DNA from: Candidatus Aenigmatarchaeota archaeon
GTDB taxonomy: Archaea; Aenigmatarchaeota; Aenigmatarchaeia; GW2011-AR5
Direction: 5' to 3'
DNA length: 37,981 nt
Assembly (NCBI GenBank): GCA_016198685.1
Contig: JACQID010000001.1
Location: 1 to 37,981 of the forward strand
Position numbers and translations under genes: made by a program. How positions within the stretch are numbered: the stretch's first letter is position 1; the number at the start of each line of letters is the position of its first letter. This document shows positions 1 to 37,981 of this stretch, piece by piece. The notes beneath the pieces were generated by a model. That model was not told the origin of the DNA and searched no databases. It was given only the letters and a program-made list of their open reading frames with translations.

Positions 1-1
1 A

Positions 2-1477
2 GCGGAACAGGCCGCGATAGGCCAGACTAATAAGGTTCTGCAAACGGCGGAAATTGTTGCCGTTGAAGACGGAAGAATAACCATAAAGAATACAGGCACG
101 CATCCCATAAAGGCAAGCGATGTTGCGGTATTCATTGACGGCAATCTTTTGCCTATCGATAACACTATCGGAAACGTAGAGCCTGGCAGAACAAGAACTT
201 TTACTATAGACCTGTCTGATACGGAAAAAGAGAATTATGACGATGTGAGGACTGTTGAAGTTACTGTGCCAGGCAACAAGGCGACAAAAACCACAAAGGT
301 ATATGTTTTCGACCCGAATATCAGGCTCACGCCAAATCCCGGTTCACTTAGCGGCATTGCAGAAGGCAATGATGCTGTTTATCAGATAAGAGTTGAGTCG
401 AGAAACGGATTCCAAGGGAATGCGGATCTGACAGTCCAAAATTGCCCTGTCGTTGCTTCAAATTGCGAGCTTTCGGTGTCTTCTGTCGATCTGGGACTCG
501 GCGAATCCGAAGACATAATGCTTACAGTGCATACAGAAGGTTTACCTCCAGCAAATGCAATCACGATTCAAGGCACGTATGGAACTCCTACTCAAACAGC
601 GCAGGCCGTGCTGGATTTGGGAGTTGCAACGCATGATTTTGGTATAGATATAACGCCTGCCGTGCAGACAACAGAACAGACAGTTACTGCCGTCTATGAA
701 GTAAAAATAACGCCGCAGAATAATCTTGGGCATAGTTCCCATATCGTTGCGCTTTCGATTGCCGGCTGCCCGCCTTCAGCGACCTGTGTTTTTGATTCAA
801 ACAACTTACCGGCCTCGGGCGCAGGGCCATATATCACATACCTGAGGGTTACGCCTTCAATACCGACAGCTGCAGAAGATTATGCGATGAGCGTGACAGG
901 CACATACGCGGCCGTGACACACGAGAAATCCGCTTCCCTCATGGTGAATGAAGCGCCAAGGCTTGTCTTCATAACGTCAGGTCTTTTTGGCGGGGATATG
1001 GATGGACTGACCGGGGATCAATTATGCCAGAATGCGGCGGATGCTCCTTTGGCCCTGCCTGTATTCCATGGCAAAAACTGGGTAGCTTGGCTTTCCACTA
1101 GTTCAGAAGATGCAATAAACAGGATAGACTGGGAATCTTCCACGGTTTATAAGAAAGTGGTTAAAAATCCCGACAGCTCCTTGACCCAAGTGCTTGCGGT
1201 TAACGGCAAAAACGACATAGAGAACGACGGAACTATCACATCAATGATAGATAGGGACGAGACAGGCAATTATAATGCTGTGGAGTCATTCACAGGGACC
1301 CATAATAATGGTTTGAGGACCGCATACAACTGCAATGGCTGGGCATCAGACGATAATGCGGATTTAGCTACTCTTAGCGGCATCGCCGGAGGCACTGCAA
1401 GCTGGTCCGATTTCGGCACGGCTTTCACATGCGATAATATTGCATCTCTATATTGCTTTGAAGTAAGGACGCCGTGA
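2..1477 (+). CDS. 5'-truncated surface protein: pilin/archaellin-like segment, two Ig-like modules, C-terminal DUF1554-like (lectin/endostatin-like) domain
   Basis: The frame is open from base 2 (AEQAAIGQTNKVLQTAEIVAVEDGRITIKNTGTHPIKASDVAVFIDG...), so the TTG at 149 is not the true start. The ITIKNTG...V-VFIDG segment resembles archaeal pilin globular heads. The C-terminus RLVFITS...GDQLCQNAA...WVAWLST...NCNGWAS...CDNIASLYCFE matches the DUF1554 pattern. Confidence 0.7.
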   Translation, partial: AEQAAIGQTNKVLQTAEIVAVEDGRITIKNTGTHPIKASDVAVFIDGNLLPIDNTIGNVEPGRTRTFTIDLSDTEKENYDDVRTVEVTVPGNKATKTTKVYVFDPNIRLTPNPGSLSGIAEGNDAVYQIRVESRNGFQGNADLTVQNCPVVASNCELSVSSVDLGLGESEDIMLTVHTEGLPPANAITIQGTYGTPTQTAQAVLDLGVATHDFGIDITPAVQTTEQTVTAVYEVKITPQNNLGHSSHIVALSIAGCPPSATCVFDSNNLPASGAGPYITYLRVTPSIPTAAEDYAMSVTGTYAAVTHEKSASLMVNEAPRLVFITSGLFGGDMDGLTGDQLCQNAADAPLALPVFHGKNWVAWLSTSSEDAINRIDWESSTVYKKVVKNPDSSLTQVLAVNGKNDIENDGTITSMIDRDETGNYNAVESFTGTHNNGLRTAYNCNGWASDDNADLATLSGIAGGTASWSDFGTAFTCDNIASLYCFEVRTP

Positions 1478-1578
1478 ATTTGCATATGGGCTAAAATTTT
1501 TTTGATCATGATAAAAACTCCGTGAATTTGCATATGGGCTAAAATTTTTTTGATCATGATAAAAACTCCGTGAATTTG
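1472..1578. repeat. Tandem direct repeat: 2 exact 48-bp copies plus an 11-bp partial third copy
   Basis: The unit CCGTGAATTTGCATATGGGCTAAAATTTTTTTGATCATGATAAAAACT occurs at 1472-1519 and 1520-1567, and CCGTGAATTTG recurs at 1568-1578. The first copy contains the stop codon of the upstream gene. Confidence 0.95.
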
Positions 1579-1607
1579 TATGTCGAACTAAAATAAAGCG
1601 ATGATAT

Positions 1608-2630
1608 TCACGGTATGCAATGGGCCGGAGGATTCTTGAGAAGTCTTTCAAGCAGTTTTATTGCGGCTTTTATATCCTTCTTGTGCGCGATGCCTACAGT
1701 ACTATGGACGTTCCGAACCGGTATCCCAACAACGCTTGTCGGAACGCCGCTTCTGGAAAGGGATATTGATGCGGCATCCGTGGCGCCGTAGTCGGCGACA
1801 TTGAACTGCATGAGCATATTGTTTTTCCGTGCCGTGGTACTAAGCCATTTGTTTATGCATTTATTGCCGAGTATCTGCTCGTCCTTAATTGTTATGCATG
1901 GGCCGTTTCCCAGTATTATCGACGCTTCGCCGTCAGCATCTCTTGCATCCATGGCGTCAACCGCAATCGCCCAATCCGGCTCCACTTCGTACGCCGACGT
2001 TTTGGCGCCATAAAGGCCTATTTCTTCCTGCACGGTGAAAACAAAATAAATCTCACTAACCGATTTTTTTAGTAGTCTTGCAAGTTCTATCAATATATAG
2101 CAGCCTATCCTGTCGTCAAGCGCCTTGCCATATATCAAGTCATCATTCCCCAATATGCCGCTTTCCTGGACAAGGTTGAGATAATCGCCTATCTCGACGC
2201 CCTTTTGCTCCAATGTCTTCTTGTCCAATCCTGTGTCTATGTACATTTCCTTTAGCAAGGGAAGTTTGGTCACAGGCTCGCCGTTACTCATTTCTATTGT
2301 TGTAATAACGCCGTATAAACTTCCTTTCTCAGTATGTATCTTGACTCTTTGTCCGGGAAGGCTTATGGCAGTTACGCCGCCGATGGCGGTGAATGCTATT
2401 TTTCCGTCAGAATTTATCCTCTTGATCATGAGACCTATTTCATCCATGTGCGCAGCAAGCATGACCTTCGGCGATTTGCCCTTCTTTCTGGCTATTAGAT
2501 TGCCTGCTTTGTCAACGAAAATCTCGTCCACATAAGGCGATATTTCTTTTCGTATCAATTCTCTTATATGTTCCTCATTGCCTGACACGCCGTAGGCCTC
2601 GATAAGTTTCTGGAGGAGTTTCATTTGCAT
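1608..2630 (-). CDS. M42 family (TET/FrvX-like) aminopeptidase
   Basis: Motifs GVSGNE, AAHMDEIG, KALDDRIG, FTVQEEIGLYGA, IAVD and NVHS cover the M42 dinuclear metal ligands. An alternative start lies at 2624. Confidence 0.93.
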   Translation of the reverse strand: MQMKLLQKLIEAYGVSGNEEHIRELIRKEISPYVDEIFVDKAGNLIARKKGKSPKVMLAAHMDEIGLMIKRINSDGKIAFTAIGGVTAISLPGQRVKIHTEKGSLYGVITTIEMSNGEPVTKLPLLKEMYIDTGLDKKTLEQKGVEIGDYLNLVQESGILGNDDLIYGKALDDRIGCYILIELARLLKKSVSEIYFVFTVQEEIGLYGAKTSAYEVEPDWAIAVDAMDARDADGEASIILGNGPCITIKDEQILGNKCINKWLSTTARKNNMLMQFNVADYGATDAASISLSRSGVPTSVVGIPVRNVHSTVGIAHKKDIKAAIKLLERLLKNPPAHCIP

Positions 2631-2737
2631 AAATGCTGTAGGTGGGATTTATAGTTAACGAAATAGGGGTAGGGCAGTAATCGGATTTAGCTGATCGAAA
2701 AGATGAGAATCTGAATAATGTTGAGTTTCCTAATATA

Positions 2738-2745
2738 TTTATATA
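2738..2745 (+). promoter_or_regulatory. Putative TATA box for the ZIP-like / P-type ATPase genes
   Basis: TTTATATA lies about 21-28 bp upstream of the ATG at 2766, which supports a leaderless start there. Confidence 0.55.
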
Positions 2746-2765
2746 AGGCGAAGCAAAATCTAATC

Positions 2766-3458
2766 ATGCTTCCAAGCTATTACCCTCTTGTTTTCGGGAT
2801 TATATTCTTTTTGTCGCATTACATCGGCGATAAAATACACAGCAATCACCGGCCGAAGATATTGTTGCTTTCGGTAGGCATCTCGCTTGCATACATATTC
2901 CTCTATCTTATGCCGGAAGCTATAACTTTCAACCTGAATTCCGCCAAATTGCTGCCGGGATTCATGCTTCTGGGAATAATGCTTTCAAGAGTTTCGGAAA
3001 TGCACATCAGAAGGCATAGAAGCCTTCTTACCATAAAGAAAGAGCTGAAAAATATACATTCGATAGCATTGTTTGCATATAACCTAATAGTAGGAATGCT
3101 CATAATAGAATTCTCGAAAATAGGCATTGCGGCAGCTCTGCTATTCTTCCTGCCTGCATTGTTCCATTCAGCAGCTGGAAGCATATCAATAAGCGGAATA
3201 CACAAATCAGTGACCGAAAGCGCCCCCATGAAAATCCTGCTTTCATCTTCAACCCTGTTTGGCATATTCATCGCCGGCTCATTATCGTTGTCAGCGCCTC
3301 TATTCGGGGCAATGCTCGGGCTCACGATAGGTGTCATGCTATATTCAGTCATGCGCGATGCGGTTCCATGGGAAAACATGAAAAATGCGCAGTACTTCAT
3401 TCTGGGCATACTTCTGTATGCGTTGGCGATAGAGGCCAGTATGCTATTTCTGGTCTAG
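2766..3458 (+). CDS. Polytopic membrane protein, ZIP (zinc/iron permease)-like
   Basis: About 7 hydrophobic segments. GISLAYIFLYLMPE, LFHSAAG and GVMLYSVMRDAVP resemble ZIP TM2, TM4 and TM7 patterns. The start is moved from 2718 to 2766 on the basis of the TATA position. Confidence 0.55.
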   Translation: MLPSYYPLVFGIIFFLSHYIGDKIHSNHRPKILLLSVGISLAYIFLYLMPEAITFNLNSAKLLPGFMLLGIMLSRVSEMHIRRHRSLLTIKKELKNIHSIALFAYNLIVGMLIIEFSKIGIAAALLFFLPALFHSAAGSISISGIHKSVTESAPMKILLSSSTLFGIFIAGSLSLSAPLFGAMLGLTIGVMLYSVMRDAVPWENMKNAQYFILGILLYALAIEASMLFLV

Positions 3459-3464
3459 GATGAT

Positions 3465-6065
3465 ATGATGGAACATCATCTCTCCAGCGCCGAAGACGTT
3501 ATGAAGAGTCTTTCAACAGGAGAGCAAGGACTTAGCGACGAAGAAGCTCTTGCACGGCGCAGGAAGTACGGGGAGAACTCCATAAAAATCAAAAAGAGCT
3601 TTTCCGCATGGAAACTTTTGTTATCCGAATTTACAGACACGCTGGTAGTGATATTGATAATAGCCGCTGTAGGGTCCTATGTTGTCGGCTTTTTGCCCGG
3701 ACAGACCCCTGATGCGACAGACTCAATCCTTATTTTAGCAATAGTTGCGCTCAACGGCGCGTTTGGCTTTTTTCAGAACTACAAAGCTGAAAGAAGCGTT
3801 GAAGCGCTCAGGAAACTGGAAAGCCCTTCTGCTGTTGTCATAAGAAACGGGCTGAAAAAGAAGGTAGACGCAAAAGAAGCCGTTCCTGGCGATCTTTTGT
3901 TGCTTTCCGAAGGCTCTTTAATCCCTGCAGACTGCCGAATAATAAGGTGTGCAAATCTCACGATAGACGAATCCATGCTTACAGGGGAAAGCAATCCTGC
4001 TGAAAAGAATGCCGATGTATTGAACGGCGATCTTGGCATAGCGGAAAGAAAGAACATGGCATTTTCGGGCACAATGGTCGCGCGTGGCAATGCGACGTGC
4101 ATCGTGGTCAAGACAGGGATGGACACAGAACTGGGAAAGATAGCGGATATTCTTCAGAAGACCGCTGACAGGATGACGCCTTTTCAGGCAGAGCTGGAAC
4201 AGACAGGCCGAAAGATAGGATACGGTCTTCTGATGATCATAGGTTTTATAGCAGCATTCCAGTATTTTGCAGCCCATGCTGATCTTAAGGATACATTACT
4301 TATTTCCGTCAGTCTTGCAGTAGCAGCGATACCTGAAGGACTGCCTGCCGTAGTCACGGTTTCCCTGGCGCTTGGCATGCGTCGAATGCTTGCGCGCAAT
4401 ACCTTGGTGAGAAAGATGCCTTCAGTTGAAACTCTGGGTTCTGTCAACGTCATATGCACAGACAAAACTGGCACTATAACGGAGAACATGATGACAGTAA
4501 CTGACATCCTTTTTTCCGGAAAATCGTATTCGATAAAGGAAGGAAAGATATTTCTTGCATCGGCTGAAGTGGGCGCTGAAAATCTAGCGCCTATTCTAAA
4601 GTGCGGCGTGATATGCAATGATGCCTTCTTGGATGGCACGAAATATGAGGGCGACCCCACAGAAGCGGCATTGCTGCCTCATGCCATGCCCCTTCGCGTT
4701 AACGTGCCCAAAAGAGTCTGGGAGATTCCATTTTCCGCGAGCAGAAAGATGATGACGGTCGCGGTAAGGGAAGGAAGTTCGCTTATTTCTTACACAAAGG
4801 GCGCGCCTGAGATTGTCATAGAGAAATGTTCTCATATTCTTTTTCGCGGCAGAAAAATGAAGCTCACATCTGCAATGAAGAAAAAGCTGATGAAGATAAA
4901 TGAATCTATGGCATCGCGTGCTCTGCGTGTTCTTGCATTCGCTGTCAAGGAAGGAAGTAAAGAAAGCGCGGAAAAAAACATGACGTTTCTTGGAATGCAG
5001 GGAATGATAGATCCGCCGAGGAAAGGGGTCAAAGAAGCCGTGGCGCAATGCAGGAATGCCGGCATACGCATAGTGATAATTACCGGCGATAACAAGCTGA
5101 CGGCAAAAGCGGTGGCTAGCGAGGTAGGCATTGGCGGTGATATGCTTGACGGAAAAGAGATTGACGCAATGGGGCAAGGCGAGCTTTCCGAAACAGTAAG
5201 GAAAATTTCAATATTCGCGCGGGTGTCGCCTGAGCATAAAGTAAGAATCCTCAAGGCCCTGCAGGCCAACGGCAATATAGTTGCAATGACAGGTGATGGC
5301 GTCAATGATGCGCCTGCCCTGAAAAGCTCGGATGTGGGCATAGCCATGGGCTTGCGAGGTACGGATGTGGCCAAGCAGGCATCGCAGCTTGTGCTTCTTG
5401 ACGATAATTTTTCTACTATAGTAGCTGCTGTCAAAGAAGGGCGGACAGTCTTCAGTAATATACGAAAATTCGTGAATTACTTGCTTTCGAGCAATGTTGC
5501 TGAAGTAAGCGCAGTTTTCTTTGCCTCGCTTGCAGGCTATGTTCCGATAACCGCCGTGCAGCTTTTGTGGATAAACCTGCTCACAGATGGTCTGCCTGCG
5601 CTTGCACTGGCCGCAGATCCGCCTGCCAAGAACGTTATGTCAGTGCGGCCTCGGGACAAGAGCGACGGCGTAATTAACGGAACCGTTACCAAGATGATAT
5701 TGGCAACAGGGGCGGTGATGACATGCATCATTCTTTCGGCATTCTTCATGCTCCTTGACAAAGGTCTTGCTGTTGCGCAGACCGCAGTATTTACGGGTTT
5801 TGTCATGTACGAATTCATGAGGATTGTTGCCATAAGGCGTGAGGAAGGGCAGGGCATGTTCAGCAACCGATGGTTGATTTTAGCATTGTGCGCTTCATTC
5901 ATGCTGCAACTGGCGGTTATTTACACGCCGTTAAGCGGATTTTTCGGTACTGTATCTTTAGGAATCGATGAATGGGTTATACTTGCAGGCTTGGGGATTG
6001 CGGGATATGGCGCTACGGCACTTTTGACGAGTCGAATAGTAAAAAATGCCCGAAAAGCGGAATAG
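3465..6065 (+). CDS. Type II (Ca2+-type) P-type cation-transporting ATPase
   Basis: Motifs TGES, AAIPEGL, phosphorylation site DKTGT, KGAPE, DPPR, TGD, TGDGVNDAPALK and WINLLTDGLPALAL. Confidence 0.96.
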   Translation: MMEHHLSSAEDVMKSLSTGEQGLSDEEALARRRKYGENSIKIKKSFSAWKLLLSEFTDTLVVILIIAAVGSYVVGFLPGQTPDATDSILILAIVALNGAFGFFQNYKAERSVEALRKLESPSAVVIRNGLKKKVDAKEAVPGDLLLLSEGSLIPADCRIIRCANLTIDESMLTGESNPAEKNADVLNGDLGIAERKNMAFSGTMVARGNATCIVVKTGMDTELGKIADILQKTADRMTPFQAELEQTGRKIGYGLLMIIGFIAAFQYFAAHADLKDTLLISVSLAVAAIPEGLPAVVTVSLALGMRRMLARNTLVRKMPSVETLGSVNVICTDKTGTITENMMTVTDILFSGKSYSIKEGKIFLASAEVGAENLAPILKCGVICNDAFLDGTKYEGDPTEAALLPHAMPLRVNVPKRVWEIPFSASRKMMTVAVREGSSLISYTKGAPEIVIEKCSHILFRGRKMKLTSAMKKKLMKINESMASRALRVLAFAVKEGSKESAEKNMTFLGMQGMIDPPRKGVKEAVAQCRNAGIRIVIITGDNKLTAKAVASEVGIGGDMLDGKEIDAMGQGELSETVRKISIFARVSPEHKVRILKALQANGNIVAMTGDGVNDAPALKSSDVGIAMGLRGTDVAKQASQLVLLDDNFSTIVAAVKEGRTVFSNIRKFVNYLLSSNVAEVSAVFFASLAGYVPITAVQLLWINLLTDGLPALALAADPPAKNVMSVRPRDKSDGVINGTVTKMILATGAVMTCIILSAFFMLLDKGLAVAQTAVFTGFVMYEFMRIVAIRREEGQGMFSNRWLILALCASFMLQLAVIYTPLSGFFGTVSLGIDEWVILAGLGIAGYGATALLTSRIVKNARKAE

Positions 6066-6099
6066 ATATTTAAGCTTCCGCTCACATTAACAAAAAAGG

Positions 6100-6933
6100 T
6101 TGATGGTTATTCCTAAGGAAAATACGCATGCTGGCAAATCCGAAGTACACGTTTCAAGCGAGACCCGCCCTGTCCATCATGACGATCATATTAAGATTTC
6201 CAAGTCCAGCGTCAAGTGGCTCGGTCTTGTAATTGTCGCATTTCTCATAGGAACAGCGTATGGTACAATAACAACAATAACGGGCATGACGATGCTTGGC
6301 GGAATTCAGGTTCCTCAGCAGCCTGCAGAAGAAGCAAGAGCTACATTGAGCTTAGGTGATGCTCCGTCTTTGGGCGACGACAATGCGCCTGTCACAATAG
6401 TTGAATTCAGCGACTTCCAGTGCCCATTCTGCCAGAAGTTCCATCAGGAAACGCTTGGAATGATAAAAACAAATTATGTTGATACAGGCAAAGTGAAATT
6501 TGCCTATAAGGATTATCCGCTTACGGTCATAGGCCATGTGTCTGCCGACAAGGCGGCTGAAGCTTCAAGATGTGCGGGAGAACAGGGCAAATATTGGGAA
6601 TACCACGACAAGCTCTTTGAAAAGCAGCAGAGCGACTGGGGCTATTACGTGCAGGCAGAAGGCAAGTATCTTGACCTCGAAAAGGCAATGGTGTTCTTTA
6701 AGCAGTATGCACAAGACCTCGGTCTTGACACAGCAAAATTCAACCAGTGTCTTGACTCCGGGAAGTACACAAGTGCTGTGCAATCAGATATGTCAGAAGG
6801 CAATAGTGCTGCACAGCAGGTGGGCCAGCCGGGTCTTGGAACACCAAGCTTCTTTATAAACGGAAGGCTCGTATCAGGAGCGCAGCCTTATCAGGTCTTC
6901 CAGCAGCTGATAGACGAAGAGCTTGCAGCCTAA
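6100..6933 (+). CDS. Membrane-anchored DsbA/BdbD-family thiol-disulfide oxidoreductase
   Basis: N-terminal TM helix, GDDNAPVTIVEFSDFQCPFC active site, and cis-Pro loop GTPSFFING. Confidence 0.92.
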   Translation: MMVIPKENTHAGKSEVHVSSETRPVHHDDHIKISKSSVKWLGLVIVAFLIGTAYGTITTITGMTMLGGIQVPQQPAEEARATLSLGDAPSLGDDNAPVTIVEFSDFQCPFCQKFHQETLGMIKTNYVDTGKVKFAYKDYPLTVIGHVSADKAAEASRCAGEQGKYWEYHDKLFEKQQSDWGYYVQAEGKYLDLEKAMVFFKQYAQDLGLDTAKFNQCLDSGKYTSAVQSDMSEGNSAAQQVGQPGLGTPSFFINGRLVSGAQPYQVFQQLIDEELAA

Positions 6934-6942
6934 ACGCAACGC

Positions 6943-6950
6943 TTATAAAT
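6943..6950 (+). promoter_or_regulatory. Putative TATA box
   Basis: TTATAAAT lies about 21-28 bp upstream of the ATG at 6971. Confidence 0.45.
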
Positions 6951-6970
6951 TACCGTGCTGATTTATTGAT

Positions 6971-7411
6971 ATGAGGCTTTTGAAAGCTCTTGTTATTCCA
7001 AAATACTTTGGCATATTTGTTCTTTCTTTTATTTCATTTGTCGCCATCTACGTTTATTTTCAGGTCATTGGCATACTTGAGAATTTTCTCTTCTGGTTCA
7101 TGGTCACGCCTCCACTCAATCTTGCAATTTTTCTTGCATTCGCGCTTCTTCTGGGCGCGGCAATCTCTTATCAGGCATACCTGCGAAGCTTGCCTAAGAC
7201 ATGTCCCTTGAAAGAAAGCGCGGCGGCAACATCGTCTCTTGGAATCGTAGGCCTATTCATCTCAGCGTGCCCCGCATGCGCCTCATTGGGGATTTTCATT
7301 CTTCCTGCCAGTGCATTGGCGTTCATAGCAAATTACGGGATATTTCTCAATCTTATAGGGATAATTTCACTTATCTATCTTCTAAATTATCTTGGCGGTT
7401 TAAAAAAGTAA
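6971..7411 (+). CDS. Small 4-TM membrane protein with CxxC (SACPACAS) and an extra Cys (KTCP)
   Basis: Hydrophobic 146-aa ORF with three Cys, co-oriented directly after dsbA. Confidence 0.75.
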   Translation: MRLLKALVIPKYFGIFVLSFISFVAIYVYFQVIGILENFLFWFMVTPPLNLAIFLAFALLLGAAISYQAYLRSLPKTCPLKESAAATSSLGIVGLFISACPACASLGIFILPASALAFIANYGIFLNLIGIISLIYLLNYLGGLKK

Positions 7412-7455
7412 TATCAAATAACACTCATTTTGGAACATTTTATAATGTTATTTAC

Positions 7456-7504
7456 ATATAGTAAATTGCAACTAAAAATTTATCATTATCACAATTTACT
7501 ATAT
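7456..7504. repeat. Perfect 13-bp inverted repeat with 23-nt spacer (possible terminator hairpin between convergent genes)
   Basis: ATATAGTAAATTG at 7456-7468 and CAATTTACTATAT at 7492-7504. The right arm lies in the last codons of the minus-strand ORF. Confidence 0.7.
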
Positions 7505-8028
7505 AGGTATTTTATGTATTTTTGGGAGTCTGAATCATAAGAGAATCCAGCCCTTTCGGCATTCTTATTGTATCTGTTGTAAAGCCTCAGCAAATGTTCG
7601 TCCATGTCATCCTCTTGGGCATGCTCGGGATCTTCCATGCTATCTACCATTATACGGGAAAACCCATTCAACGCTGCGAGATTCGTCATCGTATCAAGAA
7701 GCATCCTGTCCCAGTAGATAGGGTTCAATCCTCTATTCACACGCCTTTTTTCATCTGTATCGCAAAGATACGTTCCCCTTCCCTGTATTTGGTTCACATG
7801 AACGGTGTTCCCGTCAACTTCAAAGCCTAAGCACGCTATAACCGTTTCTTTTCTTTTGAGCAACAGACTGTATCTTGTATCACGATGTATCGGCACCGCG
7901 CCTAAATTTGTGGAATTATCATCAAGTTCCAGTGTATATCCGCTAGGCTTGCCTGCGCCCGGCTTTAAATATCTCGCTACACGCCTGTCTATATACCGTC
8001 CAGTATCTTCGATTATTTCAAAATGCAT
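7489..8028 (-). CDS. Hypothetical protein, weakly VirK/YbjX (DUF535)/GNAT-like
   Basis: 179-aa ORF. VHVNQIQG, the MLLDTM..LA..NGF helix and the YN..AERAGF..D pattern recall DUF535/GNAT folds; family assignment is tentative. Confidence 0.55.
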   Translation of the reverse strand: MHFEIIEDTGRYIDRRVARYLKPGAGKPSGYTLELDDNSTNLGAVPIHRDTRYSLLLKRKETVIACLGFEVDGNTVHVNQIQGRGTYLCDTDEKRRVNRGLNPIYWDRMLLDTMTNLAALNGFSRIMVDSMEDPEHAQEDDMDEHLLRLYNRYNKNAERAGFSYDSDSQKYIKYLYSKL

Positions 8029-8051
8029 AATTTATGCGAAGCGAGAAAAGC

Positions 8052-9263
8052 TTAAGAAACAATTCCGTAGCCGATAAGATGCCATCTGCCGCCTATGTGC
8101 TTTGAAAGGGAAATTCTGTCGCCCTTCCTTGCGATTACCGGAATTTTCACCTTGACCTGCGCATCCTTGCCGGCAGATGCTATAGATCCTACGGTCTTGG
8201 ATATTGCCGCGGTTATCATCACGACATCACCAGTTTTCAAGTTGCCGACCTTTTCTTGGCCTCCTGTGCCTATTACGTGGTCAAAGAGATACGGCACAAA
8301 CTTGAAATCGCTAGTTGCGCTCATTTTGCCTATTTGGCATACTGTGTTGCCTGATAGGCTGTCACTCTTTCCGAGAGCAGGATCGAGCGATGTTTCTAAT
8401 GCAACAAGGCCTCCGGGGCCTGCGTTCTCGATCTTTTGCCCAAATTTGACTATGCCAGTGATTTTTGTTTTCAGTGATTTCCATAAAGCGTCTGCAGAAG
8501 CGCCAGGATGTATTTCTATTTCATCTCCTACTGCAAATTCGCCTGAAACTACAGAGCCGCCAAGAACAGCGCCTTTTAATTCCTTATAGGGGGTTCCGGG
8601 CTTGTTTACATCAAAGCTTCGTGCTGCATAGAATACCGGCTCGCCCTTGTTCCTTTCAGGTGTAGGCATGTATTTTTCTATTGCCTCTATGAGCAAATCG
8701 ATATTGATGCCGTGAGCAGCGCTTACAGGGATTATAGGGGCGTTTTCAGCAACGGTTCCCTTGACAAAATCCTTTATTTCGTTGTAGCTTTCCAGAGCCC
8801 GCTCCTCGGAAACAAGATCGACCTTGTTCTGCACTATTATGACATTCTTTATTCCTGAGATGTCAAGTGCCTTGAGATGCTCGGCAGTCTGCGGCCTTGG
8901 GCACTTCTCGTTGGCGGCTACAAGAAACAGTGCGCCATCCATAAGAACAGTGCCCGATAAGACCGTTGCCATAAGCGTTTCGTGGCCAGGAGCATCTATG
9001 AAAGAGACAGCTCTCTTGGCTGTGCAATCCGAAAAGCAGGAAGAGCATTTGCCTGTGGGAGAATAGCGCTTTTCCTTCTCGCAATAATAAAAAATAGCAT
9101 CGGCATAGCCGAGGCGTATTGTGATGCCCCGCTTCATTTCTTCGCTGTGCCTGTCAGTCCACGCACCGGTTAAGGCATTAACAAGAGTTGTTTTGCCGTG
9201 GTCTACGTGGCCAAGAGTACCTATGTTAATTTCCGGAATCAATTTTTGCGAGAAGACAATCAC
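8052..9263 (-). CDS. eif2g: Translation initiation factor aIF-2 gamma subunit
   Basis: Motifs INIGTLGHVDHGKT, EEMKRGITIRLGY, DAPGHE, PRPQTAEHL, NKVD, RSFDVNKPG and RWHLIGYG. The GTG start overlaps the eS6 stop. Confidence 0.97.
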   Translation of the reverse strand: MIVFSQKLIPEINIGTLGHVDHGKTTLVNALTGAWTDRHSEEMKRGITIRLGYADAIFYYCEKEKRYSPTGKCSSCFSDCTAKRAVSFIDAPGHETLMATVLSGTVLMDGALFLVAANEKCPRPQTAEHLKALDISGIKNVIIVQNKVDLVSEERALESYNEIKDFVKGTVAENAPIIPVSAAHGINIDLLIEAIEKYMPTPERNKGEPVFYAARSFDVNKPGTPYKELKGAVLGGSVVSGEFAVGDEIEIHPGASADALWKSLKTKITGIVKFGQKIENAGPGGLVALETSLDPALGKSDSLSGNTVCQIGKMSATSDFKFVPYLFDHVIGTGGQEKVGNLKTGDVVMITAAISKTVGSIASAGKDAQVKVKIPVIARKGDRISLSKHIGGRWHLIGYGIVS

Positions 9264-9676
9264 CCTTGCTTCTTGGGCGCTTCCTCGCCCTCTTTTTTGA
9301 AGTATTCATCCAGCGTCTTGTCGCCAGCTTCCACGACCTTGCAATTTATCTGAGCCACTTCAGCGCTTACTGTGTTGCCCCTAAGGCTTCTTCTTTTTCT
9401 CATGCCTTCGGGCCTGAATTTCTTCTTTTTCTCGCGCTTCGTGCCTTTGAAGCCGGCGCCGGCGGCGATAAGTAGTTTCTTTCTCGCTTGTCCTTCTATA
9501 TCCTTTCTCATGGGAAAACCGGACTTATCAGAGCCGCCTGTTATGGCAAGCTTGTATCCGGGCAGTCCTATCAAGGATCCTTCAAATGTATCTCCTATTT
9601 TCTTTCCTGCCAGTGGAGCGTCCTTTTCTGTCTGATAGGACTTGCCACCCTGGCTTATCACGAACTTAAACGCCAT
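9260..9676 (-). CDS. rps6e: 30S ribosomal protein S6e (eS6)
   Basis: Motifs GKKIGD, GLPGYKLAITGGSDKSGFPMRKD and RKRRSLRGN...QINCK. GGGGGTG SD-like sequence upstream. Confidence 0.96.
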   Translation of the reverse strand: MAFKFVISQGGKSYQTEKDAPLAGKKIGDTFEGSLIGLPGYKLAITGGSDKSGFPMRKDIEGQARKKLLIAAGAGFKGTKREKKKKFRPEGMRKRRSLRGNTVSAEVAQINCKVVEAGDKTLDEYFKKEGEEAPKKQG

Positions 9677-9771
9677 TTTTACGCACCCCCAGTTTTCAGA
9701 GCCGGGTTATGACCTTGCTCACATTTCTCTTAAACGGGAAGATATTTAAGGATAGAACGTGTCGTAGAATT

Positions 9772-10266
9772 ATGCCAACGCCAGCAGAAAATGCGCGAGC
9801 CTTTGTGACTATATGGAACACGAGATTTCCCCTGTTGAATATGGGGGGTGCTGTTATATACGGAGGCAGCCAGCATGATATTGAAAGGAGGGGTAATAAT
9901 GAATATGTTGCCGGCCTTCTCGGCAGGCTCGAAGAAACGCTCAAAGGTGCCTATGTAACGGCGTCATGCAGTGAATATCTTAGCGAAACGGCCAGAAGAT
10001 CTTTTAGAATAGGAATGCCTCCGTCCATGAGGGTGCCATTGTATGCACTCGACATAGACGAGGCTAATGCGCGATACGGCATTTTTTCCAACGACACGGA
10101 AAATCTCGCTGCTATAGAGACCGAGCTTCTAGAAGTCCAAGAAGAAGCGACCCGGGAACTTGAAATGATGGCACTATTGGGATTCACGACGCCGAACGAT
10201 ATGAAGTATTTGAACCAAAGATGGCGGGCGGAATTTGGGGAAAAATACGGATTGAAAAATAAATAA
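9772..10266 (+). CDS. Hypothetical protein (ORFan)
   Basis: 164-aa ORF with protein-like composition. The ATG at 9772 follows ATTTAAG at 9744-9750, so it is preferred over 9709. Confidence 0.6.
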   Translation: MPTPAENARAFVTIWNTRFPLLNMGGAVIYGGSQHDIERRGNNEYVAGLLGRLEETLKGAYVTASCSEYLSETARRSFRIGMPPSMRVPLYALDIDEANARYGIFSNDTENLAAIETELLEVQEEATRELEMMALLGFTTPNDMKYLNQRWRAEFGEKYGLKNK

Positions 10267-10289
10267 GCAGAAAACGATAAGACTATGAG

Positions 10290-10493
10290 TCACTCCATAG
10301 TGCAGCTTTCGCAGAACTTTGGTTGCCCGTCTTTTTCCGTCTGTGCGGCGCAGGATTTACATTGTTCCGTCCTTCGCAACGGACGGCCTTTCTCTTCGCA
10401 TCCGCCGGTTGCGCACGTGTTCAGTCCTGAGGAGTACTGCTTCTCCGTTACTACACCTTTGCATGATCCGCCGCATGCATACATAGTCGCCAT
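10290..10493 (-). CDS. Small Cys-rich putative metal-binding protein (67 aa, 8 Cys)
   Basis: MATMYACGGSCKGV...C...C...CKSC...CESC. A GGTGA SD motif sits at 10502-10498, just upstream of the ATG. Confidence 0.75.
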   Translation of the reverse strand: MATMYACGGSCKGVVTEKQYSSGLNTCATGGCEEKGRPLRRTEQCKSCAAQTEKDGQPKFCESCTME

Positions 10494-10551
10494 TCAATCA
10501 CCAATAATAGTTCCATTGAACCAATAAATAATTTCCGAGGCTCTTTACACC

Positions 10552-11925
10552 ATGGAATGGCCAATTTTTTATAAAAGTGAACTAAAGCTTGGCAAGGGCT
10601 CGGCTGCTATATGCACTCTTTGGACAAAAAAGGAGATAATCTGGAAGGCGCTTGACGAAGGCGGCTACAGCGTCTGCGCAAATCTTTATACAATTCAAGG
10701 AATAAACCCGCTCATCAAGAACGTTCTGGCGCGGCCGGAAATAAGGACCATAATACTGTGCGGAGCCGATCTCATGAAGAGCGGGGATGCGATTCTTAAC
10801 CTCATGAAAAATGGAATTGATGCAGAAAGAAAAATAATAGGCTCTGCAGGTATCATAGATTCCAATATTCCATTGGATGCTCTGGAAAAATTCCGGCAAA
10901 ACGTGCATATCATAGATATGCGAGGAAAGGAAAGTGAAATCGCAAGCGAAATTGCAAAATATACGAACCAAGAATCATTTATGGAGCCTCTTTTTATAAC
11001 AGAACTTGACAAGGTTTCATTCCCTCTTTATACTAAAGAGCCGGTATTCAAAATATTTGGAAGATCGCCTGACGAGGCATGGCTCAAGGCATTGGACGTC
11101 GTAACGAAATTTGGGGACGAAAAGCCTACAGAATATAATGCAAAAATGAAGGAAGTGATAGGCATAGTTGCGGTCATCGAGGAAGATATAGAAAGCGTAT
11201 TTCTCTCAAAGGAGGATGCTGAAAACTATTACAAGACGGTCTTCTCGGCGCAGAAGCCAGATGGGGTCGAATATACCTATGGAGAAAGATTATTTTCTTT
11301 CAATGGGCGCAATCAGATAAAACAGGTAATTGAGCGCATTAAAGCAACTCCTTATACAAGAAGGGCTACTGCCGTAACATGGGATATTTCCAAAGACAGC
11401 GAAAGCAACAATCCGCCTTGTCTGACTCAAATAATGTGGAACGTCAAGGACAAGAAGCTCTATCAGACCTGTATCTTTCGTTCCCATGACATATTTGGCG
11501 CATGGCCTCTCAATGCATATGCTATGAGAAGATTGCAAAAATATATGGCACAAGAGCTTGCTATGGAAACAGGACATCTAGTAATACTTTCCAATTCTGC
11601 ACATGTCTATGAGCATGATTGGAGACGTGCAGAAGACATGGTGCACAACAATTATTCAGGCAAAATAACAACGTTTGAGGAAGATGAAAACGGATATTTT
11701 GTACTGAATGTCGATAATGGAGAAATAAGTGTACAGCATTATCTGAAGGATGGGAGGAAGAGCGATTATCTCTTTCGGGGAACCAAGGCTCAGGTTCTCT
11801 ACAGACAGATAACACATGAAAATTTATTTTCAAGATACGACCATGCCGCATACATCGGTCATGAGCTTGCGCGCGCCGAGACGTGCCTTAAAAATGGAAA
11901 ACGTTATGTTCAGGATGAAGCTTGA
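10552..11925 (+). CDS. thyA: Three-domain fusion: MtrA-like N-terminal domain, archaeal-type thymidylate synthase ThyA, DUF4346-like C-terminal domain
   Basis: ThyA catalytic set: TRRA, PPC(290), RSHD(310-313), WPLN(321), HVY(351-353). N-terminus AICTLW...NLYT.QGIN.LIKNVLARPEIR.IILCG...IIGSAG.IDSNIP..A.EKFR is MtrA-like. C-terminus DENGYF...HAAYIGHELARAE.CL..G..YVQD is DUF4346-like. Confidence 0.88.
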   Translation: MEWPIFYKSELKLGKGSAAICTLWTKKEIIWKALDEGGYSVCANLYTIQGINPLIKNVLARPEIRTIILCGADLMKSGDAILNLMKNGIDAERKIIGSAGIIDSNIPLDALEKFRQNVHIIDMRGKESEIASEIAKYTNQESFMEPLFITELDKVSFPLYTKEPVFKIFGRSPDEAWLKALDVVTKFGDEKPTEYNAKMKEVIGIVAVIEEDIESVFLSKEDAENYYKTVFSAQKPDGVEYTYGERLFSFNGRNQIKQVIERIKATPYTRRATAVTWDISKDSESNNPPCLTQIMWNVKDKKLYQTCIFRSHDIFGAWPLNAYAMRRLQKYMAQELAMETGHLVILSNSAHVYEHDWRRAEDMVHNNYSGKITTFEEDENGYFVLNVDNGEISVQHYLKDGRKSDYLFRGTKAQVLYRQITHENLFSRYDHAAYIGHELARAETCLKNGKRYVQDEA

Positions 11926-12057
11926 TTATTCATAAGTCTCTTGATTTTCTCATCGAGGTTTTGAATGTGTTAGTATATGATATCTTCCATATCTTCTTCG
12001 GGAAACGCGCATATTTCTATAGTCGGATTTATCGAAAACAACCTATTAAAATCATAG

Positions 12058-12507
12058 TTAACCCAGGAAATTGCCTGCGATAGCGAACAAAATAAATGTC
12101 GTTACAAAGCTCACGAGCATGAAAGTTATGTATCTGAATCCCATGGTCTTATAGACTGTTGTAACCATCAACGCCGAAACAATATGATAGAAGCCGAACA
12201 TTATGGCTGCTATCTGCAGATAAGGTTGATCATTGAACATGCCTGTCAGGGCGCCGGTCATGCCTGCGAGGGGTATCACGAACATCGCATGGCCCCACTG
12301 CTTGCTTCTCCATATATAATATGCAATCGCAATGAGGATGCCATAAATAGCGCCGTCATTTATGCCTCCGATATAACCTGTTGTTATTGCACAGAAAACA
12401 ACAGTGTCAAAGCCTCTCCTGTAAGCGCCGAGATAAGGGCTGATTCGCCTGAAGAAAAAGTTCAGCGCCAGAGATATAAGGAATATTACCGGCACAGATA
12501 CAGCCAT
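12058..12507 (-). CDS. Membrane protein, ECF-transporter S-component-like
   Basis: 149 aa with 5-6 TM segments. GFDTVVFCAITTGYIGGINDGAIYG resembles the S-component TM2-TM3 G..GP..G motif. Confidence 0.55.
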   Translation of the reverse strand: MAVSVPVIFLISLALNFFFRRISPYLGAYRRGFDTVVFCAITTGYIGGINDGAIYGILIAIAYYIWRSKQWGHAMFVIPLAGMTGALTGMFNDQPYLQIAAIMFGFYHIVSALMVTTVYKTMGFRYITFMLVSFVTTFILFAIAGNFLG

Positions 12508-12584
12508 GCTGCATAATTTGCCGCTAGGGATAAAAACATAGTGTTGATTTTCTCTAATTTAAGTTTTTCTTACAATTAGATACG

Positions 12585-14168
12585 ATGTTTACAGAGGAAC
12601 AGATTCGCACACTTTCCAAGTTCATGACCAATACTGACAAGCCGATATTTGCACTCAAAAACCTTCCTGAAGTCGTCAAGGGCGCGATGTTTTCGAGATA
12701 CAGCAGGACATCCAAGAGCCTGCGCGAGCTTCTTTTGAGTGAATTTTTGCAGAATCAGGATATTTCTACCATGGATCTTGAAGGCATACCTACCAAGAAA
12801 GCCGAGGAATTCTATGATAGGGTTCTTGTCGAATATGGTGACGACTCTGTAGCCGAACTTGGCGGCGCCCATATTGCATGCGAGGGCGTTTCCATGATAG
12901 CAACGAAAATCCTGGAAGATGCGCGCATAGGGCTTTCGCCGCTTGAGAAAAGCACAAGGTACGTATTCTTCAATGAAAAACAAGACGGAAGGTACAAATT
13001 CTGCCGCGAGACCTCGATAATGAGTTCGGAATTCGCCGGTCTTTACGAGGAAACGTGCAATATGCTTTTCGACATGTATTCAGAACTCATAGAGCCGATG
13101 AAGGCTTATATTATTAGCATATTTCCAAAGCCAGCTGATATGACGGATAGGGCTTATGATTTCACGGTGCGCGCAAAAGCCTGCGACGTCCTGCGTGTAT
13201 TTCTTCCTGCATCGACCCTGACGAATATGGGAATATACGGAAACGGGCGGGCATTTGAGTATCTTATAACCAAGATGTACGCATCGCCGATGCAGGAGAT
13301 ACAGCATATAGCAAAAAGCATGCAGGAAGAACTGGGAAAGATAATACCCTCTTTTGTGAAAAGAGCTGATGACGCTTACGGCAGGACAATGCAGGAATAC
13401 ATGAAACAGACAGAAACATCTACGCGTTCGCTTGTTTCTTCACTCGCCAAGAGCAATGGGACAGAAAGCGAAGAAGTCATACTGGCCAGTTTTGATAAGA
13501 ACGCCGAGGAGAAGATAATTGCCGCAATCCTTTATTCGCATTCGCAGATTTCCATGACTGAGTCTCTCCAGCTTTCGCATTCAATGAGCTTGGATAATAA
13601 GGCAAAGGTAATTGAAGAATATACGAGACAAAGAAGCAACCGCCGCCACAGGCCGGGCAGGGCATTTGAGAACGCGTATTACACATTTGATATCTTGGGC
13701 AATTATGGAATATACCGCGATTTGCATCGTCACCGTGCCTTGACCCAGCAAAGACAAATTCTGACAACAGAGCTGGGATACGATATCCCTAAAGAGCTTG
13801 TAGCTGTAGGAGCTGCTGAAAAATATCATGATGCGATGAGAAAAGCGGGCGAAGCATGGAAAAAAATAAGCGCCAAGATGCCATGGCAGGCGCAGTATGT
13901 CGTGCCGTTCGGCTATCGCATCCGATGGTATTTCACGCTGAATGCGCGAGAGCTTTATCATCTTCTGGAGCTACGAACCGTGAAGCAGGGCCATCCTGAT
14001 TACAGACGAATATGCCAGAAGATGTATGTTCTTGCCAAAGCCGCCCATCCTGCAGTTTTCAAGAACATGAGATTTGTTGACATGAATAATTATGAAATGC
14101 AGCGCGATGAGGCGGAAAAACGCATTGATAGGAAGATGGAAGACGTAAGGAAGAAATACGGAAGCTAA
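12585..14168 (+). CDS. thyX: Tandem-domain FAD-dependent thymidylate synthase (ThyX)
   Basis: N domain: YGDDSVAELG, RIGLSPLEKSTRY, DVLRVFLPAST.TN. C domain: RDLHRHR, AQYVVPFG, LNARELYHLLELRT..QGHPDYR. Confidence 0.9.
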   Translation: MFTEEQIRTLSKFMTNTDKPIFALKNLPEVVKGAMFSRYSRTSKSLRELLLSEFLQNQDISTMDLEGIPTKKAEEFYDRVLVEYGDDSVAELGGAHIACEGVSMIATKILEDARIGLSPLEKSTRYVFFNEKQDGRYKFCRETSIMSSEFAGLYEETCNMLFDMYSELIEPMKAYIISIFPKPADMTDRAYDFTVRAKACDVLRVFLPASTLTNMGIYGNGRAFEYLITKMYASPMQEIQHIAKSMQEELGKIIPSFVKRADDAYGRTMQEYMKQTETSTRSLVSSLAKSNGTESEEVILASFDKNAEEKIIAAILYSHSQISMTESLQLSHSMSLDNKAKVIEEYTRQRSNRRHRPGRAFENAYYTFDILGNYGIYRDLHRHRALTQQRQILTTELGYDIPKELVAVGAAEKYHDAMRKAGEAWKKISAKMPWQAQYVVPFGYRIRWYFTLNARELYHLLELRTVKQGHPDYRRICQKMYVLAKAAHPAVFKNMRFVDMNNYEMQRDEAEKRIDRKMEDVRKKYGS

Positions 14169-14491
14169 ATACGTTCGTTCAATACCATGTAGAATGCCTC
14201 TAAAATTTGTCTTTCCCTGCGATTTTTGTTGTATCCTAGGTGTGAAGGTTCTAATGTAATTAGTTGGCCTTGAATTTTAGTCTTAAACGCGAATTCATTC
14301 ATAGGCGGATAGTAACTGAAATATTTCTTTATTTCCTGAGGCTGTCCATCATAGAATACACTGAGGCTTCCCAATGAAAACTGAGGATTTTTTACTTGGC
14401 CGCGAATCGGGGGTAGCTTTCTTATAGCATCGACAAATTCTGCTATTTCTCTTTCATTCCTTATTGCAGTAGCATTGTTGTATTTTACCAT
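14165..14491 (-). CDS. Hypothetical protein (ORFan)
   Basis: 108-aa ORF whose stop overlaps the thyX stop (CTAA). It lies 6 bp downstream of the next minus-strand gene. Confidence 0.65.
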   Translation of the reverse strand: MVKYNNATAIRNEREIAEFVDAIRKLPPIRGQVKNPQFSLGSLSVFYDGQPQEIKKYFSYYPPMNEFAFKTKIQGQLITLEPSHLGYNKNRRERQILEAFYMVLNERI

Positions 14492-14497
14492 AGGCAG

Positions 14498-14797
14498 TCA
14501 CGCAAGCTTTCTCATGATGGATATTATCGAGAACAATCCTTTTTGAAGAAGCCAGACCGACGCTACAAGCGTCAGTTTTGGGTGTGAAAATACGCCTAAA
14601 GCTATCAGGAACATGTAAATGCCTACTGCAAGGTCTATCTTGCTTGCAAAGTCGGTCGGGGAAAAAAGCGCACCCTTGCCTGTGACGTAAGCCGCGTGAT
14701 AGAATATTACCGAGTTGTCGAACCAGCCCCATAACGCATACGTCCCAAGAACGAAGGATGTTGCGATATCAAGGAATCCGAGTATGTAGGCAAGCAT
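14498..14797 (-). CDS. Small 3-TM membrane protein
   Basis: MLAYILGFLDIATSF...KG.LF....FASKIDLAVGIY...LLQKG.FS. The ATG at 14797 is preferred over 14836. Confidence 0.65.
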   Translation of the reverse strand: MLAYILGFLDIATSFVLGTYALWGWFDNSVIFYHAAYVTGKGALFSPTDFASKIDLAVGIYMFLIALGVFSHPKLTLVASVWLLQKGLFSIISIMRKLA

Positions 14798-14891
14798 GTT
14801 TTTATTCCTTGAATGAAAATACTTAAGGTATGACATCTCGTGCAGGCGGCAAATTGTTTATTTTGCCAAAAATACACCTAATTTTCAAAAT

Positions 14892-16103
14892 TTATACTTC
14901 CGGATATATCGGGAATCCGGAACACAGGTCTTGCACGTCCTTGCGGACATTCTCGCCTTTCATGGCGCGGTTCATGAGGGAGCCGACTTCCTGCATGTCT
15001 TTTTCCTTCATGCCGCGCGAAGTAAGCGTAGGCGTTCCGAAGCGTATGCCTGAAGGATCCCACGGCTTTCGCTGGTCATAGGGAACGGTATTCTTGTTGA
15101 CGTAGATGCCGTTCTTTTCAAGCAGCAATTCGGCATCTTTCCCCGTTATTTTCTGTTCAAGGTCTGCGAGTAGCAGATGCGAGTCAGTGCCGCCGGAAAC
15201 GAGCCGCATCTCGACTGCCTTGGCAAGGGCTTTCGCGTTGGTTATTATCTGCCGGGCGTAATCCTTGAACCCCGGCTTCATTGCTTCGGCAAAGCACACG
15301 GCTTTGGCGGCTATGGCGTTTTCATGGGGGCCGCCCTGCAGCCCGGGAAATATCGCTTTGTCTATTTTCTCGGAAAATTCCTGCCTGCAGAGTATCATGG
15401 CGCCGCGCGGGCCTCGAAGAGTTTTGTGCGTTGTCGTCATTACAATGTCGGCATACGGAACCGGTGACGGATAAGCCCCACCGGCAACAAGTCCTGCAAA
15501 ATGTGACATGTCTACAAACAGCTTAGCACCGACAGAATCGGCAATCTCGCGGAACCTTCTGAAATCAATCACGCGGGTATATGCGGTATAGCCGCAGAGA
15601 ATCATTTTAGGATTGTGCTGCTTTGCAAGTGATTCTATTTCATCATAATCGAGAAGCTCATTGTCCTTGCGCACGCGGTATGGCACGGCGTTATAGTCTG
15701 TTCCTGAAAAGTTGATTTTTAGGCCGTGAGTTATATGCCCGCCGTGTGACAGTTCGAGTCCCATGAATGCATCGCCCTTGTTAAGAAGTGCCCGGAATAC
15801 AGCTTGGTTTGCAGGCGAGCCTGAATAAGGCTGGACGTTCACGTGTTCTGCTCCAAAGAGCTTCTTTGCCCTTTCAATAGCAAGGTTTTCTATCTCGTCA
15901 ATAACTTCATTTCCGCCGTAATATCTCTTTCCAGGATAGCCTTCTGAATACTTGTTATGCGGAAAAGAAGAGAGTGCTTCGAGGACTGCAAGCGACGGTA
16001 TATTCTCTGAAGGTATCAGTTCAAGACCGTTTCTCTGGCGTTCCAGCTCCTTCATGACAAGGGCAAAAACGTCAAAATCCCCTTCTTTGAGCTTTGCAAG
16101 CAT
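14892..16103 (-). CDS. glyA: Serine hydroxymethyltransferase (bacterial-type motifs)
   Basis: Motifs LELIPSEN, YSEGYPGKRYYGG, NVQPYSGSPAN, HGGHITHG, DMSHFAGLV, PLP-Lys TTTHKTLRGPRG and PSGIRFGTP. Confidence 0.98.
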   Translation of the reverse strand: MLAKLKEGDFDVFALVMKELERQRNGLELIPSENIPSLAVLEALSSFPHNKYSEGYPGKRYYGGNEVIDEIENLAIERAKKLFGAEHVNVQPYSGSPANQAVFRALLNKGDAFMGLELSHGGHITHGLKINFSGTDYNAVPYRVRKDNELLDYDEIESLAKQHNPKMILCGYTAYTRVIDFRRFREIADSVGAKLFVDMSHFAGLVAGGAYPSPVPYADIVMTTTHKTLRGPRGAMILCRQEFSEKIDKAIFPGLQGGPHENAIAAKAVCFAEAMKPGFKDYARQIITNAKALAKAVEMRLVSGGTDSHLLLADLEQKITGKDAELLLEKNGIYVNKNTVPYDQRKPWDPSGIRFGTPTLTSRGMKEKDMQEVGSLMNRAMKGENVRKDVQDLCSGFPIYPEV

Positions 16104-16154
16104 TAGCCATTATTGGAAAAGAAAATATTAATCTGCCGTCATACATGTTAAGCT

Positions 16155-16802
16155 ATGAAACTGCCTGACATCGACAAGCGTATGGTGCATCCAATTTTAG
16201 CTCTTGCCGCAATTACAATTATTCTGCTGATTCCCCTGCCCCAGAAAGAACTGGTGGCATACACGGAAAATGCCCCTTACGAAGCTATCATAATCAGCGA
16301 GAATCCGCCAGGCAGCAGCACGAACAAAGTTTGCTTGACCGTTCTTCAGCCTTCAAGCCAAAAAGCTTGCACCAGGGATAATATATCTTTTAGCATTTCA
16401 ACCGTAGAATGCAGCAACATTTCCGCATCAGTGGCCACGTACAATATCCACAATCTTGCTACAAAAAGAGGAGAGTTTAACATTGTTGTAGGTTTTGATC
16501 TGAATGATGGCAAAAAATCCGAAAGATCTTATGACCGTACTATAGATGGAAAAACTACAGAGACAATCGCATTTTCGATAAGCAATCCAGAAACCAAGGG
16601 ATGCTACATAAGGGTGAATAATGCCGTTTCCGAGCTTGAATGCAAGGATGCCGTGAAATATACGGCGGATACGAACTGTTACGGCGGCGACAATCTTCCT
16701 AAATTAGAGGAAGAAAGAGCGACGTTATACAAGGAAATTGAAAGACAGAAGTTCGTGACTGTGTATAAGCCTCTTATTCAGACCCTTTTAGGATATCGCT
16801 AA
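16155..16802 (+). CDS. Membrane-anchored extracytoplasmic hypothetical protein
   Basis: N-terminal TM segment (ILALAAITIILLIPLP) followed by a Cys-containing, beta-rich region with NIS sequons. Confidence 0.7.
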   Translation: MKLPDIDKRMVHPILALAAITIILLIPLPQKELVAYTENAPYEAIIISENPPGSSTNKVCLTVLQPSSQKACTRDNISFSISTVECSNISASVATYNIHNLATKRGEFNIVVGFDLNDGKKSERSYDRTIDGKTTETIAFSISNPETKGCYIRVNNAVSELECKDAVKYTADTNCYGGDNLPKLEEERATLYKEIERQKFVTVYKPLIQTLLGYR

Positions 16803-18541
16803 AGGCCCCAGACAGGTTTCTCCTTTCTCTTGATTTCTTCTATCTCTTTGAGCACAGTCTTCTCGCTTTCGGACATGAATGACATGTGCTTGATCAGTTT
16901 CCTGTAATCGGCCTCAGAGATTTCCGTGTATAATATATCATTCTCCTTGATGCCGCGGCCAATCTGTATCCCGTCTATGGAAACGGCGACTTTCTCGGCT
17001 ATCTTGGCTTCCTGCACTGATTCACCCTGATTTTCTATTTGTTTTATCCTGCCTGCAGGCTTGCCTTCTTTTTGCAGATGGAAGCCCGGCTTAATAATGC
17101 CTCCCAAAATCTCGCAGCCAACAACCGCGGGGTTGGAAGCACGGAAAACAAAACCTGGTATGAGCCTGAGCTTGCCGGCTCTCGATACGCCTTCAAGCTC
17201 GGCCTTCTTGAGTTCTTCTTCCTTGGCTTTCTGCCATTTTCCATATTCCTCTTCCAGTCTGTATATGACATCAGAAACCAGGATGGTTATTCCCTGGTCT
17301 TTGGCAAAGGTTGTTATTTCTTCAGAAGGTTTGACATTGAAAGATGCTATTACCCGGAATTTTGGGTCAGCGTTGCCGCCTGCTTTTATGATGCTTTCTC
17401 TCGTGACGTTGCCTGCAAGAGCCTCTTTGATCGGGTATTTACTGAAAACGTTTATCATGGCTTCCAGGCTTCCTATTGTGTCAGCCCTTAGTATTATTCC
17501 CTCAACTTCGCCGCGTATTTCCACATCCTCGGCCTTGTCCATGCTTTCAAGCAGCGTCTTGGCTTCTTCTTGCGTCTTGGCAGAGGCGATGGGGGAACCG
17601 GCTTTAACATTGTCAAGATTTGGCGCGGCAATTTTAACGCCAGAGGCGGCATGGACTTCGTCAACATAGCGGAATTTTTTCTCAGTGCGTATATCGCGCA
17701 TGGGCTGCGGTAGCATAAGCGTCCTTATCTTAGTGACTGTGCGAGATGTCCCGCCTATTGCAAGATATTCGCCTTTTGATATGCTGCCGTCGTATATTAT
17801 CGTGTCAATAGTAGTGCCCATGCCAGTTACATCTTTGACTTCCATGACCGTTCCTCGTGCGCGTCCGGTGACTGCCAGCCTGTCTTTGAGGAACTGCTGA
17901 GAAAGTCCTGATAATATAGCAAGAAGCTCAGGCAGGCCTTCGCCCGTCTTGGCAGATACAGGAATGCCCGCCACGGTCTTTGTGAAGTCTTGCACGCGGT
18001 CGAACCGATCAACAGTTATCCCGTGCGCCAAGAACTGTTCCGCTACCCTGTAAAAAGATTCTTCAAATTTTCCTATGACATCTTCCTTTTGGCTGCTCAC
18101 GTTTTCAAGAAAGCTCTGCGCAGGCTTCCATCCTTCTATCCTGTCTATTTTTGTCATGACAACTACGAAAGGGACTCGGGAATTTTTGAGTATGTTGAGG
18201 CTTTCTTCGGTTTGAGGCATCATCCCATCGTTGATGTCAACAACGAGCATGGCCAGGTCTGATATAGAGCCGCCGCGCTTCCTTAAAGTCGAAAAAGCTT
18301 CATGTCCTGGCGTATCAATGAACAAGAGGCCAGGTATGTTGAGGGAAAAATGAAACTTCTCCATGACAGGACCTGCAACTTTTCTTATGGTTTCTGCCGG
18401 TATTTCTGTTGTTCCGATTGCCTGCGTTATGCCGCCGGCTTCGCCTTGGGCGATAGCGGTGCCCCTTATGCCGTCTAGCAATGAAGTCTTTCCGTGGTCT
18501 ACATGACCCAATGTAGCTATTATCGGTTGCCTGAGTGCCAT
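16799..18541 (-). CDS. infB: Translation initiation factor aIF5B (IF-2)
   Basis: LRQPIIATLGHVDHGKTSLLD, GGITQAIG, LLFIDTPGHEAFSTLRKRGG, TKID, GSLEA and FRASNPAVVG. No intein is visible. Confidence 0.98.
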   Translation of the reverse strand: MALRQPIIATLGHVDHGKTSLLDGIRGTAIAQGEAGGITQAIGTTEIPAETIRKVAGPVMEKFHFSLNIPGLLFIDTPGHEAFSTLRKRGGSISDLAMLVVDINDGMMPQTEESLNILKNSRVPFVVVMTKIDRIEGWKPAQSFLENVSSQKEDVIGKFEESFYRVAEQFLAHGITVDRFDRVQDFTKTVAGIPVSAKTGEGLPELLAILSGLSQQFLKDRLAVTGRARGTVMEVKDVTGMGTTIDTIIYDGSISKGEYLAIGGTSRTVTKIRTLMLPQPMRDIRTEKKFRYVDEVHAASGVKIAAPNLDNVKAGSPIASAKTQEEAKTLLESMDKAEDVEIRGEVEGIILRADTIGSLEAMINVFSKYPIKEALAGNVTRESIIKAGGNADPKFRVIASFNVKPSEEITTFAKDQGITILVSDVIYRLEEEYGKWQKAKEEELKKAELEGVSRAGKLRLIPGFVFRASNPAVVGCEILGGIIKPGFHLQKEGKPAGRIKQIENQGESVQEAKIAEKVAVSIDGIQIGRGIKENDILYTEISEADYRKLIKHMSFMSESEKTVLKEIEEIKRKEKPVWGL

Positions 18542-18577
18542 CTGATTACACCAGATTAACTTATCCTGGCAAAGAAT

Positions 18578-18973
18578 TTATATCGTATATGGAAGTCTCT
18601 CGGATCTCTTTTTGATTCCGCGCCTATTTCTCAGAAAGTCTGCAACTATGTCAACACTTCTTGAATATGGTCTTTCTCCTAGATAATTTAGTAACTCTAT
18701 TCCTCTATGCTTTGTAAGCTTACCTGACATGCCTCTCATTGTCAGGATATTTTCTATTGTGATCATGGAATTGGCAGCATCGTCTAGTATATTCAATTCC
18801 GGATAATATGCCACACTTAGGCCATTTCCTACCGGTACGCATGAAACGTAGAATGGGCCAACAGATATCATAGGCGCATTTTCGCTATCGAGGTACTCTT
18901 TCAATTTTTCATATCCCGAATCTATGCATGCTACCATATAATGGGATCCTGCACTACGAAAAAACTTCGGCAT
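18578..18973 (-). CDS. Hypothetical protein (ORFan)
   Basis: 131-aa ORF filling the gap between infB and thiI. Confidence 0.6.
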   Translation of the reverse strand: MPKFFRSAGSHYMVACIDSGYEKLKEYLDSENAPMISVGPFYVSCVPVGNGLSVAYYPELNILDDAANSMITIENILTMRGMSGKLTKHRGIELLNYLGERPYSRSVDIVADFLRNRRGIKKRSERLPYTI

Positions 18974-18976
18974 GTT

Positions 18977-19107
18977 ATTGCCCTGTCGGCAATTTTCAAA
19001 TATCTATCGGGAGACGTATTATAGTTCTCCAAGGAAACAAGCAAGTATTACTTCCTTGGGAACTATATGTGAACCCAGCAAATCATATCCGAAATCTTTA
19101 CTGGGTT
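18977..19107. repeat. Three consecutive inverted repeats in a divergent intergenic region
   Basis: ATTGCC/GGCAAT (18977-18993); TATAGTTC(T)CCAAGGAA/TTCCTTGGGAACTATA (19020-19067, 16 bp with one bulge); AACCCAGCAAA/TTTACTGGGTT (19072-19107, 11 bp with one mismatch). Confidence 0.8.
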
Positions 19108-19138
19108 AACTATAAAACCTATGCCGCATAGACCGTTA

Positions 19139-20278
19139 ATGCACGACATGATAGGCGTTCATTATTCTGAGATAGCTCTCAAAGGCCAGAATAGAGGATA
19201 CTTTGAGAAGAGCCTCAGGCAGAACGTAAGGCGCATGCTGAAAGGCGAGGAGTGCAGTATTGAGAGCGTTCATGACAGGATACTTATACGGCTCTTGCCG
19301 GGCGCAAACGAAAAAAGCATCGGGGAGAAACTGCAGTGCGTTTTCGGAATATCGCATTTTTACCCCGCTTTTTCATGCGGAAAAAGCATCGAAGAGATAG
19401 GCCTAAAGGCGCGGGAAATCTTTCAGCAGGTGCCCAAAGACAAGACATTCAAAGTCAAATCTTCGCGTGCGGACAAGAAATTCCCGATTGATTCGCAGGA
19501 GCTAAACAGGCGCTTAGGCGAAATATTCTACAATGACGGCTACACTGTCGACGTGAAAAAGCCTGACGTGACGCTGCATGTCGATATAATCAAGGATTTC
19601 GCTTTGGTGTATACGGAAAAGACGGCATGTTACGGCGGCATGCCCGTAGGCACGTCCGGCAAAGTTGTCGTGCTTTTTTCGGGCGGTATAGATTCGCCTG
19701 TCGCATCATGGTACGCCATGAAAAGGGGCTGCAGGCCCGTATATGTGCATTTCCATGCAATGCGCAGCAATGCAGATGCCGCGAAGAGCAAGATAGGGAG
19801 GCTTGTGCAAAGCCTTTGCAGATATTCTGGCAGAGCAAAGCTCTATCTTGTGCCTTATGATACCTTCCAGGTCAGTTGCGCTTCGGATTATGAGCTTGTA
19901 GTATTCAGGCGGTTCATTAACAGAGTGGCTGAAAAAATAGCTGCACTCGAAGGCGCAAAAGTCCTGGTCACCGGCGAAAGCATAGCACAAGTTGCATCGC
20001 AGACGCTCGATAATATGGCTGCAATCGAAGAGGCTGTAAAGATTCCCATAATAAGGCCCTTGGCGGGAATGAACAAGGATGAAATAATAGCAAAAGCCGA
20101 GGAAATAGGAACATACGAACTTTCGCTTGGAGATTACAAGGACTGCTGCTCCATTGTATCAAGGCATCCAAGAACCAAGGCAAACTTGGAAAAGATAAAG
20201 GCCGACGAGGAGAAGATGAATATCGAAAAACTTGCGGAAGAGACCTTGGCGCAGGCGGAGATGTATATTTTTGATTAG
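19139..20278 (+). CDS. thiI: tRNA 4-thiouridine synthase ThiI (THUMP + PP-loop, no rhodanese domain)
   Basis: HYSEIALKGQNRGYFE, THUMP (TFKVKSSRADKKF), GGMPVGTSGK, PP-loop SGGIDSPVA, TGESIAQVASQT, RPL and DCC. TATAAAA at 19111-19117 favours ATG 19139 over 19121. Confidence 0.95.
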   Translation: MHDMIGVHYSEIALKGQNRGYFEKSLRQNVRRMLKGEECSIESVHDRILIRLLPGANEKSIGEKLQCVFGISHFYPAFSCGKSIEEIGLKAREIFQQVPKDKTFKVKSSRADKKFPIDSQELNRRLGEIFYNDGYTVDVKKPDVTLHVDIIKDFALVYTEKTACYGGMPVGTSGKVVVLFSGGIDSPVASWYAMKRGCRPVYVHFHAMRSNADAAKSKIGRLVQSLCRYSGRAKLYLVPYDTFQVSCASDYELVVFRRFINRVAEKIAALEGAKVLVTGESIAQVASQTLDNMAAIEEAVKIPIIRPLAGMNKDEIIAKAEEIGTYELSLGDYKDCCSIVSRHPRTKANLEKIKADEEKMNIEKLAEETLAQAEMYIFD

Positions 20279-20694
20279 CCAAACCAGAGCTTGATTTCCT
20301 TTTCCGCTTCTTCTTTTGTCGCAGAGGCGTGAACAAGATTTTTCATGATCCTGTCGTCGTCCGCTAGCTTCATGTCGCCGAACTCGTTGCGGATCGTACC
20401 CTTCTCGGCTTTCATAGGGTCTGTTGAGCCCGTCACTTTTCTTGCAGTTGCCACGGCGTTATTGCCTTCAAATATGATGGCTACTATTTTGCCTGAAGAC
20501 ATGAATTTCTCCAATGAAGGATAGAAACCTTTCTGAACATGCGCAGAATAATGCTGTTTCAATGTTGCAGCGGTTGCGACTAGCTCTTCTCTTCTTATCA
20601 TTCTGAGGCCAGCTTTCTCGTATTTCTGGACAATATCATTTTCAAGCCCCTTTGCCACCGCATCAGGCTTTAATATAATCAGCGTTTTTTCCAT
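20275..20694 (-). CDS. ndk: Nucleoside diphosphate kinase
   Basis: EKTLIILKPDAV, HY..H..KGFY..L..FMSSG, G.TDP..A..GTIR..FG, phospho-His NLVHAS and EIKLWF. Confidence 0.96.
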   Translation of the reverse strand: MEKTLIILKPDAVAKGLENDIVQKYEKAGLRMIRREELVATAATLKQHYSAHVQKGFYPSLEKFMSSGKIVAIIFEGNNAVATARKVTGSTDPMKAEKGTIRNEFGDMKLADDDRIMKNLVHASATKEEAEKEIKLWFG

Positions 20695-20771
20695 TTTATA
20701 ATCACCTTTATTTTATTCAGCGGAACGGATTAAAAAGATGTCTTTGAACTCCTTGCAAGAGCATTGCAGAA

Positions 20772-21098
20772 TTAATCAGTAAGCTCGATCTCAATGTTGA
20801 CGTCACGGGGGATTCTTATTCTTGTTATCTGGCGCAATACGCGATCGTTGGCGCCTACGTCAAGGATTCTTTTATGAACGCGTAGTTCCCATGTTTCCCA
20901 GTTGCCGCCCCCGCCGCCCCGGTGCATGCCGTCGCCGCATGGCGTTCTCATGACAGGGACGCGAAGCTTCTTTGTTGGAAGAGGAATAGGACCAGAAACA
21001 GGCACGCCGATCTTCTCGGAGATGTCCTTGATCTCGCTGCAGATGCTATCTAAGGTCGTTGGGTTTTTCCCCGTCAGTTTTACGCGTGCCGTCTGCAT
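20772..21098 (-). CDS. rps10: 30S ribosomal protein S10 (uS10) with Gly-rich loop insertion
   Basis: ARVKLTG, GPIPLPTKKL...R.PCG.G, WE.RVHKR.LD and IP.DVNIEI. Confidence 0.96.
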   Translation of the reverse strand: MQTARVKLTGKNPTTLDSICSEIKDISEKIGVPVSGPIPLPTKKLRVPVMRTPCGDGMHRGGGGGNWETWELRVHKRILDVGANDRVLRQITRIRIPRDVNIEIELTD

Positions 21099-21123
21099 AG
21101 TGTTAATTACATTAACGGATAAG

Positions 21124-21131
21124 TATAAAAA
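21124..21131 (-). promoter_or_regulatory. Putative TATA box for rps10
   Basis: Minus-strand TTTTTATA about 26-33 bp upstream of the uS10 ATG. Confidence 0.55.
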
Positions 21132-21186
21132 TCTACTATCGTTTCCCGGAAAAAGGATATTATAGGAAAGGAAAACGATGAGAATT

Positions 21187-21210
21187 GAAAAATAAAAAAA
21201 GAAGGAAAAA
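21187..21210 (-). terminator. Oligo-T archaeal-type terminator after aEF-1alpha
   Basis: Minus strand TTTTTCCTTCTTTTTTTATTTTTC lies immediately after the tuf stop codon. Confidence 0.6.
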
Positions 21211-21217
21211 CAGCCGA

Positions 21218-22486
21218 TTATTCTACAACCGTGTCGATGCAGATACCTGCTGCAACGGTCTGGCCCATGTCTCTTATGGCGAACTTCGCCATATCGGGCA
21301 TTTCGGACTGCTTTTCTACGATCATGGGTTTCATAGGCTTGACCTTTATTACCGCAACATCACCAGTCTTGATGAAGTCAGGCTTTTCCTGCGCAACAGC
21401 GCCGGTCTTCGGGTCAATCTTCTTGACTATTTCGATTATCGTGCAGGCTACCTGCGAGGTGTTGATGTGGAATACCGGAGTGTAGCCCTTGCTCATTACG
21501 CTTGGGTGGTTGAGCACGACTATCTGGGCAGTGAATTCTTTCACAGGCTTGGCTGGCGTGTCCGGATGGCATGCGACATCGCCGCGCTTTATGGCCTTCT
21601 TGTCAACGCCTCTGACGCTAAAGCCGATGTTGTCGCCAGGTCTTGCTTCTGTGACCTGTTCGTGGTGCATTTCTATCGACTTTATTTCTCCCTGCACTCC
21701 GGAAGGCATGAACACAACTTTGTCGTTAATCTTCAGTATGCCGGTTTCAACTCTACCTACAGGTACAACGCCGATTCCGCTTATGGAATATACGTCCTGT
21801 ATAGGCAGTCTCAATGGCTTGTCAACAGGCTGCTCAGGCACCGTAAATGTGTCCAAGGCTTCAACGAGGAACGGACCCGTGTACCAAGGCATGTTTGCAG
21901 ATTTCTTGGCAATGTTGTCTCCCTTATAACCGGACGTAGGAACGAATTTGATGTTCTCAACCTTGTATCCTATGCCCTTGAGGAGCTTCACTACGGTTTC
22001 CTTTGTCGCGTTAAACTTGGCTTCTTCATAATTCATGGCATCCATTTTGTTGATTGCCACGACCATTTGAGGAACGCCGAGCACTTTAGCAAGATAAGCG
22101 TGTTCCTTTGTCTGATCCTGTATGCCTTCCTTTGCAGAAACGACGAGTATTGCGCCGTCTGCCTGGGAAGTACCGGTTATCATGTTCTTGACAAAGTCCC
22201 TGTGACCAGGGGCATCTATTATAGTAAAGTAGTGCTTAGGTGTATCGAATCTCTGGTGCATGATGTCAATCGTCAGGCCTCTTTCTCTTTCTTCTTTCAG
22301 CCTGTCCATTACGAATGCGAATTCGAATGTTTCCTTTTTCAGCTCCTTGGCTGTTTCCTGCAGCTTTCTCATAACGTCTTCACGGACATTGCCCGTGTCG
22401 TAGAGCAGTCTGCCTACGAGCGTTGACTTACCATGGTCAACGTGCCCTATTGTAACAAGATTCATATGTGGTTTCTTATCTGCCAT
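21218..22486 (-). CDS. tuf: Translation elongation factor aEF-1 alpha
   Basis: [61 protein letters not shown] and [13 protein letters not shown]. Confidence 0.99.
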
Positions 22487-22493
22487 TCAAATT

Positions 22494-22500
22494 ACCTCCT
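22494..22500 (-). promoter_or_regulatory. Shine-Dalgarno site of tuf
   Basis: AGGAGGT on the minus strand, 7 nt before the ATG at 22486. Confidence 0.75.
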
Positions 22501-22822
22501 TTGTACAAATGCGCGCAAGCGCCAGCATAATAATGCCTATCTTAACCTGCCCGGAAATCTTTTTAACTTTAATGCAACGGGCTCCCAACGAGCCAATCAT
22601 ACAGTTCTTCTGCCGGTATAAAAGCTCCTTTTTCCTCTTATTTCAAGACGAATATCATATCCGTCCGCAGAAGTCATCAAGATTTCTGTTTGTTCAGCGA
22701 GCCTGTAAAATTCAGGTATCCCGTTAATGCCTCATTTTTTAGCAACCGCCCGCTCAACCTTTCCAGCGTACAGACGACAGCATGCACTGCAAGAGGAGGA
22801 TAAGCCTCAAGATTAGAAATTG

Positions 22823-23437
22823 TCAGCTTCTCATATATTTCTTTTCCCATTTCTCTAACCTGCTTTCTGACACAGGATAATGCTGTTCTTGTTCTTTTTC
22901 CTCGGGAAAATTCGGGCTCAAGAAGATAATGGAAATCGCAGCTCCGAAAAGCAGCCCGGCTATGTGAGCGGCGTTCGCAATGCCAGAAGGCGCGAACATG
23001 CCGAGCAAATCGATGAGAAGCCAGACACCAGCTGCAGCCAGCATGGGCATCGGGATTCCCATGACCCACACAGTCATACGAGGCCTTAGTGCGGCAAGGG
23101 CGCCCAGAACGCCGAAAATCGCCCCGGATGCCCCGAGTGACGCTTCGTAGAAAAATAGCGTTGCTATGCTTGCAATGATGCCGGCGGAAAAGTATAACAA
23201 GAGAAAGCGGCTTCTGCCTATTATGCTTTCAAGTATAGTTCCGAATAAGAGAAGCGCGAAAAGATTGGACAAGAGATGCGTCAGACTGCCATGAAGAAAC
23301 ATCGAAGTTATGAGTGTCCATGGCCGCTCCGTCACTTCAGATGAAACAAGCACGAAACTATCCGTAAAGCCTTCGACAGTCGTCTGGAGCAAGAATATGA
23401 CCACCATTATTGCCGAGAGTTTGATGGAATCATACAT
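22823..23437 (-). CDS. Rhomboid family intramembrane serine protease
   Basis: PWTLITSMFLHG...HLLSN, catalytic GASGAIFG and AHIAG. Confidence 0.95.
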   Translation of the reverse strand: MYDSIKLSAIMVVIFLLQTTVEGFTDSFVLVSSEVTERPWTLITSMFLHGSLTHLLSNLFALLLFGTILESIIGRSRFLLLYFSAGIIASIATLFFYEASLGASGAIFGVLGALAALRPRMTVWVMGIPMPMLAAAGVWLLIDLLGMFAPSGIANAAHIAGLLFGAAISIIFLSPNFPEEKEQEQHYPVSESRLEKWEKKYMRS

Positions 23438-23443
23438 AAATAT

Positions 23444-24127
23444 CTAAGGCCATTCCTTTGATTTCGGCGTAGCCGAATAACATTTGTCGTTGTATTCGCA
23501 GAACCTGCACATCCATATGCTTTTGGGGCTGCCGCGCGCTTCGGGTATCGGCAGAACATCATTGACAAGGCACTTGTGCAGGGCCTTGAACCTGTTTATG
23601 ACGGCTTTCACCTTGGCTTCGTCGTATTTGGCCGGAAACCACTTCGTCTGCAAGTTTGTTTTATCGACATACAAAACGACTCCGTCATGGACCCCAAGGA
23701 TGTGCATGTAAAGCTGGAGCTGCGATTCATGCGCAGAGGATGCTTCGTTGATGTATGCTATGCTTTTCGAGGATTTGACTTCGACCAGCAACTGCGTGCC
23801 GTCTGCTTTAAGGAGAATCAGGTCGTCTATCCTGCCGGAAATGACAAAATCCTCTACCTGCTCCTTGAAAGGAAATTCTTCCTTGAGCAGCTCTATGTGC
23901 GGATTCTTGTCGCTTTTGAGCACCTTTGCGATGAAATCATGCATGATGTTTCCGAGCTCGAATATCTTTATCTGGGCGGGGGCAAATTCAATCGGCTCCT
24001 TATAAGAATACCAGACTTTTCGGAGGCAATATCCTATCTCGCTGGGGTAATATCTGCCTATTTCCTTCTTCTTCTTTTCGTGATCAAAGAAAGCGTCTAT
24101 CATGGCATTGAAGTCGGGAGGTTGCAT
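23444..24127 (-). CDS. Solo Cas4-like / PD-(D/E)xK RecB-family nuclease with 4 Fe-S-type Cys
   Basis: YPSEIGYCLRK (Cys 1), GNIMH, SGRIDD, VEVKS, QLQLY (QxxxY) and C-terminal CRFCEYNDKC (Cx2Cx5C). Confidence 0.88.
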   Translation of the reverse strand: MQPPDFNAMIDAFFDHEKKKKEIGRYYPSEIGYCLRKVWYSYKEPIEFAPAQIKIFELGNIMHDFIAKVLKSDKNPHIELLKEEFPFKEQVEDFVISGRIDDLILLKADGTQLLVEVKSSKSIAYINEASSAHESQLQLYMHILGVHDGVVLYVDKTNLQTKWFPAKYDEAKVKAVINRFKALHKCLVNDVLPIPEARGSPKSIWMCRFCEYNDKCYSATPKSKEWP

Positions 24128-24160
24128 GATTTAAACTGCTCTGAAGAGATAAATAATGTC

Positions 24161-25699
24161 ATGATCGATGTTCCAGCCTTCTGGCGGTCTTTAAGCAAAA
24201 GTCAGAGATATCTTGGAATTGTGATTCTGGCAGCTATTTTTTACGCCTCAACTCTGTCATTGATATCGATTTACAAGATGAACCATTTTTCTTATCCGGA
24301 TTTTGATCTTGGATTTGCAGATCAGTCAATTTGGCTCTTGGCTAACGGAAACGAGCCATTTTCAACTGTAAGAGGAGTTCATGTTTTCGGGGATCACATG
24401 CATTTTATCTATCTAATCATAGCCCCGCTTTATTGGATCTGGAGCGATGTAAGAATACTGTTGATTTTTCAGAGCTTTATCCTGGCATCGGGCTTAATGC
24501 CCCTTTATCTGATAGCAAAAGATAAGCTAGGCAACGGAAAAATACCTGTTATTTTATCATTCACGTATCTTCTCTACCCGGCACTTCATTATCTCAATTT
24601 AGACAATTTTCATTCTGTGAGTTTGGGAGTTCCATTGTTTCTTTGGGCATTCTATTTTTTGGGAAAGAGGGAATACAAAATGCTATCCGTAGTTATCTTT
24701 CTTCTATTGCTTATCAGAGAAGAGTATGTCTTTACAATATTCTTGATGGGACTTTATACAGCCGTAAAATATGATAGGAAAAAAGGTGCTATAATTTCGG
24801 CTGTAGCGATCGCATGGCTGCTTCTTATGACAAATGTTATTTTTCCTTATTTCAGCGGCGTAGAATATCTTCAGTCGGGCAGAGTCGGATTGAAAGAATA
24901 TGGCTCCTCAATGCCCGAAATAATTCTAAATATGGCAAGCAATCCGGTTAGCGTGGCAAATAAAATATTCACTGAACATAATTATCAATATTTTACAGAT
25001 TTATTCGCGCCTCTGGGATTTATACCACTTCTTTATGCGCCTGTTATTTTACTCTCGTTTCCGGCGATGGGATTGAATATGGTCATTGACTGGCCTTATG
25101 CAAGTACTATTCACTATCATCACACAACGGCAATAATACCTTTTGTTTTTATTTCACTTATATATGCGCTTGATCATGCAAGCAAGATCGCGATCCGTTA
25201 TTTAAAGGTCAAAAGGTGTGTTGCCCTGAAATGCTTGGTAGCTCTCGTAATTGTGTCAAGTCTATATGCAAATATTTCCATGTCGCCTGAGTATACCAGA
25301 ATTTCCAATCCCGAAAGAATAGCTTACATGATTTTCAACATCAACACATTTAGTTCCGAGGAAAATGCCAGGTATGAAGCCATGAGTAGAATACCTTCAA
25401 ATGCGACTGTGTCATCCGGTTATTTATTTCTAGCTCACTTGAGCCAGCGGGAAATAGTTTACCTTTTTCCTAATCCATTCAAGGAAGCTTACTGGGGACT
25501 GGAGAACGGCAAATACATGCCTTCCCCGCCGACTTGGGATACGGATTATATAATTATAGATCGATATATGAGCAATGATGAAAGATCTATGGTAGAAAAC
25601 TTTATTACTTCAGGAGTTTATCGTTTGGTATATGAAAGTCATAATATAAGATTACTGGAAAGAAATCCTTCGATACCATTAGACGCGTTGCCTCCATAA
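24161..25699 (+). CDS. DUF2079-like polytopic membrane protein (predicted GT-C glycosyltransferase)
   Basis: DFDLGFADQSIW, FGDHMHFI, DNFHSVSLGVPL, LLLIREE and HYHHTTAIIPF. The ATG at 24161 is preferred because the upstream extension to 23576 is the antisense of cas4. Confidence 0.82.
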   Translation: MIDVPAFWRSLSKSQRYLGIVILAAIFYASTLSLISIYKMNHFSYPDFDLGFADQSIWLLANGNEPFSTVRGVHVFGDHMHFIYLIIAPLYWIWSDVRILLIFQSFILASGLMPLYLIAKDKLGNGKIPVILSFTYLLYPALHYLNLDNFHSVSLGVPLFLWAFYFLGKREYKMLSVVIFLLLLIREEYVFTIFLMGLYTAVKYDRKKGAIISAVAIAWLLLMTNVIFPYFSGVEYLQSGRVGLKEYGSSMPEIILNMASNPVSVANKIFTEHNYQYFTDLFAPLGFIPLLYAPVILLSFPAMGLNMVIDWPYASTIHYHHTTAIIPFVFISLIYALDHASKIAIRYLKVKRCVALKCLVALVIVSSLYANISMSPEYTRISNPERIAYMIFNINTFSSEENARYEAMSRIPSNATVSSGYLFLAHLSQREIVYLFPNPFKEAYWGLENGKYMPSPPTWDTDYIIIDRYMSNDERSMVENFITSGVYRLVYESHNIRLLERNPSIPLDALPP

Positions 25700-26350
25700 A
25701 GCGATTTTGAGGATCCCAATTAGCATCCTAAGGATATCGGTCTTCTTTACTGTGCTGCTTCTCGTTTCTTTAATGTCAACTTTATGTTCGTATATTTTGC
25801 CGCCTTTTTTCTTTACCTGAGCAAGAAGCTCGACATCAAACTCAAAACCTCTTGTTACAAAATTTGCCGGAAGAAACGACTTCTTGAAGACTTTCATCCC
25901 GGCTTGCGTGTCAGAGATATTTAGATCAAAAAAGCTGTTCACGAGAAAATTCCAGCATCTCCCATATATTTTTCTCATGCCACTTTCTTTTACCTGTCCA
26001 AAACTGGCACCATTCCATTTCGAGGCGATAACGCAGTCATATGCAGGAATCTTTGATAGCATGAATTTCAAATCTTTGGCAGAAAATGACATATCAGCAT
26101 CTATGAATCCTATCACATCATTTGAAGAATGCTTAAGTCCTTCTATAATGGCGCCTCCTTTCCCCAATTTATCCGGATAATTTGCTACTTTTATGCCGCC
26201 GAATTTTCCGGCAATGATGGAGGTATTATCGATGCAACCGTTGCAGATTATTATAATTTCAATATGTTTGAGTTCTTGTTGGATGCTTGTAATTCTCTCC
26301 GCAATAGTTTTTTCTGCATTATATGCAGGTATTATTATAGAAACGTTCAT
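25679..26350 (-). CDS. GT2 family glycosyltransferase (polyprenyl/dolichyl-phosphate sugar synthase-like)
   Basis: SIIIPAYN, CNGCIDNT, GKGGAI, DXD motif FIDAD, ISDTQAGMKVF and FEFDVELL. Confidence 0.9.
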   Translation of the reverse strand: MNVSIIIPAYNAEKTIAERITSIQQELKHIEIIIICNGCIDNTSIIAGKFGGIKVANYPDKLGKGGAIIEGLKHSSNDVIGFIDADMSFSAKDLKFMLSKIPAYDCVIASKWNGASFGQVKESGMRKIYGRCWNFLVNSFFDLNISDTQAGMKVFKKSFLPANFVTRGFEFDVELLAQVKKKGGKIYEHKVDIKETRSSTVKKTDILRMLIGILKIALWRQRV

Positions 26351-26352
26351 GA

Positions 26353-28440
26353 TTACTTAGCGACTCTGAACGTTTTATTCCTTATGAATTGTTGATATGT
26401 CTTTAATCGGGAGAAACCTCGTCCGGCAAACACAATATATGACATTGCCACAATCGAAAGAATTTTTCCTATAACGTCAATTATTGTATCGGAATAATAC
26501 AATTTAACGTTCTGTTTTTCAGGAATTATCATCATGAATGAAGGCGATGCGAGATATATTTTTTTGGCGCCTTCTACATGCCAGTTAGGGAAATAAGAGA
26601 CCTTGACGAGCAGAGGCTCGCCTATGCAGTCGGTAGTAATGTATATTTCATCTTCCCGCATATCTTCGGTGATATTGCACTTCTCTGCCGGGACTTCTCT
26701 TGCATCATCCAAGCTGTTTATTTTCTGGAATGGCAAATCTTCATTTGTATATATGACCGGCATTTCGGAGTTTCTTCCCATCCATTCCATGGACATTGCC
26801 TTCCAATCGCTGCCCGCATAAATAACAGGCTCGTATTTAGGCCTTTCGACATATCTGCTTTCTCCAAGAACTTCATATACGGTTAAAGGCCCTGCATCGT
26901 CAATTAATAAAAACCTTTCATCGGAAGCAAGCGCATCCTTTAATTTCTGGCTGCTGGCAACTATGTAACGTATGTTAAACAGCTTGATATGAGTCATGGC
27001 ATTGGCAGGATTGAAAAAAGTGCAGCGGATCGTGGATATCGGGCATGTGGGAGTTTCTGAAAGTTCGGATTGGAGATAAAAATGATAGGGCGACGATAGT
27101 GCCGATTCTATCAACAAGCCTTCCATCCCGGCTTTATTCGTGAAATATGGGATATTCTCCAGTGCGCGCGGTGAACCGAACATATAATTATGCCGTTCGG
27201 CATATTCGTGAAATACCCGTCCGTCGGGAAGTGACGATAATAATGCGCTTAATTCTTGCATGGATTCCCATTCCGGCTTGTCTTCAAAGCCGCTATAATT
27301 CCATGATATCCAGTGATGTATGAACGTGACGTTAAAAGCTATATACAATAGCGTAACTATAGCTATTATCACAGGCACTGCGACAAGAAATCTTTGCCTG
27401 ACAAATCGTGTAGCAAGGCAATACATGCCGTATGCCGCTATTGCCATTGAAAATATGTAATAAAACGGCAGGAATCTTGTATTCCATATGTATCCGGGCG
27501 GCGATATGAAGTAAAGCAAGACGGATAAAAGCGCTATATAGGCAAAATAGAAAATTCTTTTCTCATGATTCTTATATGCAAAGTAAATTCCGGCCAGTGC
27601 CATGGCAAAGAACGGATAAAGAACCGGCGGGGCGATGAATTCAATGCCGCTGCTGGGCGTGAAACCCATGGAAACAGAATAACCGACGTTGGCGAGCAAG
27701 GGAAGCGCCCAGAATGCGGCTAGCCCAAACGAAAGAGCGTATACTTTGAAGAGATATTTGAGATTTTCGGTTATTCTGCCCGAAAGAAGGAAATATGAAG
27801 ATGAAAGGACCGCCATTATGACAGGAATCAAATGGAACAGGCTCATTATAGCGAGCAAAAGAGAATTAGACGGGATAGAACCCGATTTTTGGATTCCTTG
27901 GTATAGCGAACAAAGGAAAAAAAGCGAAAGAGCCATGCTGATGGCAAATGAAAATTGACCGGCAAGAGAAGAAGGTATGTTTCCTCCGTACATGGAGAAG
28001 TTCTCAAGGAATAGGAAAGGAAGTATAAAGAGGGCAGTTATTGCAGGAAGCGGGAATGGAAACTCTAATTTCTTCATTCCGAAGAAGGCGCATAACGGCA
28101 TAAGAAATGCCGGTAACACAGTCACTAACTTGAATGCTATATTAAATGGAATGATGTAGCTGATTAGGGCAATCAGCAAGTATGCCATTGGAAAATAAAA
28201 TACGAACATCGGAAAGCCTGCATACCATCCAGGGCTCCATCCTGTAATCTTGTATTCCGGCAAAAGATGCGTTTTCATGTAATGCGCAAGATAGTTGTGC
28301 GACGTCGTGTCTCCTCCCGAAGTAGTAGTATCCGAAAAAATCAGTTCCGGCCGGAAATAACTAAAAAGAAAGAGAAAGACAGCTAATATTGCCAGTGAAT
28401 TCGCAATTTTCTCCTTATTTACGGATAAAGATAATGACAT
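26353..28440 (-). CDS. 'PTPS-related' (PF10131-like) multi-TM membrane protein, predicted GT-C glycosyltransferase with extracellular C-terminal domain
   Basis: TTSGGDTTSH...GWSPGWYAGFPMFVFYFP first loop, 10 or more TM segments, and a soluble C-terminus ending YFPNWHVEG plus a final TM. The ATG at 28440 lies 2 bp after the PAP2 stop. Confidence 0.8.
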   Translation of the reverse strand: MSLSLSVNKEKIANSLAILAVFLFLFSYFRPELIFSDTTTSGGDTTSHNYLAHYMKTHLLPEYKITGWSPGWYAGFPMFVFYFPMAYLLIALISYIIPFNIAFKLVTVLPAFLMPLCAFFGMKKLEFPFPLPAITALFILPFLFLENFSMYGGNIPSSLAGQFSFAISMALSLFFLCSLYQGIQKSGSIPSNSLLLAIMSLFHLIPVIMAVLSSSYFLLSGRITENLKYLFKVYALSFGLAAFWALPLLANVGYSVSMGFTPSSGIEFIAPPVLYPFFAMALAGIYFAYKNHEKRIFYFAYIALLSVLLYFISPPGYIWNTRFLPFYYIFSMAIAAYGMYCLATRFVRQRFLVAVPVIIAIVTLLYIAFNVTFIHHWISWNYSGFEDKPEWESMQELSALLSSLPDGRVFHEYAERHNYMFGSPRALENIPYFTNKAGMEGLLIESALSSPYHFYLQSELSETPTCPISTIRCTFFNPANAMTHIKLFNIRYIVASSQKLKDALASDERFLLIDDAGPLTVYEVLGESRYVERPKYEPVIYAGSDWKAMSMEWMGRNSEMPVIYTNEDLPFQKINSLDDAREVPAEKCNITEDMREDEIYITTDCIGEPLLVKVSYFPNWHVEGAKKIYLASPSFMMIIPEKQNVKLYYSDTIIDVIGKILSIVAMSYIVFAGRGFSRLKTYQQFIRNKTFRVAK

Positions 28441-28442
28441 AG

Positions 28443-28919
28443 TTATCCTATGAATGCCCAATAACCTATCGCAACTCCAATTAATATTCCTGCGCCGACA
28501 TCCGACAGATAATGCCTTTTTAGGGCAACGCGGCTGGCGGCGACGGACGCGAGAAGTAGCAAGCCGACAGCCGACATTATATAGTCTTTGCCGAAAAAGA
28601 ATGCCATATAAAGCAACGTGGCCCTTGCGGCGTGAACGCTGGGAAAAGAAGAGTTCTCAAGGCGCTCAAGAAGGGTCGGGAAATGATTCTTATGCACATC
28701 CGGTCTCCTCTTGAAGTACAGGAACTTGACAGAATAGACAATCGAGAACAAAATGCCAAGAGCCATGAGCATCCTGAAGGCAAGGGCGGAATCTGCAATA
28801 CCCAAATATGCCATGAGCACCGCATAAAACGGTAGGCCTCCCAGGACGCTGGCATCACTCACGAAATTTTTATATAATGTGACTGCCGCGAACCTCATTC
28901 CAAGCTTCATGTCGCTCAA
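28443..28919 (-). CDS. PAP2 (type 2 phosphatidic acid / lipid phosphate phosphatase) family membrane protein
   Basis: C1 K...KRRP, C2 SFPSVH and C3 SRVALKRHYLSDV..G. Confidence 0.92.
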   Translation of the reverse strand: MSDMKLGMRFAAVTLYKNFVSDASVLGGLPFYAVLMAYLGIADSALAFRMLMALGILFSIVYSVKFLYFKRRPDVHKNHFPTLLERLENSSFPSVHAARATLLYMAFFFGKDYIMSAVGLLLLASVAASRVALKRHYLSDVGAGILIGVAIGYWAFIG

Positions 28920-28959
28920 GGATATATCACATGAAACCTTTTTATTGTAAGTCTGTAAT

Positions 28960-31900
28960 ATGTCTGCTATGCATAAGGGCTGGCTTCTCGCAGCATTTGT
29001 CGTGGTTTCACTTTTTCAGGCATCCCATGCCGGCGAATGGAAAGAATGTTCTTCAGCGAATCTTGGGGAAGAAATCGGGGTTGATTCTAAAACATATACA
29101 TGCTGCTATGTCAGCAGCAGTGCACAATGGAAGGACGATGTCATGGCATGTGACAGGCCTGTTGTCACGGTGACACACAGTCCTGCATCCGTAGGAATCG
29201 GGGCAGCCGTGGGCTTTACCGCTACTGCGACAAGCTCCCTGCCTCTCAGTTCAATCATCATATTTATTGATGAGAATGATAACAAAATCGATGCCGATGG
29301 CAAAAATTCATATGAATTGCAGTTAACAAGCCCTGCATGCACCGGACAGGCAGCTCTTGGGCCAAAGACTTGTACATATTCCTCTCCGTCAAGAACTTAC
29401 AATACAGATGGACAAATAGTAAATTACAAAGCGTTTGCGCAGGGCAGCAAAGGACGGATATCGGATGTTACATCTCCAAAATCATTCACTGTCTCATCAA
29501 ACCCGATTCCCGTGTCTGCGATAACAGTCACGCCTGACAGGGAATGGTACGGGCCTGCCCATGCATCGGCAACCTTGCGATTTGATTATTCCGATGCCAG
29601 TAGCGTCGGGAATGAAAAACTTCAGCAATGCGAATACACTATAACAAGGGCAGGCACGCCTACGACTACAAGCGTTTCCTGCTCCAGCGTTGGTTCAGCC
29701 ACGCAATCTACTAGCCTGATATTAAGCGATTGTGGCCAGGGGGCGAGTGGGTGCGTTGCGAGCGCAAGAGCCAAAGACAACAGGGATTTCATATCACCAG
29801 TCACGCGCAACATTGGCGTTGACAGGACAAGTCCTTCAGCGACATCTCCTGTGCCTGGTGCGTCTTGCACCGCAGCTGCAGGGAAGGTTGCGAAAGGAGA
29901 AACCGTAGTTTACAGCTCAACAGCATCAGACGCTCTGAGCGGGGTAGCTGGAGGAACGTGCAAATTGCAGATAAAGAAAGCTTCTGATTCCTGGGCATCG
30001 GCAACAGAGTATCCGTTTACCGGCGGCTGCTCGGGAGCATGCAGCACGCCGGTTTCAGGGCCTGCTTCCCTCACAGAGCCGGGCATCTATAATACCAGAG
30101 TATTATGCATTGACAACGCCGGCAATGCAATGACTGATAATACTAATATCGACAATGTTGAGGTCACGAATGAAGAATGCTCATCGATTTTTGAGGTGAC
30201 GGTAACGGATTCCAAAGATCCTGTCGAAAGGATTGAAGCTTTTGCGTACACTGTAAATGTCAAGAATACAAGAGCTGCAACAGCAAACGCTGTATCGTTC
30301 AGCCTTGTTCTTCCGGCGGCGTTTGCTGACTTTCTTGGAACTCCGGAATCATGCTCGCAATCCGAAAGCACCATGACGTGCCAGATAGGAAACCTTGCAG
30401 GCGAAGGCGAATCGTCAACGACCATAAGTGTCAGTTCCAAGGAGTCCGTAGGCACATTCCGGGTCGATGCAACCGCGATAGATGCGGCAGGCTCGACAGG
30501 CTACGGAAATCAGCTAACAACAGTGATTGCGGGTTCTTCTTCGACGACAACTTTGCCGGCAGGACCAGTGGCTCCGCCAAGCGGCGCGTGCAGCACAGAA
30601 GGCGCAGAGCAGTGCGTTGGCGGACGGCATTATGTCTGCCAGAACGTGGGCAGCAGCTTGTGCGCTTCAGGAACTGACAGGCAAAGGTACAATGACGGGA
30701 TGTCAGGATGCGAGAAATCCGGATCCGGAGGCATTACCCAGGATCAGGCGGCAAGTCTGTGCGCATCCGGAACTCATCTATGCACGCTTGACGAATACTT
30801 GAGCAATGGAGGAAGAACAACGCCGCCTGACCTAAGATTTTACAGGCTTGGGGACTCTACAACGCGATATCTTGACACATCATGCTCAGGAACTCCATAC
30901 TTCCTTCCGGGTTCCGGGGGGTGTCTTGTAGCAAGGCAAGTTACAAATGGTTATAGTCCTAATGCAGCATCATGCGCAACTGCCACCCAAGGCTATTTCG
31001 GTTATTCATATCCCGAGTCGGGATATGGCAGTTATTGGGATCCGGTTATTTCAAACAGACGTTTTGATTATGCCGGAACGTGTTATGATACTACAGGTTA
31101 TGGTAGCGATGATGTTAAAGGTGCCGTGTGTTGTGGCATCCGCGCGCCTTCGCTCCAATGGCAGGATGTCGGAGCGTGCGTTCCGGACTTTTCAATAAGC
31201 CATGATCCCAATCCTCTGACGCTCGCGCCGGGCGAGATGGGTATTGCAAATGTGAACATAGATCCTATTAACGAGTTTACAGGCAATGTTCGGCTCTCAG
31301 GCTCTTGGAGTGGAACTCCTCTTCCTGGAGACGCTATTACTGAAGAAGGCAGGAATTTCCTATATATACCGGATTCAATTAGCCCTGCAGCGCCCGGACA
31401 GCTTTTCATATACGCAGACAGGGCAACGCCCTTTAGGGATTATACAATGAGGACTACAGGAACTTCTGGAAGCCTTATCCGGACTGGAGACCTCACGGTT
31501 CGCGTAGGGACTCCTGAAGGCTTTGCGGTTGTTTATCCGTCGCCGATTCTGATCATAAAGAAGCATCAGAAAGGCAATGCCGTTGGAATAGCGAATGTCG
31601 AGATAATACCATCCGCTTTCGCGCAGCCTGTAACGCTTTCAGGCAGATGGCTCGATGATGCGCCTGCAGGAGTAACGTTCCTGTTTAACCCTGCGGTAAG
31701 CATTGCATCAGAGGGAACGAGAGAATCGGATCTCATAATGACAGTCCCTGCTCTTGCTCCCGAGGGAGTATACATACTTGAAACTATAGGCACGGCAGCG
31801 ACAGGCGAGAGGAACACGTATCTTATTGTAATAATAGAGTCTCCAGGAACCGAGCCTTTCATAATAGGGCCTGACATGATAACGGTCAACGACATAAAAT

Positions 31901-32838
31901 ATGATTACGTTGAAAGAAAATTTGTGGAGATAATACCGCAATTCCAAAAACTATGCACGGCTCCGGAAGGATGCCCTGACTTTACAAGAGGAATGGTATC
32001 GGATTTCTTTGTCGCTGCTACTGTTAATTCGATACCTGAAACCGAATGCAGCCCTGATGCTGGATGCAGCGGAACCTACACTTTTGGAGGAAAAACTCTG
32101 CCTTTGGTCTGGAACCCGTTCAGGAAAGCATGGAAGGGGACTATGGACACGCTTGATGCTGATTTCGGGGGCGTTTGCACGGACAGGGAATTCGATCTTG
32201 ACGTGAGTTTTGTCACGGAAACGCTAAGCAAGGACAGCAAATTCAAAGTTCATATTAATTGCGACCCCAAAGTCGTTGTCAGCCCGTTCCAGGCGAGAGT
32301 GCCTATCGGGCAGAAGAACTTGAAGATATTTGACATCATGACGTACGATCCTGCAACTATAGACACGCCTGCCGAAAAATATGATATAGAAGTCGCTACA
32401 GACAAGCTGGCTGCAAAGAGCGAATTCCTCAGGCACTGGATTGCAATGCAATGCGATGAGGAATGCAATATTCTTGAGGAGGATTTGGACGAAATAAAAG
32501 CCTTGAGAGAAAGAGAACCCTCTGATCTTGCAATTCTTCTTGCAGGAAATGCGGGCGAAAAAGGCGTATTATCGTCAGACTTGTTGTTCCGCGGAGAAAT
32601 ACCGGCATCTGATCCTTCAAGGGGGCTGTATGTGGCTTCTGTGAGACTCAATGATAAGGGAGCCCAGATAGCAGGCACGTATGAATATGTATTCAGGGCG
32701 TCCCGCAATCCCGTGACAGAAGGCAAAGGCGTTTTGGCAGTCTATGCCGAAGGTCTCGACCAGTTCTCATTCATTCAGGCGATTGTCACAATGCTGATAG
32801 GTTCCTTGATTGCCATTGTAGGCGCAAGAAAACCTTAG
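28960..32838 (+). CDS. Large secreted, C-terminally membrane-anchored modular surface protein (Cys-rich modules, Ig-like and DUF11-like domains, lectin-like insert)
   Basis: Signal peptide (HKGWLLAAFVVVSLFQASHA), DSKDPV...YTVNVKN DUF11-like domain, Ser/Thr/Pro linker, DFSI..P..LTL.PG Ig modules, and a C-terminal TM followed by RKP. An alternative start lies at 28969. Confidence 0.85.
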   Translation: MSAMHKGWLLAAFVVVSLFQASHAGEWKECSSANLGEEIGVDSKTYTCCYVSSSAQWKDDVMACDRPVVTVTHSPASVGIGAAVGFTATATSSLPLSSIIIFIDENDNKIDADGKNSYELQLTSPACTGQAALGPKTCTYSSPSRTYNTDGQIVNYKAFAQGSKGRISDVTSPKSFTVSSNPIPVSAITVTPDREWYGPAHASATLRFDYSDASSVGNEKLQQCEYTITRAGTPTTTSVSCSSVGSATQSTSLILSDCGQGASGCVASARAKDNRDFISPVTRNIGVDRTSPSATSPVPGASCTAAAGKVAKGETVVYSSTASDALSGVAGGTCKLQIKKASDSWASATEYPFTGGCSGACSTPVSGPASLTEPGIYNTRVLCIDNAGNAMTDNTNIDNVEVTNEECSSIFEVTVTDSKDPVERIEAFAYTVNVKNTRAATANAVSFSLVLPAAFADFLGTPESCSQSESTMTCQIGNLAGEGESSTTISVSSKESVGTFRVDATAIDAAGSTGYGNQLTTVIAGSSSTTTLPAGPVAPPSGACSTEGAEQCVGGRHYVCQNVGSSLCASGTDRQRYNDGMSGCEKSGSGGITQDQAASLCASGTHLCTLDEYLSNGGRTTPPDLRFYRLGDSTTRYLDTSCSGTPYFLPGSGGCLVARQVTNGYSPNAASCATATQGYFGYSYPESGYGSYWDPVISNRRFDYAGTCYDTTGYGSDDVKGAVCCGIRAPSLQWQDVGACVPDFSISHDPNPLTLAPGEMGIANVNIDPINEFTGNVRLSGSWSGTPLPGDAITEEGRNFLYIPDSISPAAPGQLFIYADRATPFRDYTMRTTGTSGSLIRTGDLTVRVGTPEGFAVVYPSPILIIKKHQKGNAVGIANVEIIPSAFAQPVTLSGRWLDDAPAGVTFLFNPAVSIASEGTRESDLIMTVPALAPEGVYILETIGTAATGERNTYLIVIIESPGTEPFIIGPDMITVNDIKYDYVERKFVEIIPQFQKLCTAPEGCPDFTRGMVSDFFVAATVNSIPETECSPDAGCSGTYTFGGKTLPLVWNPFRKAWKGTMDTLDADFGGVCTDREFDLDVSFVTETLSKDSKFKVHINCDPKVVVSPFQARVPIGQKNLKIFDIMTYDPATIDTPAEKYDIEVATDKLAAKSEFLRHWIAMQCDEECNILEEDLDEIKALREREPSDLAILLAGNAGEKGVLSSDLLFRGEIPASDPSRGLYVASVRLNDKGAQIAGTYEYVFRASRNPVTEGKGVLAVYAEGLDQFSFIQAIVTMLIGSLIAIVGARKP

Positions 32839-32897
32839 CCTTCGCATAATAAGAAGAGTTGCTGGATTGAAATGACGCACTTTCCGGCATAGATGTA

Positions 32898-32906
32898 TTT
32901 TATATA
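32898..32906 (+). promoter_or_regulatory. Putative TATA box for the eS26 / pilus ATPase transcript
   Basis: TTTTATATA lies about 25-33 bp upstream of the GTG at 32931. Confidence 0.55.
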
Positions 32907-32930
32907 GCTTCGGAAACACTTAATTTGCAG

Positions 32931-33209
32931 GTGATTGACATTTCAGCCCCGTACAAGAGAGGTTACACGCATACCAAATCCAAAGGTCATGAATCGAATG
33001 TAGAGTGCGGTTTCTGCGGACGGCAGGTTCCTAGATGGAAAACCTTCACGACATTCAAAGGATTCAGGATAACGGATCCGGTACTGAGACAGCAAATTGA
33101 CAGAAGGGCGATGAGCATGTTCCAGAGGAAGATGTATGCATGCCCCTCCTGCGCCAGGCATAGGGGAATTGTGAAAGTAGGGAGAAGCAGGACGTCCAGA
33201 AGCAGCTAG
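32931..33209 (+). CDS. rps26e: 30S ribosomal protein S26e (eS26)-like zinc-binding protein
   Basis: KGHESNVECGFCGRQVPRWK...KMYACPSCARHRGIV matches the eS26 pattern GH...V.C.NC.R.VPKDK...K..YCVSCAIH..VV. Basic composition. The start codon is uncertain (32925 or 32931). Confidence 0.82.
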   Translation: MIDISAPYKRGYTHTKSKGHESNVECGFCGRQVPRWKTFTTFKGFRITDPVLRQQIDRRAMSMFQRKMYACPSCARHRGIVKVGRSRTSRSS

Positions 33210-33222
33210 AGGTTCATAGGCG

Positions 33223-35004
33223 ATGGAAGTGAAGTCCCGCGCCAAGTTAATGGCGGAGATATTGAAAAAGCAGACTGGCCACGCCGATAGCTATATTCAG
33301 GAACAGAAAGAGAAACCCAAAGAAAAATTCATGCTCAGGGGCTATCTCTACAGAAAACTCATCAAGCCTGTTGAGCAACTGACGGCCTTAGGCCGTGCAG
33401 GGCAGATGCTGAACCTTCAGAAGAAGGAAGCTGCAGTTTTTCCAAAATTTGTTATTTATCCTTCAAAAAGCTTGTCGCATCTTTCTCCGAAAGATTCTGT
33501 GAAAAGCAAGAGCATGATGTATCCTCTAATCAAGCCGTATTCTTACGCCAACATCAAGATCAATATAGCGGATGATAGTATGCTTTACACGGTCCTTGAG
33601 CCTCAGCTCACGGAAAGGGAGAAAAAGATATTTGAAAAGCTGAAGGAAGGGCTGATGCAAATAATAGACATAAGCCTTGATGACATCAACGAGCAGGAAA
33701 AGATGATGGATTATCTGGAAAAAAATGTCAGGAACCTCATAGAAGAATACGGATTTGCTGTCAATGATAAAGAATATCTCAAGATAATGTATTTCATTTC
33801 CCGCGATTTTGTCGGATTGAATGAAATCGAGCCTCTGCTTAACGACCCATACATTGAAGACATTGGGTGTGATGGCACTGCGGTCCCGATATACGTCGTT
33901 CATCAGCGTTACGGCTCGATAAGAACTAACATAATGTTCAAGGACGAGATTTATCTCAAGGACTTTGTGACAAAGCTGGCCGAGCGCTGTGACAGATACA
34001 TAAGCTATGCCGAGCCATTGCTTGACGGCACTCTGCCGAGTGGCTCAAGAGTCCAGGCATCGCTTGCGGCGGATGTAACTACCAAAGGCCCGACTTTCTC
34101 AATAAGAAAGTTCCGTGAATCGCCTTTCACTCCGGCAGACATGATAAATTTCAACACCGCGTCAGTGGACATGCTCGCCTACTTGTGGTTTGCCGTGGAA
34201 CATGGCGCTAACATCCTTATTGCAGGAGGCGTTGCGACAGGAAAAACATCATTCCTCAATACGCTCTCCATGTTCATTGACGATGAAGCCAAGATAGTAA
34301 GCATAGAAGATACAAGAGAACTATCGCTCCCCCATGAGAACTGGATACCTGGCGTTGCCAGAGTAGGCTTCTCAGGCTCCAACGTAGGGGAGATATCGAT
34401 GTTCGATTTGCTCAAGGAAAGCTTCAGGCAGAATCCTGATTACCTGATAGTAGGCGAGATAAGAGGCAAGGAAGCATACGTCATGTTCCAGGCAATGGCA
34501 TCAGGACATCCGTCCATAGCCACGATCCATGCCGGGAGCATGGATGACGTCATGAAAAGGCTCAGTACCGAACCCATAAACATATCGCCAGGGCTGCTCG
34601 ATGTACTGGATATTGTCGTTGTAATGATACATGCAAGAGACAAGGGCAAATCCGCAAGGCGGGTGAAGGAGATAGCTGAACTTGAGAGCGTGGATGCCGT
34701 GACAGGAAGGCCGCGTGTTTCCAAATCCTTTGTCTGGCTTCCGTCAGAAGACAGCTTTGAATACCGGGGTAATTCATGGATATTGCACAAGATATCGTCG
34801 GAAAGAGGCATTCCAATAAATTCCATACTTGGGGATATTTCCAGGAGGAAAGTGCTGATAAAATGGATGGCAGACAGGAATATCAACGACATGAAGGAAG
34901 CATCCCGGTATCTTTTGCTCTATAAGCAGGATCCGCAGAAGCTTGCACAGATAATAGGTGAACGTCTTGATAAAGAGGACAAGAGTGGGAATCCCGGGTT
35001 TTGA
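33223..35004 (+). CDS. Type IV pilus / type II secretion assembly ATPase (TadA/FlaI/VirB11 family)
   Basis: LLNDPYIEDIGCDG, PLLDGTLPSGSRV, FSIRKF, Walker A GGVATGKTS, SIEDTREL, RQNPDYLIVGEIRG and His box GHPSIATIHA. Confidence 0.96.
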   Translation: MEVKSRAKLMAEILKKQTGHADSYIQEQKEKPKEKFMLRGYLYRKLIKPVEQLTALGRAGQMLNLQKKEAAVFPKFVIYPSKSLSHLSPKDSVKSKSMMYPLIKPYSYANIKINIADDSMLYTVLEPQLTEREKKIFEKLKEGLMQIIDISLDDINEQEKMMDYLEKNVRNLIEEYGFAVNDKEYLKIMYFISRDFVGLNEIEPLLNDPYIEDIGCDGTAVPIYVVHQRYGSIRTNIMFKDEIYLKDFVTKLAERCDRYISYAEPLLDGTLPSGSRVQASLAADVTTKGPTFSIRKFRESPFTPADMINFNTASVDMLAYLWFAVEHGANILIAGGVATGKTSFLNTLSMFIDDEAKIVSIEDTRELSLPHENWIPGVARVGFSGSNVGEISMFDLLKESFRQNPDYLIVGEIRGKEAYVMFQAMASGHPSIATIHAGSMDDVMKRLSTEPINISPGLLDVLDIVVVMIHARDKGKSARRVKEIAELESVDAVTGRPRVSKSFVWLPSEDSFEYRGNSWILHKISSERGIPINSILGDISRRKVLIKWMADRNINDMKEASRYLLLYKQDPQKLAQIIGERLDKEDKSGNPGF

Positions 35005-35659
35005 CAGTCTCATTGACAACGGCATCCCGGAAAAGGATCTGGTTCTGCTTAGCGGTACGTGCGGCGCCGGCAAGACGGTCTTTGGCCTCGGTTTTTTGTG
35101 TTCTCTTGCGGACAAAGAACACGGCATTTATGTCAGCTTCGAGGAGGAAATCGAGCAGATAAAGGGAACGGCAATGGCCTTAGGGTGGGATGCGGAAGGC
35201 ATGGAAAGGAGCGGCAAGATAAAATTCCTCAAATACAATCCCTACCAGCTTGAGGACATCATAGAAATTGTCGAAAATAACATAAGGGAAATCGGAGCAA
35301 CGAGAGTAGTCATAGATTCCATTTCGGCTATAGGCGTCTATGTTAAGGATGTCACAGAACTCAGAAGGATGATACTTCAGATAAGCGAGATGCTGCGCAA
35401 GAACAACTGCACATCGATACTGATATCAGAGACCGTTACAGGGAAGAACGCGCTTTCCAGGTTTGGGGTTGAGGAGTTCGTCGCTGACGGTGTCATACTG
35501 CTTCACAACATGCTCATAGGGGGCGAATACAGGCGGGGGTTGAGCGTATGGAAGATGCGCTCAACCGACCACTCAAGGAAGATACATCCCTATAAGATAA
35601 CGAATAAAGGCTTCACGGTATATCCGGAAGACACTATATCCTTCAATCCGAAGGCCTGA
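34967..35659 (+). CDS. Single-domain KaiC-like RecA-superfamily ATPase
   Basis: GIPGFDSLIDNGIP, Walker A SGTCGAGKT, YVSFEE, RVVIDSIS, FGVEEFVADGVILL and WKMRSTDH. The TTG at 34967 follows AGGTGA; the ORF track start is 34958. The gene overlaps the ATPase 3' end. Confidence 0.92.
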   Translation: MIKRTRVGIPGFDSLIDNGIPEKDLVLLSGTCGAGKTVFGLGFLCSLADKEHGIYVSFEEEIEQIKGTAMALGWDAEGMERSGKIKFLKYNPYQLEDIIEIVENNIREIGATRVVIDSISAIGVYVKDVTELRRMILQISEMLRKNNCTSILISETVTGKNALSRFGVEEFVADGVILLHNMLIGGEYRRGLSVWKMRSTDHSRKIHPYKITNKGFTVYPEDTISFNPKA

Positions 35660-35723
35660 GCAGCGCCAAAAGTTTTTTTAAGCGGCGGAAAGATATAATC
35701 ATACCGTCGTGAATGGTGACTGC

Positions 35724-36590
35724 ATGTATAAGCCTATCGTAAGAATTCTGGGACAGATAGTCATAACCAATGCCCCCAAGTTCTCTGATAACTTACGCAT
35801 GTGCCTGCAGAAGGCCGATGTCAAAGCACTCTACGAAATCTACATAGGCAAGATGGTATTTTTTTCTATCGTGACGTTCTTTGCGGTTTTCTTCTCGACC
35901 TTCATAAATGGAATCATAATCGGCGCCGATATTTTCATCCTGTTACTGAACAGCATAAGCACGTCTTCCATATTGGCGTTCCTCGTTGCGGCAGCTTACA
36001 ATTATTATCCGCGGCAGATAATAGCGACAAAGAAAAACAACATAGAAGGGAACATGCCTTTTGCAGTCAACCACATGGCAGCCATCGCTTCTTCGGGCGT
36101 TCCGCCTTTTATCATATTCAAGCTGATATCGAACGTTCCCGAATACGGGCAGATAACGAATGAGATGAAGAGGATAGTAAGAAACATAGAAGTATTCGGC
36201 ATGGACATGGTCTCAGGGATAAAGAACGTGGCAGACAGGACGCCGTCGATTGAATTCAGCCAGTTCCTTTACAGTGTCATATCCAACATAGAAACAGGAG
36301 GAGACATAAGGAGGTTCTTTGACAATTATGCCAGGGAAACGATGCTCAATTACAGGATCAAGAGGGACAAGTATATCAAGACTCTTTCGACCTATGCCGA
36401 CTTCTATACTGCAGTTCTTATAGCCGCCCCGTTGTTCTTCATATCCATACTCTCGATAATGGCGATAATAGGGGGCAGCGTGTTCGGGCTTGACATAGCG
36501 ACTGCCATGAGCATGGGGGTCTATATTCTCATACCTCTGCTCAACGTGCTGTTCCTGCTGTTCATTAACTACACTCAGCCGGTGATATGA
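35724..36590 (+). CDS. Type II secretion system F / TadC-like pilus platform protein
   Basis: IEGNMPFAVNHMAAIASSGVPP, EYGQITNEM, GMDMVSGI..VADRTPS and TGGD. The ATG at 35724 follows GGTGA. Confidence 0.9.
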   Translation: MYKPIVRILGQIVITNAPKFSDNLRMCLQKADVKALYEIYIGKMVFFSIVTFFAVFFSTFINGIIIGADIFILLLNSISTSSILAFLVAAAYNYYPRQIIATKKNNIEGNMPFAVNHMAAIASSGVPPFIIFKLISNVPEYGQITNEMKRIVRNIEVFGMDMVSGIKNVADRTPSIEFSQFLYSVISNIETGGDIRRFFDNYARETMLNYRIKRDKYIKTLSTYADFYTAVLIAAPLFFISILSIMAIIGGSVFGLDIATAMSMGVYILIPLLNVLFLLFINYTQPVI

Positions 36591-37447
36591 TGAAAAAAAA
36601 CAAAGGTATCATTGAGGCACTGCGCTCGCAGATCAAAGAGAAACACAGCGACAGGGTAGACATCATAGCAGTAGGCCTTATTTCCGCCTTCGTCGGCCTG
36701 ATAATAGAATACATAAACATCCAGCTCTTTGTCAATCATGGTGAAATGTTTGCTCTTGTCAGCCTGTTTGGAATACTCGTCATACTCGTCCCGCCTCTCT
36801 CGATAAAGTACTACAGGTTCTCGATAACAAAGAAGCTTGAAGAGTCGTTCCCGAAATTCCTGAGCGACGTGACCTCTAACATAAAATCCGGCATGACTCT
36901 GCCGCAGGCGCTTCGCGCCCTGCAATACGACAGCTACGGAAAGCTTGGTCCTTACGTCAAGGAGATAAATGCCAAGATTTCGTGGGGGGTTCCGTTCAAC
37001 AAGGTTCTTCTCAACTTTGCAAAGAAGACGGAAAGCCCGAACCTAACCAGGACTGCCCGTTCCATAATCGAGGCGCATAGGTCAGGAGGCACCATGGATA
37101 CGGTGCTTCAGGCGGTTTCTGAATCACTCTACGAGCTTGAGAGGATAAAGAAGGAACGGTCATCCTCGGTATACTCGCAAATGCTCAACGGCTATATGAT
37201 ATTCTTCATATTCCTGTCTGTAATGATAGGGATGTCGCGTTTCCTTTTGCCTACGTTTAATTTCGGCGATGGAAATTCAGGATTCGCAGATACATTGCCC
37301 GCCATATTCAGGAATATAGTCCTTATACAGGGCGTTTTTGCCGGCCTGACGATCGGAAAAATGTCCGAAGGCAGGATAATCGCAGGAGTCAAGCACGCGA
37401 TAGTCCTCGCAGTCGTGGGATTCACCGTGGTCGTGCTTGCAGGCTGA
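36587..37447 (+). CDS. Second type II secretion system F / TadB/C-like platform protein
   Basis: LEESFPKFLSDVTSNIKSGMTLPQAL, YGKL, SWGVPF..VL, SGG...TVL and GKMSEG....GVKH. ATGA overlap with the previous gene. Confidence 0.9.
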   Translation: MMKKNKGIIEALRSQIKEKHSDRVDIIAVGLISAFVGLIIEYINIQLFVNHGEMFALVSLFGILVILVPPLSIKYYRFSITKKLEESFPKFLSDVTSNIKSGMTLPQALRALQYDSYGKLGPYVKEINAKISWGVPFNKVLLNFAKKTESPNLTRTARSIIEAHRSGGTMDTVLQAVSESLYELERIKKERSSSVYSQMLNGYMIFFIFLSVMIGMSRFLLPTFNFGDGNSGFADTLPAIFRNIVLIQGVFAGLTIGKMSEGRIIAGVKHAIVLAVVGFTVVVLAG

Positions 37448-37497
37448 GGCAACATCTTTTTAGGAAGCGGCACACATAATTCGTCAGGGTTTATCAC

Positions 37498-37981
37498 ATG
37501 GAAAAATCGTGCCGTTATCACATAGTCGTTTTCGCGGTTATTTTTGCATTTTTGCCCGTGCTTTCATACGCAACAGAGCAGTCCTCCTGTGCGACATTAA
37601 GCTCGACTGACACTTACACGCTGACGCAGGATGTGGCAGCAACAGGCACTTGTTTCACCATAACGGCGTCGGACGTGACGCTTGACTGCGCAGGCTATCT
37701 TATCAACTATTCGCAATCTTCTTCATCAACGTACGGAGTTACAGTGAGCGGCTCGGCGCACGGTTTCACTATCAAGAACTGTCGCATAATGAAAGGTTCT
37801 CCTACAACATCATCTGGATACGGCATTTATATCTCTGGCCCTGACAAGGGCCTCGTGCAGAATAATACTGTTATCACTGATGGCGACACTGTAGTGGACA
37901 GTAATTATGGTATTTTTCTTTCAGGAACTACGGACACGGTCATTTATAACAATACTGTCGTGACGAAGGGTGATGACACTA
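37498..37981 (+). CDS. 3'-truncated secreted right-handed beta-helix (NosD/pectin-lyase-like) surface protein
   Basis: Not in the ORF track because it has no stop in the window. Translation: MEKSCRYHIVVFAVIFAFLPVLSYA (signal peptide) ...CATLSSTDTYTLTQDV..TGTCFTITASDVTLDCAGY...YGI.ISG...VQNNTV..YGIFLSG...YNNTV. Confidence 0.85.
   Translation, partial: MEKSCRYHIVVFAVIFAFLPVLSYATEQSSCATLSSTDTYTLTQDVAATGTCFTITASDVTLDCAGYLINYSQSSSSTYGVTVSGSAHGFTIKNCRIMKGSPTTSSGYGIYISGPDKGLVQNNTVITDGDTVVDSNYGIFLSGTTDTVIYNNTVVTKGDDT

What the first reader, a model, noticed from the sequence alone, without database searches (positions are those of the whole stretch)
10552..11925. MtrA-like/ThyA/DUF4346 fusion whose MtrA-like domain lacks the cobamide-ligating His
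Seen: an intact ThyA catalytic set (C290, R310-S311, D313, H351-x-Y353) with Asn321, flanked by about 140 aa of MtrA-like sequence and about 80 aa of DUF4346-like sequence. Established: Asn at this position specifies dUMP, whereas Asp marks dCMP hydroxymethylases. MtrA of methanogens binds a corrinoid through a His in the CG.EV.GH..GQ loop, and here that loop reads CGADLMKSGD with no His. ThyA oxidises its folate/pterin cofactor and needs a dihydrofolate reductase, and none is visible in this window. Inference: the two accessory domains may form a cofactor-binding or recycling module, such as a non-FolA dihydropterin-regeneration or C1-carrier function, repurposed from methanogenesis machinery. 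H431/H437 of the C-terminal domain are alternative ligand candidates.
Basis: partly seen in the sequence, partly recalled or inferred. Interest (0 to 1): 0.7.

Follow-up and report, generated by a model that had tools for sequence, protein, structure and literature searches.

The report
Three-domain thymidylate synthase without FolA
This gene of a tiny symbiotic archaeon encodes a complete thymidylate synthase (maker of the DNA base T) set between two extra domains descended from a vitamin-B12 carrier protein; the design is widespread, unstudied, and found almost only in genomes that lack the folate-recycling enzyme the textbook enzyme needs.

Summary
ORF 10552-11925 (+) is a 457-aa MtrA-like / short archaeal ThyA / PterinBD-DUF4346 protein. 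All three domains score above Pfam cut-offs, the ThyA catalytic set is intact, and the MtrA cobalt-ligating His lies in a 2-residue deletion.

It is not a one-off. There are about 190 protein clusters with this layout, in DPANN archaea, CPR bacteria, cyanobacteria and other lineages. This scan has met the family about 74 times before on other DNA.

New here:
- In 371 genomes of the phylum, the fusion and ThyX are largely complementary. FolA accompanies weak, presumably classical ThyA hits (19/43) but rarely the fusion (6/105).
- Neighbours of the fusion are dCMP deaminase and thymidylate kinase.
- In a sister system the accessory module is a separate gene (MtrA-DUF4346) immediately upstream of a divergent short ThyA. 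There it keeps the full cobamide-binding signature.
- The His-less fusions form one clade on the ThyA tree.

Best reading: a genuine, FolA-independent dTMP synthase whose accessory module descends from a corrinoid-protein partner. The module probably now serves cofactor binding rather than cobalt chemistry. A built-in reductase role is untested and has no motif support. This genome also has ThyX next door and a RibD_C-like candidate reductase. Uncharacterised in the literature I could search.

The parts
10552..11925 (+). Whole gene: 457-aa MtrA-like / ThyA / DUF4346 protein (the end coordinate includes the stop codon)
   Evidence: Open frame; three Pfam domains above cut-off; AF2 model with mean pLDDT 91.8 and pTM 0.67
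10555..10971 (+). MtrA-like Rossmann-type domain, residues 2-140, degenerate for cobalt ligation
   Evidence: PF04208 E 4.5e-16; aligns to the MtrA structures 5laa and 5l8x; C21, W24, L45, G50 and G71 are invariant, and N44, Y46, N57, D73, R115, D122 and R124 are at least 90% conserved
10759..10788 (+). Loop CGADLMKSGD (residues 70-79), where canonical MtrA has CG.E..GH..GQ; the His ligand falls in a 2-residue deletion
   Evidence: HMMER alignment to 5laa; the loop was tabulated in 104 homologues and in 38 diverse fusions
11044..11667 (+). Short archaeal (methanogen-type) ThyA core, about residues 165-372, with C290, R270/R271, R310, S311, D313, N321, H351, Y353, E201 and Y243
   Evidence: TIGR03283 at 171-358, 171.3 bits; PF00303; PDB ThyA alignments; these residues (E201 excepted) are invariant in A1, and E201 is at least 90% conserved; positions verified
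11680..11916 (+). PterinBD-DUF4346 domain, residues 377-455, three strands plus two helices, motif DHAAYIGHELARAE
   Evidence: PF14251 E 1.3e-22; domain model pLDDT 93.4, pTM 0.83; no solved structural analogue, best Z 6.0
12058..12507 (-). 149-aa hydrophobic protein between the two thymidylate synthase genes; function unknown (context only)
   Evidence: ORF; no Pfam match even at E 5
12585..14168 (+). 527-aa tandem ThyX (flavin-dependent thymidylate synthase), a second, non-homologous dTMP synthase (context)
   Evidence: PF02511, 149 bits, two stretches; TIGR02170 at 69.8 bits, below its cut-off; no PDB sequence hit
14892..16103 (-). Serine hydroxymethyltransferase GlyA, source of the methylene-pterin C1 unit (context)
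   Evidence: PF00464 E 3.2e-154

Best explanation
The gene encodes a working thymidylate synthase of the short archaeal ThyA type. It most likely converts dUMP to dTMP by the usual Cys-dependent covalent mechanism, with a methylene-tetrahydropterin (probably a scavenged folate charged by the nearby SHMT) bound in the canonical site.

The core lacks much of the N-terminal and C-terminal cofactor-closing elements of classical ThyA. It is embedded in a two-part accessory module, an MtrA-like domain in front and DUF4346 behind. This module is the descendant of a separate corrinoid-type MtrA-DUF4346 partner protein that, in sister lineages, is still encoded immediately upstream of ThyA.

In this fused lineage the cobalt-ligation network (His, its Glu partner and the GAIPF-x-EN meander) was lost. 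Residues matching the cobamide nucleotide-tail pocket were kept. I therefore infer that the module now acts as a cofactor-holding or lid module for the C1 carrier rather than doing cobalt chemistry.

Shown: the domain architecture, the catalytic residues, the loss of the His, the family distribution, the scarcity of FolA and of ThyX in fusion-bearing genomes, the nucleotide-metabolism gene context, and the existence of the split form. Inferred: the role of the accessory module, the identity of the pterin, and how the oxidised pterin is recycled. In this genome the candidates for recycling are the RibD_C-like protein, or bypass through ThyX.
For: - Catalytic set intact and invariant in 104 homologues. 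It includes D313 (= E. coli D169, which in classical ThyA contacts the pterin) and N321 (= N177, which specifies dUMP).
- Phyletic pattern in 371 genomes of the phylum. Only 29 of 105 fusion genomes have ThyX, whereas 140 of 181 genomes with no ThyA-type hit have it. This is the classical either/or pattern of an essential dTMP synthase.
- FolA is present in 6 of 105 fusion genomes, against 19 of 43 genomes with weak, presumably classical ThyA hits. In G201 FolA is paired with a separate classical ThyA.
- Recurrent neighbours are dCMP deaminase (11 of 39 loci) and thymidylate kinase (4 loci).
- Split form: a [MtrA-DUF4346] gene directly upstream of a short ThyA in G299, G022, G312 and G169, in a complete Nealsonbacteria genome (dcd / MtrA-DUF4346 / thyA / tmk) and in two further assemblies. 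The partners whose loop could be read keep TEN, GH and GAxP motifs, and G022's passes the NCBIfam MtrA subfamily cut-off.
- The fusion lost the equivalents of His84, Glu54 and the meander but kept T47, G50 and N57, which match the tail-pocket residues Thr53, Gly57 and Asn64 of MtrA (PMC4915002 read).
- His-less fusions form one clade on the ThyA tree (SH-aLRT 98).
- DUF4346 occurs otherwise only on DHPS-like pterin enzymes and on MtrA.
Against: - No biochemical data exist for any member.
- The classic study of a methanogen short ThyA reportedly found partial reactions but no dTMP formation with methylene-folate or methylene-H4MPT (my recollection of Krone et al. 1994, not read here). Canonical chemistry is therefore not guaranteed.
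- The lid or cofactor-holding role is inference only. I could not inspect inter-domain contacts in the model (pTM 0.67), and DUF4346 has no solved analogue.
- About 80% of fusion genomes have neither FolA nor RibD_C. A canonical ThyA reaction would therefore leave dihydropterin with no known reductase, which favours a less canonical mechanism.
- As I recall, MtrA His mutants still bind corrinoid (Harms & Thauer 1997, cited in PMC4915002), and other corrinoid proteins work without a His ligand. Loss of the His therefore does not exclude a bound cobamide.
- This genome also has ThyX, so the gene may be redundant here.
Confidence: 0.5

Rival explanations
1. Cobamide-assisted thymidylate synthesis. 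The MtrA-like domain still holds a corrinoid, in a His-off state like the corrinoid iron-sulfur protein. The corrinoid takes a methyl group from a methyl-tetrahydropterin held by DUF4346 or the ThyA site and passes it to the Cys-activated C5 of dUMP. Alternatively it supplies electrons. Either way no dihydropterin is produced and FolA is unnecessary.
For: The sister split system keeps a full cobamide-binding signature in a protein encoded directly upstream of ThyA. In G263 and G020 MtrH, the methyl-pterin:corrinoid methyltransferase, lies next to the ThyA core; in G263 it was seen between the MtrA and DUF4346 genes of that operon. One fusion, the Parvarchaeota locus L057, still has the TEN and GH motifs. 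Tail-pocket residues are retained in the His-less fusions. FolA and RibD_C are absent from most carriers.
Against: Three separate elements of the cobalt-ligation network are lost, with indels in the loops that carry the corrin ring. The fused ThyA keeps the canonical pterin and hydride-transfer residues, unlike the split ThyA, which has the R166K and H207Q equivalents and a Cys-containing insert. This genome shows no MtrH, no MTHFR and no other B12-binding domain. The chemistry has no precedent.
Confidence: 0.17
2. One reading: the two accessory domains together are a built-in, non-FolA dihydropterin reductase, making the protein a functional analogue of the protozoan bifunctional DHFR-TS.
For: The fusion occurs without FolA in 99 of 105 genomes. 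The N-domain has a Rossmann-type fold. Foldseek's top hits for the full model are DHFR-TS chains with about 450 aligned columns.
Against: Those alignments have rmsd of about 18 A and TM of about 0.35, so only the ThyA part truly superposes. I saw no glycine-rich dinucleotide loop after strand 1 (sequence ICTLWT). No flavin or Fe-S motif is evident. The partner proteins from which the module descends look like corrinoid carriers, not reductases. Short ThyA in Methanobacteria and Thorarchaeota has no such module within 4 kb, and methanogens also lack FolA (general knowledge, not tested here).
Confidence: 0.1
3. It is not the cell's dTMP synthase. Because ThyX is adjacent, the fusion may carry out a different pyrimidine C5 modification, such as hydroxymethylation or hydroxylation, or act on another nucleotide.
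For: Both enzymes are intact in a 0.93-Mb genome. Short ThyA-fold enzymes with other chemistry exist: the flavin-dependent dCMP hydroxylase structures 9iqu and 9iqc gave the best target-normalised TM scores, 0.72-0.78.
Against: Asn at the N177 position, which specifies uracil, is invariant. 76 of 105 fusion genomes have no ThyX, so the fusion must supply dTMP there. Neighbours are dCMP deaminase and thymidylate kinase.
Confidence: 0.08
4. The accessory domains are non-catalytic: an oligomerisation, stability or regulatory scaffold left over from a former partnership.
For: The cobalt ligands are lost. Core-only short ThyA exists in methanogens and Thorarchaeota.
Against: Purifying selection on polar, pocket-like residues in both domains is strong across bacteria and archaea. 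The architecture is maintained in about 190 clusters.
Confidence: 0.1

Closest known systems
Methanogen-type short thymidylate synthase (NCBIfam TIGR03283, MJ0757 type; ThyA superfamily PF00303)
   Same: The core, residues 171-358, matches end to end at 171.3 bits. It has the same truncated layout, the same catalytic residues, and the same occurrence in FolA-less organisms.
   Different: The score is 3 bits under the equivalog cut-off. The core is flanked by two extra conserved domains. On the ThyA tree the fusions form their own clade apart from the Methanobacteria/Thorarchaeota core-only group, and that group has no MtrA or DUF4346 gene within 4 kb.
Classical ThyA (EC 2.1.1.45, E. coli / L. 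casei type) with its FolA partner
   Same: Same fold and the same catalytic Cys, Arg, Asp, Asn, His and Tyr set.
   Different: About 18-20% identity in the structural alignments. The folate-contacting Trp80/Trp83 segment differs, and the C-terminal closing tail is replaced by DUF4346 (my reading of the sequence; E. coli residues recalled, not aligned here). It is not accompanied by FolA.
MtrA, the corrinoid subunit of methyl-H4MPT:CoM methyltransferase, and its soluble homologues (PF04208; PDB 5laa, 5l8x)
   Same: Rossmann-type domain alignable over about 125 residues. Tail-pocket residues are retained.
   Different: The equivalents of His84, Glu54 and the GAIPF-x-EN meander are lost (PMC4915002). 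There is no transmembrane helix. No other Mtr subunit was looked for except MtrH, which is absent from the genome.
Two-gene system [MtrA-DUF4346] + short ThyA of DPANN archaea and CPR bacteria (uncharacterised; products named 'tetrahydromethanopterin S-methyltransferase subunit A' and 'thymidylate synthase')
   Same: Same three domains, the same nucleotide-metabolism context (dcd, tmk), and the same absence of FolA.
   Different: The domains sit on two polypeptides and in a different order. The MtrA part keeps its cobamide signature. The ThyA part has Lys for R166, Gln for H207 and a roughly 30-residue Cys-containing insert.
Bifunctional DHFR-TS of protozoa
   Same: A thymidylate synthase fused to an N-terminal alpha/beta domain; top Foldseek hits.
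   Different: The N-domains are unrelated in sequence and superpose poorly (rmsd about 18 A). There is no evidence of reductase activity here.

Membership tests
ThyA thymidylate synthase superfamily (PF00303) | Profile match above the curated cut-off | tested here: met
   73.8 bits against a cut-off of 24.3; 75 bits in the genome scan
ThyA thymidylate synthase superfamily (PF00303) | Catalytic Cys (E. coli C146), phosphate-binding Arg166/Ser167 and Arg126'/127', Asp169, Asn177, His207/Tyr209 | tested here: met
   C290, R310, S311, R270, R271, D313, N321, H351 and Y353 are all present and invariant in 104 homologues
ThyA thymidylate synthase superfamily (PF00303) | Catalyses dUMP + methylene-tetrahydropterin -> dTMP + dihydropterin | not testable with these tools
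   Needs an enzyme assay or complementation
Methanogen-type ThyA (NCBIfam TIGR03283 equivalog) | Score at or above the 174.55-bit cut-off over the whole 201-position model | tested here: not met
   171.3 bits, positions 6-199 of 201: a near miss. The related His-bearing fusion L057 scores 200.9
MtrA corrinoid protein (PF04208 / TIGR01111) | Profile match above the cut-off | tested here: met
   Met for Pfam only: PF04208 at 59.4 bits against a cut-off of 25. TIGR01111 scores 48.9 against 249 and NF002126 scores 75 against 161, so both NCBIfam models are not met
MtrA corrinoid protein (PF04208 / TIGR01111) | Lower axial His ligand (His84) with its Glu54 partner, and the GAIPF-x-EN meander | tested here: not met
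   The His falls in a 2-residue deletion. The TEN motif is replaced by TIQ with a deletion. The meander is replaced by SAGIIDSN with a deletion (features taken from PMC4915002)
MtrA corrinoid protein (PF04208 / TIGR01111) | Binds a cobamide | not testable with these tools
   Needs spectroscopy of the purified or reconstituted protein
PterinBD-DUF4346 (PF14251) | Profile match above the cut-off, full length | tested here: met
   80.8 bits against a cut-off of 29.6, positions 1-86 of 86
PterinBD-DUF4346 (PF14251) | Binds a pterin, as the Pfam name implies | tested here: inconclusive
   Support is by association only: the domain occurs with DHPS-like proteins, ThyA and MtrA. There is no solved analogue (best Z 6.0) and no paper was found
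Bifunctional DHFR-TS | A DHFR (PF00186) domain | tested here: not met
   The protein has no PF00186 match and neither does the genome

The most novel reading that the evidence does not exclude
The MtrA-DUF4346 module marks an undescribed, FolA-independent route to thymidylate. In it a corrinoid (or its degenerate descendant) together with a small pterin-binding domain lets a minimal ThyA use a methyl- or methylene-pterin without releasing dihydrofolate. The split, cobamide-competent form would then be a vitamin-B12-dependent thymidylate synthase, and this fused form its cobalt-free derivative. It would also follow that many 'MtrA' genes counted as methanogenesis remnants in DPANN archaea and other lineages are nucleotide-metabolism genes.
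Probability: 0.2. Interest if true: 0.9.

Novelty: new variant of a known kind. Interest (0 to 1): 0.6.

Why it matters
Thymidylate synthesis is thought to have two solutions: ThyA with FolA, and the flavin enzyme ThyX. This family is a third configuration and is common in the smallest known cells (DPANN archaea and CPR bacteria). It is a ThyA that consistently lacks FolA and is instead welded to, or encoded next to, a module derived from a B12 carrier.

Working out what the module does could explain two things. One is how folate-poor symbionts keep making DNA. [quoted passage not shown]

It also bears on evolutionary inference. MtrA presence is used as a methanogenesis marker in ancestral reconstructions (PMC9635834, PMC13473441). 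Yet in these lineages the MtrA homologues travel with thymidylate synthase.

For this particular window the case is less acute, because ThyX and a RibD_C-like protein are also present.

Tried and rejected
- **Literature.** Searches for DUF4346, PterinBD, MtrA-like with pterin, thymidylate synthase with MtrA and fusion, and thymidylate synthase with corrinoid found no paper on this architecture. The source of Pfam's 'PterinBD' name was not found.
- **Fold search of DUF4346 alone.** Foldseek gave nothing at E <= 0.001. VIA-align gave a best Z of 6.0, to ribosomal and EVH1/PH-like proteins, which is below the background level the tool quotes. This is uninformative; it is not evidence of a new fold.
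- **Foldseek of the full model.** The top hits were DHFR-TS, but with rmsd of about 18 A. I rejected this as evidence for a DHFR-like N-domain.
- **Inter-domain packing near the folate site.** This could not be checked, because model coordinates and PAE are not exposed. Only pTM 0.67 is known.
- **RibD_C as the general FolA substitute.** It is present in only 17 of 105 fusion genomes, so I rejected it as a family-wide partner. It remains a candidate in this genome.
- **MtrH as a general partner.** It occurs in only 2 of 371 genomes.
- **ParB/Srx-fold partner.** Earlier scan notes report one, but the upstream 185-aa ORF (9709-10266) has no such match and did not cluster with neighbours of other fusions.
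- **The 149-aa membrane protein** (12058-12507) has no Pfam match even at E 5.
- **ThyX** had no PDB sequence hit, so its active-site motif was not checked residue by residue.
Full report
**1. What is there**

The window lies on contig 4 of a 935-kb genome in 8 contigs, 93.7% complete. The organism is a DPANN archaeon. A genome of the same class (G302, locus L003) encodes a fusion whose C-terminal 86 residues are identical to those in a record titled Candidatus Aenigmatarchaeota archaeon (L027) and whose BLAST coordinates and score match it, so they are probably one genome.

ORF 10552-11925 (+) encodes 457 residues. Pfam finds three domains, all above their curated cut-offs:
- MtrA at residues 2-140, E 4.5e-16
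- Thymidylat_synt at 235-372, E 1.6e-20
- PterinBD-DUF4346 at 377-455, E 1.3e-22

NCBIfam's methanogen-type ThyA model TIGR03283 covers 171-358 almost end to end, at 171.3 bits against a cut-off of 174.55. An AlphaFold2 model built on 104 homologues is confident: mean pLDDT 91.8, pTM 0.67, with one weak linker at about residues 151-160.

**2.

HMMER alignments to solved ThyA structures give an offset of 144 to E. coli numbering. This maps as follows:

| Here | E. coli ThyA |
|---|---|
| C290 | C146 |
| R310 / S311 | R166 / S167 |
| D313 | D169 |
| N321 | N177 |
| H351 / Y353 | H207 / Y209 |
| R270 / R271 | R126 / R127 |

All of these are invariant in the 104-sequence alignment, and I verified them codon by codon.

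Against the M. fervidus MtrA homologue structure 5laa, the loop LCGSEVQGHIVGQ aligns to LCGADLMK--SGD. The His ligand therefore falls in a two-residue deletion.

Wagner et al. 2016 (PMC4915002) define the MtrA cobalamin site by:
- His84, its hydrogen-bond partner Glu54, and the conserved meander GAIPF-x-EN
- a nucleotide-tail pocket formed by Thr53, Gly57 and Asn64

In this family the first three elements are gone. TEN has become TIQ with a deletion, GH is deleted, and GAIPYxEN has become SAGIID--SN. T47/S, G50 (invariant) and N57 (103 of 104) remain. H431 of DUF4346 is conserved and H437 is not.

**3. It is a family, not a singleton**

A search of 5.8 billion proteins returned 194 clusters. 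Nearly all of the 120 listed have the same three Pfam domains. The source names include Aenigmarchaeota, Woesearchaeota, Micrarchaeia, Thermoproteota and Chloroflexi.

A scan of one genome per prokaryotic species found full-length fusions in many further groups:
- Nitrososphaera and a complete 'Thermoproteati' genome
- Patescibacteria (WWE3, Saccharibacteria, Shapirobacteria)
- MAGs labelled Clostridia and Gammaproteobacteria
- Dehalococcoidales
- several cyanobacteria, including Trichormus azollae and Geitlerinema

Thirty-seven of 38 diverse fusions lack the His. One, from Parvarchaeota (L057), keeps TEN and GH, and its core passes the TIGR03283 cut-off at 200.9 bits.

The scan's own notebook holds about 74 earlier notes on this architecture in other genomes, with similar readings.

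**4. Is it the cell's thymidylate synthase, and does it need FolA?**

I classified the 371 genomes of the phylum by their best match to the family profile. I then crossed the classes with ThyX, FolA and RibD_C (tabulated).

| Genome class | n | With ThyX | With strong FolA |
|---|---|---|---|
| Fusion | 105 | 29 | 6 |
| Short/split ThyA | 42 | 5 | 0 |
| Only a weak, presumably classical ThyA hit | 43 | 5 | 19 |
| No ThyA-type hit | 181 | 140 | 1 |

Two conclusions follow.
- The fusion and ThyX are largely complementary. This is expected if the fusion is the essential dTMP synthase in most carriers.
- FolA accompanies the weak, presumably classical ThyA hits, not the fusion. In G201, the one case I inspected where both occur, the order is fusion, small ORF, a 276-aa classical ThyA (366 bits), then FolA.

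RibD_C-like proteins, which have a DHFR-like fold, occur in only 17 of the 105 fusion genomes.

These are related and often incomplete MAGs, so the counts are descriptive and not a statistical test.

Gene context agrees with a dTMP role. Among 39 loci, the commonest neighbours of the fusion are dCMP deaminase (11 loci) and thymidylate kinase (4 loci). No reductase recurs.

**5. Where the accessory domains come from**

The 42 'short/split' genomes led to a second arrangement. A roughly 270-aa MtrA-DUF4346 protein is encoded directly upstream of a roughly 260-aa ThyA. It was seen in G299, G022, G312 and G169.

This two-domain protein has at least 208 clusters in DPANN archaea and Patescibacteria. 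In the three contexts I fetched, the ThyA gene is always next to it. One of them is a complete Nealsonbacteria genome with dcd / MtrA-DUF4346 / thyA / one ORF / tmk / deoC.

The partners I scored match MtrA strongly, at 165-184 bits on Pfam for most of them, and G022's passes the NCBIfam subfamily cut-off. Where the loop could be read they keep TEN, GH and GAxP (the G299 stretch is masked). They look like real corrinoid proteins.

Their ThyA is divergent. It has Lys for R166, Gln for H207, and a roughly 30-residue insert with two or three conserved Cys.

Other variants:
- In two genomes (G263, G020) MtrH lies next to the ThyA core; in G263 it sits between MtrA and a stand-alone DUF4346 in the same operon.
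- In G224 the module is fused to a NUDIX domain and lies next to CTP synthase.

On a quick maximum-likelihood tree of ThyA cores (LG+G4, SH-aLRT only, one classical outgroup on a long branch), the groupings are as follows:
- The His-less fusions are one clade (support 98).
- The split ThyAs are one clade (support 100, long stem).
- These two clades are weakly supported sisters (support 82).
- Core-only enzymes of Methanobacteria and Thorarchaeota group separately. They have no MtrA or DUF4346 gene within 4 kb.

The domain order differs between the forms: MtrA-DUF4346 followed by ThyA, against MtrA-ThyA-DUF4346. The fusion is therefore not a simple read-through of the operon.

**6. What DUF4346 is**

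Modelled alone, it is a confident three-strand, two-helix domain (pLDDT 93.4). It has no convincing solved analogue: best Z 6.0, and nothing from Foldseek at E <= 0.001.

In the ESM Atlas it occurs with three partners only: DHPS-like proteins of methanogens, MtrA, and ThyA. This fits Pfam's 'pterin-binding' label, but only by association. I found no paper behind the name.

**7. This genome in particular**

Searches found no FolA, MtrH, FolD, FolP/Pterin_bind, B12-binding domain or MTHFR. The fusion is the only ThyA, MtrA or DUF4346 homologue.

The genome does have:
- a 527-aa tandem ThyX 660 bp downstream, and SHMT 3 kb downstream
- a stand-alone 191-aa RibD_C-like protein on contig 2

The folate-dependent enzymes found were thus SHMT and the two thymidylate synthases; other folate enzymes (purine synthesis, formyl-transfer) were not searched. 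ThyX would close the cycle without any reductase. The fusion would need either the RibD_C-like protein or some property of its own.

**8. Reading**

I commit to the following, with about 0.8 confidence that it is a dTMP synthase and about 0.5 for the whole statement. It is a genuine ThyA-type dTMP synthase whose truncated core is completed by a module inherited from a corrinoid-protein partner. In this lineage the module has lost cobalt ligation. It most likely serves to hold or enclose the C1-pterin cofactor.

The main rival is a His-off cobamide still at work, giving a redox-neutral methyl transfer. It is kept alive by two things: the split system, and the unexplained absence of any dihydropterin reductase in most carriers.

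It has no motif, fold or context support.

**9. Novelty**

The architecture is visible in databases, under the names 'thymidylate synthase' and 'DUF4346 domain-containing protein', and it is widespread. I found no functional or comparative description of it. It is therefore a new variant of a known kind of enzyme. The case is a moderately interesting one in this window and potentially important at family level.

Noticed in passing
L020:970-2701 (G022), L019, L021, L022; L023:4438-7944 (Nealsonbacteria CP179887.1); L024; L025: A conserved two-gene system: an MtrA-DUF4346 protein of about 270 aa, with the cobamide-binding His, TEN and GAxP motifs intact, lies directly upstream of a divergent short ThyA. 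That ThyA has Lys for R166, Gln for H207 and a roughly 30-aa Cys-containing insert. The system occurs in DPANN archaea and CPR bacteria, often with dCTP deaminase and thymidylate kinase. It is a candidate B12-assisted thymidylate synthase.
   Followed up: partly
L017:794-4726 (G263:C10); G020:C2:19026-20901: An operon MtrA / MtrH / stand-alone 112-aa DUF4346 / short ThyA, divergent from an SHMT-like gene (G263). MtrH occurs in only 2 of 371 genomes of the phylum (G263, G020), and in both it lies next to ThyA.
   Followed up: partly
L015:2684-3853 (-) (G224:C50): A 389-aa MtrA(His)-DUF4346-NUDIX fusion next to CTP synthase. This is another nucleotide-metabolism pairing of the module.
   Followed up: no
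L057:3860-5332 (+) (Candidatus Parvarchaeota MAG): A three-domain fusion that still carries the MtrA TEN and GH motifs, and whose core passes the TIGR03283 cut-off (200.9 bits). It is a possible intermediate between the corrinoid-competent and His-less forms.
   Followed up: partly
window 12585-14168 (+): A 527-aa tandem-domain ThyX lies 660 bp downstream of the ThyA fusion. It has two Thy1 stretches, falls below the TIGR02170 cut-off, and has no PDB sequence hit. Two non-homologous thymidylate synthases sit side by side in a 0.93-Mb genome. The same pairing is present in the same-genus genome G199.
   Followed up: partly
window 12058-12507 (-): A 149-aa very hydrophobic protein between thyA and thyX with no Pfam match. 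An earlier scan note proposes an ECF S-component or vitamin transporter; I could not test this.
   Followed up: no
L107:2960-3535 (-) (own genome, contig 2:19959-20534): A stand-alone 191-aa RibD_C (DHFR-like fold) protein in a genome with no FolA, FolD or FolP match; riboflavin-synthesis genes were not searched. It is a candidate dihydropterin reductase.
   Followed up: partly
L108:1409-4742 (G201:C48): A fusion-type ThyA, a 139-aa ORF, a classical 276-aa ThyA and FolA lie in one co-directional cluster. The classical thyA-folA pair looks like an added cassette.
   Followed up: partly
L018:2714-4546 (-) (G100), also G101 and G106: A variant of the fusion of about 600-610 aa, with an N-terminal extension and an extra insert of about 90 residues between the MtrA-like and ThyA parts.
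   Followed up: no
literature: PMC13473441, PMC9635834: MtrA (arCOG03221) is used as a methanogenesis marker in ancestral reconstructions. The MtrA homologues of DPANN and CPR lineages seen here are linked to thymidylate synthase instead, which may bias such inferences.
   Followed up: no

Follow-up and report, generated by a model that had tools for sequence, protein, structure and literature searches.

Two thymidylate synthases, a serine hydroxymethyltransferase and a candidate folate importer in one gene island of a small-genome Aenigmatarchaeota archaeon

Gene content and layout of the island

The window, that is, the whole stretch of 37,981 nucleotides that was analyzed from Candidatus Aenigmatarchaeota archaeon (genome G000, 0.93 Mb, 93.7% complete), an inhabitant of groundwater, carries a gene island at positions 10552-16103. 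All genes that an earlier note had read from the letters were located in the open reading frame (ORF) list, namely the ThyA fusion, an S-component-like membrane gene, a tandem ThyX, two small unassigned genes and GlyA, with Ndk 4.2 kb beyond position 16103. The features were as follows.

10552-11925, plus strand: three-domain ThyA, 457 aa (Pfam and NCBIfam matches)
12058-12507, minus strand: polytopic membrane protein, 149 aa, S-component-like candidate (predicted structure, gene context)
12585-14168, plus strand: doubled ThyX, 527 aa (two Thy1 stretches in one frame)
14165-14491, minus strand: 108-aa protein, no family (ORF)
14498-14836, minus strand: small membrane protein, about 99-112 aa, between glyA and the 108-aa gene (ORF)
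14892-16103, minus strand: serine hydroxymethyltransferase (SHMT) GlyA, high-scoring class (PF00464, NF000586)
20275-20694, minus strand: nucleoside diphosphate kinase Ndk (ORF)

The thyA fusion and thyX are 0.66 kb apart with the gene of the putative folate importer in between, the latter divergent from thyX across 77 bp. The 108-aa gene is the last of the glyA transcription unit and overlaps the thyX stop by 4 bp. A single operon was rejected, as the genes form four transcription units that alternate in strand, and in relatives unrelated genes are inserted between the units. An assembly artefact was likewise rejected, since the region is tiled by identical contigs from another run of the same study. 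The gene order recurred on two metagenome contigs (116 kb and 11.7 kb) and partly on a third (6.5 kb), and the island was kept in L055, L056 and L058. Ndk lies within a conserved neighborhood (aIF5B, ThiI, Ndk, S10, EF-1alpha) that is the same in G085 and L055, and is not specific to the island.

GlyA matched PF00464 with 513.8 bits (model positions 1-398 of 399) and NF000586 with 563 bits (cut-off 335). The two small genes (14165-14836) had no family in Pfam and NCBIfam profile searches, and both are conserved in related contigs. The 108-aa protein was 62% identical in L055 (dN/dS 0.40) and had no match in L058, where a 319-aa ORF fills that stretch; the small membrane protein was 80-89% identical in L055 and L058 (dN/dS 0.10), and its Atlas neighbors were unnamed DPANN clusters.

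Sequence analysis of the thymidylate synthases

The ThyA fusion consists of an MtrA-like Rossmann-type domain (aa 2-140; PF04208, 59.4 bits, Pfam cut-off 25), an archaeal short ThyA core (aa ~165-372) and a DUF4346 domain (PterinBD-DUF4346, residues 377-455, 81 bits). The core scored 73.8 bits against PF00303 (cut-off 24.3) and 171.3 bits against the equivalog TIGR03283, just below its cut-off of 174.55, and covers positions 6-199 of 201 of that model. In the alignment to the S. aureus thymidylate synthase 4dq1, the Cys nucleophile C290 matched P-P-C, and R270/R271 and R310/S311, the residues for binding the dUMP phosphate, matched R-R and R-S; N321, H351 and Y353 matched their counterparts as well, and all of these were invariant in 40 homologues. 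The enzyme thus retains the Cys, Arg-Arg, Arg-Ser-x-Asp, uracil-specifying Asn and His-x-Tyr elements. With roles carried over from E. coli and L. casei ThyA, N321 is presumably the uracil-specifying Asn, a site taken by Asp in dCMP hydroxymethylases, and H351 and Y353 are taken to be the His-x-Tyr pair that holds the deoxyribose 3'-OH. The pterin-ring-binding Asp of classical enzymes is kept as well; residues 165-235, which form the N-terminal half of the core and would include the folate-activating Glu and the folate-stacking Trp, gave no sequence alignment to classical ThyA. The structural model (pLDDT 91.4) had thymidylate synthases as its best PDB folds, and 194 full-length homologues were found. 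DUF4346 is also C-terminal in dihydropteroate-synthase-like proteins (TIGR00284). In the literature searched, no description of the MtrA-like + ThyA + DUF4346 architecture was found.

The doubled ThyX contains two Thy1 stretches (PF02511, 149.2 bits in total; 81.9 and 66.1 bits in the genome search, both above cut-off), and the whole protein scored 69.8 bits against TIGR02170, below the cut-off of 87.9. Its C-terminal half could be aligned with the ThyX proteins of T. maritima and H. pylori, RHR motif included (R382-H383-R384 in the T. maritima alignment). The Ser of RHR(x7)S is not present seven residues on, and an invariant family pattern, RHR-x-L-T-Q-x-R-Q, replaces that motif; an S-R-Y-S motif is found in the N-terminal half. 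At least 7997 homologues were found, and plain sequence search returned no PDB relative. ThyX enzymes are homotetramers whose active sites are formed by several subunits together; two Thy1 domains per chain suggest a dimer of pseudo-dimers.

Judged by their motifs, both enzymes look like ordinary working thymidylate synthases; the active-site residues of ThyA are kept, as are RHR and further invariant motifs of ThyX, in answer to the possibility, raised beforehand, that one of them is dead. Both are under purifying selection: dN/dS was 0.05-0.10 for ThyX (0.05-0.06 for GlyA), and dN was 0.10 for the ThyA fusion, with dS saturated.

Membrane protein as candidate folate importer

The 149-aa protein had no Pfam or NCBIfam match, even at E up to 5, and its Atlas link to S-component clusters was only 0.75; the family has only about 10 representatives among 1.8 billion proteins. 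An AlphaFold model (pLDDT 89.7, pTM 0.86) was compared with the PDB, and the six best matches were all ECF S-components (TM 0.43-0.59, probability 0.72-0.99, weak E-values of 0.39-1.3). The best was the folate-specific FolT 7nnt_C (Foldseek probability 0.99, TM 0.59, E only 0.39). For this gene, dN/dS was 0.05-0.14. Members of this family were also located inside glyA/thyA/folA/thyX clusters of other genomes (G053, G173, G040, G051), and this recurrence within the folate clusters of other genera is new. The S-component-like character proposed for the gene is favored by predicted fold and placement, with weak E-values, and on predicted structure and gene context the protein is a candidate solitary S-component-like importer of folate or a pterin. 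No EcfT (PF02361) was found in the 93.7%-complete genome, so the protein would work alone or with an unknown partner.

Distribution across the phylum

The distribution census covered all 371 genomes of the phylum. The fusion was found in 102 and the doubled ThyX in 69, with both in 10 against 19 expected if independent; 92 genomes had the fusion but no doubled ThyX, and 59 had the doubled ThyX but no fusion. ThyA and ThyX thus behave as the usual alternatives that they had been taken for, and each type is the sole thymidylate synthase in many genomes. Among the genomes searched, only this genus (g1) has both genes in one island. Both genes are present in four of its members (G000, G289, L055, L058; 65-68% identity in G289), and also in four genomes of genus g50 and two of g45. 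Coexistence is stable in three genera, which sets the pair apart from a short-lived stage of gene transfer.

The thyX and glyA genes are adjacent in G015, G018, G199, G200 and G042, and are separated only by aIF5B in G085. Relatives in family f1 have thyX-glyA in the same translation-gene neighborhood, in stretches without the ThyA fusion. SHMT was present in 61 of 65 ThyX genomes vs. 25 of 77 ThyA genomes. In the tree, the ThyX of this genome groups with its own family, f1, and each of the three f1 fusions has a position apart from the others. The thyX-glyA pair is conserved and vertically inherited; the ThyA fusion has a patchy distribution and a scattered phylogeny. GlyA supplies 5,10-methylene-tetrahydrofolate, and its role as the natural one-carbon feeder, proposed earlier, agrees with this widely conserved adjacency.

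Folate supply and recycling

No FolA, FolD or FolP was found in the 93.7%-complete genome, and FolA was absent from every other genome holding both genes; the proposal that ThyX works here without dihydrofolate reductase (DHFR) accordingly agrees with the FolA search. A dCMP deaminase, a dUTPase-like gene and Tmk are present. With a classical ThyA and no DHFR, tetrahydrofolate would run down to dihydrofolate; unless an unseen reductase exists, the fusion therefore cannot operate just as a textbook ThyA does. It may be that the fusion uses a different pterin or that it recycles its own product through the extra domains.

Interpretation

In this small-genome, folate-auxotrophic archaeon, the island probably combines two thymidylate modules, each complete and an alternative to the other. 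The first (SHMT, doubled ThyX and importer) would be ancestral in the family. In it, SHMT would form methylene-tetrahydrofolate from serine, and the doubled ThyX, with reduced flavin, would use it to methylate dUMP and return tetrahydrofolate, so that the folate cycle closes without DHFR; the 149-aa FolT-like protein most likely would import the folate that the cell cannot make. The second module would be the three-domain ThyA, also methylating dUMP, which elsewhere in the phylum is a self-standing thymidylate synthase, usually without DHFR and SHMT. The dUMP would come from dCMP deaminase, and dTMP would pass onward via Tmk and Ndk. On sequence grounds both enzymes would make dTMP, and on predicted structure and gene context the membrane protein would carry folate. 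We infer that both are kept for different conditions of use (reductant, cofactor form, rate) and not for a different product.

The division of labor proposed in the earlier note stood in part. Coexistence in three genera suggests some functional difference between the enzymes and, with purifying selection, argues against plain recent redundancy alone; the suggestion that either enzyme makes a different product found no support, both types being sole synthases in many relatives and the catalytic motifs being intact. A novel division of labor is weakly supported.

It is rather unlikely that the two enzymes, both making dTMP, are split by cofactor pool, with ThyX, SHMT and the importer on scavenged folate and ThyA either on another one-carbon carrier (a methanopterin-like pterin or a formaldehyde-derived methylene-pterin) or self-recycling, its MtrA-like and DUF4346 domains recycling dihydropterin as the DHFR domain does in DHFR-TS. 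The missing FolA of all double carriers would fit, as would the canonical DHFR genes: only 15 of 201 genomes have one, located within a glyA cluster or next to it, and in five of the 15 it adjoins a different, bacterial-type ThyA. SHMT was absent from 52 of the 77 genomes with the archaeal ThyA form, that of the fusion, so its one-carbon source may not be the neighboring GlyA; in G067 and G159, where the split form neighbors glyA, the glyA gene belongs to the low-scoring class. In many genomes the MtrA-like/DUF4346 module is fused to ThyA or encoded beside it, a Rosetta-stone link, and the dihydropteroate-synthase-like proteins that share DUF4346 are another dihydropterin-producing class. ThyX also accompanied fusions at least 49% identical to that of this genome in 8 of 20 genomes, vs. 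2 of 82 for more distant fusions. However, this evidence is purely correlative across related, non-independent genomes, with absences inflated by MAG incompleteness (63-98%), and the retained pterin-ring Asp fits folate equally with any other pterin. No recognized redox or nucleotide motif was found in the MtrA-like domain either. In MtrA, His84 ligates cobalt and a G-A-I-P-F/Y-x-E-N segment has an assigned role (PMC4915002); aligned to MtrA 5laa, the domain of the fusion has a gap where His84 would stand and lacks the P-Y of that segment, so it has no cobamide-ligating His.

That the fusion is a laterally acquired duplicate of no selective value, caught before the loss of one gene, appears improbable. 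The published view of double carriers is that of transfer intermediates (PMC2826268), and the sign of random, recent redundancy named beforehand, single genes among relatives, was largely found: outside this genus, f1 members have either gene but not both. The scatter of fusions across families agrees, and synonymous divergence of the fusion from L055 was saturated while that of its neighbors was not, which suggests allele exchange. Yet both genes persist across the genus at 65-92% protein identity with low dN/dS, and in the g50 and g45 genomes, and one would not expect a streamlined genome of 0.93 Mb to keep a 1.4-kb gene of no use for so long.

It is very improbable that one enzyme makes dTMP and the other a modified pyrimidine (hydroxymethyl or other C5 group), uses dCMP or UMP as substrate, or methylates uridine in RNA. 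Enzymes of the ThyA and ThyX folds are known to act on other substrates (e.g., PolB, a UMP C5-methylase; PMC5003785), a phage dCMP hydroxylase with the thymidylate synthase fold (9iqu) was among the best structural matches of the fusion (TM 0.77, target-normalized) and the accessory domains have no assigned roles, but the residues specifying uracil and holding deoxyribose are invariant, each type is the sole synthase in many related genomes, the 9iqu match may reflect only the shared short fold, and no glycosyltransferase, kinase or other DNA-modification gene accompanied the island in the ORF list and family searches.

Significance

Nothing points to new chemistry in either synthase, and since bacteria, mycobacteria among them, are already known to carry both, the main observation is not in itself new. 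The phylum has three interchangeable modules, doubled ThyX with SHMT, classical ThyA with DHFR and SHMT, and archaeal ThyA with MtrA-like/DUF4346, the last mostly with neither helper, and is a natural test bed for minimizing the folate cycle. The three-domain ThyA occurs in genomes without a known dihydrofolate reductase, and in this genus stands beside a ThyX control, so that a direct comparison is possible in one background. The 149-aa family, as candidate folate importer of non-folate-makers, bears on what symbionts take from hosts. We put forward as tentative, and on balance doubtful, the joint proposal that the synthases are non-redundant, that ThyX, SHMT and the FolT-like importer form a closed cycle on scavenged folate and that the three-domain ThyA is self-sufficient without DHFR and SHMT, its MtrA-like and DUF4346 domains re-reducing dihydropterin or handling a non-folate one-carbon carrier. 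If true, this would be a third mechanistic solution to thymidylate synthesis, and double-gene lineages could switch between host cofactor supplies.

Comparison with known systems

ThyA and ThyX are mostly mutually exclusive, often transferred, and coexist in some species (PMC2826268; PMC3352284), with about 20 bacterial species encoding both (Stern et al., 2010, PMC2826268). Bacteria such as M. tuberculosis and corynebacteria likewise have two unrelated synthases per genome despite general exclusivity and frequent lateral transfer, and keep both over evolutionary time, as does this genus. In contrast, the genome here is archaeal, of 0.93 Mb and without FolA (the corynebacterial control genome has FolA), and a three-domain ThyA fusion and a doubled single-chain ThyX are 0.66 kb apart with a putative importer between.

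The fusion shares its catalytic core and classical active-site residues with the archaeal short thymidylate synthases (TIGR03283, methanogen type), but scores 3 bits under the equivalog cut-off, and its core sits between an MtrA-like domain and DUF4346. In protozoan and plant bifunctional DHFR-TS, too, an alpha/beta domain precedes the synthase in one chain, and these organisms must recycle their pterin product; here that domain is MtrA-like and not DHFR, a reductase activity is hypothetical, and the whole chains superpose poorly (Foldseek, rmsd ~22 A). The Thy1 fold of T. maritima TM0449 and H. pylori ThyX occurs twice in the doubled ThyX, whose C-terminal half keeps RHR and the downstream Asn/Arg motifs, but here the motifs are divided between the halves of a single chain, and the halves have diverged beyond BLASTP similarity. 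The 149-aa protein has no detectable sequence similarity to the ECF S-components (FolT; 7nnt_C, 5jsz_C, 5d0y_A), has weak Foldseek E-values and lacks an EcfT partner in its genome, but is of similar size (149 vs. 155-169 aa), is modeled with an all-helical membrane fold like theirs and is likewise placed inside folate gene clusters.

Reading of the island

The most plausible reading of the island at 10552-16103 is two genuine thymidylate synthase modules lying side by side, together with their C1 feeder and what is probably a folate importer. All genes claimed for it by the earlier note were found at their coordinates, and that inventory was right in every item. The stretch holds six genes, listed here with Ndk.

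10552-11925 (+), ThyA fusion, 457 aa, with Pfam matches to MtrA-like (2-140), thymidylate synthase (235-372) and PterinBD-DUF4346 (377-455)
12058-12507 (-), 149-aa membrane protein, without family match
12585-14168 (+), doubled ThyX, 527 aa, two Thy1 (ThyX) stretches in a single frame
14165-14491 (-), small gene (108 aa), without family match
14498-14836 (-), small membrane gene, without family match
14892-16103 (-), SHMT (GlyA), 514 bits
20275-20694, Ndk

The island is real, yet it is not a single operon. Four transcription units lie on alternating strands (thyA alone; the 149-aa membrane gene; thyX; glyA with the two small genes), and the 149-aa membrane gene is divergent from thyX, with 77 bp between them. 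For the small genes, Pfam returned nothing usable even at E up to 5. No tRNA was found within the window, and no sharp island boundary was seen in its base composition.

The genome behind the window comprises 0.93 Mb in 8 contigs (completeness 93.7%), the window being contig C4. Proteins closely related to those of the window come from archaea named as Aenigmarchaeota or as other DPANN members, and its DNA is present in groundwater metagenomes. The region was tiled by window-identical contigs that another run of the same study yielded; in runs of other studies (at least 85% likeness), 10936-12036 was thinly covered and forms a coverage gap.

Synteny in metagenome relatives

Scanning metagenomes with the 149-aa membrane protein gave five loci. 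On contig L055 (116 kb), the order was Ndk, ThiI, aIF5B, glyA, small membrane gene, 108-aa gene, thyX, 149-aa membrane gene, thyA fusion, S6e and aIF2-gamma, which is the gene order of the window. Identities for four proteins were 82% (ThyA fusion), 93%, 92% (ThyX) and 96% (GlyA). Contig L058 was more distant (84%, 80%, 88% and 89%), with the same core. A 354-aa unknown is inserted between the 149-aa membrane gene and thyA on L055, and a 1051-aa lectin-like protein (1959-5114) between glyA and the small membrane gene on L058; because unrelated genes are inserted in relatives, linkage of the island genes is loose. The 1051-aa protein carries Laminin_G_3 (concanavalin-like lectin) and bacterial Ig-like domains.

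The flanks were also compared. Just upstream of thyA, a Cys-rich 67-aa ORF (10290-10493, -) has 62% identity over 65 residues in L055. By tblastn, the 185-aa ORF at 9709-10266 was not matched in L055; at this place, 657 bases are replaced by 173 other letters in contigs from other runs. The 215-aa protein encoded at 16155-16802 has a hydrophobic N-terminal segment and no family match. With 59-66% identity in L055 and L058, it is fast-evolving (dN/dS 0.27 where measurable) and is probably a surface protein.

Integrity of the two synthases

The ThyA core scored 171.3 bits against the methanogen-type NCBIfam model TIGR03283 (cut-off 174.55), over model positions 6-199 of 201. Aligned to the S. 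aureus thymidylate synthase, the fusion retains Arg-Arg (R270/R271), the Pro-Pro-Cys nucleophile (C290), Arg-Ser-x-Asp (R310/S311/D313) followed by Asn (N321), and His-x-Tyr (H351/Y353). All four motifs and N321 were invariant across 40 full-length homologues, down to 40% identity; no alignment to classical enzymes was obtained for the N-terminal half of the core, where the folate-activating Glu would lie. In E. coli ThyA, the Asn specifies uracil (it is Asp in dCMP hydroxymethylases), and the His and Tyr bind the 3'-OH of the deoxyribose. The invariant Asn, His and Tyr therefore argue for dUMP as the likely substrate of the fusion.

For ThyX, plain phmmer against PDB gave no match; with a 20-sequence profile, the C-terminal half aligned to the H. 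pylori and T. maritima enzymes with RHR in register. Family invariants include R382-H383-R384, Q388, Q391, N453, R455 and R464, and F-S-R-Y-S-R is invariant in the N-terminal half. BLASTP of the two halves against each other found no similarity, so the doubling rests on the HMM matches.

The thyA fusion and thyX are both under purifying selection. ThyX had a dN/dS of 0.10 against L055 and 0.05 against L058, and GlyA one of 0.06 and 0.05, respectively; for the fusion, dN was 0.10 with synonymous sites saturated.

Distribution and origin

A 201-genome sample of the phylum was surveyed, then all 371 genomes (counts at E up to 1e-25). Among the 371, fusion-type ThyA was present in 102, doubled ThyX in 69 and both in 10, where 19 would be expected under independence; the comparison is descriptive only, given the non-independence of related genomes. 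Those with both are the window's own genome (G000) and G289, both of its genus g1; G042, G198, G311 and G312 (genus g50); G034 and G110 (g45); G351; and G359. The two genes are on different contigs in G034, G042 and G198, and among the genomes searched an island with both was confined to g1. Co-occurrence with ThyX was seen in 8 of 20 genomes in the fusion subclade containing G000, versus 2/82 for other fusions. The double state is kept in g1, g50 and g45. In the window's own family (f1), none of the genomes outside g1 carries both (fusion in 13 genomes, doubled ThyX in 6, both in 0).

By tblastn with the window proteins, thyX adjoins glyA in four genomes (G015, G018, G199, G200), and in G085 the pair is parted by aIF5B alone. 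Those five stretches share the window's neighborhood (EF-1alpha, S10, aIF5B, Ndk); the ThyA fusion, the 149-aa gene and the two small genes were absent from them. Trees were quick maximum-likelihood reconstructions (LG+G4), unrooted, with SH-aLRT support only and without species-tree comparison. In the ThyX tree, G000 was sister to G085 (support 91) amid other f1 sequences, which possibly form a single clade. In the fusion tree, the three f1 fusions (G000, G105, G125) fell in three separate, well-supported places, that of G000 as sister of a clade of sequences from families f20 and f22. Synonymous divergence of the fusion (10552-11925) from L055:11852-13219 was saturated (pS 0.78; neighbors 0.21-0.50), which suggests allele replacement at this locus within g1. 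These patterns can be read as a vertically inherited thyX-glyA pair with the fusion as a mobile partner, the unrooted trees showing no direction of transfer. G289 carries the fusion too, at 65% identity and so closest of all matches in the phylum; on this ground the fusion was already in the g1 ancestor, and alleles may have been exchanged since.

Three thymidylate modules and the folate context

Three modules were distinguished. In the first, ThyX (doubled, or single in some genomes) lies beside glyA; in the 201-genome sample, SHMT was present in 61 of the 65 ThyX genomes and was mostly directly adjacent. The second contains canonical DHFR (>160 bits), found only in 15/201 genomes, near glyA in most and adjoining bacterial-type ThyA in 5. 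In the third, archaeal ThyA occurs with MtrA-like and DUF4346 domains, either fused or as a two-domain gene adjoining a stand-alone ThyA (split form, e.g., G098, G130, G060, G030); only 25 of its 77 genomes have SHMT, and almost none have DHFR. The window's genome combines the first and the third.

Some genomes have a classical bacterial-type glyA-thyA-folA cluster (G105:C2:482070-485342, G173:C11:5881-10532, G139:C44:5417-10144, G164:C3:1809-4641). G105 also carries a three-domain ThyA 100 kb away, and thus two ThyA-type enzymes. By PF00464 score, the SHMT genes of the 201-genome sample formed two classes (about 500-570 bits and about 180-260 bits). Members of the lower class adjoin ThyX with a single domain or archaeal ThyA modules of the split form (G117, G041, G067, G159), and this class may be SHMT of the methanopterin type. 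ThyX-only f1 relatives gave DHFR-like matches that were weak (35-44 bits) and lay in frames of about 175-180 aa (G015:C4:83875-84357, G200:C10:10257-10646, G199:C5:4191-4514); G000 gave none.

The G000 genome gave no match to DHFR, the FolD C-terminal domain or the FolP pterin-binding domain. A formyltransferase-like match was weak, and a real formate-tetrahydrofolate ligase was not found. On this gene set, the organism is predicted to be unable to make folate and to have few uses for it beyond the island. A dCMP deaminase, a dUTPase-like gene and a thymidylate kinase are present. SHMT and ThyX would close a folate cycle that needs no DHFR, whereas the dihydrofolate from a classical ThyA would have no known way back.

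The 149-aa membrane protein

This protein matched no Pfam or NCBIfam family and has about ten representatives among 1.8 billion clustered proteins, every one about 147 aa. The six best PDB matches of its model (pLDDT 89.7, pTM 0.86) were ECF S-components (FolT three times, RibU, PanT and one unnamed), at TM 0.43-0.59 with E only 0.39-1.3. No EcfT was found in the G000 genome. By family profile, 11/201 genomes have a member, and its position is telling in four: between classical thyA and folA (G173), 1.7 kb from folA and 2.8 kb from glyA (G053), 0.9 kb from glyA (G040), and, as a weak match, between glyA and thyX (G051). From these positions, the family accompanies folate enzymes whatever the synthase type, and gene context independently supports the fold evidence. 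Import of folate or of a pterin is the simplest, if unproven, role to assign to it.

Accessory domains of the ThyA fusion

The whole-chain model (pLDDT 91.4, pTM 0.65) returned thymidylate-synthase-fold chains in Foldseek, uninformative on the two accessory domains; long alignments to DHFR-TS, at an rmsd near 22 A, carry little meaning. By target length, the best match was a phage dCMP hydroxylase with a short TS fold (9iqu / 9iqc, TM 0.77), a reminder that other chemistry is possible on such folds.

DUF4346 also terminates dihydropteroate-synthase-like proteins (TIGR00284). Dihydropteroate synthase and ThyA both release dihydropterins, which suggests, as a lead only, that the MtrA-like/DUF4346 module might re-reduce or otherwise handle pterin. 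In MtrA, His84 ligates cobalt and a G-A-I-P-F/Y-x-E-N segment is conserved (PMC4915002). Against the MtrA homologue 5laa, His84 falls in a gap and the segment is shortened, so cobamide binding in the known mode is unlikely. A role of the MtrA-like domain as carrier of a cobamide-bound methyl group is likewise unlikely, the His ligand being missing.

Function of the island and comparison with known systems

The earlier note took the ThyA and ThyX redundancy as suggesting a division of labor, by cofactor or by product. A different cofactor for the two enzymes gains some support from the absence of DHFR, the independence of the fusion from SHMT elsewhere in the phylum, retention of the double state in three genera, and the concentration of co-occurrence in the G000 fusion subclade. 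A product other than dTMP for one of them found no support, and is contradicted by the conserved substrate residues and by the many relatives in which each type is the sole synthase.

The literature searched held no paper naming DUF4346, none joining ThyX, ThyA and DPANN, none linking CT632 to ThyX, and nothing relevant on MtrA together with thymidylate synthase. That some organisms carry ThyA together with ThyX, and that the two genes are often transferred laterally, is established (PMC2826268, PMC3352284). The classical ThyX pattern RHR(x7)S is split and altered in the doubled ThyX; two halves forming a pseudo-dimer would account for the split motif.
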